From Felis catus (lineage: Eukaryota): 64,000 nucleotides of DNA. Each line of letters starts with the position of its first letter. The stretch's first letter is position 1. The notes under the pieces are model-generated. The model worked only from the letters and a program-made list of their open reading frames with translations. It had not been told where the DNA came from and made no database searches. Of this stretch, positions 1 to 64,000 are shown piece after piece. Made by a program: the position numbers and the translations under genes. Where the stretch lies: contig NC_058368.1 of NCBI RefSeq assembly GCF_018350175.1, positions 10,106,001 through 10,170,000 of the forward strand, in the 5' to 3' direction.

Positions 1-340
1 TGTAATTTAACAAACTTAAGGCAAATAATGAAATCGAAAAAGTAAAGAACATCTTTAATATATAAAGAGCTCTTACAAACCAATAAAGAAAACATGAATC
101 CATATGCTAATAATGGGACACAAACAGCAAATTCTCAGTGGAAAAAAATTTAAATGGCCAATAAACATAAAGAAAAAATTTTAACTTTCCTCATAACAAA
201 ATAAATAAAAACAAAAACAATAAAAGTCTCTAATGATGGGGAGAATAGAGGAATAAAATAAAGAATATCCATTGTTGGCAGGGATTTGGGGAAATAGACA
301 CCTTCATGCCATGCTGTTGGGAACTTAAAGTGGTACACCT
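1..340 (+). mobile_element. Old L1 (L1M-type) 3' fragment
   Basis: A-rich, with L1 ORF2-end/3'UTR-like motifs (aaatggccaataaacat..., tgttggcagggatttggggaaa..., gctgttgggaac...aaagtggtaca). Confidence 0.6.
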
Positions 341-341
341 T

Positions 342-552
342 GGGTCACCCGGGTGGCTTAGTCGGCTGAGCATCCGACTTCGGCCCAGATCACGATCTCG
401 TGGTTCGTGAGTTCGAGCCCTACATCTGGATCGCTGCTGTCAGCCTGTCAGCTTGTCAGCACAGGGATCCTGCTTTAGATCCTCTGTTCCCCTCTCTCTG
501 CCCCTTCCCCGCTTGTGCTCTCCCCCAAATAAATAAATATTTAAAAAATAAC
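342..552 (+). mobile_element. Can-SINE
   Basis: tRNA-derived head (ggtggcttagtcgg...gagttcgagccc), short CT tract, AATAAA/A-rich tail; internal (YTGTCAGC)x3. Confidence 0.85.
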
Positions 553-720
553 TTAAAAATTTTAACAGTGAAAAATAAGAAACATCTTAAAATACTTACA
601 ATATAGAGTCGTACATATTATAATTAACCCATTAAAAGAAAGGTTACCAAATACCATGAATAGCTTGATGTAATTTTATCTTTAAAAATGCGTGTATTAA
701 TAAATACATGCACAGCACAG

Positions 721-721
<1 letters not shown>

Positions 722-759
<38 letters not shown>
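722..759. repeat. (AC)n microsatellite
   Basis: Uninterrupted AC dinucleotide run. Confidence 0.95.
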
Positions 760-763
<4 letters not shown>

Positions 764-764
764 C

Positions 765-970
765 AATGCTAGCCACTCTTCTCAGTACTTTACTTATAAT
801 TCACTTAATCCTCATTACAACCTTGGGGAGTGGGTGCCATAAAGAACCCCATTTCACGAATGACGACACTGAGGCAGAAAGAGGGAAGCGCTTACCCAAA
901 AAGTCACACAGCTGGCAAGGCAGAGCCGGGATTCAAAGCCAGGTCCCGAGGCTCCAGATCCCGGAGTCTT
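765..970 (-). mobile_element. MIR
   Basis: Reverse-complement MIR core: ttaatcctca...ccccatttcac...actgaggcag...gtcacacagct...gggattcaaagccagg. Confidence 0.75.
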
Positions 971-1136
971 AACGACTAACCCGGCTACACTAGGGGCAAA
1001 AGTGTGCTTTGTGTGCTCACTTTACGAGGTGAGGGAAAGACCTGGGGGGTGCACATTGACCAGCCCTCAGTGCTTACCTCTGGGTGGGAGGAAGCTGGGG
1101 ACAAGCTTCTGTTTATTAATTAAAAAAAGTAAACCC

Positions 1137-1372
1137 GGGGCTCCTGGGTGGCGCAGTCGGTTAAGCGTCCGACTTCAGCCAGCTCACGATCTCGCGGTCC
1201 GTGAGTTCGAGCCCCGGGTCGGGCTCTGGGCTGATGGCTCAGAGCCTGGAGCCTGTTTCCGATTCTGTGTCTCCCTCTCTCTCTGCCCCTCTGCCGTTCA
1301 TGCTCTGTCTCTCTCTGTCCCCAAAATAAATAAAAACGCTGAAAAAAAAATTAAAAATAAAATAAAATAAAA
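1137..1372 (+). mobile_element. Young Can-SINE (SINEC_Fc type)
   Basis: Full length, with a 16-bp [19 protein letters not shown] at 1121-1136 and 1373-1388. Confidence 0.95.
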
Positions 1373-2653
1373 TAAAAAAAGTAAACCCAATATATCCTGA
1401 TTTTTCTACCCTTAACATCTATCACTGGGTGGTAATGAATTGCAAGGTTTTCAAAGTTGCAAAATTGTCACAAGTGGTGAGCAAGTACTCATTCTTCCCC
1501 TTGTTCGGCTGCTTTGGTAATTTACCGACCAAAACAGGATTAAGGAGGACCAGCTCAGCTTTCCTAACCCTGGGCTCTGCTAAACCCTTCACTGTAAGGC
1601 CTCACAAAGGCAAAAATGTGTTTTTGTGTGTCTTTTTTTTTTTAATTTTCTTTCTTTCTGAACATTCTGTGCCTGTCATTTTTTTCTTCTGAAAGGATTA
1701 CTGAGCCGGGCCCAGCATTCCAAAGTCCTGACGTTCAGACCAGGATTTCGGCCCCTCTTCCTGCTGCTGTCAGCCCAGCATTGCCAAGATCCTGGTTATT
1801 TCTGCTCTGTGTTTTCTCACAATCCCAGAGGATCTTGGTGACAGGAAAAGTCTCTCTCTCTCTCTTTTTTTTCTGATTCAAATCATTTTGGCTCTTGAGA
1901 TCGTGACAAATATCAAGGGGCCTAGAGATAATACAGTGGTTCCCGGTATGAAATCTGTAAAAAAAAAAGACAGAACACGTCAGAGGTGGCTTTTTCTAAA
2001 TCTGTGTCAGCTTTACCAACTCGGAGGTAGGCCTGATGAGATTCTTCAAAAACACGGGTAATGTTGATGGTGACTCTGAGGGTGGATACAGTTCTCTGGG
2101 GCTGGGCCGATGCCCCGCCCTATGCCAAGTGCTTTGCCCACCACCCCTAACAGAAATGGGAGGGAGGTGAAAATATCCGCCCTTCTTGCAGGGTTTGGGG
2201 CCTTCGTCCCTTGTGTGCAGTCAGAGCTCAGGAGTGGGAGAACCAGGATCTTAACACTGGCCTGTCCAAGTTCAAAGTCGGTGCCTGACCATCAAGGTCA
2301 GGGTCTAAGACTAGAGGAAACTGTGGACTATGTGAGATTGTGGGTCCACTTCCCATTGCTTCACCCACCCTAGAAAGCACCAAGGCCACAGGGCTCAGCC
2401 AACGCGGAATGAATGGATGACTGGGAGAATGAACGCATGAACTGAGCCACCGCTATCTTGCCAGAGAATGTGAACAATGGCCATTAAGTCTAGTACCTTG
2501 TTCTAATTGTTATTATTTTTGAGAGGGCCTAGGGGGATTGAGGGTCTGGGTTTGGGGATGGCTTTTGTTCTCTTGTGATCCAGAGTCTCTTACATGGGGG
2601 CGGAGGGTACTCTAAGCTCTGGAGAGGTCTAGGTGCCAGACTGGACCACAGAG

Positions 2654-2972
2654 CAGGGACGGACACTTTTTCTCAGTAAAGGGCCGGACGGTAAATATTT
2701 TAGGTCTGAGGGCCAGACAGTCTCGGTTGCAACTGTCCAATTCTGCCACCGTAGCACACATGAAGTGATATGTCAACAAATGAGTGTGGCTGTGTTCAAT
2801 AAACCTTCATTTACAGACACTGAACTTTGAACCTCATGTAATTTGTACGTGTCATGAAGCATTTCTTTTCTTATGGTTTTTGCCAACTATTAAAAAAATA
2901 TTCTTACTCACAACTGTACAGAAACAGGTGGCAGGCAGGACTTGGCCTGTGGATGGGAGTTTGCCCGCCCTG
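2654..2972. mobile_element. hAT-Charlie non-autonomous DNA transposon (MER58B-like)
   Basis: CAGGG...CCCTG termini. Internal MER58-like motifs (gtaaagggcc...gtaaatattttagg, gtgtggctgtgttcaataaa, aaacaggtggcaggc). Right flank CTCTGGAG resembles the NTCTAGAN target. Confidence 0.75.
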
Positions 2973-4814
2973 CTCTGGAGTCAAGGCCAATGGGAGGAGT
3001 GACCCTTTCCATCCAGGATGTGAGCTCAGCCACCTGGGGTAGAACGGGGTTTATGAAAAGTGCTTCTCTGTTGGACCACCTGTATACCTTTGGGCGTATT
3101 GCTGGAGTTCTTTATGTGCCTCTGTTTCTCCTTCCATAAAGTATGAATATGGAATATGAGTATGAATAGTCCCTAGCTGGGAGGATTAAATGAGATAATC
3201 CTCTGAAGGCGCTTAGAGCAGAGAAGTCCTCGCTGACTGTCAGCCATCGTCACGATGGTTACTGTCATGGCTGATGCTGTTACAGACGCGGGAGGAGGCA
3301 AAATCCCAACAACGGTCTGGCACATCTGCTTCCTCCAGGGAGCAGTGATCTGGAGGGTATTATGGAGGGAGTTCCCTGGGTCCATCTCCTGGCCCTCCCC
3401 ATCTGCTCACCTTAGAGTAGAAGCCTTTAGAGTGGGGTGGGCTATCTCAGGCCTTCTAATGCAACCTCCCGTCCAAGGTGGGAATCGTCTCCACCACCAT
3501 TACAGAGTCAGCCCCCTCAAATGAGATTAAAATTGCATGGAACCCCCTTTCAAAGTTCTGGAGATGCCCTTGGTTGCCTCCTGTGACTAGCCAACCCTTC
3601 TGTTCCTGGGCTGCAAGACTCTCCCTCCCGACACTGCCTCCCATATCCGGCTGCCCTCATGTCCCCCTTCTTCCTTCTCTGTGTCTTCTTCCTTCTCCAA
3701 CAGTTACTGAACACTTGTAGCCGGCTTGATCTGAGGCCCTTGGAGACAAGGAACAGGTTTTCAGCATCTTCACACCCCAGGCACCCGGGCCACACAAGCA
3801 CCCGACCAGACATAGAATGGCATTGCTCCTTTGTTCTCCTATGTGGTTCTCCAGTCATTTGCACTAAACTCTCCATGTGCTAGAGGCTTCCAGCGGCTAC
3901 AACATCCTAACCCACATTCTCCTCCGTGCCCTGCCAGCAAAGAGGTTTAACCAAAGTGCCAAAGAATGTAGCAGGGCTGGCCTGGGTAGGCTTCCACATG
4001 AACTCTGCTACCAAGAGGGAGTGTTTATTTGGGCGGACAGGAAGCGGTGAACTCAGAGAATAACACGGCCAGGGCCCAATGAGGTAAGCACAGAGGGAAA
4101 GAAGTAAAATTTTCCATTCTCGTTTAGCCATGACTAAAGTTGTCAGGAATCGGTACAATAACGACGAATTTGAACTGATTTGCATGGGTAAATCTCTCTG
4201 CAAATCTGGGCTTTTATTTTCCCATATGTTCCTACTTTAGCTTTCGTAAGACTTCAACAGATATCATCGCAAAAAAAAACTGATCTGAAGCATGTTCGGC
4301 GTATTTTTGTTCACTTATTTAACAAACACTCAATAGTACGTATTATGTGTCAGGTACCATTCTAAGAACTTTATATATAACCACAACGCGATGCTGCCTT
4401 TCATTCATTTATTCATTCTCCAATAAAAATAAATTGGATATATTCTGCGGGACCACATTGCACTAGGAATAAAAAGACACAAGACACAGTGTGGTTTTTT
4501 TTCCCCCCTCTTGGTTTTAGTGGGAGAGACAAACAAGTAAATCAGTAGCACAGGGCCCATAATAAGGGCGTGCACCTCATATATCATTTGTCCTGGGGTC
4601 TGGGAGCAAGGGCGTGTCACTTAGCTCCGAGCGGGTGATGTCCAAACTGTGTCTTCAAGAGCGACGGAGGGCCTGCAAGCGAGGAGGGGGCTGTGAAGTG
4701 GAAACAGCCTGTGCACAGCCTTGAGGGAAGTCAGTCTGCATCTTTAGGGAGCCATGGGCCATATTCCATAAGCTTGGAGCAAAGTATCTGAGGACAAGGG
4801 GTATCTGAGGGGTC

Positions 4815-5140
4815 TCGCTCTGCTCAGGCCGCCATAACAAAACACCACAGACTGGAGGCTTGAATAGAAATGTATTTTCTCACAGCCCCGGAGGCTGGAA
4901 GCCCGAGAGCAAGGGGTCAGCAGTTTAAGCTTCTCCTGAGGCTTATGGATGGCTGTCTTCTAGCCACGTCCCCACATGGTCGTCCTTTTGTGCAAGCACG
5001 TCTGGTGTCTCCCCTTCTACTTATAGGGACACCAGTCGTATTGGATTAGGGCCCACGCCGATGGCCCCCATTTTAACGTACTCACCTCTTTAAAGGCCCT
5101 GTCTCCAAACACGGTCACCTTCTGTGGTGCTTGGGGGGCA
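4815..5140 (-). mobile_element. MaLR solo LTR (MLT1-like)
   Basis: gccataacaaaacaccacagactgg...ttctcacagc...ggaggctggaag...attggattagggcccac...aaaggccctgtctccaaa. Confidence 0.75.
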
Positions 5141-6392
5141 GGGGAGGCAGAATTCATCCACCGGCCGTGAGGAGGAGGGACTGCGGGGGCCGAGGCTGGG
5201 ACGGCGGCTGCTGAAATGGTCCGGGGGTAAAGCGAGGGAGGGCAAAGTGGACAGCGGCCGTGAGGATGGGAAGAGAACGACAGGTTCCTGAGGAAGGTTC
5301 CCCTGTACCTGGATGTGGCAGCTGGCTGGGGCGGAGGGCAGTGGAGGAGGGCCCGGGGGGAGGCAGGATGCGAGAGGATGAGTCTAGGACGACGTCACGA
5401 CTCTGCGATGCCTCCCTGGAATGAGGAACGTGGGAAGGGGGGCACATCTGGGGGCCAGAGCAAGACGGTGAGTTAAAGGTGCCAGTGGAAAATCACAGGG
5501 AGAGGTCAGCAGGCTGTCGGGCACGTTGGTGTAAGAATCTGAAAAGAGGCCTGGCCTGGAGCTAGAGATCTGAGGTCATGGGAGCCAAGGATTTAAACAA
5601 AGCCACCCAGGGAAAGGGAAAGTAGTTAAGGACATAGCTCTGGGACTCGGGGTGGGGGTGGGGGGGCGGCAGGGGAGACCAGGAGAAGATAGGGAGCTGG
5701 CACTGATTTAATAAGGGCCCACGGACCAGGGGCCATTCTACTCTTGCAGAAGTCCCCTGATGTAGGCATAAAGCAGAAACTGAAATAGCGCTTACTATGT
5801 GCCAGGCACTGCTCGGAGTACTCTGCAATAGTTCATTAAATCCTCGCAAAGCCCTGCTGTTTACACACAGGAGGACTGGAGCACGGAGAAGTGATGTGCT
5901 CAAGATCCCAAAGCAGACTGGCCCTTGGTCCCGGGTGATAAGGGACTCAAGTCCGAGCGCCCAACCGAGGAGCTATTCTGCCTCACTCGGTCCCGAACTG
6001 ATTTTAGAGATGAGAACGCAAAGGGTCGGAGAGGTTCAGAAATTTGCTCAAGATGACATCGCTAGAAAGCGTCCGAGTCGGGTTTTAAACTAAAGCTTTT
6101 GCACTTTCTGCTACACCGTGCACCTTGCTCACAAACTAAGGGAATAGGGAATTGCAGGGACAAGTGTTATCTAGTGAGAATGGAACAGAAGGTGTCTTAC
6201 ATTTGGCCACGTGGAGGCAGTGGGGACTTAGTAAGGTCAGGGTCATGATGGGGCAGAAGTCGGGTTTGTAAAGTCTTGAAGAGTGAATGACAGGCAAGGC
6301 ATTTAGATGATTCTTTCAGGGACGATAGAGATAAGAAGGGAGATGGGAAGGCAGCTAAAAAGAAAAACGGGATGTAAAAATGTTAAAAATTT

Positions 6393-6634
6393 GTTTTTTG
6401 TTGTTTTTTTTTTGTTTTTTAATTTTTTTTCAACGTTTTATTTATTTTTGGGACAGAGAGAGACAGAGCATGAACGGGGGAGGGGCAGAGGGAGAGGGAG
6501 ACACAGAATCGGAAACAGGCTCCAGGCTCTGAGCCATCAGCCCAGAGCCTGACGCGACGCTCGAACTCACGGACCGGGAGATCGTGACCTGGCTGAAGTC
6601 GGACGCTTAACCGACTGCGCCACCCAGGCGCCCC
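6393..6634 (-). mobile_element. Young Can-SINE (SINEC_Fc type)
   Basis: Poly-T, (GA)n, then reverse-complement head ending ...cacccaggcgcccc. Confidence 0.95.
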
Positions 6635-7869
6635 TGTCTTTTTTTTTTTTTAATCAAGAGGGAGAAACCTGCAGATGTTTGTATGCTGACAGGAAATTCA
6701 AGAACAGGGGCAGGGGTGGTGGGGCTTTGGTTTTCAGTCTGCTGTGAGTTTGGTTAATTTGAATCAAGGTCTCTAACTTTGAACTTCCACTGAGGAACTG
6801 AGCCTATAAGCTGGTGACGTTGCCAAAGAGCAGTCACCCCAGTGGGGGCACACGGGGATGGCCCCCATCTTTATTTTGCCTGGTTCTAACTGTGGACATA
6901 GCCACAGACTCATCAATGGGTAATTGTTCTGCTATAAACAGTGTCCCAAGCTGAAGAGTAACATCACAGCTAAACTGTTAGTTTCACTGGTAAAATCTAA
7001 GACGCACGACTGTCAATAGCCAGGGGGTACCATACACCCACTACCAAAAAATTTAAAGCCATGAGAATTCCCTGCTCCCGAAAAGACAAATCGGTGTTCT
7101 TTTAGTAAACAATGGCGTGTGTTTCAACAACCTTTCGCATCGTGGTATCATTTATCTCAATAATTCCGTGTCTGCGGGTTTGGATACAGAAAGAAGCCGA
7201 AGTACAAAGATGTCCATTGCAGCATTGTTTACAATAAGGAAAAACCGGCAACAATTTGAGTCGTCCTGAGTAAAGGCATGTCTACACCAGCAGTGGAGAG
7301 TCCTCTTGATGGAAAATAATGCAGTGGCTTCAGATACTACTTACAGAGACAATTTTTGATACTTGTCATACATACGATGTTGAGTCAGAAAAGCAGAATA
7401 ACAATTCTACAGTATGAACACAACGGTGTGAACAGGCGAACAGTATAAAACAGACCGGAAATATCTTCTCTTGAGGTGATTATGTTTGCTTGGTTGGTTT
7501 TTTGGCAATGAAAAAGACACTAACCAGGAGAAGATCTCTCTAGCTTTCCACTGATTAACAATGGCTGGCATTACAACAAACGCAATTGTTTTTGTTTTTT
7601 TTTTTTCAGTTCACTTTTTCATACCGTTCTCTGGCATTTTGGTAGTGCATAAATTATCCATAAAAAATGCAGGTGTGTTACTGAAAACGCATCCAATGAA
7701 ACCTCTAGATAACACAGTAGGAAAGAATCTTTTTAGCATATTTTTATTGTGCTTCACACCATTTTTCTGCACAAAACAATATACACCCATTTGGAAAATG
7801 TAGAAGAATTGTAAATCAGAGAACTATGGAGAAGCAAAGAAAAATTTCCTTTAATCCTATTCAGACAAC

Positions 7870-8221
7870 AAACGTTGATATTTTACTGCAAAGGAAACAG
7901 ATTTTGGTGGGAGGGATTGCTATACCCATTTTGAATGAAAGTTCATTGGAGGAGCGTAAGAGTTTGGGGTTGTGGTGGCTTCTCATTGGTTGAGTTGTGG
8001 CAGTTTCTCATTGGCTGAGTTTGGAAGCTTCCCATTGGCTGGGTTTGTTGCTGGGCAAGGAGAAAATCTTCCTTCCTCCTGCCAGGGTATGGAAAGTAAG
8101 CATGTTCCTGATAGGGAAGGTAAAATAATGAGTGGGATGAGGGGTGCCTGTATGACAGCACCCCCACCCTTCCAGTCTTTCTGACCCCGTTTTGAATGCG
8201 GTTTTCCTTTACTCCTTTTCA
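7870..8221 (-). mobile_element. ERV solo-LTR-like element
   Basis: Minus strand starts TGAAAAGGAGTAAAGGAAAAC, resembling an LTR U3 start, and contains repeated CCAAT boxes. 3' boundary approximate; family not assigned. Confidence 0.55.
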
Positions 8222-9765
8222 TGGTCTATTCACCTCTTAATCTTCGGCAAACTAGCGGTCCTAGAATACAGCAGTGCTCAATAAACATGGTGGAGGCAAA
8301 CTACAGGCTTACGCTCAAATTCCCACCCGACCGCTGATCAGCTAGATGCTCCCATCCATTTCTTTGGTTTTTACCACTGTCTTTGGGCTAGCCACTTTCA
8401 AATTTCAATGATTAATCCTGTCTTTTCTCCAAAACTCCAGACCCACCTAATTAGCCGCCTCCTGCGCGTTTCCACTTGGCTGTTCCTTAAGTGGCTCAAA
8501 ATCTACGCCATCTGTGTAGGTACCCCAGTGAGAGTCTAAATGTCTCTCTCTACTCCTTTGTCTTTCTCTTCCCGCTTCCATTTATTTGCTCATAAAATCC
8601 TGCTGAATCCTGGTTCAAAAATGCCCCAAATTCATCCTGTCATCTCCATTCCCACAGCTGCTGTGTGAACTAGCAGAAGACTCTCATTATATCTTACCTG
8701 GATTGTTACATCGGTCTCCTTTCTAGTCTCTTTGCCTTCGATCTCCCAGTTTTAAAACATCTTCTACGTGACCATAACCAAAGGTGTCTATCCAAGCTCA
8801 GACATAATTATGTCACTTCCTTCCTTCAAAACATTCAAAGGCATCCCATTGCCTCAAGAACCTAAATTCTCAGACGATTCAGAGAGCTTATCATAATTTG
8901 GCTCCAACTTCTCTTTCTGGCCTCATCTCTTATAAAACTCACCCCTCTCACCCTAAACAGGCCTTGTCTGTTTTAGCCATACAGAATTCCTATTCTTCCC
9001 CCAGTAGACCATACTTTCTCTCTTTGCATGAGTTATTCCAGCATCTTCTCTCCCAACTTCTCATCCATGGTGCTTCTGCACCTGGGAGCTCCTATCTTGT
9101 ATTCAAAGTCCAGCCCACTCATCACCTCTTCTGAGAACTCTTCCTGGGGCCTCCCAGGTAGAACCAACCACCCCTTTGACCCTGATCTCAGAGTACTGAG
9201 TCAATACATCTATTATAGCACTCATCGTGATCTCTTTTGGGGCAAGAATGAATGCCCCAGTAGGGTGCGATGGGTATATACCTGGTGCCACATCCCTCCC
9301 TGTGAACACAACCCCAGCCTCTCGCTATTGCCTACAACCAGCCCACTCCACACCTATTCTCTGTGCAGTGTTCCTCAGGCTTCACTTTGTGAAAGAATCC
9401 CCCTGGCTGCTTGTTTCACAGGCGGATTCCCCCTTCCTCCCCACAAAAGCTTGATTCAGTAGTGGCCAATGTATCGGGTGAATTAGATTTGTTCAGAGAG
9501 ACGCAGCAATGGGAATTGATCCTGGGGCAAAACGACCCATGTCTAGAGAAAGGAGTGAATGGCGTTCATTTATATTCTGGGATTGCAATGAGATGTGAGC
9601 GAAAGGCCCTTCGTTCGACTTGATTAAACCTACGCAGGGGTCCATGCTGGGTTGCACACAAAGACAAACTAAAAATATTCTCTAAGTTCTAGTCAGCTTT
9701 TAAAAAGATCCAGTTTAGTGTTCTAAATTACCTACTTCAGGAAGCCTCCCCAGCTCCTCAAAACG

Positions 9766-9843
9766 CAGCTGAATTGCCCCCCCATAACTCCAGGTTTACC
9801 CCCAGCTGAATTGCCCCCCCCCCCATAACTCCAGGTTTACCCT
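9766..9843. repeat. 37/41-bp tandem duplication
   Basis: CAGCTGAATTG-Cn-ATAACTCCAGGTTTACCC twice, with C7 and C11. Confidence 0.95.
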
Positions 9844-10132
9844 CAGTCGCGCGTTTTATTCAGTGCAACGCAGCTGTTGAAATGCTTGCCTACCCTCTGT
9901 AACCACACGGACAGCTAAGCAAGGGCAGGGCTGGTGCTTACACATCCTCTTCTGCTCAGAATTGACCTATTGTCGGGCTCCTAGTGGGTATTTCGGAAAC
10001 AGGTGTTTAATTAAAGTGAATGAGAGAGTCCTTTCATACTTCAGGTCAAGTACATTCATTATGTCTACAGAATGAGCACATAGCTGGCACTCCACTATCT
10101 ATAGACTGACTCAACATATAAATAGATTCCGG

Positions 10133-10347
10133 GGGGCGCCTGGGTGGCGCAGTCGGTTAAGCGTCCGACTTCAGCCAGGTCACGATCTCGCGGTCCGTGA
10201 GTTCGAGCCCCGCGTCAGGCTCTGGGCTGATGGCTCGGAGCCTGGAGCCTGTTTCCGATTCTGTGTCTCCCTCTCTCTCTGCCCCTCCCCCGTTCATGCT
10301 CTGTCTCTCTCTGTCCCAAAAATAAATAAACGTTGAAAAAAAAAATT
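10133..10347 (+). mobile_element. Very young Can-SINE (SINEC_Fc type)
   Basis: CpGs intact; TSD TAAATAGATTCCGG at 10119-10132 and 10348-10361. Confidence 0.97.
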
Positions 10348-10429
10348 TAAATAGATTCCGGGACTCAGAGAGCTTAGCCTACTACGGACGGACGCTGGGG
10401 AGGAGGCAGGACTGCTAGGTCCTGTCCAT

Positions 10430-11629
<1,200 letters not shown>

Positions 11630-13463
11630 TAACGTCACCTGGAGGTGCACATTCCCCCCCCCCCCCGCCTTTTCCGCCCCTAGTGATGACATTTTTTCAG
11701 CTGCCACTTGAAGCCGCCCACGAGGGCATCAGGGCAGGCGCGTGGCGTAGGGCTGGGTGGAGAGCGCATAACTGGAGGGTGATTTTTCCCTTTCTGGCTC
11801 CTTCACTGGGTCATATGAGCTCAAATCGAGGCACGCCCTTCAGGGGTGTTTGCGGGGGACAGACTCAGGCCCTGGCTTTGCATTTGTGGGGAGGGGAGAG
11901 GATGCTCGATTCTGTGTATTTACTGGCTTTAGCCGGTGAGGAGACCCAGTGCAAAAGGTGCAGAAGTTCAGAGTTTCCCATCTTTGGCCTGCCTCGGTTT
12001 TCAAAAAATACAGAAGCGCGGCTGAGAAAGGAACAAAGCCCTGTGAAGTCCAAACGAGGGCCCAGTGGGCTGTGGTGTGGGCAGGTAGGTTCTGGGAAAA
12101 TCGGTGCAATGCCTAGAGCTTCCAGGATCCCGGGGCAGAGCTGGGCCCAAACCTAACTTGCTGGAGGGGGCCTGGGATGCCTCACTGTGGTGGCCAAAGT
12201 GTCTGAAGCGCTTCTTAGCAAACTTGCAGACGGAAGGCTGTAGTCTGTCCGAAGCAGGCTTTGATCATCATGGGGTAAAGGAGGAGGGAGCGTCATGCTT
12301 GATTCTACATGGCTTCATGCCTTCCAGAGGTCACCCTGTGCTTGTGTGTGTGTGTGGGGGGTGTCTTATATTTGCGGTGTGGAACGGAGTATCGGGAAGC
12401 AGGCAGTGCAGTCTAGAGTCTGAATCAGAGATGAGTAAGCTGGCCACCTATTAAGATTCAAAGCCTTTGCTATTGGGAAAGACAGGAGCACCGTGGTACC
12501 TTGTATGTGGGATCGAGCCAAGAAGGGCAAGCAAACAAAATGAGATGTTTAAAATACTGGCTTCAAAGCTGCTGGGAAAAATGTTGCTTTTCCACACAAA
12601 GAGAGAGGGGACTTTGAATGCCTGAAAAGCCATTCTGCAGCAAGAATTTCACCCTTTCTTTTTGCACCAAAAAAAAAAAAAAAAAAAAAATTCTCTCTTT
12701 CTGATGAATGGAGACTTCCCACCCATATGCAGGGGACTATGGGATGAACTGAGTTAGAAATTATATTTACAAAGATTATTTTAAAAAGGTAACCATTGTA
12801 TCTGAGAATAGAGTATGAAACATTAAAATGTCCAGAATTAATTGAAGCTAGAGGTTAGCATTTTGACATAGCCAGCTTCCTCAGTCTTAGCAAACAGTGC
12901 CGCAAAATTTAAAACGATGTCAAAGTGTGCACTCTTGCTTTGAGCACCTCCCACACAAAAGACTCTTAAAGGGCAGTGCTCCCCTGGAGTATAGAGTCCA
13001 AAGTAAACAATGGCCAGGTGACACAGACCAGAGCGCCGTCAGGATGCAACTACAGGGTTCTCATTGTCAAAGCAGTTGAGTGAGGGCCTTTGAACCCTGG
13101 GAAATAGTAAGGAGTATCTGAGAATAATCTGGGTGAGAGAATGAACAATCTGTCTTCCTCTCAGGGGACATACTATGGCAGGGGAGATAGGCTTTTATAG
13201 GCGGGTGTGCGGTCCTGAAGGATGAACCTGATCTGGATGGAGATAGCCTTCTAGAAAGGGAGGGAAGGCTGAGTTGTGGGCAGCAGTGAGAAGTTTTGTC
13301 TTCATGGACTACAAAGTGGGCAGATAGTCCGAATGGAGACATCCGAAGTTGTCTCCTCAGATCTGCCAAATTTACCCGGTTGTCTTTGGTTCTGGGGATA
13401 GCATAGAGCTTCCTCTCTCAGAATATTTATCACTCCAAAGCAGTGATTCATTTCCTCCATCCA

Positions 13464-13676
13464 TCTCTCCCTTCTCTTCCTTCCTCCCTCCCTTCCTTCC
13501 TTCCTTCCTTCCTCCCTTCCTTCCTCCCTTCCTTCCTCCCTCCCTTCCTTCCTTCCCTCCTTCCTTCCTTCCTTCCTCCCTCCCTCCCTCCCTCCCTCCC
13601 TTCCTTCCCTCCTTCCTTCCTTCCTTCCTTCCTTCCTCCCTCCCTCCCTTCCTCCCTTCCTTCCTTCCTTCCTTCC
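13464..13676. repeat. (CCTT/CCCT)n polypyrimidine tract
   Basis: 213 consecutive C/T bases in MEDAG intron 1. Confidence 0.97.
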
Positions 13677-16286
13677 GTAAGCTTTGGCCCATTTTACTAA
13701 AGACAAACAGCATGATTTACTTTTAAACAGACCATTACAGCACAATTCTAAAGATCACAGACTCATCTGGATCAATGATAGCTAGCGTGCATTATTTATT
13801 ATCTGCATGGCATACCCAAGTCAACATTATTGCCACTGTCGTGTTGGACAGCGGCCTTGGCCAGTGTGGTACAGTGCTCTATGTCAGACTTCCTCGAGTT
13901 GCTGGCGAGGATGACCAGTCTGACTTTGCTTTGTCAGCCATCTTCACAGTAGGCTTGTACCCCAGCACATACTTCCTCCTTTTCATGACCAGTTAAGACC
14001 TAGAGTTGATGGAATCCAACAACTTTTTCATCTTTCCTGTGGCCACCATATTCCTCCCTCAGATGCGGGATGGCCCCCAACCAAGAAGAGCCCCCCAAAT
14101 GGCCAGGGAACGAAAAAGCCAAGCGACGGTCATGAATCATTTCAGACTATTGGGTTTTCGAGAATTTATGTTGACCACCTCCCCAGATGTGTATATATAC
14201 AGTAACATTGCTGACCATCCAGGTAATTTATGAGCTACTTGGATCCAAGTTAAGGATCCTTGCTCTATCAATGAATTCAGTTATTTTTGTCATTCAACAA
14301 CTATTTTTGGTGTGGGTCGGCTTACAGCGTAAGCAGGATTTCCTCGTTGAGGCCTCGGAAACGTGTGCTGTGTCTTTTACGAAAACGCTTAGGGCTACTG
14401 ACCCTGACGTTCATATGAGTCACTCATTCAGACAAGAGGATGATTTGGTGGCCCAACTTACTGGGGTGTGTTTTTTGATACTTGAACGTTTTTCCAAATC
14501 TATGCCTACTAAATAAGCCGAAGGGAACTCGGGGTGAAGGGGAGGTTGAGGGATGGCCACCAGGGCTGCAGAACTCCTGAGAGCCTTCTTTAAAAATTTG
14601 TCCTAATTTTGGGAGATTCATGGCAAGCTCTTTCCTGTTATTTTTTTCTTTCAAGCTCAGAATTTGCAGCCGTATTATACACACAACCTGCTCAGGATTC
14701 CAGGTGAAAGTAACCATTAACTCGCACGCACACACACACACACACACACGCACACACGTTTTTCCTGTAATTAGATGCAGCCCCTTAGTGAGATGTAGTG
14801 GCGTGCAAATAGGAGCTCCAGCCTCCTTTTCGGAGATTCCCTAGCATCAAAGAGGCTATTCGGGTGATAAAAATAAGTATGACAATAATTACGGGCGGCT
14901 GCTCATGTTTACTTGAGTACCAGGGATGGTACAAAGTATTTTACAGCCGTTACCTCGCAAGAGACTTCAAAGTCGGCTCCGTTGGTATTTCCCTTTTTTT
15001 ACAGATGAGGAAATTAGGACGCAGAGATTAAATAACCTGCCTAAGTAAGGTGCTGGTGAGTCGTGGCACGGGGGCTTCTGTGCAGCATTGTCTAACTGTC
15101 AGCCTCCGCTCTCAGCCAGCTGCCTGGAAGCCAGAAGAATTCTGGCTTGCTGTACACGTCAGCAGCTTTCCCAGAGGTCTCCCGAATCCACAAGGAAGTA
15201 ACTGGACTTCTATCAGACAGGACGCACTGTAGATAATCAGCCTAGAAGAGAAGGTAAATCCAGCGGCCTTGAGGAAGCCACTAAAACAGAGACGCATATG
15301 AGACCATGTGCGCCCATATGAGACCAGCTGTTAGATGGTGACAGTCACACCCACCTCGAGGTCAGCAACCGGGGGTGGGGGGTGGGGGCAGAGGGTGCAG
15401 GGGGCAGCGGGGAGACAGGTGGGTGAGGTGAGGGTGGAGTCAGGGCTGGAGCCTAGGTAGATTTTCAGGGGCAAGTCTCCCCTCCACCTGCCGTGGGAAG
15501 CGTTGGGCTGTGTCTGCTGGCCCCAGGCCCACCTCCCTGGGGGAACCCCGACGGGAGGCGGAGGTGTAGACGCGATTGCAGCATTGCGGCCCCTGTCAGT
15601 CAGTGTGGGTCCTCAGCCTTGGCCCCCGTGTCTGAGTCTCGGATATGGTGACATCGGATATGGTGACATATTGACCACTTGACAAATGCTTGCAGCCCCG
15701 TAAGCCAAGTGCCTCACACGCAGTATTTAATCTGTTAGCCGCCTCATGGGGGTCCTTTTGGTTAGCCAGGGTTTACAGGTGAGGAAATTAATCTCAGCAA
15801 AGCTAAAATAACCTTGCTGAGGTCGCCGAGACAGAAATCAACCCCAGATCTGATGATTCAAAAGCTTCGTGCCATTGCTGCCTTCTTTCCTCAGGAGCCT
15901 TGCTGTGGGCTTCCGGCCACACTCCGGGCTGCTTCCTGCTCTCAGCTCACCTGGTCCTTGCCAGACGCCCGCCTGCAGGCCTGAGCACAGCCACCCCACA
16001 GTCCCCAAGGCTTGGCTAACCCGTGATTCCTGCTGGGGACACCTCCCTGCCGCTCTGGCCCACCCAGTGGTGGCACGTCTGGTCCCTCTCGTCTGTCTCA
16101 GCTCAGTCCACGGTTCTAACTCCAGACCCCTCCTGCTTTGCTCTTTCTTATTTAAATAGCTAGAGCATAAGCCAGTGGAGGTTGGACACACGAAGGCAGA
16201 GAGCTATGCATTTCTCCGGCATTTGCGTGTTTGAGTCATCACATTCGTTTGTGAGCCTCTCGATGGCAGGGACCGTGTCTTCGATC

Positions 16287-16435
16287 CGGTGCTTCTCAAA
16301 CTGTAATAAACCTACAGGCCTCCTGGGGATCTTATTAAAACACGGTTGTTTAGGTTGAACAAAACTGGGGAGGAGCCCAGGACTCTGCAGTTTTACTAGC
16401 TCGTAGGTGACGCCGGTGCTGATGGTCCAGCGGTC
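16287..16435. mobile_element. MER5-like hAT element
   Basis: gtgcttctcaaact...cctggggatcttattaaaa...gcccaggactctgc...ggtgacgccggtgctgatggtcc. Confidence 0.6.
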
Positions 16436-19400
16436 ATGGCTTTACCTGTCTATCGTTTGATATCGAAGTGGTGCATTTTCTTATGCCTTCCTAGTAGACT
16501 AGATGCTTCTTGCGAGCCAGACTATTTCCTTTTGCTTCCTTGTGCCCCCGCCGCGCAGTGCATGTGCTCAGTACGTATTTGTTGCACGAATAAATGGACG
16601 TACGAATGCGTCATTCTCTGTGCCATGACAGCGCTTCGCGTGAGCTGAGCATCAGGAATGAATGAATGAATGAATGAATGAGTAGATGAACATGTGCATC
16701 CTTGATTCGAATCGGCAGACAGCGGAGTGATAAATCTGAAGCCATTGCTTAATTTCCCTAGAGTTGGGGCAGAAGGAGGGGAGGAAGTGAAAGAGAAGCT
16801 GTCTGACAGCTTAGGCTGAGGCCTCACATAAAACTGTCAAGTTAACACTGGAAACACGGCAGGGCCATCCTGCTTGCTCCCAAGGGCAGAACGCTTGAGC
16901 TTAGTGTCGTAGCAAAGGATTATGAAAGCTCTAAGCAACTTCTGGGACTTCTACACGGGGCCTGTTTTCAACATGTGTGCCTCTTTTTCTGTGCTCACTC
17001 TCCATATTGTTTTAAATGAACCCATGCAGGGACACACACACACACACCCCCCCCCCCTCAGATGGAAAAGCCATAGGGTTGAGTTCTTATTCGCCTTTGA
17101 GCACTCATTTGCTGGAGCCAAGGGAAATTTGGGGCAGCTTTTCAGATTGTGCTAGAAATGATGTAACGCCTGAAGGAATCCCCAGAGAAAGGTAGGCAGC
17201 TCAGAGGGGAGTGATCTTTCAGCCACTCCTGGTTTGCTAGGAGCAAAAGTACAGTGTTCTTTCTTGGTCTCACCTTTCTGGCATTGCCTTCATTAAACTT
17301 TAGCTTTAGCTTCCAGACTGAAAAACCGAGGAAAGAAATTGGAGCAAAGAAGGAGAAACTCTTGCTCACTTGTTTCTCAGATGCTTGCGTTGTCCTTTTC
17401 CCCGGTCACTCAGATGAACACAGCCTTGATGGTGTGGCACAAGTTTATAGAACTTCACCCTTTGGCCAGCAGAGTTGGCTCAGATTAAAGATACTGACAG
17501 TGTTTGTTGAGCATCTATTATGGGCCCAAGTGCATACACCTGTGTGACTTGCACTGCATTGAATCCTCGCCCAGAAAGAAATACTGTTATATCCCTTTTA
17601 TAGACGAGGGCACAGGTTCAGATGGGTTGAGTAACTCACCCAAGGTCACAGTGAGATGTGGCTCTGCAGTGGAGTTCACACTGCCTGTCAATTAGGGCAT
17701 GACTTCGATCTTCTCATTTTGAATCACTGTGCATTCGAAAGGCCGTCACATTGGTCTGCCTTTCAATCTTTGGATTGAAGCCAGGCATAGAAAGTTTCAG
17801 CCTAGAAGCATTTTGGGGCCAGGGTAAAAGCCATGAAGAAATAAGAGTTTAAAGAGAGCTATCTTAAACCATTTGCTTTTCATCCTTAATAATTTCAGCT
17901 AATACAACAAGCATCCAGTACACAAGAAGCAACATTTGCATTAGTAATTCAGAAATATGCACGATTAAAGATGAAATCACTATTCCCTAATGTAGTCTGG
18001 TAAGGCTCATCTTAAAATAAAGCCAGTGATTGAATGCCAGATACTTAAATACCTGTGAGACTTCACAGCCAGGTCCTCAATCTTTTTGTATTTTAGTGGC
18101 TTACATATCCAAATTTTGTAACAGTGAATTCCAAAGGAGTGCTCGCATTTATTAATTTATCTGGAATTTCAAGGTGTTTAACAATTGTACCGTACCTGGG
18201 AGGCTGGGAATGATGAATTAAGGAGGTATTTCTTATTTGTGACCTGGTTTAAATAGAGAGTTCATTAAGCAGGGATCTGGCAACAATCTCTTGTCTGTAA
18301 ATTCTGTTACAGAGCTCTCATATAAATAGCAGCATTTTCACACATCTGTGGCATAGTGATAACTGACATGCTCTCTGGTGATGTTTACAGCCCCGTTAAG
18401 ATCCTAAAAGTGCCTCTAAATCATCAAAGGAAAATTAAATTATGTTGAGCATAGTTTTATTATTCAGGGCATCTTATGAAATTCAGACTCCAGAAAGGAT
18501 GACACATGTATAGGTTATGCATTAAACTCAGTGAGCGTGCGACTCTCCGGAAGCCCCCACCACTCCCTGCCCGGTCCCCCTTCTCTGATCGTGACAGACA
18601 ACAGCTCTTTGAGCCCCCTCGCATTCCAAAAAAACCTTCCAGAGAATTCGGGGGAGAACTGATTATGTTCCCAACCAGTGATCATTTCTAAGTTGAGATT
18701 TGCATCTTTTTCCTATACGCTGCGGATTCATCGGAATAAAACCGAGGGTCCCTTCGACTGGATGTTGATGGGCCTCGCACAGAGGCGAGTGTTGCACTGT
18801 TAACGTGCAACAGCAGAACAGTAATTGGGACGGCAGATTTTCCAGACGTGTTGTACACAAATGCTGTGCTCACGCCCTAGAGAACGACACTCCGACCACG
18901 GATATTGAGAGAGCAGAGGAGTCACCTTGAGAAAAAGATGAAATGCTTCAGTGACTGTAAATTAGCTCCATGGCAAACAAGGCAGGAGAATATGAAAATC
19001 TGCCTTGGATGGGTCACAAGTGACATCCGACTCTGCCCCAGCTTCACGCATCTGCCTTGTTGATGTTTACTCCAATTGTCCTTTCCTTTCCATGACGCCA
19101 GATAAGAGTTTTCTTCCTTTCTTCTTCCCTCTGCGCCTCTCCCCCCCCCCCCCCCCTACGACTATAGACCTTACACAGCCTGTCCCAGGCCACTCTTGTG
19201 TGGTCGTCCTGGGTCCTGGACAGTTAAGAGATGATGGCAGAGGGGCTGGGAGGGCACCCGAGTACTGCCACCCTCTATCCCAGCCCCACCTCGCAGGCCC
19301 TGAGCCCCTCAGGTGTGATAAGGCACGTGCGATGCCTGCCTGGTGCCCAGCACCCAGTAGGCGCCCAGTGAATGCTGTTGAATGAATGAATGAGAGCAAA

Positions 19401-21126
19401 TGAACTCGGCAAATTACGGTTCCCTTTCTCCCTTCTCTTCTGCTTCCTTTCTTCAGTGCCTTTTGGCAGTTGGCCAATTGGGACAAAAAGGAACAGGAAC
19501 ATTCTCTCCTTGCTGATTATGGGACACAAGGGCCACTCCCCCTCAGTCCCCCGCCTCCCCTTCCCCCATTCTCACTGGGCACTGTGCTGCTCAGGTGAGG
19601 ATAAGGGCAGGAGAGGGATGACAGAAGAACCATACAAAATCCCTGGGCTGCATTATCTTCCGCAGTCTGTTCCCTTGTTATTCCCCCTGGCCCCCCACCC
19701 CTTCTCCCCTACTCCTGCCCTCCCCACCCCACCCCTGAATGTCAACACCTGTCCCCGCTTCCCTTCCCCGGAATACACCAGCCCTGTTGCCCCTTCCCCA
19801 CCCCTGGACAAGCCCCCTGACCACCCGGTGTCCCTGGAGTGGGAAGCAGAGACTACATTAAAAGCCTGATGAAATACAAGGCAGGAAGCATTTTAGAGAC
19901 TCCATCAGGGGTCAGGTTTTAAAAGCTCTCGAAATCAGGTCTGACAATCCCCAGAAAAGAGAGAATGATACAGATTTCTAAGAAACCAAGCTGGGAGACA
20001 GACAAGCCAAAGCTGTGTTTTTCTGCCTTGGGGGTAGATATTCTCCCACGTGTTCCCAACCCATGCCCAGGTCTGGGTCTCGTGCGCTGGCCCCCCTAAG
20101 CGGGTTATGGGAAGTGGGGTGGGGCGGGAGGCTAATAGGGCTGGGTGGTCACAGCTCCCTGCAGTGGGGCTCTCTCCAAGGCTGTGATTTTCACATCAGG
20201 CACTGGACGGACAACAAGCCAGAAAGAACACTCCAGCTGTCTCTGCCAGCGACTAGATGTAGGAAGCAAACACATCACAGCATAGCAAAATCGGCCTGTG
20301 CTGTCAGGCAGGGCGGCCATTCATTCCATGCACATGCACACAGCTGGGCCGGTCAATGGGGAACCAGTTCTGTGTTGAAGAGGGACGGTGGCAGACACAT
20401 CCTCCAGCCTGTTGGATGCCATTCAGCCTGCCTGTGCCCATGTGGCGTCTGAGCTGAGGTATGGATAGAAAATTAGCCATCGTCTTGAGGGAAGCCAATT
20501 TGCACTTCGATCCGTCTTTCGATCAACAATACAGGTAGAAACATAGAAACTACCTGGAAAATCTGTAGGATAGGGGGAGAAAGCTGACATCCTGGATGAC
20601 AGAGTCAACGTGTGAAGAAGAACTTCCCAGGCTGGGGTAATGAATGAAAATCAAAGAGGCTAGTCTGAATAGGGTCATGGGCAAAAGTCCAACATTAGTG
20701 GTATTTTTTTGTTTTTCTTCACTGCACAAAGCTCAGGATCGGGGACACATGAATTAGTTCATATGACTCTTGGTTGATTGCATAATCTATAGGGGGGCTG
20801 GGATCTAGGGATCAGAGAAGGCAAGACAGGGGGAGGAGAAGAGGGAAATTTCAGACCCACCCAACTTATCCCACTAATTGGGTGTAATTCATTCTCAATC
20901 CGGAGAGACAGAGCACTTCTAGCTTCCAGTGAACTCTTAAGGGCCCAAAAGATAGACGGTGTTGGCCATCACATAGCGAAGGCTGCCTCTGAGAGCCCAG
21001 GATTGGTGCCAGGCCACGCCAAAGACCAGGGCCACCTTCAGGTTGTGTCCTTATGTCTCAGCTGACTAGGGAGGGGATTTATTTATATCGTACAAAAGAT
21101 GACTGCCTCCAGAGGGCACACGTTAG

Positions 21127-21435
<309 letters not shown>

Positions 21436-22406
21436 TAGACAAGGTAGATGTCAGCTTGTGACAACGCTGGGGGCAAGGAGCCTGGTGCGTTAGACCATCT
21501 GAAGCACAGCACCAGCCTGCAGAACCTCTACATGATCCTAGGGCAGAAGCCATCTGTCTCTGGGCTTTTGTCTTGTACTTCCTGTCTAGGCAGGAAGTGC
21601 TATCAGGTTCTGAGTCTACGAGGGTTGCAAAAATGACTGGAACGCTGCTGATGATATATAATACTGTCTGCCACATTCCAGACACTCACGTGCGTGAGGC
21701 ATAGGCTCATGTCCTTGATGGTCGCAACAGCCCCATACGACTTTCATGCAAACGGGAACCTTTTCGAGCATGAAAGTAGGTCCTGTTAATAATTATGCTG
21801 GGACTAAGGTCTAACCCAGGGGGACTAGGATGTATAGTCATCCTACCTATGAGGTGCTTATACCCACTTAACAGATAAGAAAACTAAGATAAAGAGCTGT
21901 TGTAGAGGCTTTTATGTTTCATGCTGTGGCCTTCAAATCTCGACTGGAGGGATATCTCTTTACCGTTTCTTCCAAGCAATCAGATTTACTGATAACCACT
22001 CCATTAACTTCCCGTTCCGATAGGAAAATATCTCCGTCTTCCCTGCTTCCTGCACAGTGTTCTGCGGGGAAAGCCACGGGCATAATGCTCGGTGATAGAG
22101 GCAGAATTTCTTAATCCTACTTCTCAATAGCGTTCTTGAAAGGAGCCCAAAGTAATAAGAAGCGATCTGCAAATTCCAAATAGACTCTCTCAAACATTGA
22201 TTCTCATTCGGATTCGTGGAGCTGCTGCTCTGTTCTATTTCCTTCAGAATCATTCAGATTCTCCACTCGCTTGACAATCCAGCCACAATGCTCTCTCGGC
22301 AGGAGGGGCTGGGAACAGAACACAAGGTAGCAAGTAGCGCTTGTTAGAGCATCTGAGCCCCTGATGTTATTTGGCTTGATGATGACCAGAAAGCCGGAGA
22401 GTTCTC

Positions 22407-22465
22407 CGGGAATGTAATTCACAGACGGGAATGTAATTCACAGACGGGAATGTAATTCACAGACG
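22407..22465. repeat. Perfect 19-bp x3 tandem repeat
   Basis: CGGGAATGTAATTCACAGA at 22407, 22426 and 22445, no mismatches. Confidence 0.98.
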
Positions 22466-22769
22466 TATCAAGTACACCTCCTGCGTCGATCTCTCAGGAG
22501 GAGTCTTAAGAAAGAATAAGAGCGCTCTCCATTTTTACATTTTAATGGAAGTAGCAGGGAGTGGTGCAGGAAATGTTTGTGGATTTGCGGGTGGCCTGTA
22601 AAAGGTATACGGTTGTGTGACAACTATCCTGGAAGGAGGTACAGAAACCCAGTGCTGTGCGATTGTAAGGAAAGCCATGAAAAAAAGAGCTGCTGTGATA
22701 CAGAAGCTTGAGATGGTCAAGTTTAAATTATGAAAGTTATAAGCAAGGTAACACGTCTAACCTTGGTGC

Positions 22770-22950
22770 TAAGCTGCACTTTTGTGCAAACTAGAAAAAG
22801 CCACCAGTAACTCAACATCATTTACTAATCCTTTCCAGAAGTTTGTCATAATAACTGTACAAATAGACAATGTCTATGAATGTGAATGGCACCCTCTAGA
22901 GTGGTGCAGTGCGCAACCTGCCCAGCCAGCACGACTGTGGAGTGCGGTAG
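22770..22950. mobile_element. MER91-like hAT-Tip100 relic
   Basis: ttgtgcaaactagaaaaagcc and tgtgaatggcaccctctagagtggtgcagtgcgcaacctgc resemble MER91 termini. Confidence 0.45.
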
Positions 22951-23953
22951 CCCTTAGCATCTAACGAACCTAAAGATCTTAGTTTGGTTTGTGTGAAAGT
23001 TAGTTCAAGGTCTCAAATAGCTTGCTTGCTTTCTTTATCTCTTGTCTCAAAGAGGATATAAGGTCATTTATATTTTTAAAGTGCCCCCCAAGATGGCAAT
23101 TTGGGAGAAAGGAAACAGGGGTAAAAAAAAAAATAAGATGAACAAAGTTAGTGCAAAAGTTAGCTCAAATGATATTCCTGAGGGATGTAAGACTAATTAT
23201 CGAGGGACCGTAGGTTTGACTCCCAAAGCCAATGCAAAATACTCAGTTCTCAAACCCACATAATGGCTGGTCCGTGGCCTTTAACAGAGAGTGGGAATCC
23301 ATGTAACGTGTCCGTCTAGAAAACAACACTTGACTGTTAAGGCCGAGGAGCTTGATTCTGGGGACTGGAAAATTTACGAGATCATTGGTTCATAATATTT
23401 CAAATTTCCTAATGAAGAAACAACTTTCTCTTTGTTTAGCTTGTGTAGGATTGGGCAGAAGTGGACATAAGGAATTAAAGAAAGAAAGAAAGAAAGAACC
23501 CCAAAACAAACCAGCACCACACCACCAAGGATACACCTGCGGGGGCAGAGACATCGTATTATTTAAACAGTGGGAGGGATTTTCTTCCTAGTGACGTGAG
23601 CTCCCCATGCCGGACGCACACGGTGGGAGTCAGTTCTCATCCGTGATAATCGGGGAAGGGGACTTATTTTTTGTATTTTTTATTTTTTTGAGACAAGAGT
23701 GACAGAGTAGACTTGGAGCTGATTTTTCTAACTGGCTTTTACAGTTGCCCAGAGCTTCCTTTGCATCCCCAAGGTTCTCAGGAATAACTTTTCTAGAAAT
23801 CTGGTTAGGCCTTACAGTGAGGGTCTGAGGGAGCTGCAGAGGAGGCTATAAATGAACAAAGTCTCCAAATAAGGTGGGAGTCACTGCTTTATCAAATGCT
23901 GAGAAGTATGTTGATGTCGCACGTGCGCACCTCCGTCTGAATCGTGCCTCTAA

Positions 23954-24145
<192 letters not shown>

Positions 24146-24480
24146 TGAGTCCCTAGAGCTGAGTTATAACCAGACCCATACGTTTTCTGTGGTTTCATTA
24201 TCACTACCAATAAAATGAGCTTGGTTTCGAGCAACCGGTTAGAAACGGGGTAACAATAAAGGTCAATGTGACCAAGCAGTTCAAGGGCTTCAGATGGATA
24301 AGGTGTAAGTGCGAAGGTCTGTTTTAAAAAACAAAAGTCAACCGTTGGAAAATATGTCAGAATGAAAAAGAAAGAAGATAGGTGATATTTTGGATATTTG
24401 GGCAGTCGTTAGTTCAGTAATAGAATTCTATAGTAATATACGGTTCTGTAATATAACATTATAGCCGTGACATTAATTAA

Positions 24481-24837
<357 letters not shown>

Positions 24838-24882
24838 TAATCATGGGAGTGGACAATTAATTGAAAAAAAAAAAAAGGCCTC

Positions 24883-25107
24883 GGGGCTCTTGGGCAGCTC
24901 AGTCGTTAATAGTTGGACTTCGGCTCAGGTCATGATCTCCTGGTTCGTGGGTTCGAGCCCCGCGTTGGGCTCTGTGCTGACAGCTCGGAGCCTGGAGCCT
25001 GCCTTGAATTCTGTGTCTCCCTCTCTGCCCCTTCTCCCTTGTGCATTGTCTCTGTCTCTCTCTCTCTCTCAAAAGATAAATAAACATTTAAAAAAAGGAA
25101 GAAAGAG
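24883..25107 (+). mobile_element. Can-SINE
   Basis: Full length, TSD AAAGGCCTC at 24874-24882 and 25108-25116; starts 95 bp after MEDAG exon 4. Confidence 0.93.
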
Positions 25108-25882
25108 AAAGGCCTCTTGATAAAAGGGAAATATAACATCACGGACTTCAGAAAGTAAGAAGTGAGAAATGTTTACTACCAAGAAAAAAATGCGGTGGCT
25201 CTTAGGCTCCTTAACGTTTTCTGACGTAGCAGTTATAGTGTGCAGCATGCCCAGAATACAATTTTTAAATACATTGTTCATGTAAGTCCATCTTACTGCT
25301 CATTTAAATATTAACAACAATTTAACTGTTATGAAAGCGTGATGCTTTCCTGATGTGCATATTCAAGGCAACAGAATGTTAACAACCAGGAGCAGCTGGG
25401 GGAAGACTAACCATGGGCGATATGTATCTTTAAAAACTTTTGAAAGGGTTTGTAAGACCACGAAAGAATAGCTTTGGAGAAGGCTCCGCCTACCAGATTT
25501 TACTCTAGATCCTAGCATCCAGTGCTTCCCCCTCAGGAGCTGGTGCGACTTTTCAGTCTGCTTGTGGCTCAGGCAGAGGACATCCGTCCAGTCTCGTCTG
25601 GGTTTGTCTTCCGCTGAGCCCATTCTCCTGTCCCACGTGAGTCTGGGCCCGAAGGCAACTTCCTCGAACCAGGACTCTTGCTGCTAATTGCAAGAAGAAA
25701 GAGCCCGAACACAAACACACGAAAAAACACCAATCTCTATGAACCTGCAGGTTAAAAAATACTCAGATATAAAAAAACAAGAGTCTCAATTATGTTTAAC
25801 GAGGGTTGCTTTCTTCTGATGTTTATAGCAAAAAGGCTTACTCCTGAGGATTTCTTGTCTTGGAGATAGCCCCTCCCCTCCC

Positions 25883-26075
25883 GTGTGTGCGTGTGTTTGT
25901 GTGTGTGTGTGCACGCGCGTGTTCTCTCTCTCTCTCTCTCTCACTCTCCTCCTCCTCCTTCCTCTTTCCTTGCTTCCCCCAGCCCTGATCTCTCTCTCCC
26001 TCTTCCTCCTCCCTTTCTCCTCCCCCACCTTTCTCCCTTTCCCTCTCTTTCTCCTCCTAACTCCCTCCCTCCCTC
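25883..26075. repeat. Compound (GT)n/(CT)n and pyrimidine-rich tract
   Basis: GT repeats followed by CT/CCT-rich low-complexity sequence. Confidence 0.9.
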
Positions 26076-26789
26076 TGCATTGCTTTAGCTTTCTCTATCT
26101 GGGTGTTCCTTACAAAATCACTTTGTGCTTCGCTCCATTGCAGCCCTGTGGGGGATCATACACGGATTCTTGGGGGGAAGGATTAACTTGCCCGGTGGTG
26201 GCTGCAGTCCCAGGTGCCTGGTCCCTCCTGTGACATCTCTCCAGCTCCACCCACTGGCCTTGGCGCCCGTGAGTGCGGCTGCCTGGGATGACCATTGCCA
26301 TCCAGGGGACACCAAGGGGCTTGTGAAGTTGTCCAGTGCCTCCTTGCAAGTTGACTAGGAGTCAAGCTGGGGCCACTTCCAGGACAGAGCTGTGGGGAGG
26401 GACTCTTGGAGCCCCGCCTGAGGCCTGAGCCATCATTCTGCACCGCAGGTCGCAGGTCACACAGCCAGAGATGCATCAGCTGCCTGCAACCCCCTGCAGG
26501 CAGGCCAGCCTGGCCTCTGCTGGCTCTGCCCTGGTGCATCAGCCTAGTGCCATCCCCTTCTCGCCTTTGCAAAAACTGACCTTTGTCCTAGGCATCTATT
26601 CGCCAACTGGGGGCCTTTATTCACAAGTGGGAAAACTCTGCACATCTACTCCGGCCCTTGGAAAAGCAAATGATCCATATCCTACTGGTAGACAAACAAC
26701 CATAAAAAGCTGCTTGGGTTTTTGAGTTCTTCTGAGGAAGTCAAGGTTCTCTACTAATTATTGAAATGGTTACATTGTATGTTGTATGA

Positions 26790-26990
<201 letters not shown>

Positions 26991-28032
26991 TTGGATTGAA
27001 CACTTTGTGGTCCCTGCTACCTGCCAGGCCTGTGCCGAGACAGAAGGCTGGGGGGAGGCAAGAGGTGGTGGCAGGCGGGCACTTCCCCCTGCTTGTCCGT
27101 CCCTGTGCCCCCGAGGGAGGCTCCTGTCTTCCGTTTCCCTGGGGATGCCCTGGCCGGCCCGATGCAGCTGACTCCAGGAAGGGCGGGCTTTGGCCCAGTG
27201 GCCCGGAGGGGTATCTTCCCCTTTGAACACTTCTCCAAAGAGGCAGAGGGAGCACCCTGAATGCTTTGCTTAGAACCCCAGCATCCTGGGAGCTCCCCGG
27301 GCAGCCTTTGAGGGGCCGGTCTGACTTGGGCGTTGACTGTGGATCCTGCATAAATCAGCGGTCCTCTGCTCGGGATCTCCTCCTCGTCTGAACCCAACCC
27401 CAGCAAGTGGATGGTTAGCAGGGCTATTTTCTTGCAAACGTGGCTGGACAAAAAGCCTGGGACACCTTTCACTGGAAGACAAGTATGTTTCCCATCCTTA
27501 GGAGAAACATTCTGGGGAGGGGTCCCTGGAGGATTGGCCAGGTCGAGAGGACGGTAACCTGCCACCCGCTGCCTGAAACTTGAGCTCCCTTGGCCTCTCT
27601 CTCTCATCAAAATGACCTGTGTAGAAAGAGGCCGGATAACGCGGAACCAAATAGTGACGGGGGAAGGATAACGTACTTGGCAGTGTCCTCTGGTGAAAGC
27701 GGGTTATGTCAGTTGGGTGTTTTAAATAAGCTTTTAGCAATCCTAACACTAAAAGCAAAAAAGAAGGAAGCTATAACATTACCATAATACATTGTTACAT
27801 CAGTACATTTTTCATCTCCTAGCTACAATGGAGTTCTTCAAAAAGAAAAAAATTCCTATTTACATATAAAACCTGCATTGAAGGAATCGCTACATATGCT
27901 TATAAAGAGGAAGACTTATGGGTCCTTAGTATAATTTTTCTATTCTTTTTAAACAACTTCCTGTATTATACATTTTGATAGCGCTCCTGATTGTCCCTTC
28001 ATTTATATTTGATATGTTGGGTACTCTGTGCA

Positions 28033-28079
28033 ATTAAAACTTTTCTTAGCATTCAACATGGAATTGATTAAATTTGTGA

Positions 28080-28116
<37 letters not shown>
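28033..28116 (+). terminator. Candidate MEDAG polyadenylation region
   Basis: ATTAAA at 28033-28038 and 28067-28072, followed by a (GT)n tract at 28083-28116 that could act as a GU-rich downstream element; about 1.05 kb after the stop codon. Confidence 0.4.
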
Positions 28117-28117
<1 letters not shown>

Positions 28118-28980
28118 TATTTCCATCATGCTTTGCAGGTGGTAGATTTGCCTTGTAATTTACCAAATTACAATAAGAATTGTGGTTTTCACAGCTACTT
28201 TCTCAAGAAGAGCTTTTTGAGGAACAGGTCTATGAAGTATTTGGAGAATAGAAACAATTTGATAACCGATCTTCCAGAAAAGAAAAAAAATGTTCCTTAA
28301 TAACAGAAGAGGCTAAACATTTGTTATTCAACTCAGTACAAGATGAAGAGTGTTCACAGTAAAAGAAGTGTCAGTGCAAACAAACCTTAGGCAGATATCA
28401 AATATTAAATGTTTCCCGAAGGAAATAGAAACTCTAATTCACAAAAATTGACAAAGATTTTTTTTTTTTTAAGTAGCTGAATTGAGAAAAACCATCAGTA
28501 ATCACTCCAGGAATGGACTAGAAATCTGGAAGGTTTCTTTTATAATTAAAAACAGTGTTTTCATTGAATTAAAAGCGGTTTTTATTGGATGCATTCACTC
28601 AGTCCTTATTCACTCAGCAAAGTTTCATGAACTGCTTCTAAGAGGATATACACTGTGCAAATGTCACAACGAAGTAATGTCGGGCAGCCTTTAAATTGGT
28701 GAAAAGTGTATTGGAACAGATCTTTCTGGGCAAAAGAGGCTTCAATCTGGGTATAAGTGCAGCCTTATTCAGATATTTTAACAGTTTAAGATCGATCCTA
28801 GTCTATAGGACAACGATCTAAGCAATTCATCCATTCATTCAGTCATCCATTCATTCAGTTCACGCATGCAACACATATGATCGAGTGCCTACTCTGCGGT
28901 GCACTGAGGTGGGTGCTGTATATAAAGTTCAGCCTTTGCTTTCAAGGAGCGTCCAGTCTTATAAAAGAAGACAGGTGTGT

Positions 28981-29197
28981 GGGGCGCTTGGGTGGCTCAG
29001 TGGATTAAACGTCTGACTTCGGCTCAGGTCATGATCTCACAGTTCATGGGTTAGAGCCCCTCATCAGGCTCTGTGCTGACGGCTCAGAGCCTGCAGCCTG
29101 CTTCGGATTCTGTGTCTCCCTCTCTCTGCCCCTCCCTCCCTCACTCTCTCTCTCTCTCTCTCAAAAATAAAATTTAAAAAAACAAAAAATTTTTTAA
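28981..29197 (+). mobile_element. Can-SINE
   Basis: TSD AAGACAGGTGTG at 28968-28979 and 29198-29209; inserted in an L2-tail-like region. Confidence 0.93.
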
Positions 29198-29384
29198 AAG
29201 ACAGGTGTGCAAACTAAGAAGAATAATAAAATGAGTGCTATGAGAGACGTTCAAGAAAGGGAATGTCTAAAACACTTAGAATCCAGTTTCCGGAGTGAAA
29301 CTAATGACATAAAACTGTAAAATCGAGTTTTAAAATAAATATGTGAGGATCGATTTATCCAAGTGATTGATTTGTTGAAGCTCT

Positions 29385-29770
29385 CAGAACAAGAGTCACC
29401 TTGGAGGCTATTAATTTATTCCAACAAGAATGCAAATCCAGACATTATCTACAGAAGGAGGGAGGTTTTTTTTCTCATTACCTCACGGTTATAGTTGATT
29501 TTTGGCTAAAGGATAATATTGCCCAACTTGATTGCCTACCTTAATTATCAGCTCAAATGTGAATGTCTTTTTACTGTTTCAAATCCCAATCTATCTTCAA
29601 AGAGCCAAGTTATGCCCCTATTTAAGAAATTCAAAAGAATATTGCATCTAGTTCTGAAGGGAGTTTCTAAAGAATTTCAAAAATGCTTTAAGCAATGGCA
29701 GTGTCATTAGAATGAATTATTACTTTGAAGAAGAGAACATTCATTTGGATGGGTAAATGCTGGTATAACA
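29385..29770. mobile_element. Tc1/mariner-type relic (MARNA-like)
   Basis: Degraded mariner C-terminus-like coding (…KEFQKCFKQWQCH, then tactttgaa = YFE). Inverted related motif gtcaccttggaggctattaatttattccaac near 29395. Confidence 0.45.
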
Positions 29771-30232
29771 GATTTAAAAGGAGTGTTCACACTTGATATT
29801 CACTACTTGAATACACTTGAAAGGACTGACAGTGTGGAGCATTAGTAATTACCCAATGACTGGCCTGGCCCACTTAACCTCTTCAGAGTTCAGAGGAGAG
29901 GAAAACACAAGAATCAGGGACAGCAGAGCTGGCCCAGGAGGGAGGTGACGTCCATACTGGACTGACAAGGTTTTGATAGAATCAACAGTCTGAACTTGCT
30001 GCTCTGGCTCTATGTGGATAAAATGTCAGTAAGTTTGTTGAGTGGCACATTAGAAGCAGAGTTTAGAATCTGCTCCATTAGGTTGGACTGCCTTAATAAA
30101 ATCGAGAACATTATAGAATTTTCTTTTCTGGATCTTTCAATAAAGTGATAGCAATCATTCTCGACTGCTTATTAACAACACCCCCTCTGAGTGACAGATA
30201 TGAATTAAGTAGACTTCAGAAAGATCTAGGTC

Positions 30233-30676
30233 AGTGAGGGCTAATTTTATGTGTCAATTTGGCTGGGCCATGGTGTCCAGATATTTGGTCTGAACATTAT
30301 TCTGGATATTTCTAGTTAAGTATTTTTGATGAGACTAACATTGAAATCGGTGGACTTTAAGTAAAGCAGAATGCCCTCTACAATGTCCGTGGGGCTCTCC
30401 CATCAGTGGAAGTCCTGAGTGGAACAAAAGACTGACCTCCCTTGAGCAAGAGAGGGGTCTGCACAGGTGGCCTTCAAACTTGAATGGCAACATGGGCTCT
30501 GCCCTGGGCCACCCACCTGCCAGCTTCCTTTGCAGATTTTGGACTTGTTAGGCTGCACAGCTCTGTGAGCCAATTCCTTAAAATAAATCTCTTTCTCTAT
30601 CCACACGTGCTCGCGTGCACACACACACACACACACATTCTATTGGTTTTTTTCTTTTGAGAACCTGAATCATACA
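30233..30676 (+). mobile_element. ERVL solo LTR (MLT2-like)
   Basis: ctaattttatgtgtcaatttggctgggcca...gtaaagcaga...aattccttaaaataaatctct...(CA)n...tctattggtt...gagaacctga...ataca. Confidence 0.8.
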
Positions 30677-30750
30677 GACTCCATCACAGACATTGAGAAA
30701 ATGTTTTATGAGTTAATCGATAAGCTAAAACAAAGGAGCAAAAGCAATAT

Positions 30751-30812
30751 TCTTTTTTTTTAAGTTTACTTATTTATTTTGAGAGAGAGAGAGAGCACCA
30801 GTGAAGGAGGGG

Positions 30813-30845
<33 letters not shown>

Positions 30846-30963
30846 TCCCAAGTAGGCTGTCAGTGCAGAGCCCAACTCGGGGCTCAAACTCATGAACCAT
30901 GAGATCATGACCTGAGCTGAAATCAAGAGTCAAACATTTAACCCACTGAGCTACTCAGCCACT
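30751..30963 (-). mobile_element. Can-SINE (older)
   Basis: Poly-T, (GA)n, diverged reverse-complement head. Confidence 0.85.
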
Positions 30964-31237
30964 TTAGTCTCTTTCTTTCTTTCTTTCTTTTTTTAACATG
31001 AAGACCCTTGACTAAAAGCACTGCATACTACATAACGGAAAGACTTTTGCCCAAATATATCAACCTGGGGGAGGAACTTCACTCAGTGTATCCATATCCA
31101 AAGTACTTGGGTAACACTGAAGATCATCTGTGACCTCTCCTGGGCTTTTGGAAGCAGCCCCCTGTCAAATCTTTTACACATCCTTTGTTGGCTTGCTCCT
31201 TGAATTCTCCCATCAACTATTTCCCATCGTCTCTCTT

Positions 31238-31464
31238 TTTTTTTTTTTTAATTTTTTTTTTCAACATTTATTTATTTTTGGGACAGAGAGAGACAGAGCA
31301 TGAATGGGGGAGGGACAGAGAGACAGGGAGACACAGAATCGGAAACAGGCTCCAGGCTCTGAGCCATCAGCCCAGAGCCCGACACAGGGCTCGAACTCAC
31401 GGACCGCAAGATCATGACCTGGCTGAAGTCGGACGCTCAACTGACTGCGCCACCCAAGCGCCCC
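31238..31464 (-). mobile_element. Can-SINE (SINEC_Fc type)
   Basis: 16-bp TSD TCCCATCGTCTCTCTT at 31222-31237 and 31465-31480. Confidence 0.95.
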
Positions 31465-31605
31465 TCCCATCGTCTCTCTTGTTCAGGAAACACTGCTGTG
31501 ACCACTGTCACGTTTCCTGGAGCAGAGCTTCTCAAACGTGAATGTGCCTGGGAATCTCTTGGAGGTCTTGTCAAGCTGTGGACTCATTCAGGAGGTCTAC
31601 ATGTT

Positions 31606-31858
31606 TTAATTTCTTTTTTTTTAAGTTTATGTATTTATTTTGAGAGAGAGCGAGAAGCTCATGTGCACTGGACACGCTGATGATTGTGGGGGGTGGGGGA
31701 GCGAGGGGTAAGGGGAGAGGGAGAGAATCCCAAGCAGGCTCCAAACTATGAGCATGGAGCCCAACTCAGGGCTCCGTCTCACAGATCCGTGAGATCATGA
31801 CCTGAGTGGAAACCAAGAGTCGGAAGGAAGCTTAACCAACTGAGCCACCCCGGCGCCC
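31606..31858 (-). mobile_element. Can-SINE nested in a MER5-like element (about 31520-32050)
   Basis: SINE body flanked by MER5-like sequence (gcttctcaaacgtgaatgtgc... / ...tctaacaagctcctggatgatgc). Confidence 0.75.
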
Positions 31859-32324
31859 TGGTCTGCGTTTCTAACAAGCTCCTGGATGATGCAGAGTCTG
31901 CTGGGTTTAGGACTCGGCTCTAGCTCTGCCCATCTCAAACTTTATGAATCATCCGGGGGTCTTGTTAGAAAAGCAGAACCTCAGGCCCCGCCCGACTGAC
32001 TTACTCAGAATCCGCGTTCTCGCAAGATGCCCAGCTGTAGGTGGGCACGCTCAGTCCGAGGAGGGGCATAGACATCTTCTCCAGGTCTGAGCCCCATGCG
32101 CTCTCTCCACAGCGGCAAGTGCCATCTCTCTCCCTGCTTCTTACCCACGGCCCGTGAACTTGGTTACTCATCTCTCTTCGGAAAGTTAACTGTCCACCTG
32201 ACACACTCCCTCTCCTCCAGCTGGAGACTTCCGTCTCCTTCACAGCCCAAAGCTGGGTGTTCTATACTTGCTGTCCCCTCCCTCTGCCACCCACCCGTCT
32301 CTCCGCTGCTTTAACAGCAGGTTC

Positions 32325-32361
<37 letters not shown>

Positions 32362-32654
32362 CGTGTGTGCACAGAAATTCATTATAATAATTTGAATTGG
32401 AAACAACCGTGTAACATTTAACCCATTCAATATAACTACTGTCTATTGTTTTAGATCAATTTGAAACTCTGTAAAAGGCGTATTAGTAACCTGGATGTCT
32501 TAAATTTCCAAATGATGAACTTATTCTGGTAGGTGATATGGATAATCTCCCCTCTTCTTCAGGATTTATGTAAACTTCTGACCTGATCTCTTCACCCTGT
32601 TGCTTTAACTTAACTCCAGTGAATCCTTCTCATGTTGGGGTGGGGGGGGGGGAG

Positions 32655-32873
32655 CCCAAGCACAGCCCTTGTCTTCTTTCTTTTTCTGTTTTTAAATTTT
32701 TAAAAAATATTTATTTTTCAGAGACAGAGACAGAGCAAAAGCGGGGGAGGGGCGGAGAGAGAGGGAGACACAGAATCCCAAGCAGGTTCCAGGCTCCCAG
32801 CACCGATCCTGACGCCAGGCTTGAACTCACAAACCGTCAGACGTTTAACCGACTGAGCCACCCAGGCACTCCC
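32655..32873 (-). mobile_element. Can-SINE with internal deletion
   Basis: Lacks the gagatcatgacctgagc segment; flanked by AGCCCTTG on both sides. Confidence 0.85.
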
Positions 32874-34526
32874 GAAGCCCTTGCTTTCAAGGGGCATCCA
32901 GTTTTATAAAAGAAGACAGGTGTGCAAGCTAAGAAGAACAATAAATTCATGACGGAAAACTGTAGAAGGCCCGCAGGGCCTTGTGCCCCAGTGTCTCTTA
33001 GCTCTCCCTTCACTCTTTACCGTGTGACAATCCCATGCTGTCCCCTGCCTCCTGGGCCCCTTCTCCCCCTTGTGGCAGCTCTCCTCCCTCTCCGGTCTCC
33101 TGTCTCCCATTGAGCGGAGAACCCAGCTCAGGCATTTCCAGTTCTAGGACAAGCTCCCTAAGCTCCCATGGTATCCAGGGCCCCTTACTGTCACCCTCCA
33201 GCTCATTTTCAGTGCACAGTCCGTGTTTGTGAAGGGAAAGAGGCCAAGGAAAAAAGAATCAACTTAATCATTGAAAGGGGTTACCTCAAGCAACCCGAAT
33301 TCAAGGGCAGGAATAGCGCTATACTGCTCGCGATAAAATGGACTTGTACCAAAAATCCATTCTGAAGCAGAAACGCAAGACCAAAAAAGAAGGCAGCTCA
33401 GAATAGCAGTGAGACAAAAGAGCAGTACCTTAGGTTTACACGGCTTTAGAACTTATAAATTATTGTTGGAGTTACTCATCTTTCCATCCCGGTGAGGTGG
33501 GTACTGCTATACTCATTTTACAGATAAACTGGGGCTCAGAGAGGAATCTGCTAGATCCCAAAGCCCCCCCAGGTAGAAAGTGCAAAGATTTCTTCCAGCT
33601 CTTGATTCGGTGCGTAGGCCACAATTTCACAGCTTGCCTAAGATGAGACAAATGTAAGATATTAATACGAATTCACTTTCAAAATTCTATAGACTCCCTG
33701 CTCTGTTTAAAAAAATATATTTTTCTTAAATTATGCTATGCTAATTAACGCTGCCATTTTCAGACAGTAATCTGTTATTGGGTGTTATTTTCTTCATTGA
33801 GATGCCACTACTAAATCCTAATTTAGACTCATTCCTTTTAATAACATCGACAGAACTCTATACCTTCTATGTGTTCCCACCACCATTCATTGATGTAAAA
33901 TTTGAAAGTGTAAAATGCATTAGGAATGTAAAACGGATAGGAATCCTCTCCGAAAATTCTACTTGGGATCTTGATTTTTAAGCAATACCTCGCATATGCA
34001 CTTGGGATGCTTACTTTGATGCTTTTTCTGTGTCTTTTGATAATTTCCCTTTTTGTAGATATCACCGCCAACAGAGGTCTGACTTTTGAATAACCCCTTT
34101 GCAGAGAAGGGATTGTTGTGGATTGCCTTCTAAATATGTTGCCAACAGTCTCCAGTGTGCACTTCCTGTCTTTTCTTTGCAGCCAGGTGGCTAATAGCTG
34201 TGTCCTAGCCTGGAGGCATTCAGTTTTACTAAGCCCCTACTATGTGTCAAACTACCAAGGTGGTTGCCAAGAACATGAGGATAAAAGTCCCTCCACATTC
34301 TGGGAAAACTCTGGGGTGAGAGACACAGTTTTGTCTTGTGGGGATAGAAGGACAATTAAATTGGCAATCACAAAGTGCAAAGGTTTGTGCCAGGAACCCC
34401 AGTGAGGAGAAAGGTGTCAGCTCACATCCTTCCCCACTCTTGTTTCCTACTTAATGCAAAGATCTATGACAATTTTGCCCACAGTCACTTAGGTTGAAAG
34501 TTATGCGTGGATGAAAATTTGCAATT

Positions 34527-34759
34527 GGGGCACCTGGATGGCTCAGTTGGTTGAGCATCAGACTTGGGCTCAGATGTTGATCTCCCAGTTCATGGGTTCA
34601 AGCCCCGTGTCGGGCGGGCTCTGTGCTGACAGCTCAGAGCCTGGAGCCTGCTTCGGATTCTGTGTCTCCCTCTCTCTCTGCCCCTCCCCCTGTCATGCTC
34701 TGTCTCTGTCTCTCTCTCAAAAATAAATAAATTAACAAAAAATTAAAAACTTAAAAAAA
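34527..34759 (+). mobile_element. Can-SINE
   Basis: TSD GAAAATTTGCARTT at 34513-34526 and 34760-34773. Confidence 0.93.
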
Positions 34760-34859
34760 GAAAATTTGCAGTTGAAAATCTTCAGCTTACTCCTCTTTTT
34801 GCTCCTCTCCCCAAATAAGACCATGCTCAAGAATGCTCATTTCAAGAACTATACAAATA

Positions 34860-35073
34860 GGGGCGCCTGGGTGGCTCAGTCGGTTAAGCGTCCGACTTCA
34901 GCCAGGTCACGATCTCGCGGTCCGGGAGTTCGAGCCCCGCGTCGGGCTCTGGGCTGATGGCTCGGAGCCTGGAGCCTGCTTCCGATTCTGTGTCTCCCTC
35001 TCTCTCTGCCCCTCCCCCGTTCATGCTCTGTCTCTCTCTGTCTCAAAAATAAATAAATGTTAAAAAAAAAAAA
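34860..35073 (+). mobile_element. Young Can-SINE (SINEC_Fc type)
   Basis: 16-bp TSD AAGAACTATACAAATA at 34844-34859 and 35074-35089. Confidence 0.97.
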
Positions 35074-35194
35074 AAGAACTATACAAATAAACAAAAGTAA
35101 GTAGCCACATTACTGGAAACACATCTCCTTGCTTTCCCCACCCGGTGCCGTGGCCCTCCTGATGAAGGCTGGGCACCTGTCGGCCTCCAGCTGA

Positions 35195-35310
35195 GCTGCA
35201 GGAAGTGACCCATGTCTCCATGGTGATGCGTCACAATGCAGCCGCGCTCCACCCACAACACCCAGTCCAGCTGGAGCAGAGGGCATCGCGGTGGCCTCTT
35301 TCCAGCAAGA
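35195..35310 (+). promoter_or_regulatory. Probable TEX26 proximal promoter / 5' region
   Basis: Modestly CpG-rich. GGAAGTG (ETS-like) at 35201-35207, X-box-like GTCTCCATGGTGAT at 35214-35227 and CRE-like TGCGTCA at 35227-35233, just upstream of exon 1. Confidence 0.55.
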
Positions 35311-35371
35311 ATGGCACCGCCTGGGCTGGAGGCTGCGTGCCCCTTTCAAGGAGGCCACCAGATTCAGCCAA
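35311..35371 (+). CDS. TEX26: TEX26 (testis-expressed protein 26) probable coding exon 1
   Basis: AGAATGG start. MAPPGLEAACPFQGGHQIQP aligns without gaps to the recalled human N-terminus [20 protein letters not shown]. Donor CCAA|GTAAGG; 61 nt, phase 1, fitting exon 2. Confidence 0.75.
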
Positions 35372-36304
35372 GTAAGGCTGCGGACCCTGCCGGCAGGGGA
35401 GGGGGGGGGGCGCGCGGCTTTTCCCTGGGAATGGGGTACACCGAGCAAAGGCTGCTTTGGTCTGCAGGGGTGTTTGCCTCCCTCTTACGGGTGGGACTCA
35501 CTTCATGGAGAGTCTGGGAGTCAGAGGGAATGAGATGTTCATGATCTTGCCCTTTTACTGCCCTTGGTCCCGTTTCTGCCAAACCTCTCCCTAAACCTCT
35601 CAGGTGCTTTCAAACACCCCCCCAAAGTGCCTAGGAGGGGACAGCAAAAAGAAGGAATAGTGCCTTTCCAGGATCCCAAAGTCAAAGACAAAGAAGGAAC
35701 GGAGGTCAGACGCTGTGAAGACAGCGGACCCAGCGGAGACCTGACCCCCCCCCCCTCGTGCAGGATCTGGGGAAGTGCACAGAACGCGGGGAGGTGCCCG
35801 AAGGCAGGGAAAGGACCCCGCAAGTAGGTGTGCAGAGGCACCTTACCCCTGCGTGGTCGTAGCCAGGCCAGCACCTAGGCGTTTAGCTGCCACTTCTCTG
35901 CGACCTTTGCTGATTTTTCTTTCAAAGCGATTCCACATGAACCCGGGTAGAGCTTTTAATGCCAATTGTGCGTGCAAATGCAGCAGGTTTGCAAAGTCCG
36001 CCTCTGTGTCAGTGGAGGGAGAGTGATTCCCAGGTACTCAGCCGCATCCTGACCTTTTTCATGGCAATAATAACCCACCGCAGCCGCCTCGCTGGGTAAT
36101 TGCGGTTCCACAGTGGCTACAGAGCAGCGGGAACTGTTCAATGGCGCATTCCCTGGAATCGTAGACCCACCAGAATGAATGAAATGCGTATTTTCATTCC
36201 ATTCCATTCATCCCTTTGTAAATTAAGGACAGAAAATGAAAATACTTAACCTGTAAAAAACATATTGAGAACATTCTGTTTCTATATGATGACAAGGCAA
36301 AAAA

Positions 36305-36347
<43 letters not shown>

Positions 36348-37004
36348 AACCGCATTCCTTTTGAATCTCCTCTCTTTCTAGTCACTCCTCTTGGTTTCTT
36401 TCGCTGTCTCCCCTCCCCCTTCCAGTCTGGGAATGTGGGAATCCTCCAAGATTCTCTCCTCCTTGGTTCACATCCTCTGTCGTGGCCGTGTCCTGCCAAG
36501 GGCTTCAAGTCTACAGAAATGCCCCACCGGCTTTCTAATCTTACCTCTCACTCCCGTGTTCCCCCTAATTTTCAAACCAAAGTACGCAACTGTCTACCGG
36601 ATAGTTCATTTGGGTGTCACAGAAGGGCCTTGATCTAACACGTAGAAAATTACACTCCTTGTCCACTCGACTTTGCAGGCTCAGTTAGGAGGGTGCCAGC
36701 TGCCCACGGTACATGGGAGGGCGGCTTGGCTGACACCTCAGTTTGATCACCGGGGCTCATTGATTCTGCCCCCCAAGTTCCCCTTCCTGTGGGTGAGTTT
36801 CATTCTTCACGCCCAGTCTTGGGGCTCTAACAGGCACTCTGTGCCACTCGCTCTTCCACTGCTCAAAGTGTCACGCTCCAAAAGGTGGGGGACTGATGTG
36901 TCACACTGCCTGGCTTTGGTCCAAAAATAAGATGAGAGGTTGACAATGACTGCCACGGACTACTTGCTGTTGAACTATTACTCTATGTGGGCTTGTAAGT
37001 GCTG

Positions 37005-37405
37005 CATCACTTTGAGGGACTGCCATAAATAACGAGGAACTGGTGGCTTGAAACCAAGATGTATTCTGGAGGCCCGAAGCCCCACATCAAGGGCTGTGCT
37101 GCGCCGGTAGCTCTGGGGCAGAAGCCTTCCTTGCTTCTTGTGTTTTCTGGGAGCTGTTGGCATTCTCGACTCGTGGCCTCGTGCGCCTCCACGGTCACAT
37201 CCCCGCCTCTTCCGGGTCGAGTCTCCCTCCGCCTCCCATAAGGATGATGAAATTGCACTTGGGGCCCACTGATAATCCAGCACGATCTCCTCATCCCAAG
37301 ATCCTTAACTGCACCTGCAAAGGCCCTTTACCCTTATGTGGTACCGCTCGCACGTTCTGGGGGTTAGGACATGGACCTGTCTTTTGGGTCTCTGTTCAGC
37401 CTACG
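37005..37405 (-). mobile_element. MaLR solo LTR (MLT1C-like)
   Basis: ctgccataa...ggtggcttgaaac...gggcccactgataatccag...aagatccttaact...tgcaaag...ggggttaggacatggac...ttcagccta. Confidence 0.75.
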
Positions 37406-40328
37406 TTAAATGCTTGAATTTACCCTCCCCTTTAATCCTCCCGACAACTAGGGAAACGTTGAATCACCAGGTACTGTTCATACTTGCCCACCCAGCAGGC
37501 TATGGTAAGGATGAAACAAGATTCCACCCGTGGAAACACTTTGTAAAGCGTAACAGAATACGCACATGTTCGTTACTGTTTTATCCTGTCTTCAAAACCC
37601 CCTAATGCATTTTCGTCATTGTGAATACCTCCAGGGGTGGTGAGTTCAAGGGGGCAGCAAGGCAAACGAGGCCTTGCTGGCCTGGCGTTGACCATTTCTT
37701 CCCCTGCTTCACTCACATCGGGCCACTTCAGACTTTTCATACCTCGCGCTGCTTTCTCTGAAGAATGCTTCCCTCCGCGTCCTCCTGTAATCGCGGTCAA
37801 ACCCCTGCTTTAAGTCCCGGCTCAGATGCCACCTGTTCTATGAAGTCCCTCCCGGATCCACCCTCGATGCCCCTTCTCTCATCCAACCAGAAAGAGCTGT
37901 GCCTTCCTGGGGGCTCCCACGGCACACAGCACAGCACCCCACTTAAAGTGCTCGTTGGCCATTTTCTCTTTCCTCTCCTCACCTGTGAGCTCCCCAAGGC
38001 CAGGACAGGGTCTCTATGGCCTCGGGCCTGTGGTCTCCACGGTCCATGGGAGGGGCTCAAGCCTTGCCTGTAGGATGAACAGAAAATGAGAGGGGTAGAA
38101 AGAGGAAGACAGAATCATGGGACGGGTGGACACAGAGAGGGAAAGACACTGGGATGCTTAGCAAGAATAAGCCTAAAAGAAAGCAGTGGCACATGGCTTG
38201 CAAAGACGTTTTTGGAACATTCGGATTATAGATTTTTAAGTTACTGCTGCTGTTAACGAAGAGGGTTAATTCTAATAGCATTTTATTTGCAGGAGCTTTG
38301 TCAATGGGAATAAAAGGCGTTGACGCAGACCTGACCTAGAGACTTTTAGTAAGAGAAACCGTTAGACAAAAAGAATTGAAGAAAGATGTCCTGGAAATTG
38401 AGTGCACATCTCGTCACGTTGGTCATCCAGGCGGATTAGCATTAGGGAGTGGGGGGTCCGCTCGGTCTCAGGTCCTAGAGGCAGCCAGGCATGGCCTCTC
38501 CTGCACCCGATGCCTTCCAGAATAGGATCTTGGCGACAGAAGGCGGCCAGCACCCAGCCTGTCCTCAGAAGGAGGAAAGGCCGCAGACAGCGGCAGCCAG
38601 AGGTGTTCCTGGCCTGCCCGTGTGATCAGTTGGGAGATGTTCCCCGGGCGCTGTGTTGCCAGGGTGTTTGAGGTATATTTGGGCTTAACAGGAAATTGGT
38701 CTGGCCTGGGTCAGTGTTGTTTGCTTTAGGAAAAAGAGGGGGAAATGGTGCGTGGGCTCTGTGCAGAGAGGATCCTTCCTGAGCCCTGCAAGCGTCACAC
38801 TCCGAGGTTCAAATCAGGTTCCATGGAGGTTTCTTTTAAGAGCCGCACTGCCTCCCAATTTCTTCCCACTTACTTGTCCATACTTGGAACTCTCTGAACA
38901 AAGAACATTTAATGCCGCAGTTGGAACAAAATGCTTCGAAGCATGAAGTGACTCCCACTAACGAGCCGGTGTCAGAGCATGACGTCATTTCTCTCTCGGA
39001 GGCGCGTGGGCTCGGGGCGCGCACACCCGCAGCGTGTGTGTAAACGGAGGCACAGAGCGTAGCCTGCGGGGCTCGGGCTTTTGTGAGATCCGGGGGAGCG
39101 GGCGGAGGGGAGTCTCAACCCGTGGGAGGGCAGTGGGGAAACAGTCACGGAGGAGCGGGTCCAGCTGCCTGGCTCCCCCAAAGGGCCTGTTAAATGAGAA
39201 ACAAGACCTGCCTGGGAGATGGGAGAGGAAACAGAAGTATAGAGGCAGCACGAATGAAATGTTCCTTCAGGGCCCTACAGGCCAGGCGGTGCATATAGAT
39301 TGTAAAGCTATTTGGAAACTGCAGACGTATTTGAGAAAAGCATAGCGATTGTATTCGGGATACAGGAGTGGGAAGATACACAGGCAGTTAGGTGGCTATA
39401 GGGTTCCTGCGGTGAGGCCCTAGACCCCGGACAGCAGGTTATTCAAATAGTAAAGGGGACCCTTTGGACCCAGGTTCTAGTGAGATGTAACCAGGTTAAT
39501 TGCCTAGATAGGAAGAATGAGAAAATGTCAGAGTTAAATTTAAAACCTGTCGTGGTGCTTTGTGGACAGTGGGAGGCTGGGTCAGTCAATGCCTGTTGTT
39601 GCTAGCAGGTGCCTGATGGTTAATTCTCTATCCTCAGTCGTCTGGACCCAGCCTGGCAGCAGTTGCCATAGGCGATCCCTCCCCCACCGCCTCCTGGAAA
39701 GCCCTCCTTCCTGTGGCCCCTGATGTCCTCTGCCCTCACCGACTGCTTTTCTCAGTCTTCCCCAACCTCTTGACATTGGTTGCCCCAGGCTTTATTTAGC
39801 CTTTGGGCTGGTCTCCTCCAGCTATGCCCCTTCTTGTTGAATCCACCTGCTTATGCAGATTGAAATATCACGCAAGCTGCAGAATCCTGCACAGTCGGGG
39901 CAGAGAACGCATCAGAGCTGCCCCAGATGATACTGTTCAGTGACAGACAGAAGAAAAGGACACTTTGTGTATTATGAGCCCAGTTTGGTAAAACAAGATG
40001 GTGGAAACTAAAACCCAATATGTCAACGTCGTTATATATGCATATATAAATCTCTGTATCATTGTATCAGCAGACATAAAAGCGTGGAAAGAAACCAGCA
40101 CAATTGTTAACATGGTCTGGGAGGAGGGCTGAGGAGGAGGAGGGAGCACGGGGAAGGCGCCCAGAATAAAACCGGAGGTGAGCCCCTTTGTGCAAAATCA
40201 TTTCATGTGCATATAGGTTTATCTAATAGGGTTCATGAGAAGTTGGTCACTAAAGTCACAGTGGGCATCTTAAGGGGATAGAACTTCAATCGAACTTTCT
40301 GTTTTATATTTTTACGCATTGCTTAAAT

Positions 40329-40761
<433 letters not shown>

Positions 40762-41924
40762 TAGATCCCGATTTGTGTCAGGTTGATGGACTCACCTTCG
40801 TCTGTTCACCTGTGTTCTATTATTCGGAGTCCCAAAGCAACAGAAAGCAGTCATCAGAGAAGGTTTAGAAAAGGGCACTCAGGTAGAACCTGTTGCGTGC
40901 ACAGTGCTCCTCCAAGCACCAGACAGGCTTTCCCCCCTTCGGACCGTATCCAGACCTCCTATAGGAAAACTAAGGAAAGAGACACATGGATCCTTCATAA
41001 AGTCACTGCGGGTCAGGGCAATAGAGCCAGTGTGTAGGTTAACAGAATCGTGCTACTCAAAAACATGGAGCAGGCATTGCATTCATTACCTGGTATGTAG
41101 TAGGCAATGACGATTCAGTAAGTGGATGAATGAAGAATCGTTAGCACTTGATCATCCATTGGAAGCTGGAAGGCCATGACCCACTCACCCTTCCCTTCAC
41201 TCCTCCACTCACTGCTTCCTAAGTGGCCTTTCAGCGTCTCCCATTTCCACCTGAATTGTGCGGGGTGGGAATTTCTGTCCGTCGGCTGCCTCTTTAAACT
41301 CATTGGTGGGTGAGTGAGAGCGGGATCGGGAAAGCCTCGTTACCGTCCATTGCATCCCGGGTGGGTGGGAAACCAGCATGGAGACGCTTCACCGGCCTGT
41401 GTTTACTCTGTGAATTGTTTCCAATAAAGAGGATCCTGGCACCTTACAAGTTCACGTTGCTGAGAAGTCACAGGGATCGTGGGCAAGACCACGGCTGAGG
41501 AGTCAGGCAGAAACGGGCTCTGACCTCCGCTCTTTGCTCTACCCCTTCTTATCTCTGCTACCTTCGGCAGGTGACAAGCTGTGGCTCAGCTTTATGGTCG
41601 GCAAAGTAGGAATAATGATTCCTGCCTCAGGTGGTGGTTCTGATGACAGAAGAAAACACTAGTACGGTGACCAGCATGGAGAAGTAACTCAAAATTTTTC
41701 ATTCATTCCCGCCCCCCCAGGGTAATCTCTGATAGACTTTCACAAACTACAGGGCTGTAAGACTCCTCAGTGGCTATCCCACTGAGTTACATTATGTCCC
41801 CTAACTGGGAGATTTATCATCTGACGGTAATGATCATGCCAGCTTCCCAGACAGTAACAGTTGTCTGAGGAAGAAACATTTGGGATAAGAGCCAAAAAAC
41901 AAATGGGTACTAATGGAGTCTAGG

Positions 41925-43370
41925 TCAATGGTCTTCAAATTCGCATATTTTTAAAGTTCACGGGAAAGTTTTCATCGTAAATTAAAATAATTGCAGAAGA
42001 TAAAATGTATAGCCCATCCTAGACATTGACATTTTAAGATAAAACTATTAAGTCATTAAAAAATATAGCCAATGAGTAATCTAAACACCTTAGCAAATTG
42101 ATACTTTCTATGATCTTTTTAAAAAATACACCAGACAGTAGACAATTTATTTCATTCCTTTTGCTTCTTGAACTTTTATTCCTCTCCACTTCCTCCGTAG
42201 AATTTTACCCTGCTATCATATATTTTGTGTTTGAAAGCAATTTATTGATCGCCCCATTATGCTTCTTTGAAACTATTTTAGTATATTAATTGAAATTAAT
42301 TTTTAAACATATTATGTGACCCTAAGTACTGAGTTATAACAATTATTTTTAGTACACGATGGCTCAAAGCAATAAATACTTTACCGGTGTTAATAGTCAC
42401 TAAACACAAGAAGGAAATTTTTTGGAATTGTATCTTAACGAGATAAACGTGACTGTTCTGTTTGCAATTAGTTTATGTATCCTGTTTGAAGTGTTACTAT
42501 TTTGGGAGTGAGACTGCACTCAGCGTCCATTTTTTTTTTTTTCTGCTTCTTTTTTCAATTTATAGATGCTAATGTTAACCAGTCTTGTTCACATGAATAA
42601 GTAGCCATGAACGAAAGGAGTTGGGTGTGGCGCTGCCATTCAAGACTTTGAACCCTCTCTGAGTTAAGTGCCAGAAATGACAAGGTGATTTTTGTTAACG
42701 ATTGAGCAGCTGACAACCTGGCTGGGAACTCCTTGGAGTTTATTGAAAGCAAATGATTAGATGATACGTCTTCCAGTTACTGAGTTTTTCCCCATCTCAT
42801 TTTCTAAGTATCCCGAAAGTCTATGTCTTAACAAATGGCTATTAAATCACATCAGTTACTCTTTCACATGGAAGGAACTTGTTTAATATTTTTTCCAGTT
42901 CTATTGAGGAATAATTAAGACACATCACTGTATAAATTGAACCCGTGCGGCACACCACGGGGGATGGCTTGGCTTCCATACGTTGTGAAATGATCACCAC
43001 AATAGATTCAGCTAACATCCATCTTCTCCTATAGATACAAATCAAACATCCACTATGCATTTAATGAAGGAGAAAGTTCTATATGCTGAAAATTAATTGG
43101 TCTGGCCAGCCAGCCTATATTTCCGTGTATCGTTAAATATTTTACAATGTAGAATGAGATGAGGACTGGCTGGACTGGATTAAATATTTCATTGCATGTT
43201 TGGCTTAAAAAAAAAAAAACAAGACTTGAGTACCTTATTGAATGATGGAAATCCGAAGGAAAACGTGACAACATTTTTATGTGCCAGAGTTACCCAGCGC
43301 ATCCTTAAAAATGTGGTAGTCTCAGAAAAGATTCCAGTTGTGTTTAAAAGAATCAGCATCACCACCCTGT
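41925..43370 (-). mobile_element. Degraded hAT (Charlie-type) transposon with transposase C-terminal remnant
   Basis: Minus-strand peptide LLSFMATYSCEQ (ORF 42555-42752) resembles the hAT dimerisation motif LLPFxTTYLCExGFS; cartggtcttcaaa-like end near 41926. Interrupted by an L1-like piece at about 42880-43050. Boundaries approximate. Confidence 0.55.
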
Positions 43371-43402
43371 CCTGCTTCCCCTGCTCAGAGATGCTTTTCT
43401 TT

Positions 43403-43646
43403 TTTTTTTTATTTAAAAAAAAATTTTTTTTTTCAACGTTTATTTATTTTTGGGACAGAGAGAGACAGAGAGAGACAGAGCATGAATGGGGGAGGGGCAG
43501 AGAGAGAGGGAGACACAGAATCGGAAACAGGCTCCAGGCTCTGAGCCATCAGCCCAGAGCCCGACGCGGGGCTCGAACTCACGGACCGCGAGATCGTGAC
43601 CTGGCTGAAGTCGGAGGCTTAACCGACTGTGCCACCCAGGCGCCCC
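43403..43646 (-). mobile_element. Young Can-SINE (SINEC_Fc type)
   Basis: TSD TCAGAGATGCTTTTCTTT starting at 43385 and 43647. Confidence 0.96.
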
Positions 43647-44608
43647 TCAGAGATGCTTTTCTTTCTAGCTAATGACATGTCTTCGGGATTTTTTTTTTAA
43701 AGACCTGAAAAAAAAAAATGTTTAAACAGGTGGGGAGAAGAACCATTCAAAGCATTCTATATTCTCTGCTCTCTCCTCAGAGGCTTCTCCCCAAAGAGGG
43801 ACGGACGTTTTGTAATTATTAGGAAATGAGAAGCTAGACACTGCTCTTAGCCAAAGCAGGGCACAATGTACCTAAAACCAGAACCCCCCCCCCCGCCAGA
43901 GCATTTGCCCTGGTTAGAGCACCCCCAACCTCCACCCCTTCAGAAATCCTCGTGAGCCCAAGGTAAGGGCATGGAACTTGGATTACAAGGTGGCTTCCTT
44001 GGAACCACACCCCTCTCACTGTTGGAGGCTTAGACCCAGAGGCATATCGAACCTTCCTAAGATCCTGCCATGACCTAGGGGAGAGAGAAAGGTGTGGGAC
44101 AGGAGCACTTGGGTAGCGACGCGGGTTTGCTTTCAGGCAGAGACACGTTAAGGAAGATTACACTGGGAGATGGAGATCTGAAAATCAACTCCTTTCAAGC
44201 CGATCGTGCTGTGTTGCCTTTGGAAAGTCGTCATGTGCCTTTGATTACCTCGTTAGGACCACAGTCCTACCTGAGCCCACACGTCTGAATAACAAGTAAA
44301 CTGGCTCATCATCCAAATGTATCCCACTTCCCAGATGTTTGGTTTCTTATAGATAGTACCTGAATCTAACCCAGTCTTCTTTTTTTAAAAAGCCAATATG
44401 AGACATTTTAGACGTACACAAAAGAACATACAACGAATCCCCAGCCAGTATCTAGCTACAATAATCAATACCCAGACAATGCCTTCCACCCAGCCTTCCC
44501 ACTGGATAATGTTGAAGCAAATTCCAGGCATTCTATCATTTTAATTCTAAGTAGTATTCTTATGTATCTCCAAAAGATAAGGACTCTTTAAAAGTATGCT
44601 ACGATATA

Positions 44609-44767
44609 GGGGCGCCGGGGTGGGTGAGTCGGTTAACCATCTGACTTTGGCTCAGGTTATGATCTCATGGTCCGTGAGTTCGAGCCCCGCGTTGGGCTCT
44701 GTGCTGACAGCTCGGAGCCTGGAGTCTGCTTCAGATTCTGTGTCTCCCTCTCTCTCTGCCCCTCCCC

Positions 44768-44807
<40 letters not shown>

Positions 44808-44840
44808 AATAAAATAAAACATTAAAAAATAATAATAAAA
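44609..44840 (+). mobile_element. Can-SINE
   Basis: Full length with (CT)n and A tail; TATGCTACRATA on both flanks. Confidence 0.92.
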
Positions 44841-45699
44841 TCATATGCTACAATACCATTGTGTTGGCTAAAAAATAATTCCTTAATATCAAATGGCCAA
44901 TCAGCAATCAAATTTCCCCCTGATGTCTCACAATTAAAAAAAAATAACAAGTTGGTTAGAAATTAAATTCAAGTATGTTCTACACATTGCACTTGGTTAT
45001 TATGTTTTTTGCCTCGTTTAATCTATAGGTTCCTTTCTTTTTTTTTTCTGAGAATTTCATTTTTTTTTTTCCTGAGAATTCTGGATTTTCCTGATTTCAT
45101 CTCCACTGTGTTATTTAAAATATTCCTCTTTTCATGCATTTCCTATAATCTAATATACCAAAGACTTCATCTAATTCAAGCTGGGTATTTCGGCAAAAAT
45201 ATTTAATAGGTGTTGTGTAGGTCCATCTAGGGAACATGATAGCTGGTGGACCCTCTTCTTGAACTGTGAGTACAAATGCTGATCGTTGCCTGGATGCTTG
45301 GTTTCATTACAGCCTTGCAGACCAGTGATGTCCCGTTCTTACCTACCTTCCTTTTATTAACCAGAAGGAATACATGCATAGAGAGAAACATTTCTTCAAC
45401 AAGTATTTGATTACATTGAAGTACTCTTTATACAGGAGAGGACCTACCTCTTTAAGAAATATTTTTAATTAAAAAAAATCAATGAATTTCAGATTGTTGT
45501 TCTTTTAAATTCCATTTTAGGCCTCCAGTACTTTTGTGAAGAGCCGTCCTAAGATATGGGATTGTTTCCTTTCAAGGGAATCTGGAAATTAAATTCTTTC
45601 TGGCATCAAGTCTTCCTTGAGCCAATCTTTAAAAAAAAAAAAAAAATGTAATAAGGAAAATTATTTGACCTGTGCGTTGCTGTGTGATTTGGCATTTAA

Positions 45700-45906
<207 letters not shown>

Positions 45907-46092
45907 TGATATCTACATATCTGTTGAATTTAATGCTGTATCAGTACTCCGTAAGAACAAGAGTTTGAATATTTCCAAAGATCCTCATCTACAGTTATGG
46001 TCCTTCTTATACTATTTTTTCCCCCACCTTCTCTCATTTCTAACTCCTTCTCCCTTATCTCTCCAAGTTTTCAAAACATTTTTTAAAATTTA

Positions 46093-46324
46093 GGGATGTG
46101 TGGGTGGCTTAGTTGGTTGAGCATCTGACTTTAGCTCAGGTCATGATCTTACGGTTCATGAGTTTGAGCCCCGCGTCAGGCTCTGTGCTGACAGCTCAGA
46201 GCCTGGAGCCTGCTTCAGACTCTGTGTCTTCCTCCCTCTCTGCCTCTCTACTGCTTGCACTCTGTTTCTTTCTGTCTCTCAAAGATGAATAAACCTTGAA
46301 AAAAATTGTTTTAATTAAAAAAAA
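46093..46324 (+). mobile_element. Can-SINE (older)
   Basis: Diverged head, CT tract and A tail. Confidence 0.88.
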
Positions 46325-46388
46325 TTTTTTTTTTAATTGAAATGAAATTCACAGGGCATAACATTAACTTTTTAAAAATGAACAATTC

Positions 46389-46596
46389 GGGGCGCCTGGG
46401 TGGCGCAGTCGGTTAAGCCTCCGACTTCAGCCAGGTCACGATCTCGCAGTCCGTGAGTTCGAGCCCCGCGTGGGGCTCTGGGCTGATGGCTCGGAGCCTG
46501 GAGCCTGTTTCCGACACTGTGTCTCCCTCTCTCTCTGCCCCTCCCCCGTTCATGCTCTGTCTCTCTCTGTCCCAAAAATAAATAAACGTTGAAAAA
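46389..46596 (+). mobile_element. Young Can-SINE (SINEC_Fc type)
   Basis: 15-bp TSD AAAAATGAACAATTC at 46374-46388 and 46597-46611. Confidence 0.97.
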
Positions 46597-46721
46597 AAAA
46601 ATGAACAATTCATTGACAATTAATACATTCAAAATGTTCTGCAACTACCACCTTTATCTTATTCCAAAACATTTTCATCGTCTCAAAAGGAAACCCCCTA
46701 CCCTTTAAGAAATTAATTCCT

Positions 46722-46864
46722 GGGGCGCCTGGGTGGCTAGGTCGGTTAAGCGTCTGGTTCTTGATTTCGGGTCAGGTCCTGATCTTACAGTTCGTGAGAT
46801 CAAGCCCTGTTATCAGACTCTGCGCTGGCAGTCTGGAGCCTGCTTGGGATTCTCTCTGCCCCCC

Positions 46865-46905
<41 letters not shown>

Positions 46906-46965
46906 CCTCTCCCGCTTGTGTTCTTTCTCTCTCTTAAAATACATAAACATTAAAAACAAATAAAA
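46722..46965 (+). mobile_element. Can-SINE
   Basis: Head, long (CT)n and A-rich tail. Confidence 0.9.
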
Positions 46966-48939
46966 TTACTTCCTGTTTCCCTCTTCCCTAGCCTCTGGTA
47001 AGTAACAATCTACTTTCTATCTCTGTGGATGACGTATTCTGGATACTTTTTATTGGGAATCAGAGAACATGTGACCTTTCACATCTGGCTTCTTCATTTC
47101 GTGTAATGCTTTCAAGGTTCATCGGCATTGTAGCATCTATCGGTACTTCATTCCTTTTTATGGTTCCCTTTTATGGTTGAATAGTATTCTATTGTATGTG
47201 TATACCACAGTTTCTTCATTCATTTAGCCATTGCTGGACATTGGGCTGTTTCCACCTTTTGCCTATTGTCAATAGTGCTATCAACTGGCACTCGCAAACA
47301 TTTGTGTTTCGTATTATGCGTCCTCAAACTGCCAGATCTTTTGTCATTTTGTTTACTCTACCTAGAATCCCTTCTCCTGTCCACCAAGGACATTCATACA
47401 TTCACCAAGGCTCAGCTTAAAGAGAGCTATCTCTAATTCCCTTCTCCTATAGGTGGAAGTAACTGACCCTCCCTCTGTCTTCTGGGCACTGGGTACCCTT
47501 CTCCCACCATAAAAGGCAATGCTCAGTTGTAGTAAAGAGTTTCATTTATTTGGATGCCCCCCGGAATGGTACCCCCCCGGGATGTATTCATTAGGTAATA
47601 AGGTGGTGGAAAGGGTAGGATTTGATGACTGAAAGAGTATAAATGGCAAGGAAGGGGAAAGAATGAAGGATGATTTTTCTGGTTTTGAGTTGCATGGCTG
47701 AGTGGACACTCCTGCTGTTTACTGAGCAGGCATGGGTGAGGACCAGGTTGGGTGGGAAAGGGCATAGGGGAAATGTGAACTCAGTTGAAGACACGTTGGT
47801 TGAAAATATGTCCAACAGGCAGTTGAATATCTCGGTCTGGAGTTTGTGTGGAAGAGGTGAGCGATAGATGTAGACTTGGGAGTCATCAGGACATACACAC
47901 ATATCCCATTTAACACCCCATTTCCTCCTGGAACCCATTCATTATAATGAATTTACCTCTTAAATATTTGCCTTAAGATTTTAAAATTAATGTAAAGCAG
48001 TCAGTTACAATATTATACTGTGTATGTATACATATATACACACACAAAGCATTTGTTTTCTTTAGGTGTTATTGAAGGCTCCCAGCCAATGAGAGCTAGA
48101 GCGGTAGGTGGTCCTGGGCACTCGTAGCCAATGAGCTGTAGTGGGGGCGTAGCCCCTCCAGCCATCAAGGCTCTTCCAATCGACCTGAATGAGGGTGTGC
48201 TGTATTATTTACTCTGCCGAGGCCTCTCTATCTGCCATTTATTTGTTTCTGTTGAACAGTTACGACTGTGGCTCAGGACCTGAACTCGGATGAGACTGGC
48301 AAGGTGCTCCCTCTCTGCCAACAGAGAGGATCTGCCGCAAAAGCGATTGCCCTGGGAGTTAAAATACAGACTGGTGGGTTGGAACTCCTTCAAGGAAACT
48401 GTGGTGGGAAACAGGGGCCTGATGATATATTGGCAGCAATTGTGATGCCTCCGGGTGTGGGCAGTCAGGCAGAACACGGGCTGGAGGTGGGTCAGGGCTT
48501 GACTAGTGATCACGGGACCCTGCAGCCGTTTCTGTCGGCTGGCCCCTCTTGGGGGCAAGGCTTGCATGTGTATAGTGATGCGTCAGAGTGACTAGTATTA
48601 CGAGGATGAACGTGTGGAGCATAAAGATACGTCCGGCTGATGAAGCCCTGGGGAATCCCCAGGTTTGAGGTGCAGGTCAAAGAAAGAAGCCATAAATGGA
48701 GACCAAGGAGCAGCCCCAGAGGAAAGCCTGAAGGAGGTGGTATCATCAATGCCTGGGAAAGAGATACAAGAGAGATCCATCACCGTGTAAATTATCTCTG
48801 CTATCTAGGGAGTGTCCCACCGGAGGTCAAGGGTGACTGCAGTTCCCATTCAGGATATTGGAAAAAACCGGTTTACCTGGGTTTAGCAATGACTGGCAGG
48901 GCAAAGACCTCAGGCAGTGGATGGTTATATGTGCCACCT

Positions 48940-50350
48940 TTTATTCATTCATTTAAGCCACGAATATTTCCGGAGTGCCTCATATGTCAGGCACTCTTCC
49001 AGATCTGGGAAGTAGCAGTGAAGAAAATGAGAAAAAACCCCTGTCTTCATGGAGCTTACACTTTAGTAGGGGGAGACGGACAGCTGATGATAAATATAAC
49101 ACTCAGGCAAACTGTAATGCACCATAAAAGTTTAGAAAGTGATAATTCTATGGGGAAAAAATTGATCAGGGTAAGGCGGATCCTGAGTGGAGTGGTGGGG
49201 GAAGGGTTTGCAATTTTATGTGGGGGTAATTTAGGGAGGTGTCATTTAGATGGTGACATGCAAATTGAGATTTGAGGGAGGTGAGAGAAAAAGTCATGCT
49301 GAAATCTCGGGTGAGAACCTCTCACCCTTTCAAAGGCAAAGCCTTGAGGCAGGAGCGTGGCTGATGTTTCAGGAATTGCAAGGCAATCCAGGCAGCTGGA
49401 GAGAAGGAAGTGAGGACAGAAAACAAAGGGGAGGTGCGTTGGAAGGGGTTGAGGGGTAGATGTGTGTGTGTGTGGGGGGGGAGGGTTGTAAATTGTGTAG
49501 AGTCCTATAGGCCATTGCAGAGTATAACTATTACTCTGAAATAAGGAGGAGCCACTGCTGAGTTTTGAGAAGAGGGGGAGCCCTGGCCAAGAGTAGACTA
49601 TAAGAGAGTAAAGGTGGAAGCCGAGATACTGGCTAAGAGGCTACTGCAATAATCCAGGAGATAAACGATGATGGCTCAGACTAGGGTGTTATGTGTGATT
49701 GGAAGAACTGGTCTGCTTCTAAATATATTTCATAGGTAAATAAGGTTTCCTGATGCAAAGAATGTGGGGTGTGAAGCAAAGAGATGCGCCAAGAATGACT
49801 CCAGGGATTTAGATTGAAACAGTGGCAAGGATAGAGTGGCCATTAACTGAAAGGTAGAATATTCAAGACTCAGGGGGGACGCTCAGGGGTTCTGTTGTGG
49901 GAATGTGAAATTAGAAGTGTCCTAGCAAGCTTCCAACTGGAGATCGACAGAAGAAAGACGTTGGGCCGTAGGGATCTGTGTTGAGGGAGAGGGTCTAAGC
50001 CAAAGATAAATGGGAGTCATCCTATGTATTTGAAACAAATGAGACTGGATGAGATGATCAAGCTAGAAAAGAGAAGAGGTTCAAGGACTGAGTATTGGGA
50101 CATTTCACTAACAAGCGGTCAGTGGAAGAAGCAGCAAAATGGACTGAGAAGGGGCAGTCAGTTGTGAAGGAGAAAGCCCAACAGAGCGTGTTGTGCTGAA
50201 AACCAAGTGAAGAAAATGAAGGAAAAAGGACTGGTCACTGTCAAGGTCAAGGAAGTCGAGGATAGACTTGGCCGTTGGCATGCATGGAATGGAGTTCATG
50301 GGTTGCCTTGACAGGAGTAGTTGTGGTTAGAAGAATGCTTGATCAGTGTG
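48940..50350 (-). mobile_element. L2 LINE relic
   Basis: Reverse-complement L2 3' end (attcattcattt...gagtgcctcatatgtcaggcact...ccctgtcttcatggagcttaca), followed by purine-rich L2 body. Confidence 0.75.
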
Positions 50351-51851
50351 AGACAGAGGGCTTCTGGGAGAACTGGCCGAGTCCAGATCTGGGGTGGGAA
50401 ATGTGCAAGATGAGTCTGGAACTACATAGAAAGAAAGAAAAAAAAAAAGACTAGAGCTATATCAAAATTAAAGAGGTGCTCACAGGCTCAAAGGTAATTT
50501 GAGCTTCAATAAGGATAACATATGCAATAGATAGAGACACATCAAATATGCTTAAATCTGTGAGTTCTGTTAAAAAAAAATGGGGCCACTTTCAGAGGAC
50601 GATAAGAAACCAATTCATTATCTTAGAAACTGATGGAAGGAAAACGATCAAGCTCTCCCCCCCCCCCCCCCCCCCCCCCGCCGTGCCTTCCCTATATGAA
50701 CTATGCCCCTGGTAAACTAAATGATAGATGAGGGAAAATGTCTCGTTATAAACATATTCTAGCTTACACATGAAAAAGAACTGATAGACTATCACCCCCT
50801 TTCATCCATTAATCTAGGCATTGAGCATCAACAGCTGGTAACCTCACACAAAGAGAAACAACTATATGTTGTAATCCTCTTTGTCACATACCATTTGCAG
50901 TCTCGTCAGAGGGATCTATCCTCAGAGTAAGTCAGTCTCTGCCAATTGTAGGAAATACAGGGGACAGAGGAACTTGTTAAACTGCACAATGAGTATGCAT
51001 TCAACAAAATCCAGAGCGTGGGAACCTCTCCACATCAAATGGCTTGGTTTCTTCAATAGATTAGAAGGGAAAGAAGGGGATGGAGAGGGACCCTGAAGAT
51101 TAAAAGACACGTAAAAGACAAATTTGGGGACGGTCAATGTATGTAACTATTTTGGGGGGTTTCCTGCGAAGGGAAATTGGGAAATATCTAAGTAACTAGA
51201 GGGGAAGTAGAGTGAAGGGGGCGTTTTTGAGATAAGAGAAATGAAGGCAAGCTTGGACAGCCATGTCCCCAAAGAGAGGGAGAAATGGAAGTTGCAAGAG
51301 ACAAGTGAGAATTGGGGGGGGAGGGTCACGTGCCAGAGTAGGCTAAACACAGTGGTCTCCCATCACAGCGTAATGAGTGCAGATGTGGTGACGTGCCGGG
51401 CGGTGTTTGGAGGTTCTCATCAGATGGCTTCAGTTTTCTCAAGGAAATAGGAAGCAAGGTCATGAGAGTGGGTAGATGGAAAGAGGTGCTGGAGGCTTCA
51501 AGTTTCATAATCATAAAATCTCTTTGGGGGCAAAGAGGAGAGAGCGCCTGCCTTCCCCCTCTTACAGGCTGCTTCTGAGAACTCTGCATGGGAGGCAGGG
51601 TGTCTCTTGAAGCCTGAGACTGTCTGCTCCTTGGGCATTTAAAGCCAGGTCAAGAACTCACGTGGGTCTTCTCCTCTGGTCTGAGCTGGAGATTTCTGGT
51701 TGGAGGCACACTCTTTGGACTCTGCACACACTGCAGTGTGGTAAGTGGGTGTAGAGGACCCAGAAGAATATATACCCACAAACACACATAATCTTCATTC
51801 CATTAGGTGAACCTATATCAATTTTCTTGAAAATTGTGTTTGTATTAATAG

Positions 51852-52008
51852 GATTTCTTTCTCTGGACGTTGCCTCAGGGCCAATCAACAGCATCAATAA
51901 AGAGCCACCTCCCTTGGAAAATCGCTGCTACAAAGGAAGAGGTTAGGAAGGTGATAGCAAATCAGTTTATTTCTAGTACTAGAAGAGACTTTGTGGACAC
52001 AGCAAAAG
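51852..52008 (+). CDS. TEX26: TEX26 coding exon 4
   Basis: Acceptor tattaatag|GAT. Encodes DFFLWTLPQGQSTASIKSHLPWKIAATKEEVRKVIANQFISSTRRDFVDTAK. Donor AAAG|GTAAAC; 157 nt. Confidence 0.92.
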
Positions 52009-52339
52009 GTAAACATGTTCATTTTCTCTCTGGTCATATGTTGTGCCCTGGAGTTGCAGTGGGGAACAGCATAGATGCAGTCTCTTTCCTTAAGGAACTC
52101 ACAATACAGACACAGAAAGAGGCAATTTAGCAAACAAAAGGTCACATATGAAAAGGTGTATCATACGGGAAATTCTGGGTGCCGTGGGTGCACACAGTGG
52201 GACATCTAGCCTGAAGTTGGGAAGGGGAAGCCAGGAAAGGCTTTCTGGGCCTGAAAAACGAGGATGAAACAGCCCTGCAAAGATGAAGAGGTCAAGTTCA
52301 ACATGCCATTTCCAATTATTGCTATTTTGAAAAATTAAA

Positions 52340-54190
52340 ACTTTTATTAAACTAATGCATGCATACATCTAAATCAAATAGTAACCTAGTGGTTTATTAC
52401 AAAGTAATAGCAGTTCTTTGACCCTACTCCCCATTGGTGATCAATTCAATCCTTTCAGTGGTTCTTATTTGATACTTCATATTTTAAAATAATATGCATA
52501 TACCTTTATCTTTGGTTCATCAATTTTAGACCTTGTTATTGACTTCCTGTTATAGTGGTTGAGGATTTATCTCTCCTGTAACTCTTTCTCACTCCCCTTC
52601 CATCCATTCTCTCTATAATTATATTACAAATTCTTGTTTGATTCAATTGCTAATGTTTATATTGTGATACTGATATGATATATTATGATTATGTAAACAT
52701 TCATTGCTGAGCTAGGTGGTATTTTATAATTGTTTCCTTCCCTTTTTGTTTTCTTTCTTTTTTTTTTTTTTACCAGAGTTAATAATTGACTTTTTATTCA
52801 TATGCTTAGTTTTCTATGGGCCTGTCACTAATTTTTGCCAAATTCTTGATCACATACTTATCAAGACTTTTTTCCAAACAGTTTCAAACACTCTATCACT
52901 TCTGTTTTTCCCAGAGATCTTCTGCTTGACACCCTTCATCATTCTCTTCTAATCCAGACTGGTTGTTCTGTAGCTTTGCTGCCCCACCTAGCACTGCGAC
53001 TTCCTTTCTCATCATTCTAGGAATGACTTTGGCCTCTGCCTGTATTGAATCTTGTTTCCTCTTCCTCTTTCTTATCCCTTCTCCCTAGTTTTGCCAAAGG
53101 ACATCTTTCAGTACGTTCCTAAGAAGAGTGCACGGGAGGTAGTTTTTTAAGTGCGTTCTGCCCTATTTGGAAATGTTCTTGTTAATTCCTTAAACTTGTC
53201 TGATAGTTTGGCTGGATATAAAATTTTAGGTTGATAATCATTTTCCCTCAGAAAGCATTCCTCTAAATATCTTCTAGCATCCAGGATTTCTTTGTACAAG
53301 ACTGATGCCATTTTGATTCCTGACCCTCTCATATATATTTTTTTTCCTGGCAGCTCTTAAGATCTTTTCTTTATTCCTGACATTCTGAATTTCACAACTG
53401 TATGCGTTAGTGAGAATCTTTTGTCATTGATTATATTGGACAATTAGGGTCCCTAGAAGCTAGAGTCATGTCCTTCAATTCTGGACATTGTTTCCTGCAT
53501 GTCCCTTCCCACATTTCTCCCATCTCTTTTCTCTGTTCTCTTCTGGGACTCCTATTTGTTGGACTGATCCTCCAATTTTCTCATCTTTTCTCTCCTAGTA
53601 TCTTTCTCTTTGTATTTTTGTTTTGCTAACTTGAAAATTTCTTTAGTTTTTAATCTAGCTCTTCTATTGGATTTTTAATTCACTAGCTTTCTTCCTCTCT
53701 CTGATTTTTTATTTGAATAGTAAAATTAATAAGTTTTATTTACTGCAATATATAGAGCTCTGATTATTATGGTCTATTATGGTCTGATTATTATGATTAT
53801 TTTTTATTTTTTTTTTAATTTTTTTTTCAGCATTTTTTATTTATTTTTGGGACAGAAAGAGACAGAGCATGAACGGGGGAGGGGCAGAGAGAGAGGGAGA
53901 CACAGAATCGGAAACAGGCTCCAGGCTCCGAGCCATCAGCCCAGAGCCTGATGCGGGGCTCGAACTCACGGACCGCGAGATCGTGACCTGGCTGAAGTCG
54001 GACGCTTAACCGACTGTGCCACCCAGGCACCCCTATGATTATTTTTTAAAACAGCATTCTGTTCTTGTTTTATATATGCAGTAATTCTCTTATAAATTTT
54101 AGGATGTTTATGATACACTTAATTTTCAACATTTTCATCTATTCCTTGCATTGTCTCTATTTTCTGAGTGTTTTAATGGTCTAATGAAAA
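52340..54190 (-). mobile_element. Old L1 (L1ME/MC-like) fragments
   Basis: T-rich, with gatagtttggctggatataaaattttaggttgataatcattttccctcagaa, typical of antisense old-L1 sequence. Confidence 0.6.
53807..54033 (-). mobile_element. Young Can-SINE (SINEC_Fc type)
   Basis: 15-bp TSD TATGATTATTTTTTA at 53792-53806 and 54034-54048. Confidence 0.95.
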
Positions 54191-55067
54191 TTTGGTTTTC
54201 TGTTCATACTTACCAGAGGGCAGAGGCAGATTTACTATGATGCTAATAAAACTTCTTTTAATTCTTTGGATTCTTTTTTTAAGTGAGTGTAGGCAAAACA
54301 TTAATCTCTAAGGTTCACAAAACCTACAAGGGAGACACACAAATCTGATTGCAAACTACATACAGAGATGGGGCTTATTAGCAGGTACTTGATTTAGGTG
54401 GTTAGGTGATAAGCTCTCTTTCTGTTGGGAAACCCCCAAATACCCATATTTATAGGTCAGTTTCTCCAAAGAGAGAAACCCTTGGCTGTTGGCCTTCTGA
54501 GAGCAGGATTGGGGAGGAAACTGGGATCTTCCTGCTTCCCATGCAACACTTACTGAACCCTTCTTTTTCCTGTTCATCTCACTACCCCACCTTCTACTGT
54601 GCCTCGTGTCCTGGAATCTCCTGAGCTTCTCTCATTCAGTTTTACACCTAATAAATTTCTGGTTAGGAAAGGATCACCAAATGACTGCATGAGGTTAAGA
54701 AGATTGTGCAGGAACTCAACCATGCTGTATACAAGCTTTCACCCAAGCTGCTTGTTTTCAGCCTGAGCCTCAGTACCTTTCTTACCCTGTTCCTGTTACA
54801 GAAGCCTATTGGGGGTCTACAATGTGGATTAGCTCACTGATTTGTTATTCCTTTCGGCAATCACTTAGTTTTAGCTTCCTCTACTTTGCTAATTCAGTTG
54901 CCACATCTGTATTTGGTCTCCAGCTTCTAAAAATATGGTAACCTCTAATCTGCTATCATTCTGGTAAAGTCTGGGGAGGGAGGAGTCAAGTGTGATATAT
55001 GATAATTTTTATGAATCTAAATTGGATCATATTATTCCATTGCTTTCCAATGGCTTTGCATTGTATT

Positions 55068-55452
55068 TTGTTTTGATTTTGTTTTTGAGAGAGAGAGAGG
55101 GCACAAGTGAGTGAGGGGCAGAGAGAGAGAGAGACAGGGAGAGAGAGAAAGAGAGAAACAGGACTCACCTGAAGTGGGGCTCATGTTCACGTGAAGTGGC
55201 GCTTGTGTTCACCCAAAGTGGGGCTCATGTTCACCCGAAGCAGGGCTGGAGCTCACGAGAAGTGGGGCATGAGTTCACTTGATGTGGGACTTGAACTCCC
55301 ATCCAAGTACTAACCAGGCCCGACCCTGCTTAGCTTCCGAGATCAGACGAGATCGGGTGCGTTCAGGGTGGTAGGGACTTGAACTCATGAACCGTGAGAT
55401 CATGACCTGCGCTGAAGTCAGATGCTTAACCCTCTGAGCCACCCAGGCTCCC
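55068..55452 (-). mobile_element. Can-SINE with internal 22-bp tandem array (SINEC_Fc3-like), hosting the 5S fragment
   Basis: Minus-strand head GGGAGCCTGGGTGGCTCAG, five 22-bp units at 55171-55280, (CT)n and A-rich tail. Degenerate TSD TGCATTGYAYT at 55057-55067 and 55453-55463. Sits in L2-like sequence. Confidence 0.85.
55296..55373 (-). pseudogene. 5S rRNA retropseudogene fragment (about nt 12-89 of 5S)
   Basis: Minus strand reads TACCACCCTGAACGCACCCGATCTCGTCTGATCTCGGAAGCTAAGCAGGGTCGGGCCTGGTTAGTACTTGGATGGGAG, which is 77/78 identical to the recalled mammalian 5S rRNA (one CpG-type change at 55358). Truncated at both ends and flanked by GGGACTTGAACTC direct repeats. Confidence 0.95.
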
Positions 55453-57809
55453 TGCATTGCACTTGGAATGAAATCCAAGTTTCAGTTCCTTCTCTTTGTT
55501 CACAAGGTCCTGCGAGACTGCCATAGCCCTTGCTTACCTCCTCACTGTTCCTCCTCCCTCCATCCCCTCGTTCATCAGGCTCCAGCCACATGGGCCTTTT
55601 TAAAATTCCTATAGGATACCGTTTCCCCCCACCCCCCAGCCTTCAACCAGTGCACAGGCTGTCCCCTTTGCCTGCATTGTTCTTCTCCCAGCTCTTTCTG
55701 TGATTTTACTGTGTCATTCTGTAGACTCCAGAATGTCCCCTTGCCTGTGAGACCTTTCCTTACTGTTTTAGCTGAAGAAGTGTGCCACCATATCATTTGT
55801 TGCCTTCTAGCACCTGGCATTTTGCAGTCGTTTGTTTACTGATTCTTGTTTTTTGTTGTTTTTGCTTTATTCTTTCTTCCACTATTCGGCAGGTGCCCCA
55901 AAGGCCTTTATTCACTGAGAATCTAGCACGGTCGGTATAGTCTAGTCTGGGTGTGGGAGGTGCTCTGTAAATTTGTGGAATGATGGAAAAAATATACGGG
56001 AAATACACTTTTTGAAATTAGATGAGTATAGAATCAAAAGACCTCCCTACTTCAGGTAAATATTAAGGGTGATGGGAAAAGATTTGAAATGTCAGCCTTC
56101 TTAAAAGATGTCTTCGAGCTTCTAAGCAAAGGCCTTTCTGCATGTACAAATTACCATCTCCCTATGTGTAGATAAATACCCAAGACCTGCCAAGACTCTC
56201 TCCTAAATCTCTTAGCTCCGTCTGTTCCTCTCCCTCCCCAAAGCCACGGCCGCCCGTGTCTCCCCCTTGGATGACCTCTATTCCAGCTCTCTTTTCCAGG
56301 TTTGTCGCTTCCGATCCATCGCCAGGACCATCACCATAGTTTCCAGATGTGCGAATTGATGTCACCTTCCAGCTGAAAACCTTTCAGTGACTCCCCAGTG
56401 TCCTCAGGGGACACTAAGCTAAATGCCTTAAATGCGAGGCTGTACAATCTGGTCCCTGCCTGCCACGCCAGCATGCTCCCTCACCAGCCCCCACACTCTC
56501 CCCGAGACCTTCTGCTTTCCTTCCTCCAGACCCACGGCGCCCCCGACGGCCTTGTGCCTTGCGCACACACTGCCCCCCTCCCGTGGGCCACCGGCCGCTC
56601 CCTTCTTGCAGCCTATGTCTGTCCATAAATGAAGTCCAAAGACAGGCTTCGTGTCTCTCCTGGGAGTCTTCTCTGATCCCCCACGTTTGGATTGCTGGCC
56701 TTCCCATATGTTTTTATAGATCTTATTCTTATCTTTTCCACATTATTTATCACCCAATATTGTCATTCTCTCTTTTTTGTTCTGTTTCTCTAGTATTTGA
56801 AGCTTCTAAAGCGCAGGGGCCATGTCTTATCTTTGTATCTTCATCATTGTATTAAGGCCCATGAGTGAGAAGCACGAAAAGGTGCTTGTTTTCACATTGA
56901 GGCCTGGGGAACTTGGCTTCGATGAATTAGAACAGCAGACAGAGACAGCAGAACTGGTTCTTGCTTGGCTGTAGATTATGCGCATGGTCCCAGTGGTTTT
57001 GAACGTGCTGTAGATGCACGTTTGACTGGGGACTTTCTGCAAGTGCCATGCTAATCTTAAATGGGCCAGTTTCTCTCCTTGGGCTATAGATACACTAGTG
57101 CGGCATCAACCGTTCTCAAGTGAAAAAGAAAGAGTGGGAGCTGAGCCCCTGAGGAGCAGGGATGGCTCCCCGCGAGGAGTCCAAGGCTTGGAGGTGTGGT
57201 TACCATTGGGTCACGTTAGCTCTGAGTCATGGTTATCCCATCAGGGCAAACTTCAGTTCCACTACGGGGACTTCAGGCATAAGTTGGGTCCCTTGGGATC
57301 AAGAACTTCTCTTCTTGATGATACTGAAGGAACTCATTAACGTGAAATTTTGTAAAGACAATAAAAGCGTGCGTTGAGAAGAACGAGGTCGATTACTGTG
57401 ATAACGGCTAAGGATCAATGAAGAGTAAGACTTAATCTTTATCTTCAAAGGAACGCAGAGTAAGTCTAGGCTCTAACTTTGTCTTTTCTGGGTCTTCACG
57501 TCCAATTGCTCCACTACGCTGCTTGATCCTGGTCTACACAGACCAGCCCCTCAAAACCTTTCACAACCTGGTTTCTAACTTACCTCTCCTGATTCACCCT
57601 CAGCTACTCCCTGCCCTGCATACCTCACACTCTTGCCAGCGAGATCATACTTAATGAACACAGTGCACAACTTTTGCTGCCTTGTTGACCCATCACCGAA
57701 GCACATCCTTCGCTGTGTCTGCCATTTAACTCTTGTCTTCCTTCCGTTCCCCTAACAGAGCTCATTATACCCTCTCTGGGCTTCTATAGCACCTGTTGAA
57801 GGCTCTGAG

Positions 57810-57970
57810 TCAGTGATTCTTAAGCCTAGGGGAAGCTTGTTTACAATGTAAGTGCCTGGGGCCCCACTTCTAGAGATTCTCAATGTCTGGGATGAGGTTC
57901 AGCAACTGTGTTTTGGAAGAAGCTTCCTAGGTAAGTGTGCTGTATTATCTCCACGTGAGAACCACGGTTC
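57810..57970. mobile_element. MER5A-like element
   Basis: cagtgattcttaa...cctggggccccacttctagagattct...ggtctg-like...tgagaaccac. Confidence 0.6.
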
Positions 57971-58918
57971 CAAGTGTTACGGTTACAAGATGTCACATTC
58001 CGTATCTGTTTGTCGTGTGTACATCTTTCTAATCACGCTAGTTTGAGGTCGTGCAAGGTAGAACGATGACTAAGTTATTTTTAGCTTTGGCACGGAGCAC
58101 TTCAAGGACTTCACCAAGAATTTATTTTCCTCCTATAAAGCTACTAGTGATATACAAAAACCAAGGTATAGATGGTGCTTCCTAGGAACCATACCAGATG
58201 GTTTCCCAAAATATCTTCAGGGATATCCTGTTTTTAAGCCCTAGAGTTGCATCTTCTCTATAACTTTGTCTTCTCCTTGGACAGGTTATGAGGTCATTAT
58301 GAGGGCCATTGAATACCCACATCCTCTCTTCCTGACTCATCTAAATGAAGAGGCAGCACGTAGTGAAGCTTTCTCTCACTGTGCTGGTCTAGACGTAAAT
58401 CATTTCTAAACAGATCATTAAAATGCTCTTGGGTGCCAGTAGATGCCATCACATATTGTTGGATGTACCTTTGAATTAAATATCCATAAAAACTACGGGA
58501 AAATGAATTCAGGACAAGACTCGAGTTTAGTTTCAGTAGATCGTGGCACCATTCGGATATTGCTCAAGATGGCCATGTTAACATTCTTGTCCTGAATAAA
58601 ACTGGTGGTGTGTGACGTGCCTCTGAACCACCTTGGTAGCCAGAATTAGGGATGAACTCCCTCTAAGTGAGGTAGCTTGTGCCTCCTCTGTGATCTGGTA
58701 GCGCTTGTGGAAGCTGGCGTTTAGTCAGTGCCTCGTAGGTATTTACTGATTATTTATCATCATATCATCGGTATTTGATGAATATTCGGTAGCAGAGTTA
58801 TTACAACGAAATAATGGCGCCGTTGTCCGCCAGTGACAACGATGTTACCTAACCCTCCATCAGAAAGGGATGAGCTTCAGGTGGTTCTTTTCCAGGTGAT
58901 GGGGATGGTATGCACTTC

Positions 58919-59070
58919 TAGGGTTGCCAGATTTAACTAATGAAAATACAGGATGCCCTGTTACATTAGAATAACAGTATTGAGTAGATAAGCGAGTATT
59001 TTACAAAAATTCTTCGTTATTTATCTGAAATTCAAAGTTAACGGGCGTCTTATGTCTTACATGTCAATCA
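58919..59070. mobile_element. MER53-like hAT MITE
   Basis: tagggttgccagattta...aaaatacaggatgccc...ttatctgaaattcaaa...gggcgtc. Confidence 0.7.
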
Positions 59071-59397
59071 TAGCCTTACCTGAGATCTCTCTCTCCACTC
59101 CCCACCCTGCTCCAGGGACGAGGCATCCCTACTGGAATGAGGGATGCCTTCTGTGTCCATTGAGCAGAACGGAAGAGTATTCCAAACTGACATACAATAT
59201 ATTCATTAAAACCCACTTCTAATCATTGGAGCATATACTTCCCATGCCTGATAAAGCAGAAAATTATTTCTTGGTTGAAATATCCATAAAAACGACATTG
59301 ATTGTACCTCTAAATACGAGAAGAGTGGGTTTAGTGTGATAAAATTGGAAGCTACTGCCGGAAGTAAAAATGGAATGAAAATATGATGCTATTTTAA

Positions 59398-59640
<243 letters not shown>

Positions 59641-61279
59641 TAAAGCAACTTTATAGATTCTGTCCTTGTTCCAAGATTCTTCAGCACATTGGGCCCTGGC
59701 AGGTAATCTTGGTGACAGTCACAAAGAATGCCAGTGATCCCTGTAAGCCTCCAAGGGATCAAAACTAGGCCTAGCTTCAAACCCAGGGAAGGAGTAAGTT
59801 CTGGGAAAGAACTGATTCCTTTTGCTGTGAAATGAGTGCACGCTCTGCCTGGGGGCAGCAGCGGGGATCGAGGGACACTTCCTCCTTGTAAAACAAAAGG
59901 AAGAATTTAGTTACTGTAAAATGACTAAAAAAAGAGACTGAGTGGGACTGAAATTAGATTTGTCAATCATCCCCTGGAAGCTTGACCGTATGGTATGTCC
60001 ATCAAGTATCTTCAGATTCAGCAACCATTCCATTCACGTATTCTTTTACGATCCTGATTCCTACTGTTTTCAACAGAAAAGCTCTTAAAAGTTCCATGAG
60101 CAAGCCACCTCCAAGCTACTGGCTAAGAGCATAATTTGCTGTCAGTCTGAGATGGTGATATATTCCTGGTGTGGAGTTGGGATCGAGTAGTACTCTAGAC
60201 AAAAATCACGGGATAGAAGCTTAGCCTCTCGGGATTAGAAGACAGCGTAGAAGTTACCTCATCTGGATCTCACACCCTGTGGGAATCCCCTCTACCCCAT
60301 CCTTGCCAAGGGCTGATGTTGTCACTCTTTGGAGGATACCCCCCACCCCCAAGGCAACTCTTTCATTCTTAGATACCCCAGCTGTTGGAAAGTTCTCAGT
60401 GGCTGGAACCTTCCTTGCTACATTGGCTTTGGTTCTACGTCTTCCTACAGAGGTTAACTAGTGTGAGTTATTCTATGAAAACCTTCCTTTATACCTTCCA
60501 CGCTCTCTACCGAAAGCATTTCCAGACCCTCCAAATGCTCTTCTGAGGATGTAGCATCAAAGTGCCCTCTTCCTCCCCCTGCTTCCTTCCCCCGGCCAGT
60601 GGTCCCTATAAAGGGACAAGCTGGGACTGAAAGCAGTATTTAAGGTGTCCTTAAGGTTCAAAGATTGGGCACGCTGTAGAAGTTAGGTTCTCACCTCATG
60701 TTTTCATTGCTTTTTTTTTTTTTCTGTGATAATTTCATGACCATCGGAACCCACATTAAATGAGCAATATCCAGAATCAAACGTAAGTGATTTTGGTTTT
60801 GCTTGCACCTGATGCCTTTATTAGTCTGAACGTGTAATGAGAGCCAGCTGGAGGTGTCATCACCGCTCACCTGAACACACCTGGGGCCCTGAGGGACTTC
60901 TCTTAGTGTGTCAGCCCATGTCTGCACAGGGGATGGCACAAAAGGGAAAGAAGCTTCTGTGAAGGCAGTAGTTTACTAAGGAGGTAGTGAATGCTACCAT
61001 CCCAACACGCTGAGCCGCAGAAGAGTCGATTTCAGGGAGCATTTTTCTGAAAACGGAGGTCAAACTTGAGTCTCCGGCCATCAGCCCCAGTCACCACCAC
61101 TGCCAACAGCAACGGTCCTGAGTCGGAGCAGCTCTGCTCGGCCCGAGTCCCGGGAGGAGTCACTCATGTACAGCGCCTCCCTTTCCAGCACCTTAAGGGT
61201 GATGATTAAGCTCCGAGTTGGGTTCAGGGCTGTTGGGGGCTTGCTAGACAAATAAGGGCAGGAATTCTTTACTCAGTGA

Positions 61280-61492
<213 letters not shown>

Positions 61493-61659
61493 TGAGTTAC
61501 TGTTTAATGGATTTGCAGATCATAATACACTGCTTTATGCAAATAGAAACTGTTGCAACTTTCAGCCGCTGGGGTTAAATGTTCACGAAAAGATAGATAT
61601 TGCCTCATAGAAATCCCATAGTTTTGTGTAAGCCTCAGCCCATTGAAAATAACGTTTTC

Positions 61660-61887
61660 TTTTTCTTTTTTGTTTTTAACTTTTTAGTGTTTATTTTTAT
61701 TTTTGAGAGAGAGAGAGAGAGAGCGAGCAGGGGACGGGCAGAGAGAGAGGGAGACGCAGAATCTGAAGCAGGCTCCAGACTCTGAGCTGTCAGCAAGGAG
61801 CCCGATATGGGCTTTGAACTCACGAACCGTGAGATATTGACCTGAGCTGAAGTCGGATGCTTAATCAACTGAGCCACCCAGGCGCCC
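61660..61887 (-). mobile_element. Can-SINE
   Basis: Poly-T, (GA)n and reverse-complement head, about 180 bp after TEX26 exon 6. Confidence 0.92.
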
Positions 61888-62788
61888 TGGAAAAAAAGCT
61901 TTCTTAAAAGAAGCCCCAGTGACTGTAGCCCCACTTATTACAAAAGAAACACCTAGCTTTTCACTCATTCCTGATCTCGCTTGTTTCACTCATTCAGCCC
62001 GTGGTTGAATTGCTCCCATACGACTTCTGTTTTTATGACAGTTAAGTGATTTCTTCTGTGGGTGTTTATACTGTCTCACGATTTCGTTTTATCTTATGTG
62101 ATCTTTATTTCCTGTTTGGTGGTACTTTTTGTGACAGCCTTTTAGAGTACATGAGAATCTCGGTGTATAATGCCCTCAAAAAGAGCGAAGGCTGTGCTCA
62201 GGACAGTGTTAGTTCATTCTGCGTGACAAAGACTTATCCCAGCTCAGGACCTGGGGACTGGAATCTCCTCGAGAGCATCTCAGGGGCTGCTGGTCATTCT
62301 GTGCCTGTATAAAATGTCAACTCAGAGCAGTTGGAGTGAAGGAAACTCAACTCCTCCAACAGCTGTGTGCTCAACACCCACTGCTAGTGACTGCCCTGTC
62401 ACTCCTCATCTTTGAGCACATGCCCCAGTGCAGACATTTATTTTTATGCAGTATATTCATACGCCACTAAACTAACGTATTAGGTAAGTTATAAAACACA
62501 CTAAATGCTAAAGGAAGAAGTGCTTCGGGCTGTGTGGGGGTCACACACACAGCCTTGTTTTGTGCCCTGTGCTCGAGCGTAAGCTTAGGTCTTCCGCCAG
62601 CTCCTCAGTAATCCTCCGACTGCTCCCTGTCGCCTACCTGCCTTGGTCCCCAATCTCTGTCCTTTGCCTGTCCCCAGCTACGATCGGAAGAGCTTGATCT
62701 TCTGAAATCTTCACTGAAACCCTTTTATCCTGAGATCTCCTACCCCACACAAAACTGAAACCCTACTGTGGGCAAGACAGAAAAGGGA

Positions 62789-62794
62789 GTGTGT

Positions 62795-62833
<39 letters not shown>
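62789..62833. repeat. (GT)n microsatellite
   Basis: GT run with one AT interruption. Similar dinucleotide runs at 14729-14748, 28083-28116 and 32328-32358. Confidence 0.93.
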
Positions 62834-62836
<3 letters not shown>

Positions 62837-64000
62837 GGGGGAAAGAGGATACTTCCCATGATTGCAGACTGAAGGCTGATGGCCCAAAGGCCTTTAAAAG
62901 AGCTTAAATGTTGGGTTTTAAGAGGAACAAGAAGCAGGTGTTTTGCCTCACTCTAAGGCAGAAGCAGAAGTCTGTCTTTTCCATCGGGAGCCTCATTCCT
63001 CTCAGCAGGTGCCTCTCGGCCCGCTTGGCACGTCAAAAGGAAACCAAGAGGCTCTTTGAGGTCGGCTGGTCAGATCTTCCAGGGAGTCATCCCATCAAGC
63101 TCAAGCCTGCTTTCTGTTCCTTTTCCCAGCTTGGTTCACCTATATAAAACTGTAGTCAGCGTCCTGTAAGGTGTTCCTTGCACCTTGGAGCCACATCTGT
63201 GTGACCCTATAGAGTGCTCCCAAAGCAGATGCTCCCATCTGCCCAGGGACTTGAAATACAGATGCAGCTGTCGCTTCTCCGCCTGCGTGGAAAAACCGTG
63301 GTGGCTGCTGGCACTTCTGTCCTTGGTTGTCTGTGTGTGCGATTTGTAGTTGAGCCTTAGCGGTGCCCCCCAGGGGTGAACTGAGGACTCTTTAGATGCT
63401 TTGCAGCCTCTGCTCCACTCAGATGTACCTTCTCCAAGATTCCTAGCATAAGCCGATTCCGTTGGACTTCTCCAGTTGGGCTTTTCTCTCCAGACAAGTG
63501 GGACATGGCCTATTACTTAACAAAGTAGCCTTGGGGCCAAGCTAGGCTTCGGTAGCTTTTCAGATCTCCTCTGTTCCTGGTGCCCTCAGGACGGGTGCTG
63601 GGGCAGGTACAAGATGCTTGTGCCCCAGAGCCTTGCCATTTTGCACTGACTTGGTGGCTTGTAGGATCTGCTTGCTCTGGGGTCTTGGTTTCTCTTCCCT
63701 AGTTTTGCTTTAGAATGACCTACCCATCAGCCAGCTATGCTACAGGCTGACAAGCAAGTAGGAGGTTCCCTTTGAATTCTAGTGTCTGGGACGACGCTTA
63801 TGCTTTTTGGATGGCGAGTGCCTCAGCAGAGCTCATTTGTGGTAGGGCTGAGCCAGGAGGCAAGAGACTAACAATCTTGGCAGGCATATTAGGCTGAATG
63901 AATGATTACCACCTCAGCTTAAAGTATTTTACTGGATTATCCCTCTTAGACAGTCTCAGAGCCCAGAACAGGTACATTTTGAAAGAGAGAGGGGAAGGGG

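Follow-up and report, generated by a model that had tools for sequence, protein, structure and literature searches.

The 5S rRNA sequence inside an old Can-SINE-like element on the minus strand of the window (the whole stretch of DNA analysed, 64 kb in length) is an ordinary 5S retropseudogene: nested, tailless, single-copy and of a class already published. The locus was very probably built by two separate retroposition events, one that placed the Can-SINE-like element and a later one that set the tailless, doubly truncated 5S copy inside it. Read along the minus strand, the SINE runs from 55452 to 55057, the 13-mer of its B box stands at 55386..55374 and again at 55298..55286, and the 5S rRNA sequence lies between the two. 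The features of the locus are as follows (TSD, target-site duplication):

55453..55464, minus strand: upstream copy of the host SINE TSD (AAGTGCAATGCA), matching the copy at 55068-55057 at 10/12 positions
55374..55452, minus strand: tRNA-related, Can-SINE-like head of the host, with the A-box region at about 55442-55429 and the B box ending at 55374 (from alignments with SINE heads and paralogues)
55374..55386, minus strand: upstream 13-bp TSD of the 5S insertion, which is the SINE B box in its native context (exact, 13/13)
55296..55373, minus strand: 5S rRNA nt 12-89, a tailless retropseudogene truncated at both ends (77/78; RF00001)
55296..55298, minus strand: shared GAG, 5S nt 87-89 in the GAGA hairpin loop, putative priming site (from the sequence, the Rfam structure line and the survey of other copies)
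55286..55298, minus strand: downstream copy of the 13-bp TSD, which is the second B-box copy (exact, 13/13)
55165..55296, minus strand: 22-nt tandem array of about 5.6 units in the host SINE body, its first unit taking in the B-box segment (TRF period 22, score 106, 55165-55288 in TRF coordinates; repeat family D1)
55087..55161, minus strand: (CT)n-rich region of the host SINE (TRF periods 2, 10 and 22; sequence)
55069..55086, minus strand: A-rich tail of the host SINE, running into the downstream TSD copy (sequence)
55057..55068, minus strand: downstream copy of the host SINE TSD (AAATACAATGCA), identified against the upstream copy

An earlier note on this DNA had described a pair of 13-bp repeats around a 5S fragment that starts near nt 12, with GAG microhomology, no poly(A), no TTTT ahead of the tail, the SINE and the 5S fragment in one orientation, and the B box duplicated rather than destroyed. 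This anatomy stands in every part. Within the 64-kb window, the 13-mer GAGTTCAAGTCCC has exactly two copies, both on the minus strand: one at 55374-55386 and one at 55286-55298. They flank the insert and are identical at 13/13 positions; chance expectation for such a repeat was 0 in 100 shuffles. Rfam recognizes the insert as 5S rRNA (RF00001; 63.8 bits, E 6.7e-12) and, across the whole 64-kb window, reports nothing beyond this hit and one SINE head scoring as tRNA. Positions 55373..55296 correspond to 5S nt 12-89 and are 77/78 identical to the genome's own 5S gene. The sole mismatch, G27>A, falls at a CpG and is independently present in four other dispersed 5S copies; 5/6 CpGs are retained in the insert. 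The 5S part is internal, with nt 1-11 and nt 90-121 missing, and has the same orientation as the SINE. GAG at 55298-55296 serves both as 5S nt 87-89 and as the first three bases of the downstream repeat, which gives a microhomology of 3 nt at one junction and none at the other. The sequence has no A-run between the 5S end and the downstream repeat. On the sense strand, TTTT is absent from the SINE start at 55452 to its end at 55057, the first one standing at 54933. In the Rfam consensus structure, G87-A88-G89-A90 are the four positions of a hairpin loop (nt 85-92 read GGGAGACC).

The reference 5S gene for these comparisons (L003 1493-1613) comes from a tandem array on contig C22 of the assembly that holds the window (2.43 Gb, 71 contigs). 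The array, at C22:19633926-19667685 (L003-L020), contains 28 tandem full-length genes that score 114.6-115.8 bits and are spaced at about 1,245 bp. More diverged 5S copies lie near it, at C22:19741488-19750044, and others are found on the small contigs C24, C25 and C26 (83.6 bits).

Tailless retropseudogenes were first described for tRNAs (Schmitz et al. 2004, cited in PMC5322556), and the text of Noll et al. (2015, Genome Biol Evol 7:889, PMC5322556) gives 555 such copies of 5S rRNA for the human genome. According to the same text, copies of the class are truncated at single-stranded positions, carry TSDs of 8-35 nt and sit at targets complementary to the new 3' end of the RNA; the class is most abundant in Boreotheria, dog included (PMC5322556). 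The target sequence given there, TT/WAAAAWW (PMC5322556), is a consensus and no requirement. Pre-truncated RNAs were sought without success, which its authors took to favour internal priming over a pre-cut RNA (PMC5322556). For 5S rRNA, the text of a later preprint gives position 46 (loop C) and position 90 (loop D) as the truncation points (bioRxiv 10.1101/2025.02.02.635956). From the text of these two sources, 5S copies made by LINE-1 internal priming, with TSDs, without a tail and truncated at about nt 90, are an already published class (PMC5322556; 10.1101/2025.02.02.635956).

Comparison with other dispersed 5S copies in the same genome demonstrated that the copy in the window is a typical member of this class. 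We took 43 dispersed copies, namely the 39 non-self matches of a 5S-to-SINE junction query and four of the five 5S-half matches of a SINE-to-5S junction query, aligned each to the 5S gene, and searched the flanks for duplications. The sample is biased: its members are the top BLAST matches to nt 57-89 or 12-41 of 5S, which are well preserved, and they number 43 among some hundreds of candidates; within it, 38/43 copies end at nt 89-92, 2/43 at nt 42 and 3/43 at nt 95-107. Nearly all (39/43) start at nt 1-3, and the four 5'-truncated copies, which start at nt 20, 53, 54 or 57, also have TSDs. In 34/43 copies there is a TSD of 9 bp or more (median 15 bp, range 9-19) with its downstream repeat starting at or inside the 5S end, a position that leaves no room for a tail. 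The overlap between TSD and 5S end in these 34 copies is 3 nt in 12, 2 nt in 10, 4 nt in seven and 5 nt in one, and is absent in four; the overlaps of 2-5 nt (30/34) are mostly AG, GAG or GAGA. The TSD begins with GA in 13 copies and with AG in 12 (25/34 together), TT precedes it in 14/34, and the surveyed class sits mostly at sites of the type TT/RGAA (the slash marks the nick). None of the 43 copies has a SINE of the host type within 40 nt.

The window copy shows the same combination of an end at nt 89, a 3-nt GAG overlap, a 13-bp TSD and no tail, so there is nothing special about the locus in these respects. Its missing 5' end has parallels in the four 5'-truncated copies of the survey. Its missing tail, its GAG microhomology and its non-canonical target are all class-typical. 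The suggestion in the earlier note that this is a tail-less, microhomology-primed 5S retro-copy of LINE-1 type agrees both with the anatomy and with the published class. Its further suggestion, that the missing TT/AAAA site hints at another mechanism, does not hold for this genome, where TSDs starting with GA or AG (25/34) are the usual state; the missing site is no reason to invoke another mechanism for this 5S class. The same searches turned up a second dispersed class, of 5S copies that end at about nt 42-45 (L066, L068 and L024); two of these, L066 and L024, have direct repeats.

The SINE that holds the insert comes from an old subfamily with many copies. Over 79 nt its head can be aligned with the heads of 15 other SINEs in the window and, in addition, with eight paralogues of the same subfamily. 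When the array-bearing body was searched against the genome, the best 40 of 423 candidates were scored and had 73-88% identity. These paralogues are uninterrupted across the insertion site, where the 13-mer, or a sequence close to it, stands once (e.g., L073), and they mostly share the B-box letters of the host.

Judged by divergence, the insert is younger than the SINE that holds it. The host head differs from the majority of the eight paralogues in 8 of 82 alignment columns (about 10%), while the insert differs from the 5S gene at 1/78 positions (Fisher test on 8/79 for the host head against 1/78 for the insert, p 0.034). The host's own TSD matches at 10/12 positions and that of the insert at 13/13; both mismatches in the host TSD are transitions, consistent with an old insertion. 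With the TSD pairs pooled in, the contrast is 10/91 for the host against 1/91 for the insert (p 0.009). CpG retention, at 5/6 in the insert and 1/4 in the host, points in the same direction and is not significant alone (p 0.19), and the age contrast as a whole is one of small numbers. The claim of the earlier note that a younger fragment sits in a decayed host is thus correct as to the younger insert (1/78 against 8 of 82 columns). The sign of decay that might be read from the B box is not, since its letters, CAAGTC, are typical of the host's subfamily. An age estimate against the 15 mixed SINE heads of the window (11/79 differences, 1/8 CpGs kept) was likewise rejected, as it overstates decay where the B-box letters are subfamily-typical, and was replaced by the same-subfamily comparison given here.

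The body of the host subfamily consists of 5-8 tandem 22-nt units (L070-L080) that resemble the segment adjacent to the B box; the younger SINE copies in the window are without this array. SINE heads occur at about 20 places in the window (e.g., 10134, 34861, 43645 and 54032) and fall into two age groups that stand side by side, a young one with 6-8 of 8 CpGs kept and an older one with 0-4. The head at 34532-34616 (plus strand) scores 29.4 bits against an Rfam tRNA gathering threshold of 29, and is a repeat and no tRNA gene.

The sequence data suggest the following course of events. A Can-SINE-like element with a tRNA-type head, 22-nt array, (CT)n and A-rich tail would have inserted with its own 12-bp TSD. 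Much later, an endonuclease and reverse transcriptase of LINE-1 type would have nicked the strand complementary to the SINE, at a site that reads T/GAG on the SINE sense strand. The freed 3' end, ...CTC, could then pair inside a 5S rRNA, with G87-A88-G89 of its GAGA hairpin loop, so that reverse transcription would be primed at this loop and not at a poly(A) tail, and would be halted or cut short at nt 12. A second-strand cut 13 bp away, followed by fill-in, would duplicate 13 bp, here the SINE B box. The duplicated B box is therefore accidental, coming from the position of the 13-bp staggered cut.

The class as a whole supports this course. The prevalence of TSDs that start with GA or AG (25/34) is what would follow if the DNA end freed by the nick pairs with the GAGA loop, and the end points in the loop, the (A)GAG(A) targets, the LINE-1-length TSDs and the absence of tails are as predicted by target-primed reverse transcription with internal pairing. 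We infer internal priming of the copy from the published model together with the pattern in the survey, and LINE-1 as the enzyme from these and the TSD. Several features of the locus count against this course. The nick context CAT/GAGTTC is not A-rich and mismatches TT/WAAAAWW, as that consensus is given in the text of PMC5322556; the G+C-rich SINE body is an unusual target (0/43 surveyed copies lie near such a SINE); the overlap is just 3 nt; and 11 nt are truncated at the 5' end.

The junctions were searched in the 2.43-Gb assembly as a check on whether the locus is a single copy or a member of a family. The search skips very common words and scores the best candidates only, so that absence from its results is strong and not absolute evidence. 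With a 141-nt query over both junctions, the best 40 of 418 candidates were scored; only the locus itself spans the junctions, and the other 39 matches are to the 5S part alone. A 60-mer over the SINE-to-5S junction gave eight candidates, all scored (8/8), and is covered at its own locus only; the partial matches consist of two to the SINE half and five to the 5S half. The closest of these, L024, covers about nt 7-45 of 5S, has direct repeats of its own and is not related to the locus. A 60-mer over the 5S-to-SINE junction, for which the best 40 of 185 candidates were scored, is also covered at its own locus only, and the other scored matches end at nt 89 or a few bases beyond. The idea of a mobilised SINE/5S family is thereby rejected, both junctions being single-locus in the assembly among scored matches. 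The earlier note had proposed a junction search and held that a single, untranscribed copy would leave an ordinary nested pseudogene; run here with 60-mers, the search returned the locus alone among scored matches and, as to copy number, leads to that outcome. The insertion is a dead-end, single copy.

The 5S internal promoter consists of box A, an intermediate element and box C. An active or nascent chimeric SINE, in which a single Pol III transcript, driven by the A and B boxes, includes the 5S fragment and the unit is or may become a source of copies, is a very unlikely account of the locus. The A box and the first B-box copy do stand at their native spacing, the parts are co-oriented with no sense-strand TTTT between 55452 and 55057, and families with 5S-derived heads exist, as cited in the text of 10.1101/2025.02.02.635956. 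Against this, neither junction is found elsewhere among the scored matches, the host is old and about 10% off its subfamily majority, and the 5S part, without nt 1-11 and 90-121, is no 5S-type head. The idea in the earlier note of a chimeric SINE birth and a single Pol III unit loses its ground, both junctions being unique among the scored matches. Because the B box is duplicated and no terminator was introduced, the Pol III promoter of the old SINE could conceivably still fire and yield a tRNA-SINE/5S hybrid RNA, an unamplified potential founder of a composite SINE, though we hold this to be most doubtful. Such a putative RNA would combine the box A region of 5S with an A-rich 3' part, and that it would be a meaningful Pol III product is just as doubtful.

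Endonuclease-independent insertions usually lack TSDs and come with deletions. The capture of 5S RNA or cDNA into a break during repair, whether microhomology-mediated, polymerase-theta-like or by the LINE-1 reverse transcriptase at a pre-existing break, would fit a site that is not an A-rich LINE-1 endonuclease site and an insert that is truncated at both ends and has microhomology, of 3 nt, at one of its junctions only. It is nonetheless a very unlikely origin, as a clean 13-bp duplication without deletion is the mark of staggered nicking, and a whole class that lies mostly at TT/RGAA-type sites shares the nt 89 end and the GAG overlap. Less probable again is a chimera made in a single event, in which reverse transcriptase switched from SINE RNA to 5S rRNA and back, leaving SINE and 5S of the same age. 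LINE-1/5S rRNA chimeras are reported in the text of 10.1101/2025.02.02.635956, and a switch back 13 nt upstream could mimic the duplication. One event predicts parts of one age and one TSD, however, and the locus fails on both counts: the insert is at 1/78 against 8 of 82 columns for the host, and the inner TSD matches at 13/13 against 10/12 for the outer. This lower divergence of the insert excludes a single-event template-switch chimera as a likely origin. Two precise switches would also be needed, and the exact inner repeats bound the 5S sequence as they do in stand-alone copies. Misplacement of the 5S fragment by the assembly is an almost negligible prospect, since a misjoin would not make an exact 13-bp target duplication with class-typical end points; the assembly is, besides, highly contiguous, with 71 contigs for 2.43 Gb. 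We conclude that a tailless 5S copy retroposed into an older SINE is the best account of the locus.

The locus has little importance beyond annotation, being one more of a class that numbers hundreds per mammalian genome, and in standard repeat annotation it would appear as a SINE with a 5S pseudogene nested within. Transcription of the hybrid, were it to occur, would offer a rare view of the beginnings of composite SINEs; nothing here points that way. The surveyed copies are of more general use, because their uniformity in a carnivore (ends at nt 89-92, overlap with the GAGA loop, median TSD of 15 bp) lends independent support to the internal-priming model outside human. Elsewhere in the window, a weak U6 snRNA-like match at 56771-56872 (minus strand) scores 18.3 bits (E 0.92) against a gathering score of 44. 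With its conserved CATGGCCCCTGCGC core retained, it probably represents a retropseudogene of U6 that has decayed.

SINE3, AmnSINE1 and the fruit-bat 5S SINEs are multi-copy families in which the 5S part forms a promoter-bearing 5' head. Like these 5S-headed or composite SINEs, the locus juxtaposes 5S and tRNA-SINE sequence in one orientation; unlike them, it is one locus whose 5S part is internal and lacks both ends. In the text of PMC6230240, Can-SINEs have the A and B boxes in a tRNA-related head, together with (CT)n, an A-rich tail and a TSD of 8-15 bp, and the host itself resembles them. The host has the Pol III A and B boxes, the (CT)n, the A-rich tail and a TSD within that range, and its subfamily differs from this description by the 22-nt array after the B box (PMC6230240). 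Such an internal array is not described in the text of two Can-SINE papers.

With the LINE-1 small-RNA chimeras (U6/L1 and 5S/L1), as described in the text of 10.1101/2025.02.02.635956 (see also PMC6789731), the locus has in common a 5S sequence of the kind truncated at about nt 46/90 and a TSD in the span of 7-15 bp. Those chimeras are products of one event, with a single outer TSD and a LINE-1 3' end, whereas the 5S copy here lies within an older element, where a TSD of its own flanks it and no LINE-1 is attached.

The closest likeness is to the tailless retropseudogenes, as the text of PMC5322556 presents them: the window copy is of 5S origin, is truncated at an internal, single-stranded 3' end, has no tail, is flanked by a TSD, and at its 3' end meets a target that overlaps the RNA or is complementary to it. 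It departs from the consensus TT/WAAAAWW (PMC5322556) in that its site, CAT/GAGTTC, is not A-rich and shares with the consensus only the T ahead of the nick and the purine start. Lacking nt 1-11, it would also fail the filter for 'perfect case' copies of that text (at most 5 nt missing at the 5' end; PMC5322556), which is a screening filter and no biological criterion. Unlike the usual members of the class, it landed in a SINE B box and duplicated it. Its end matches the human truncation at 'position 90, loop D', and the two end classes in this genome, at nt 42 and at nt 89-92, match the human 5S truncation positions 46 and 90 given in the text of the preprint (10.1101/2025.02.02.635956).
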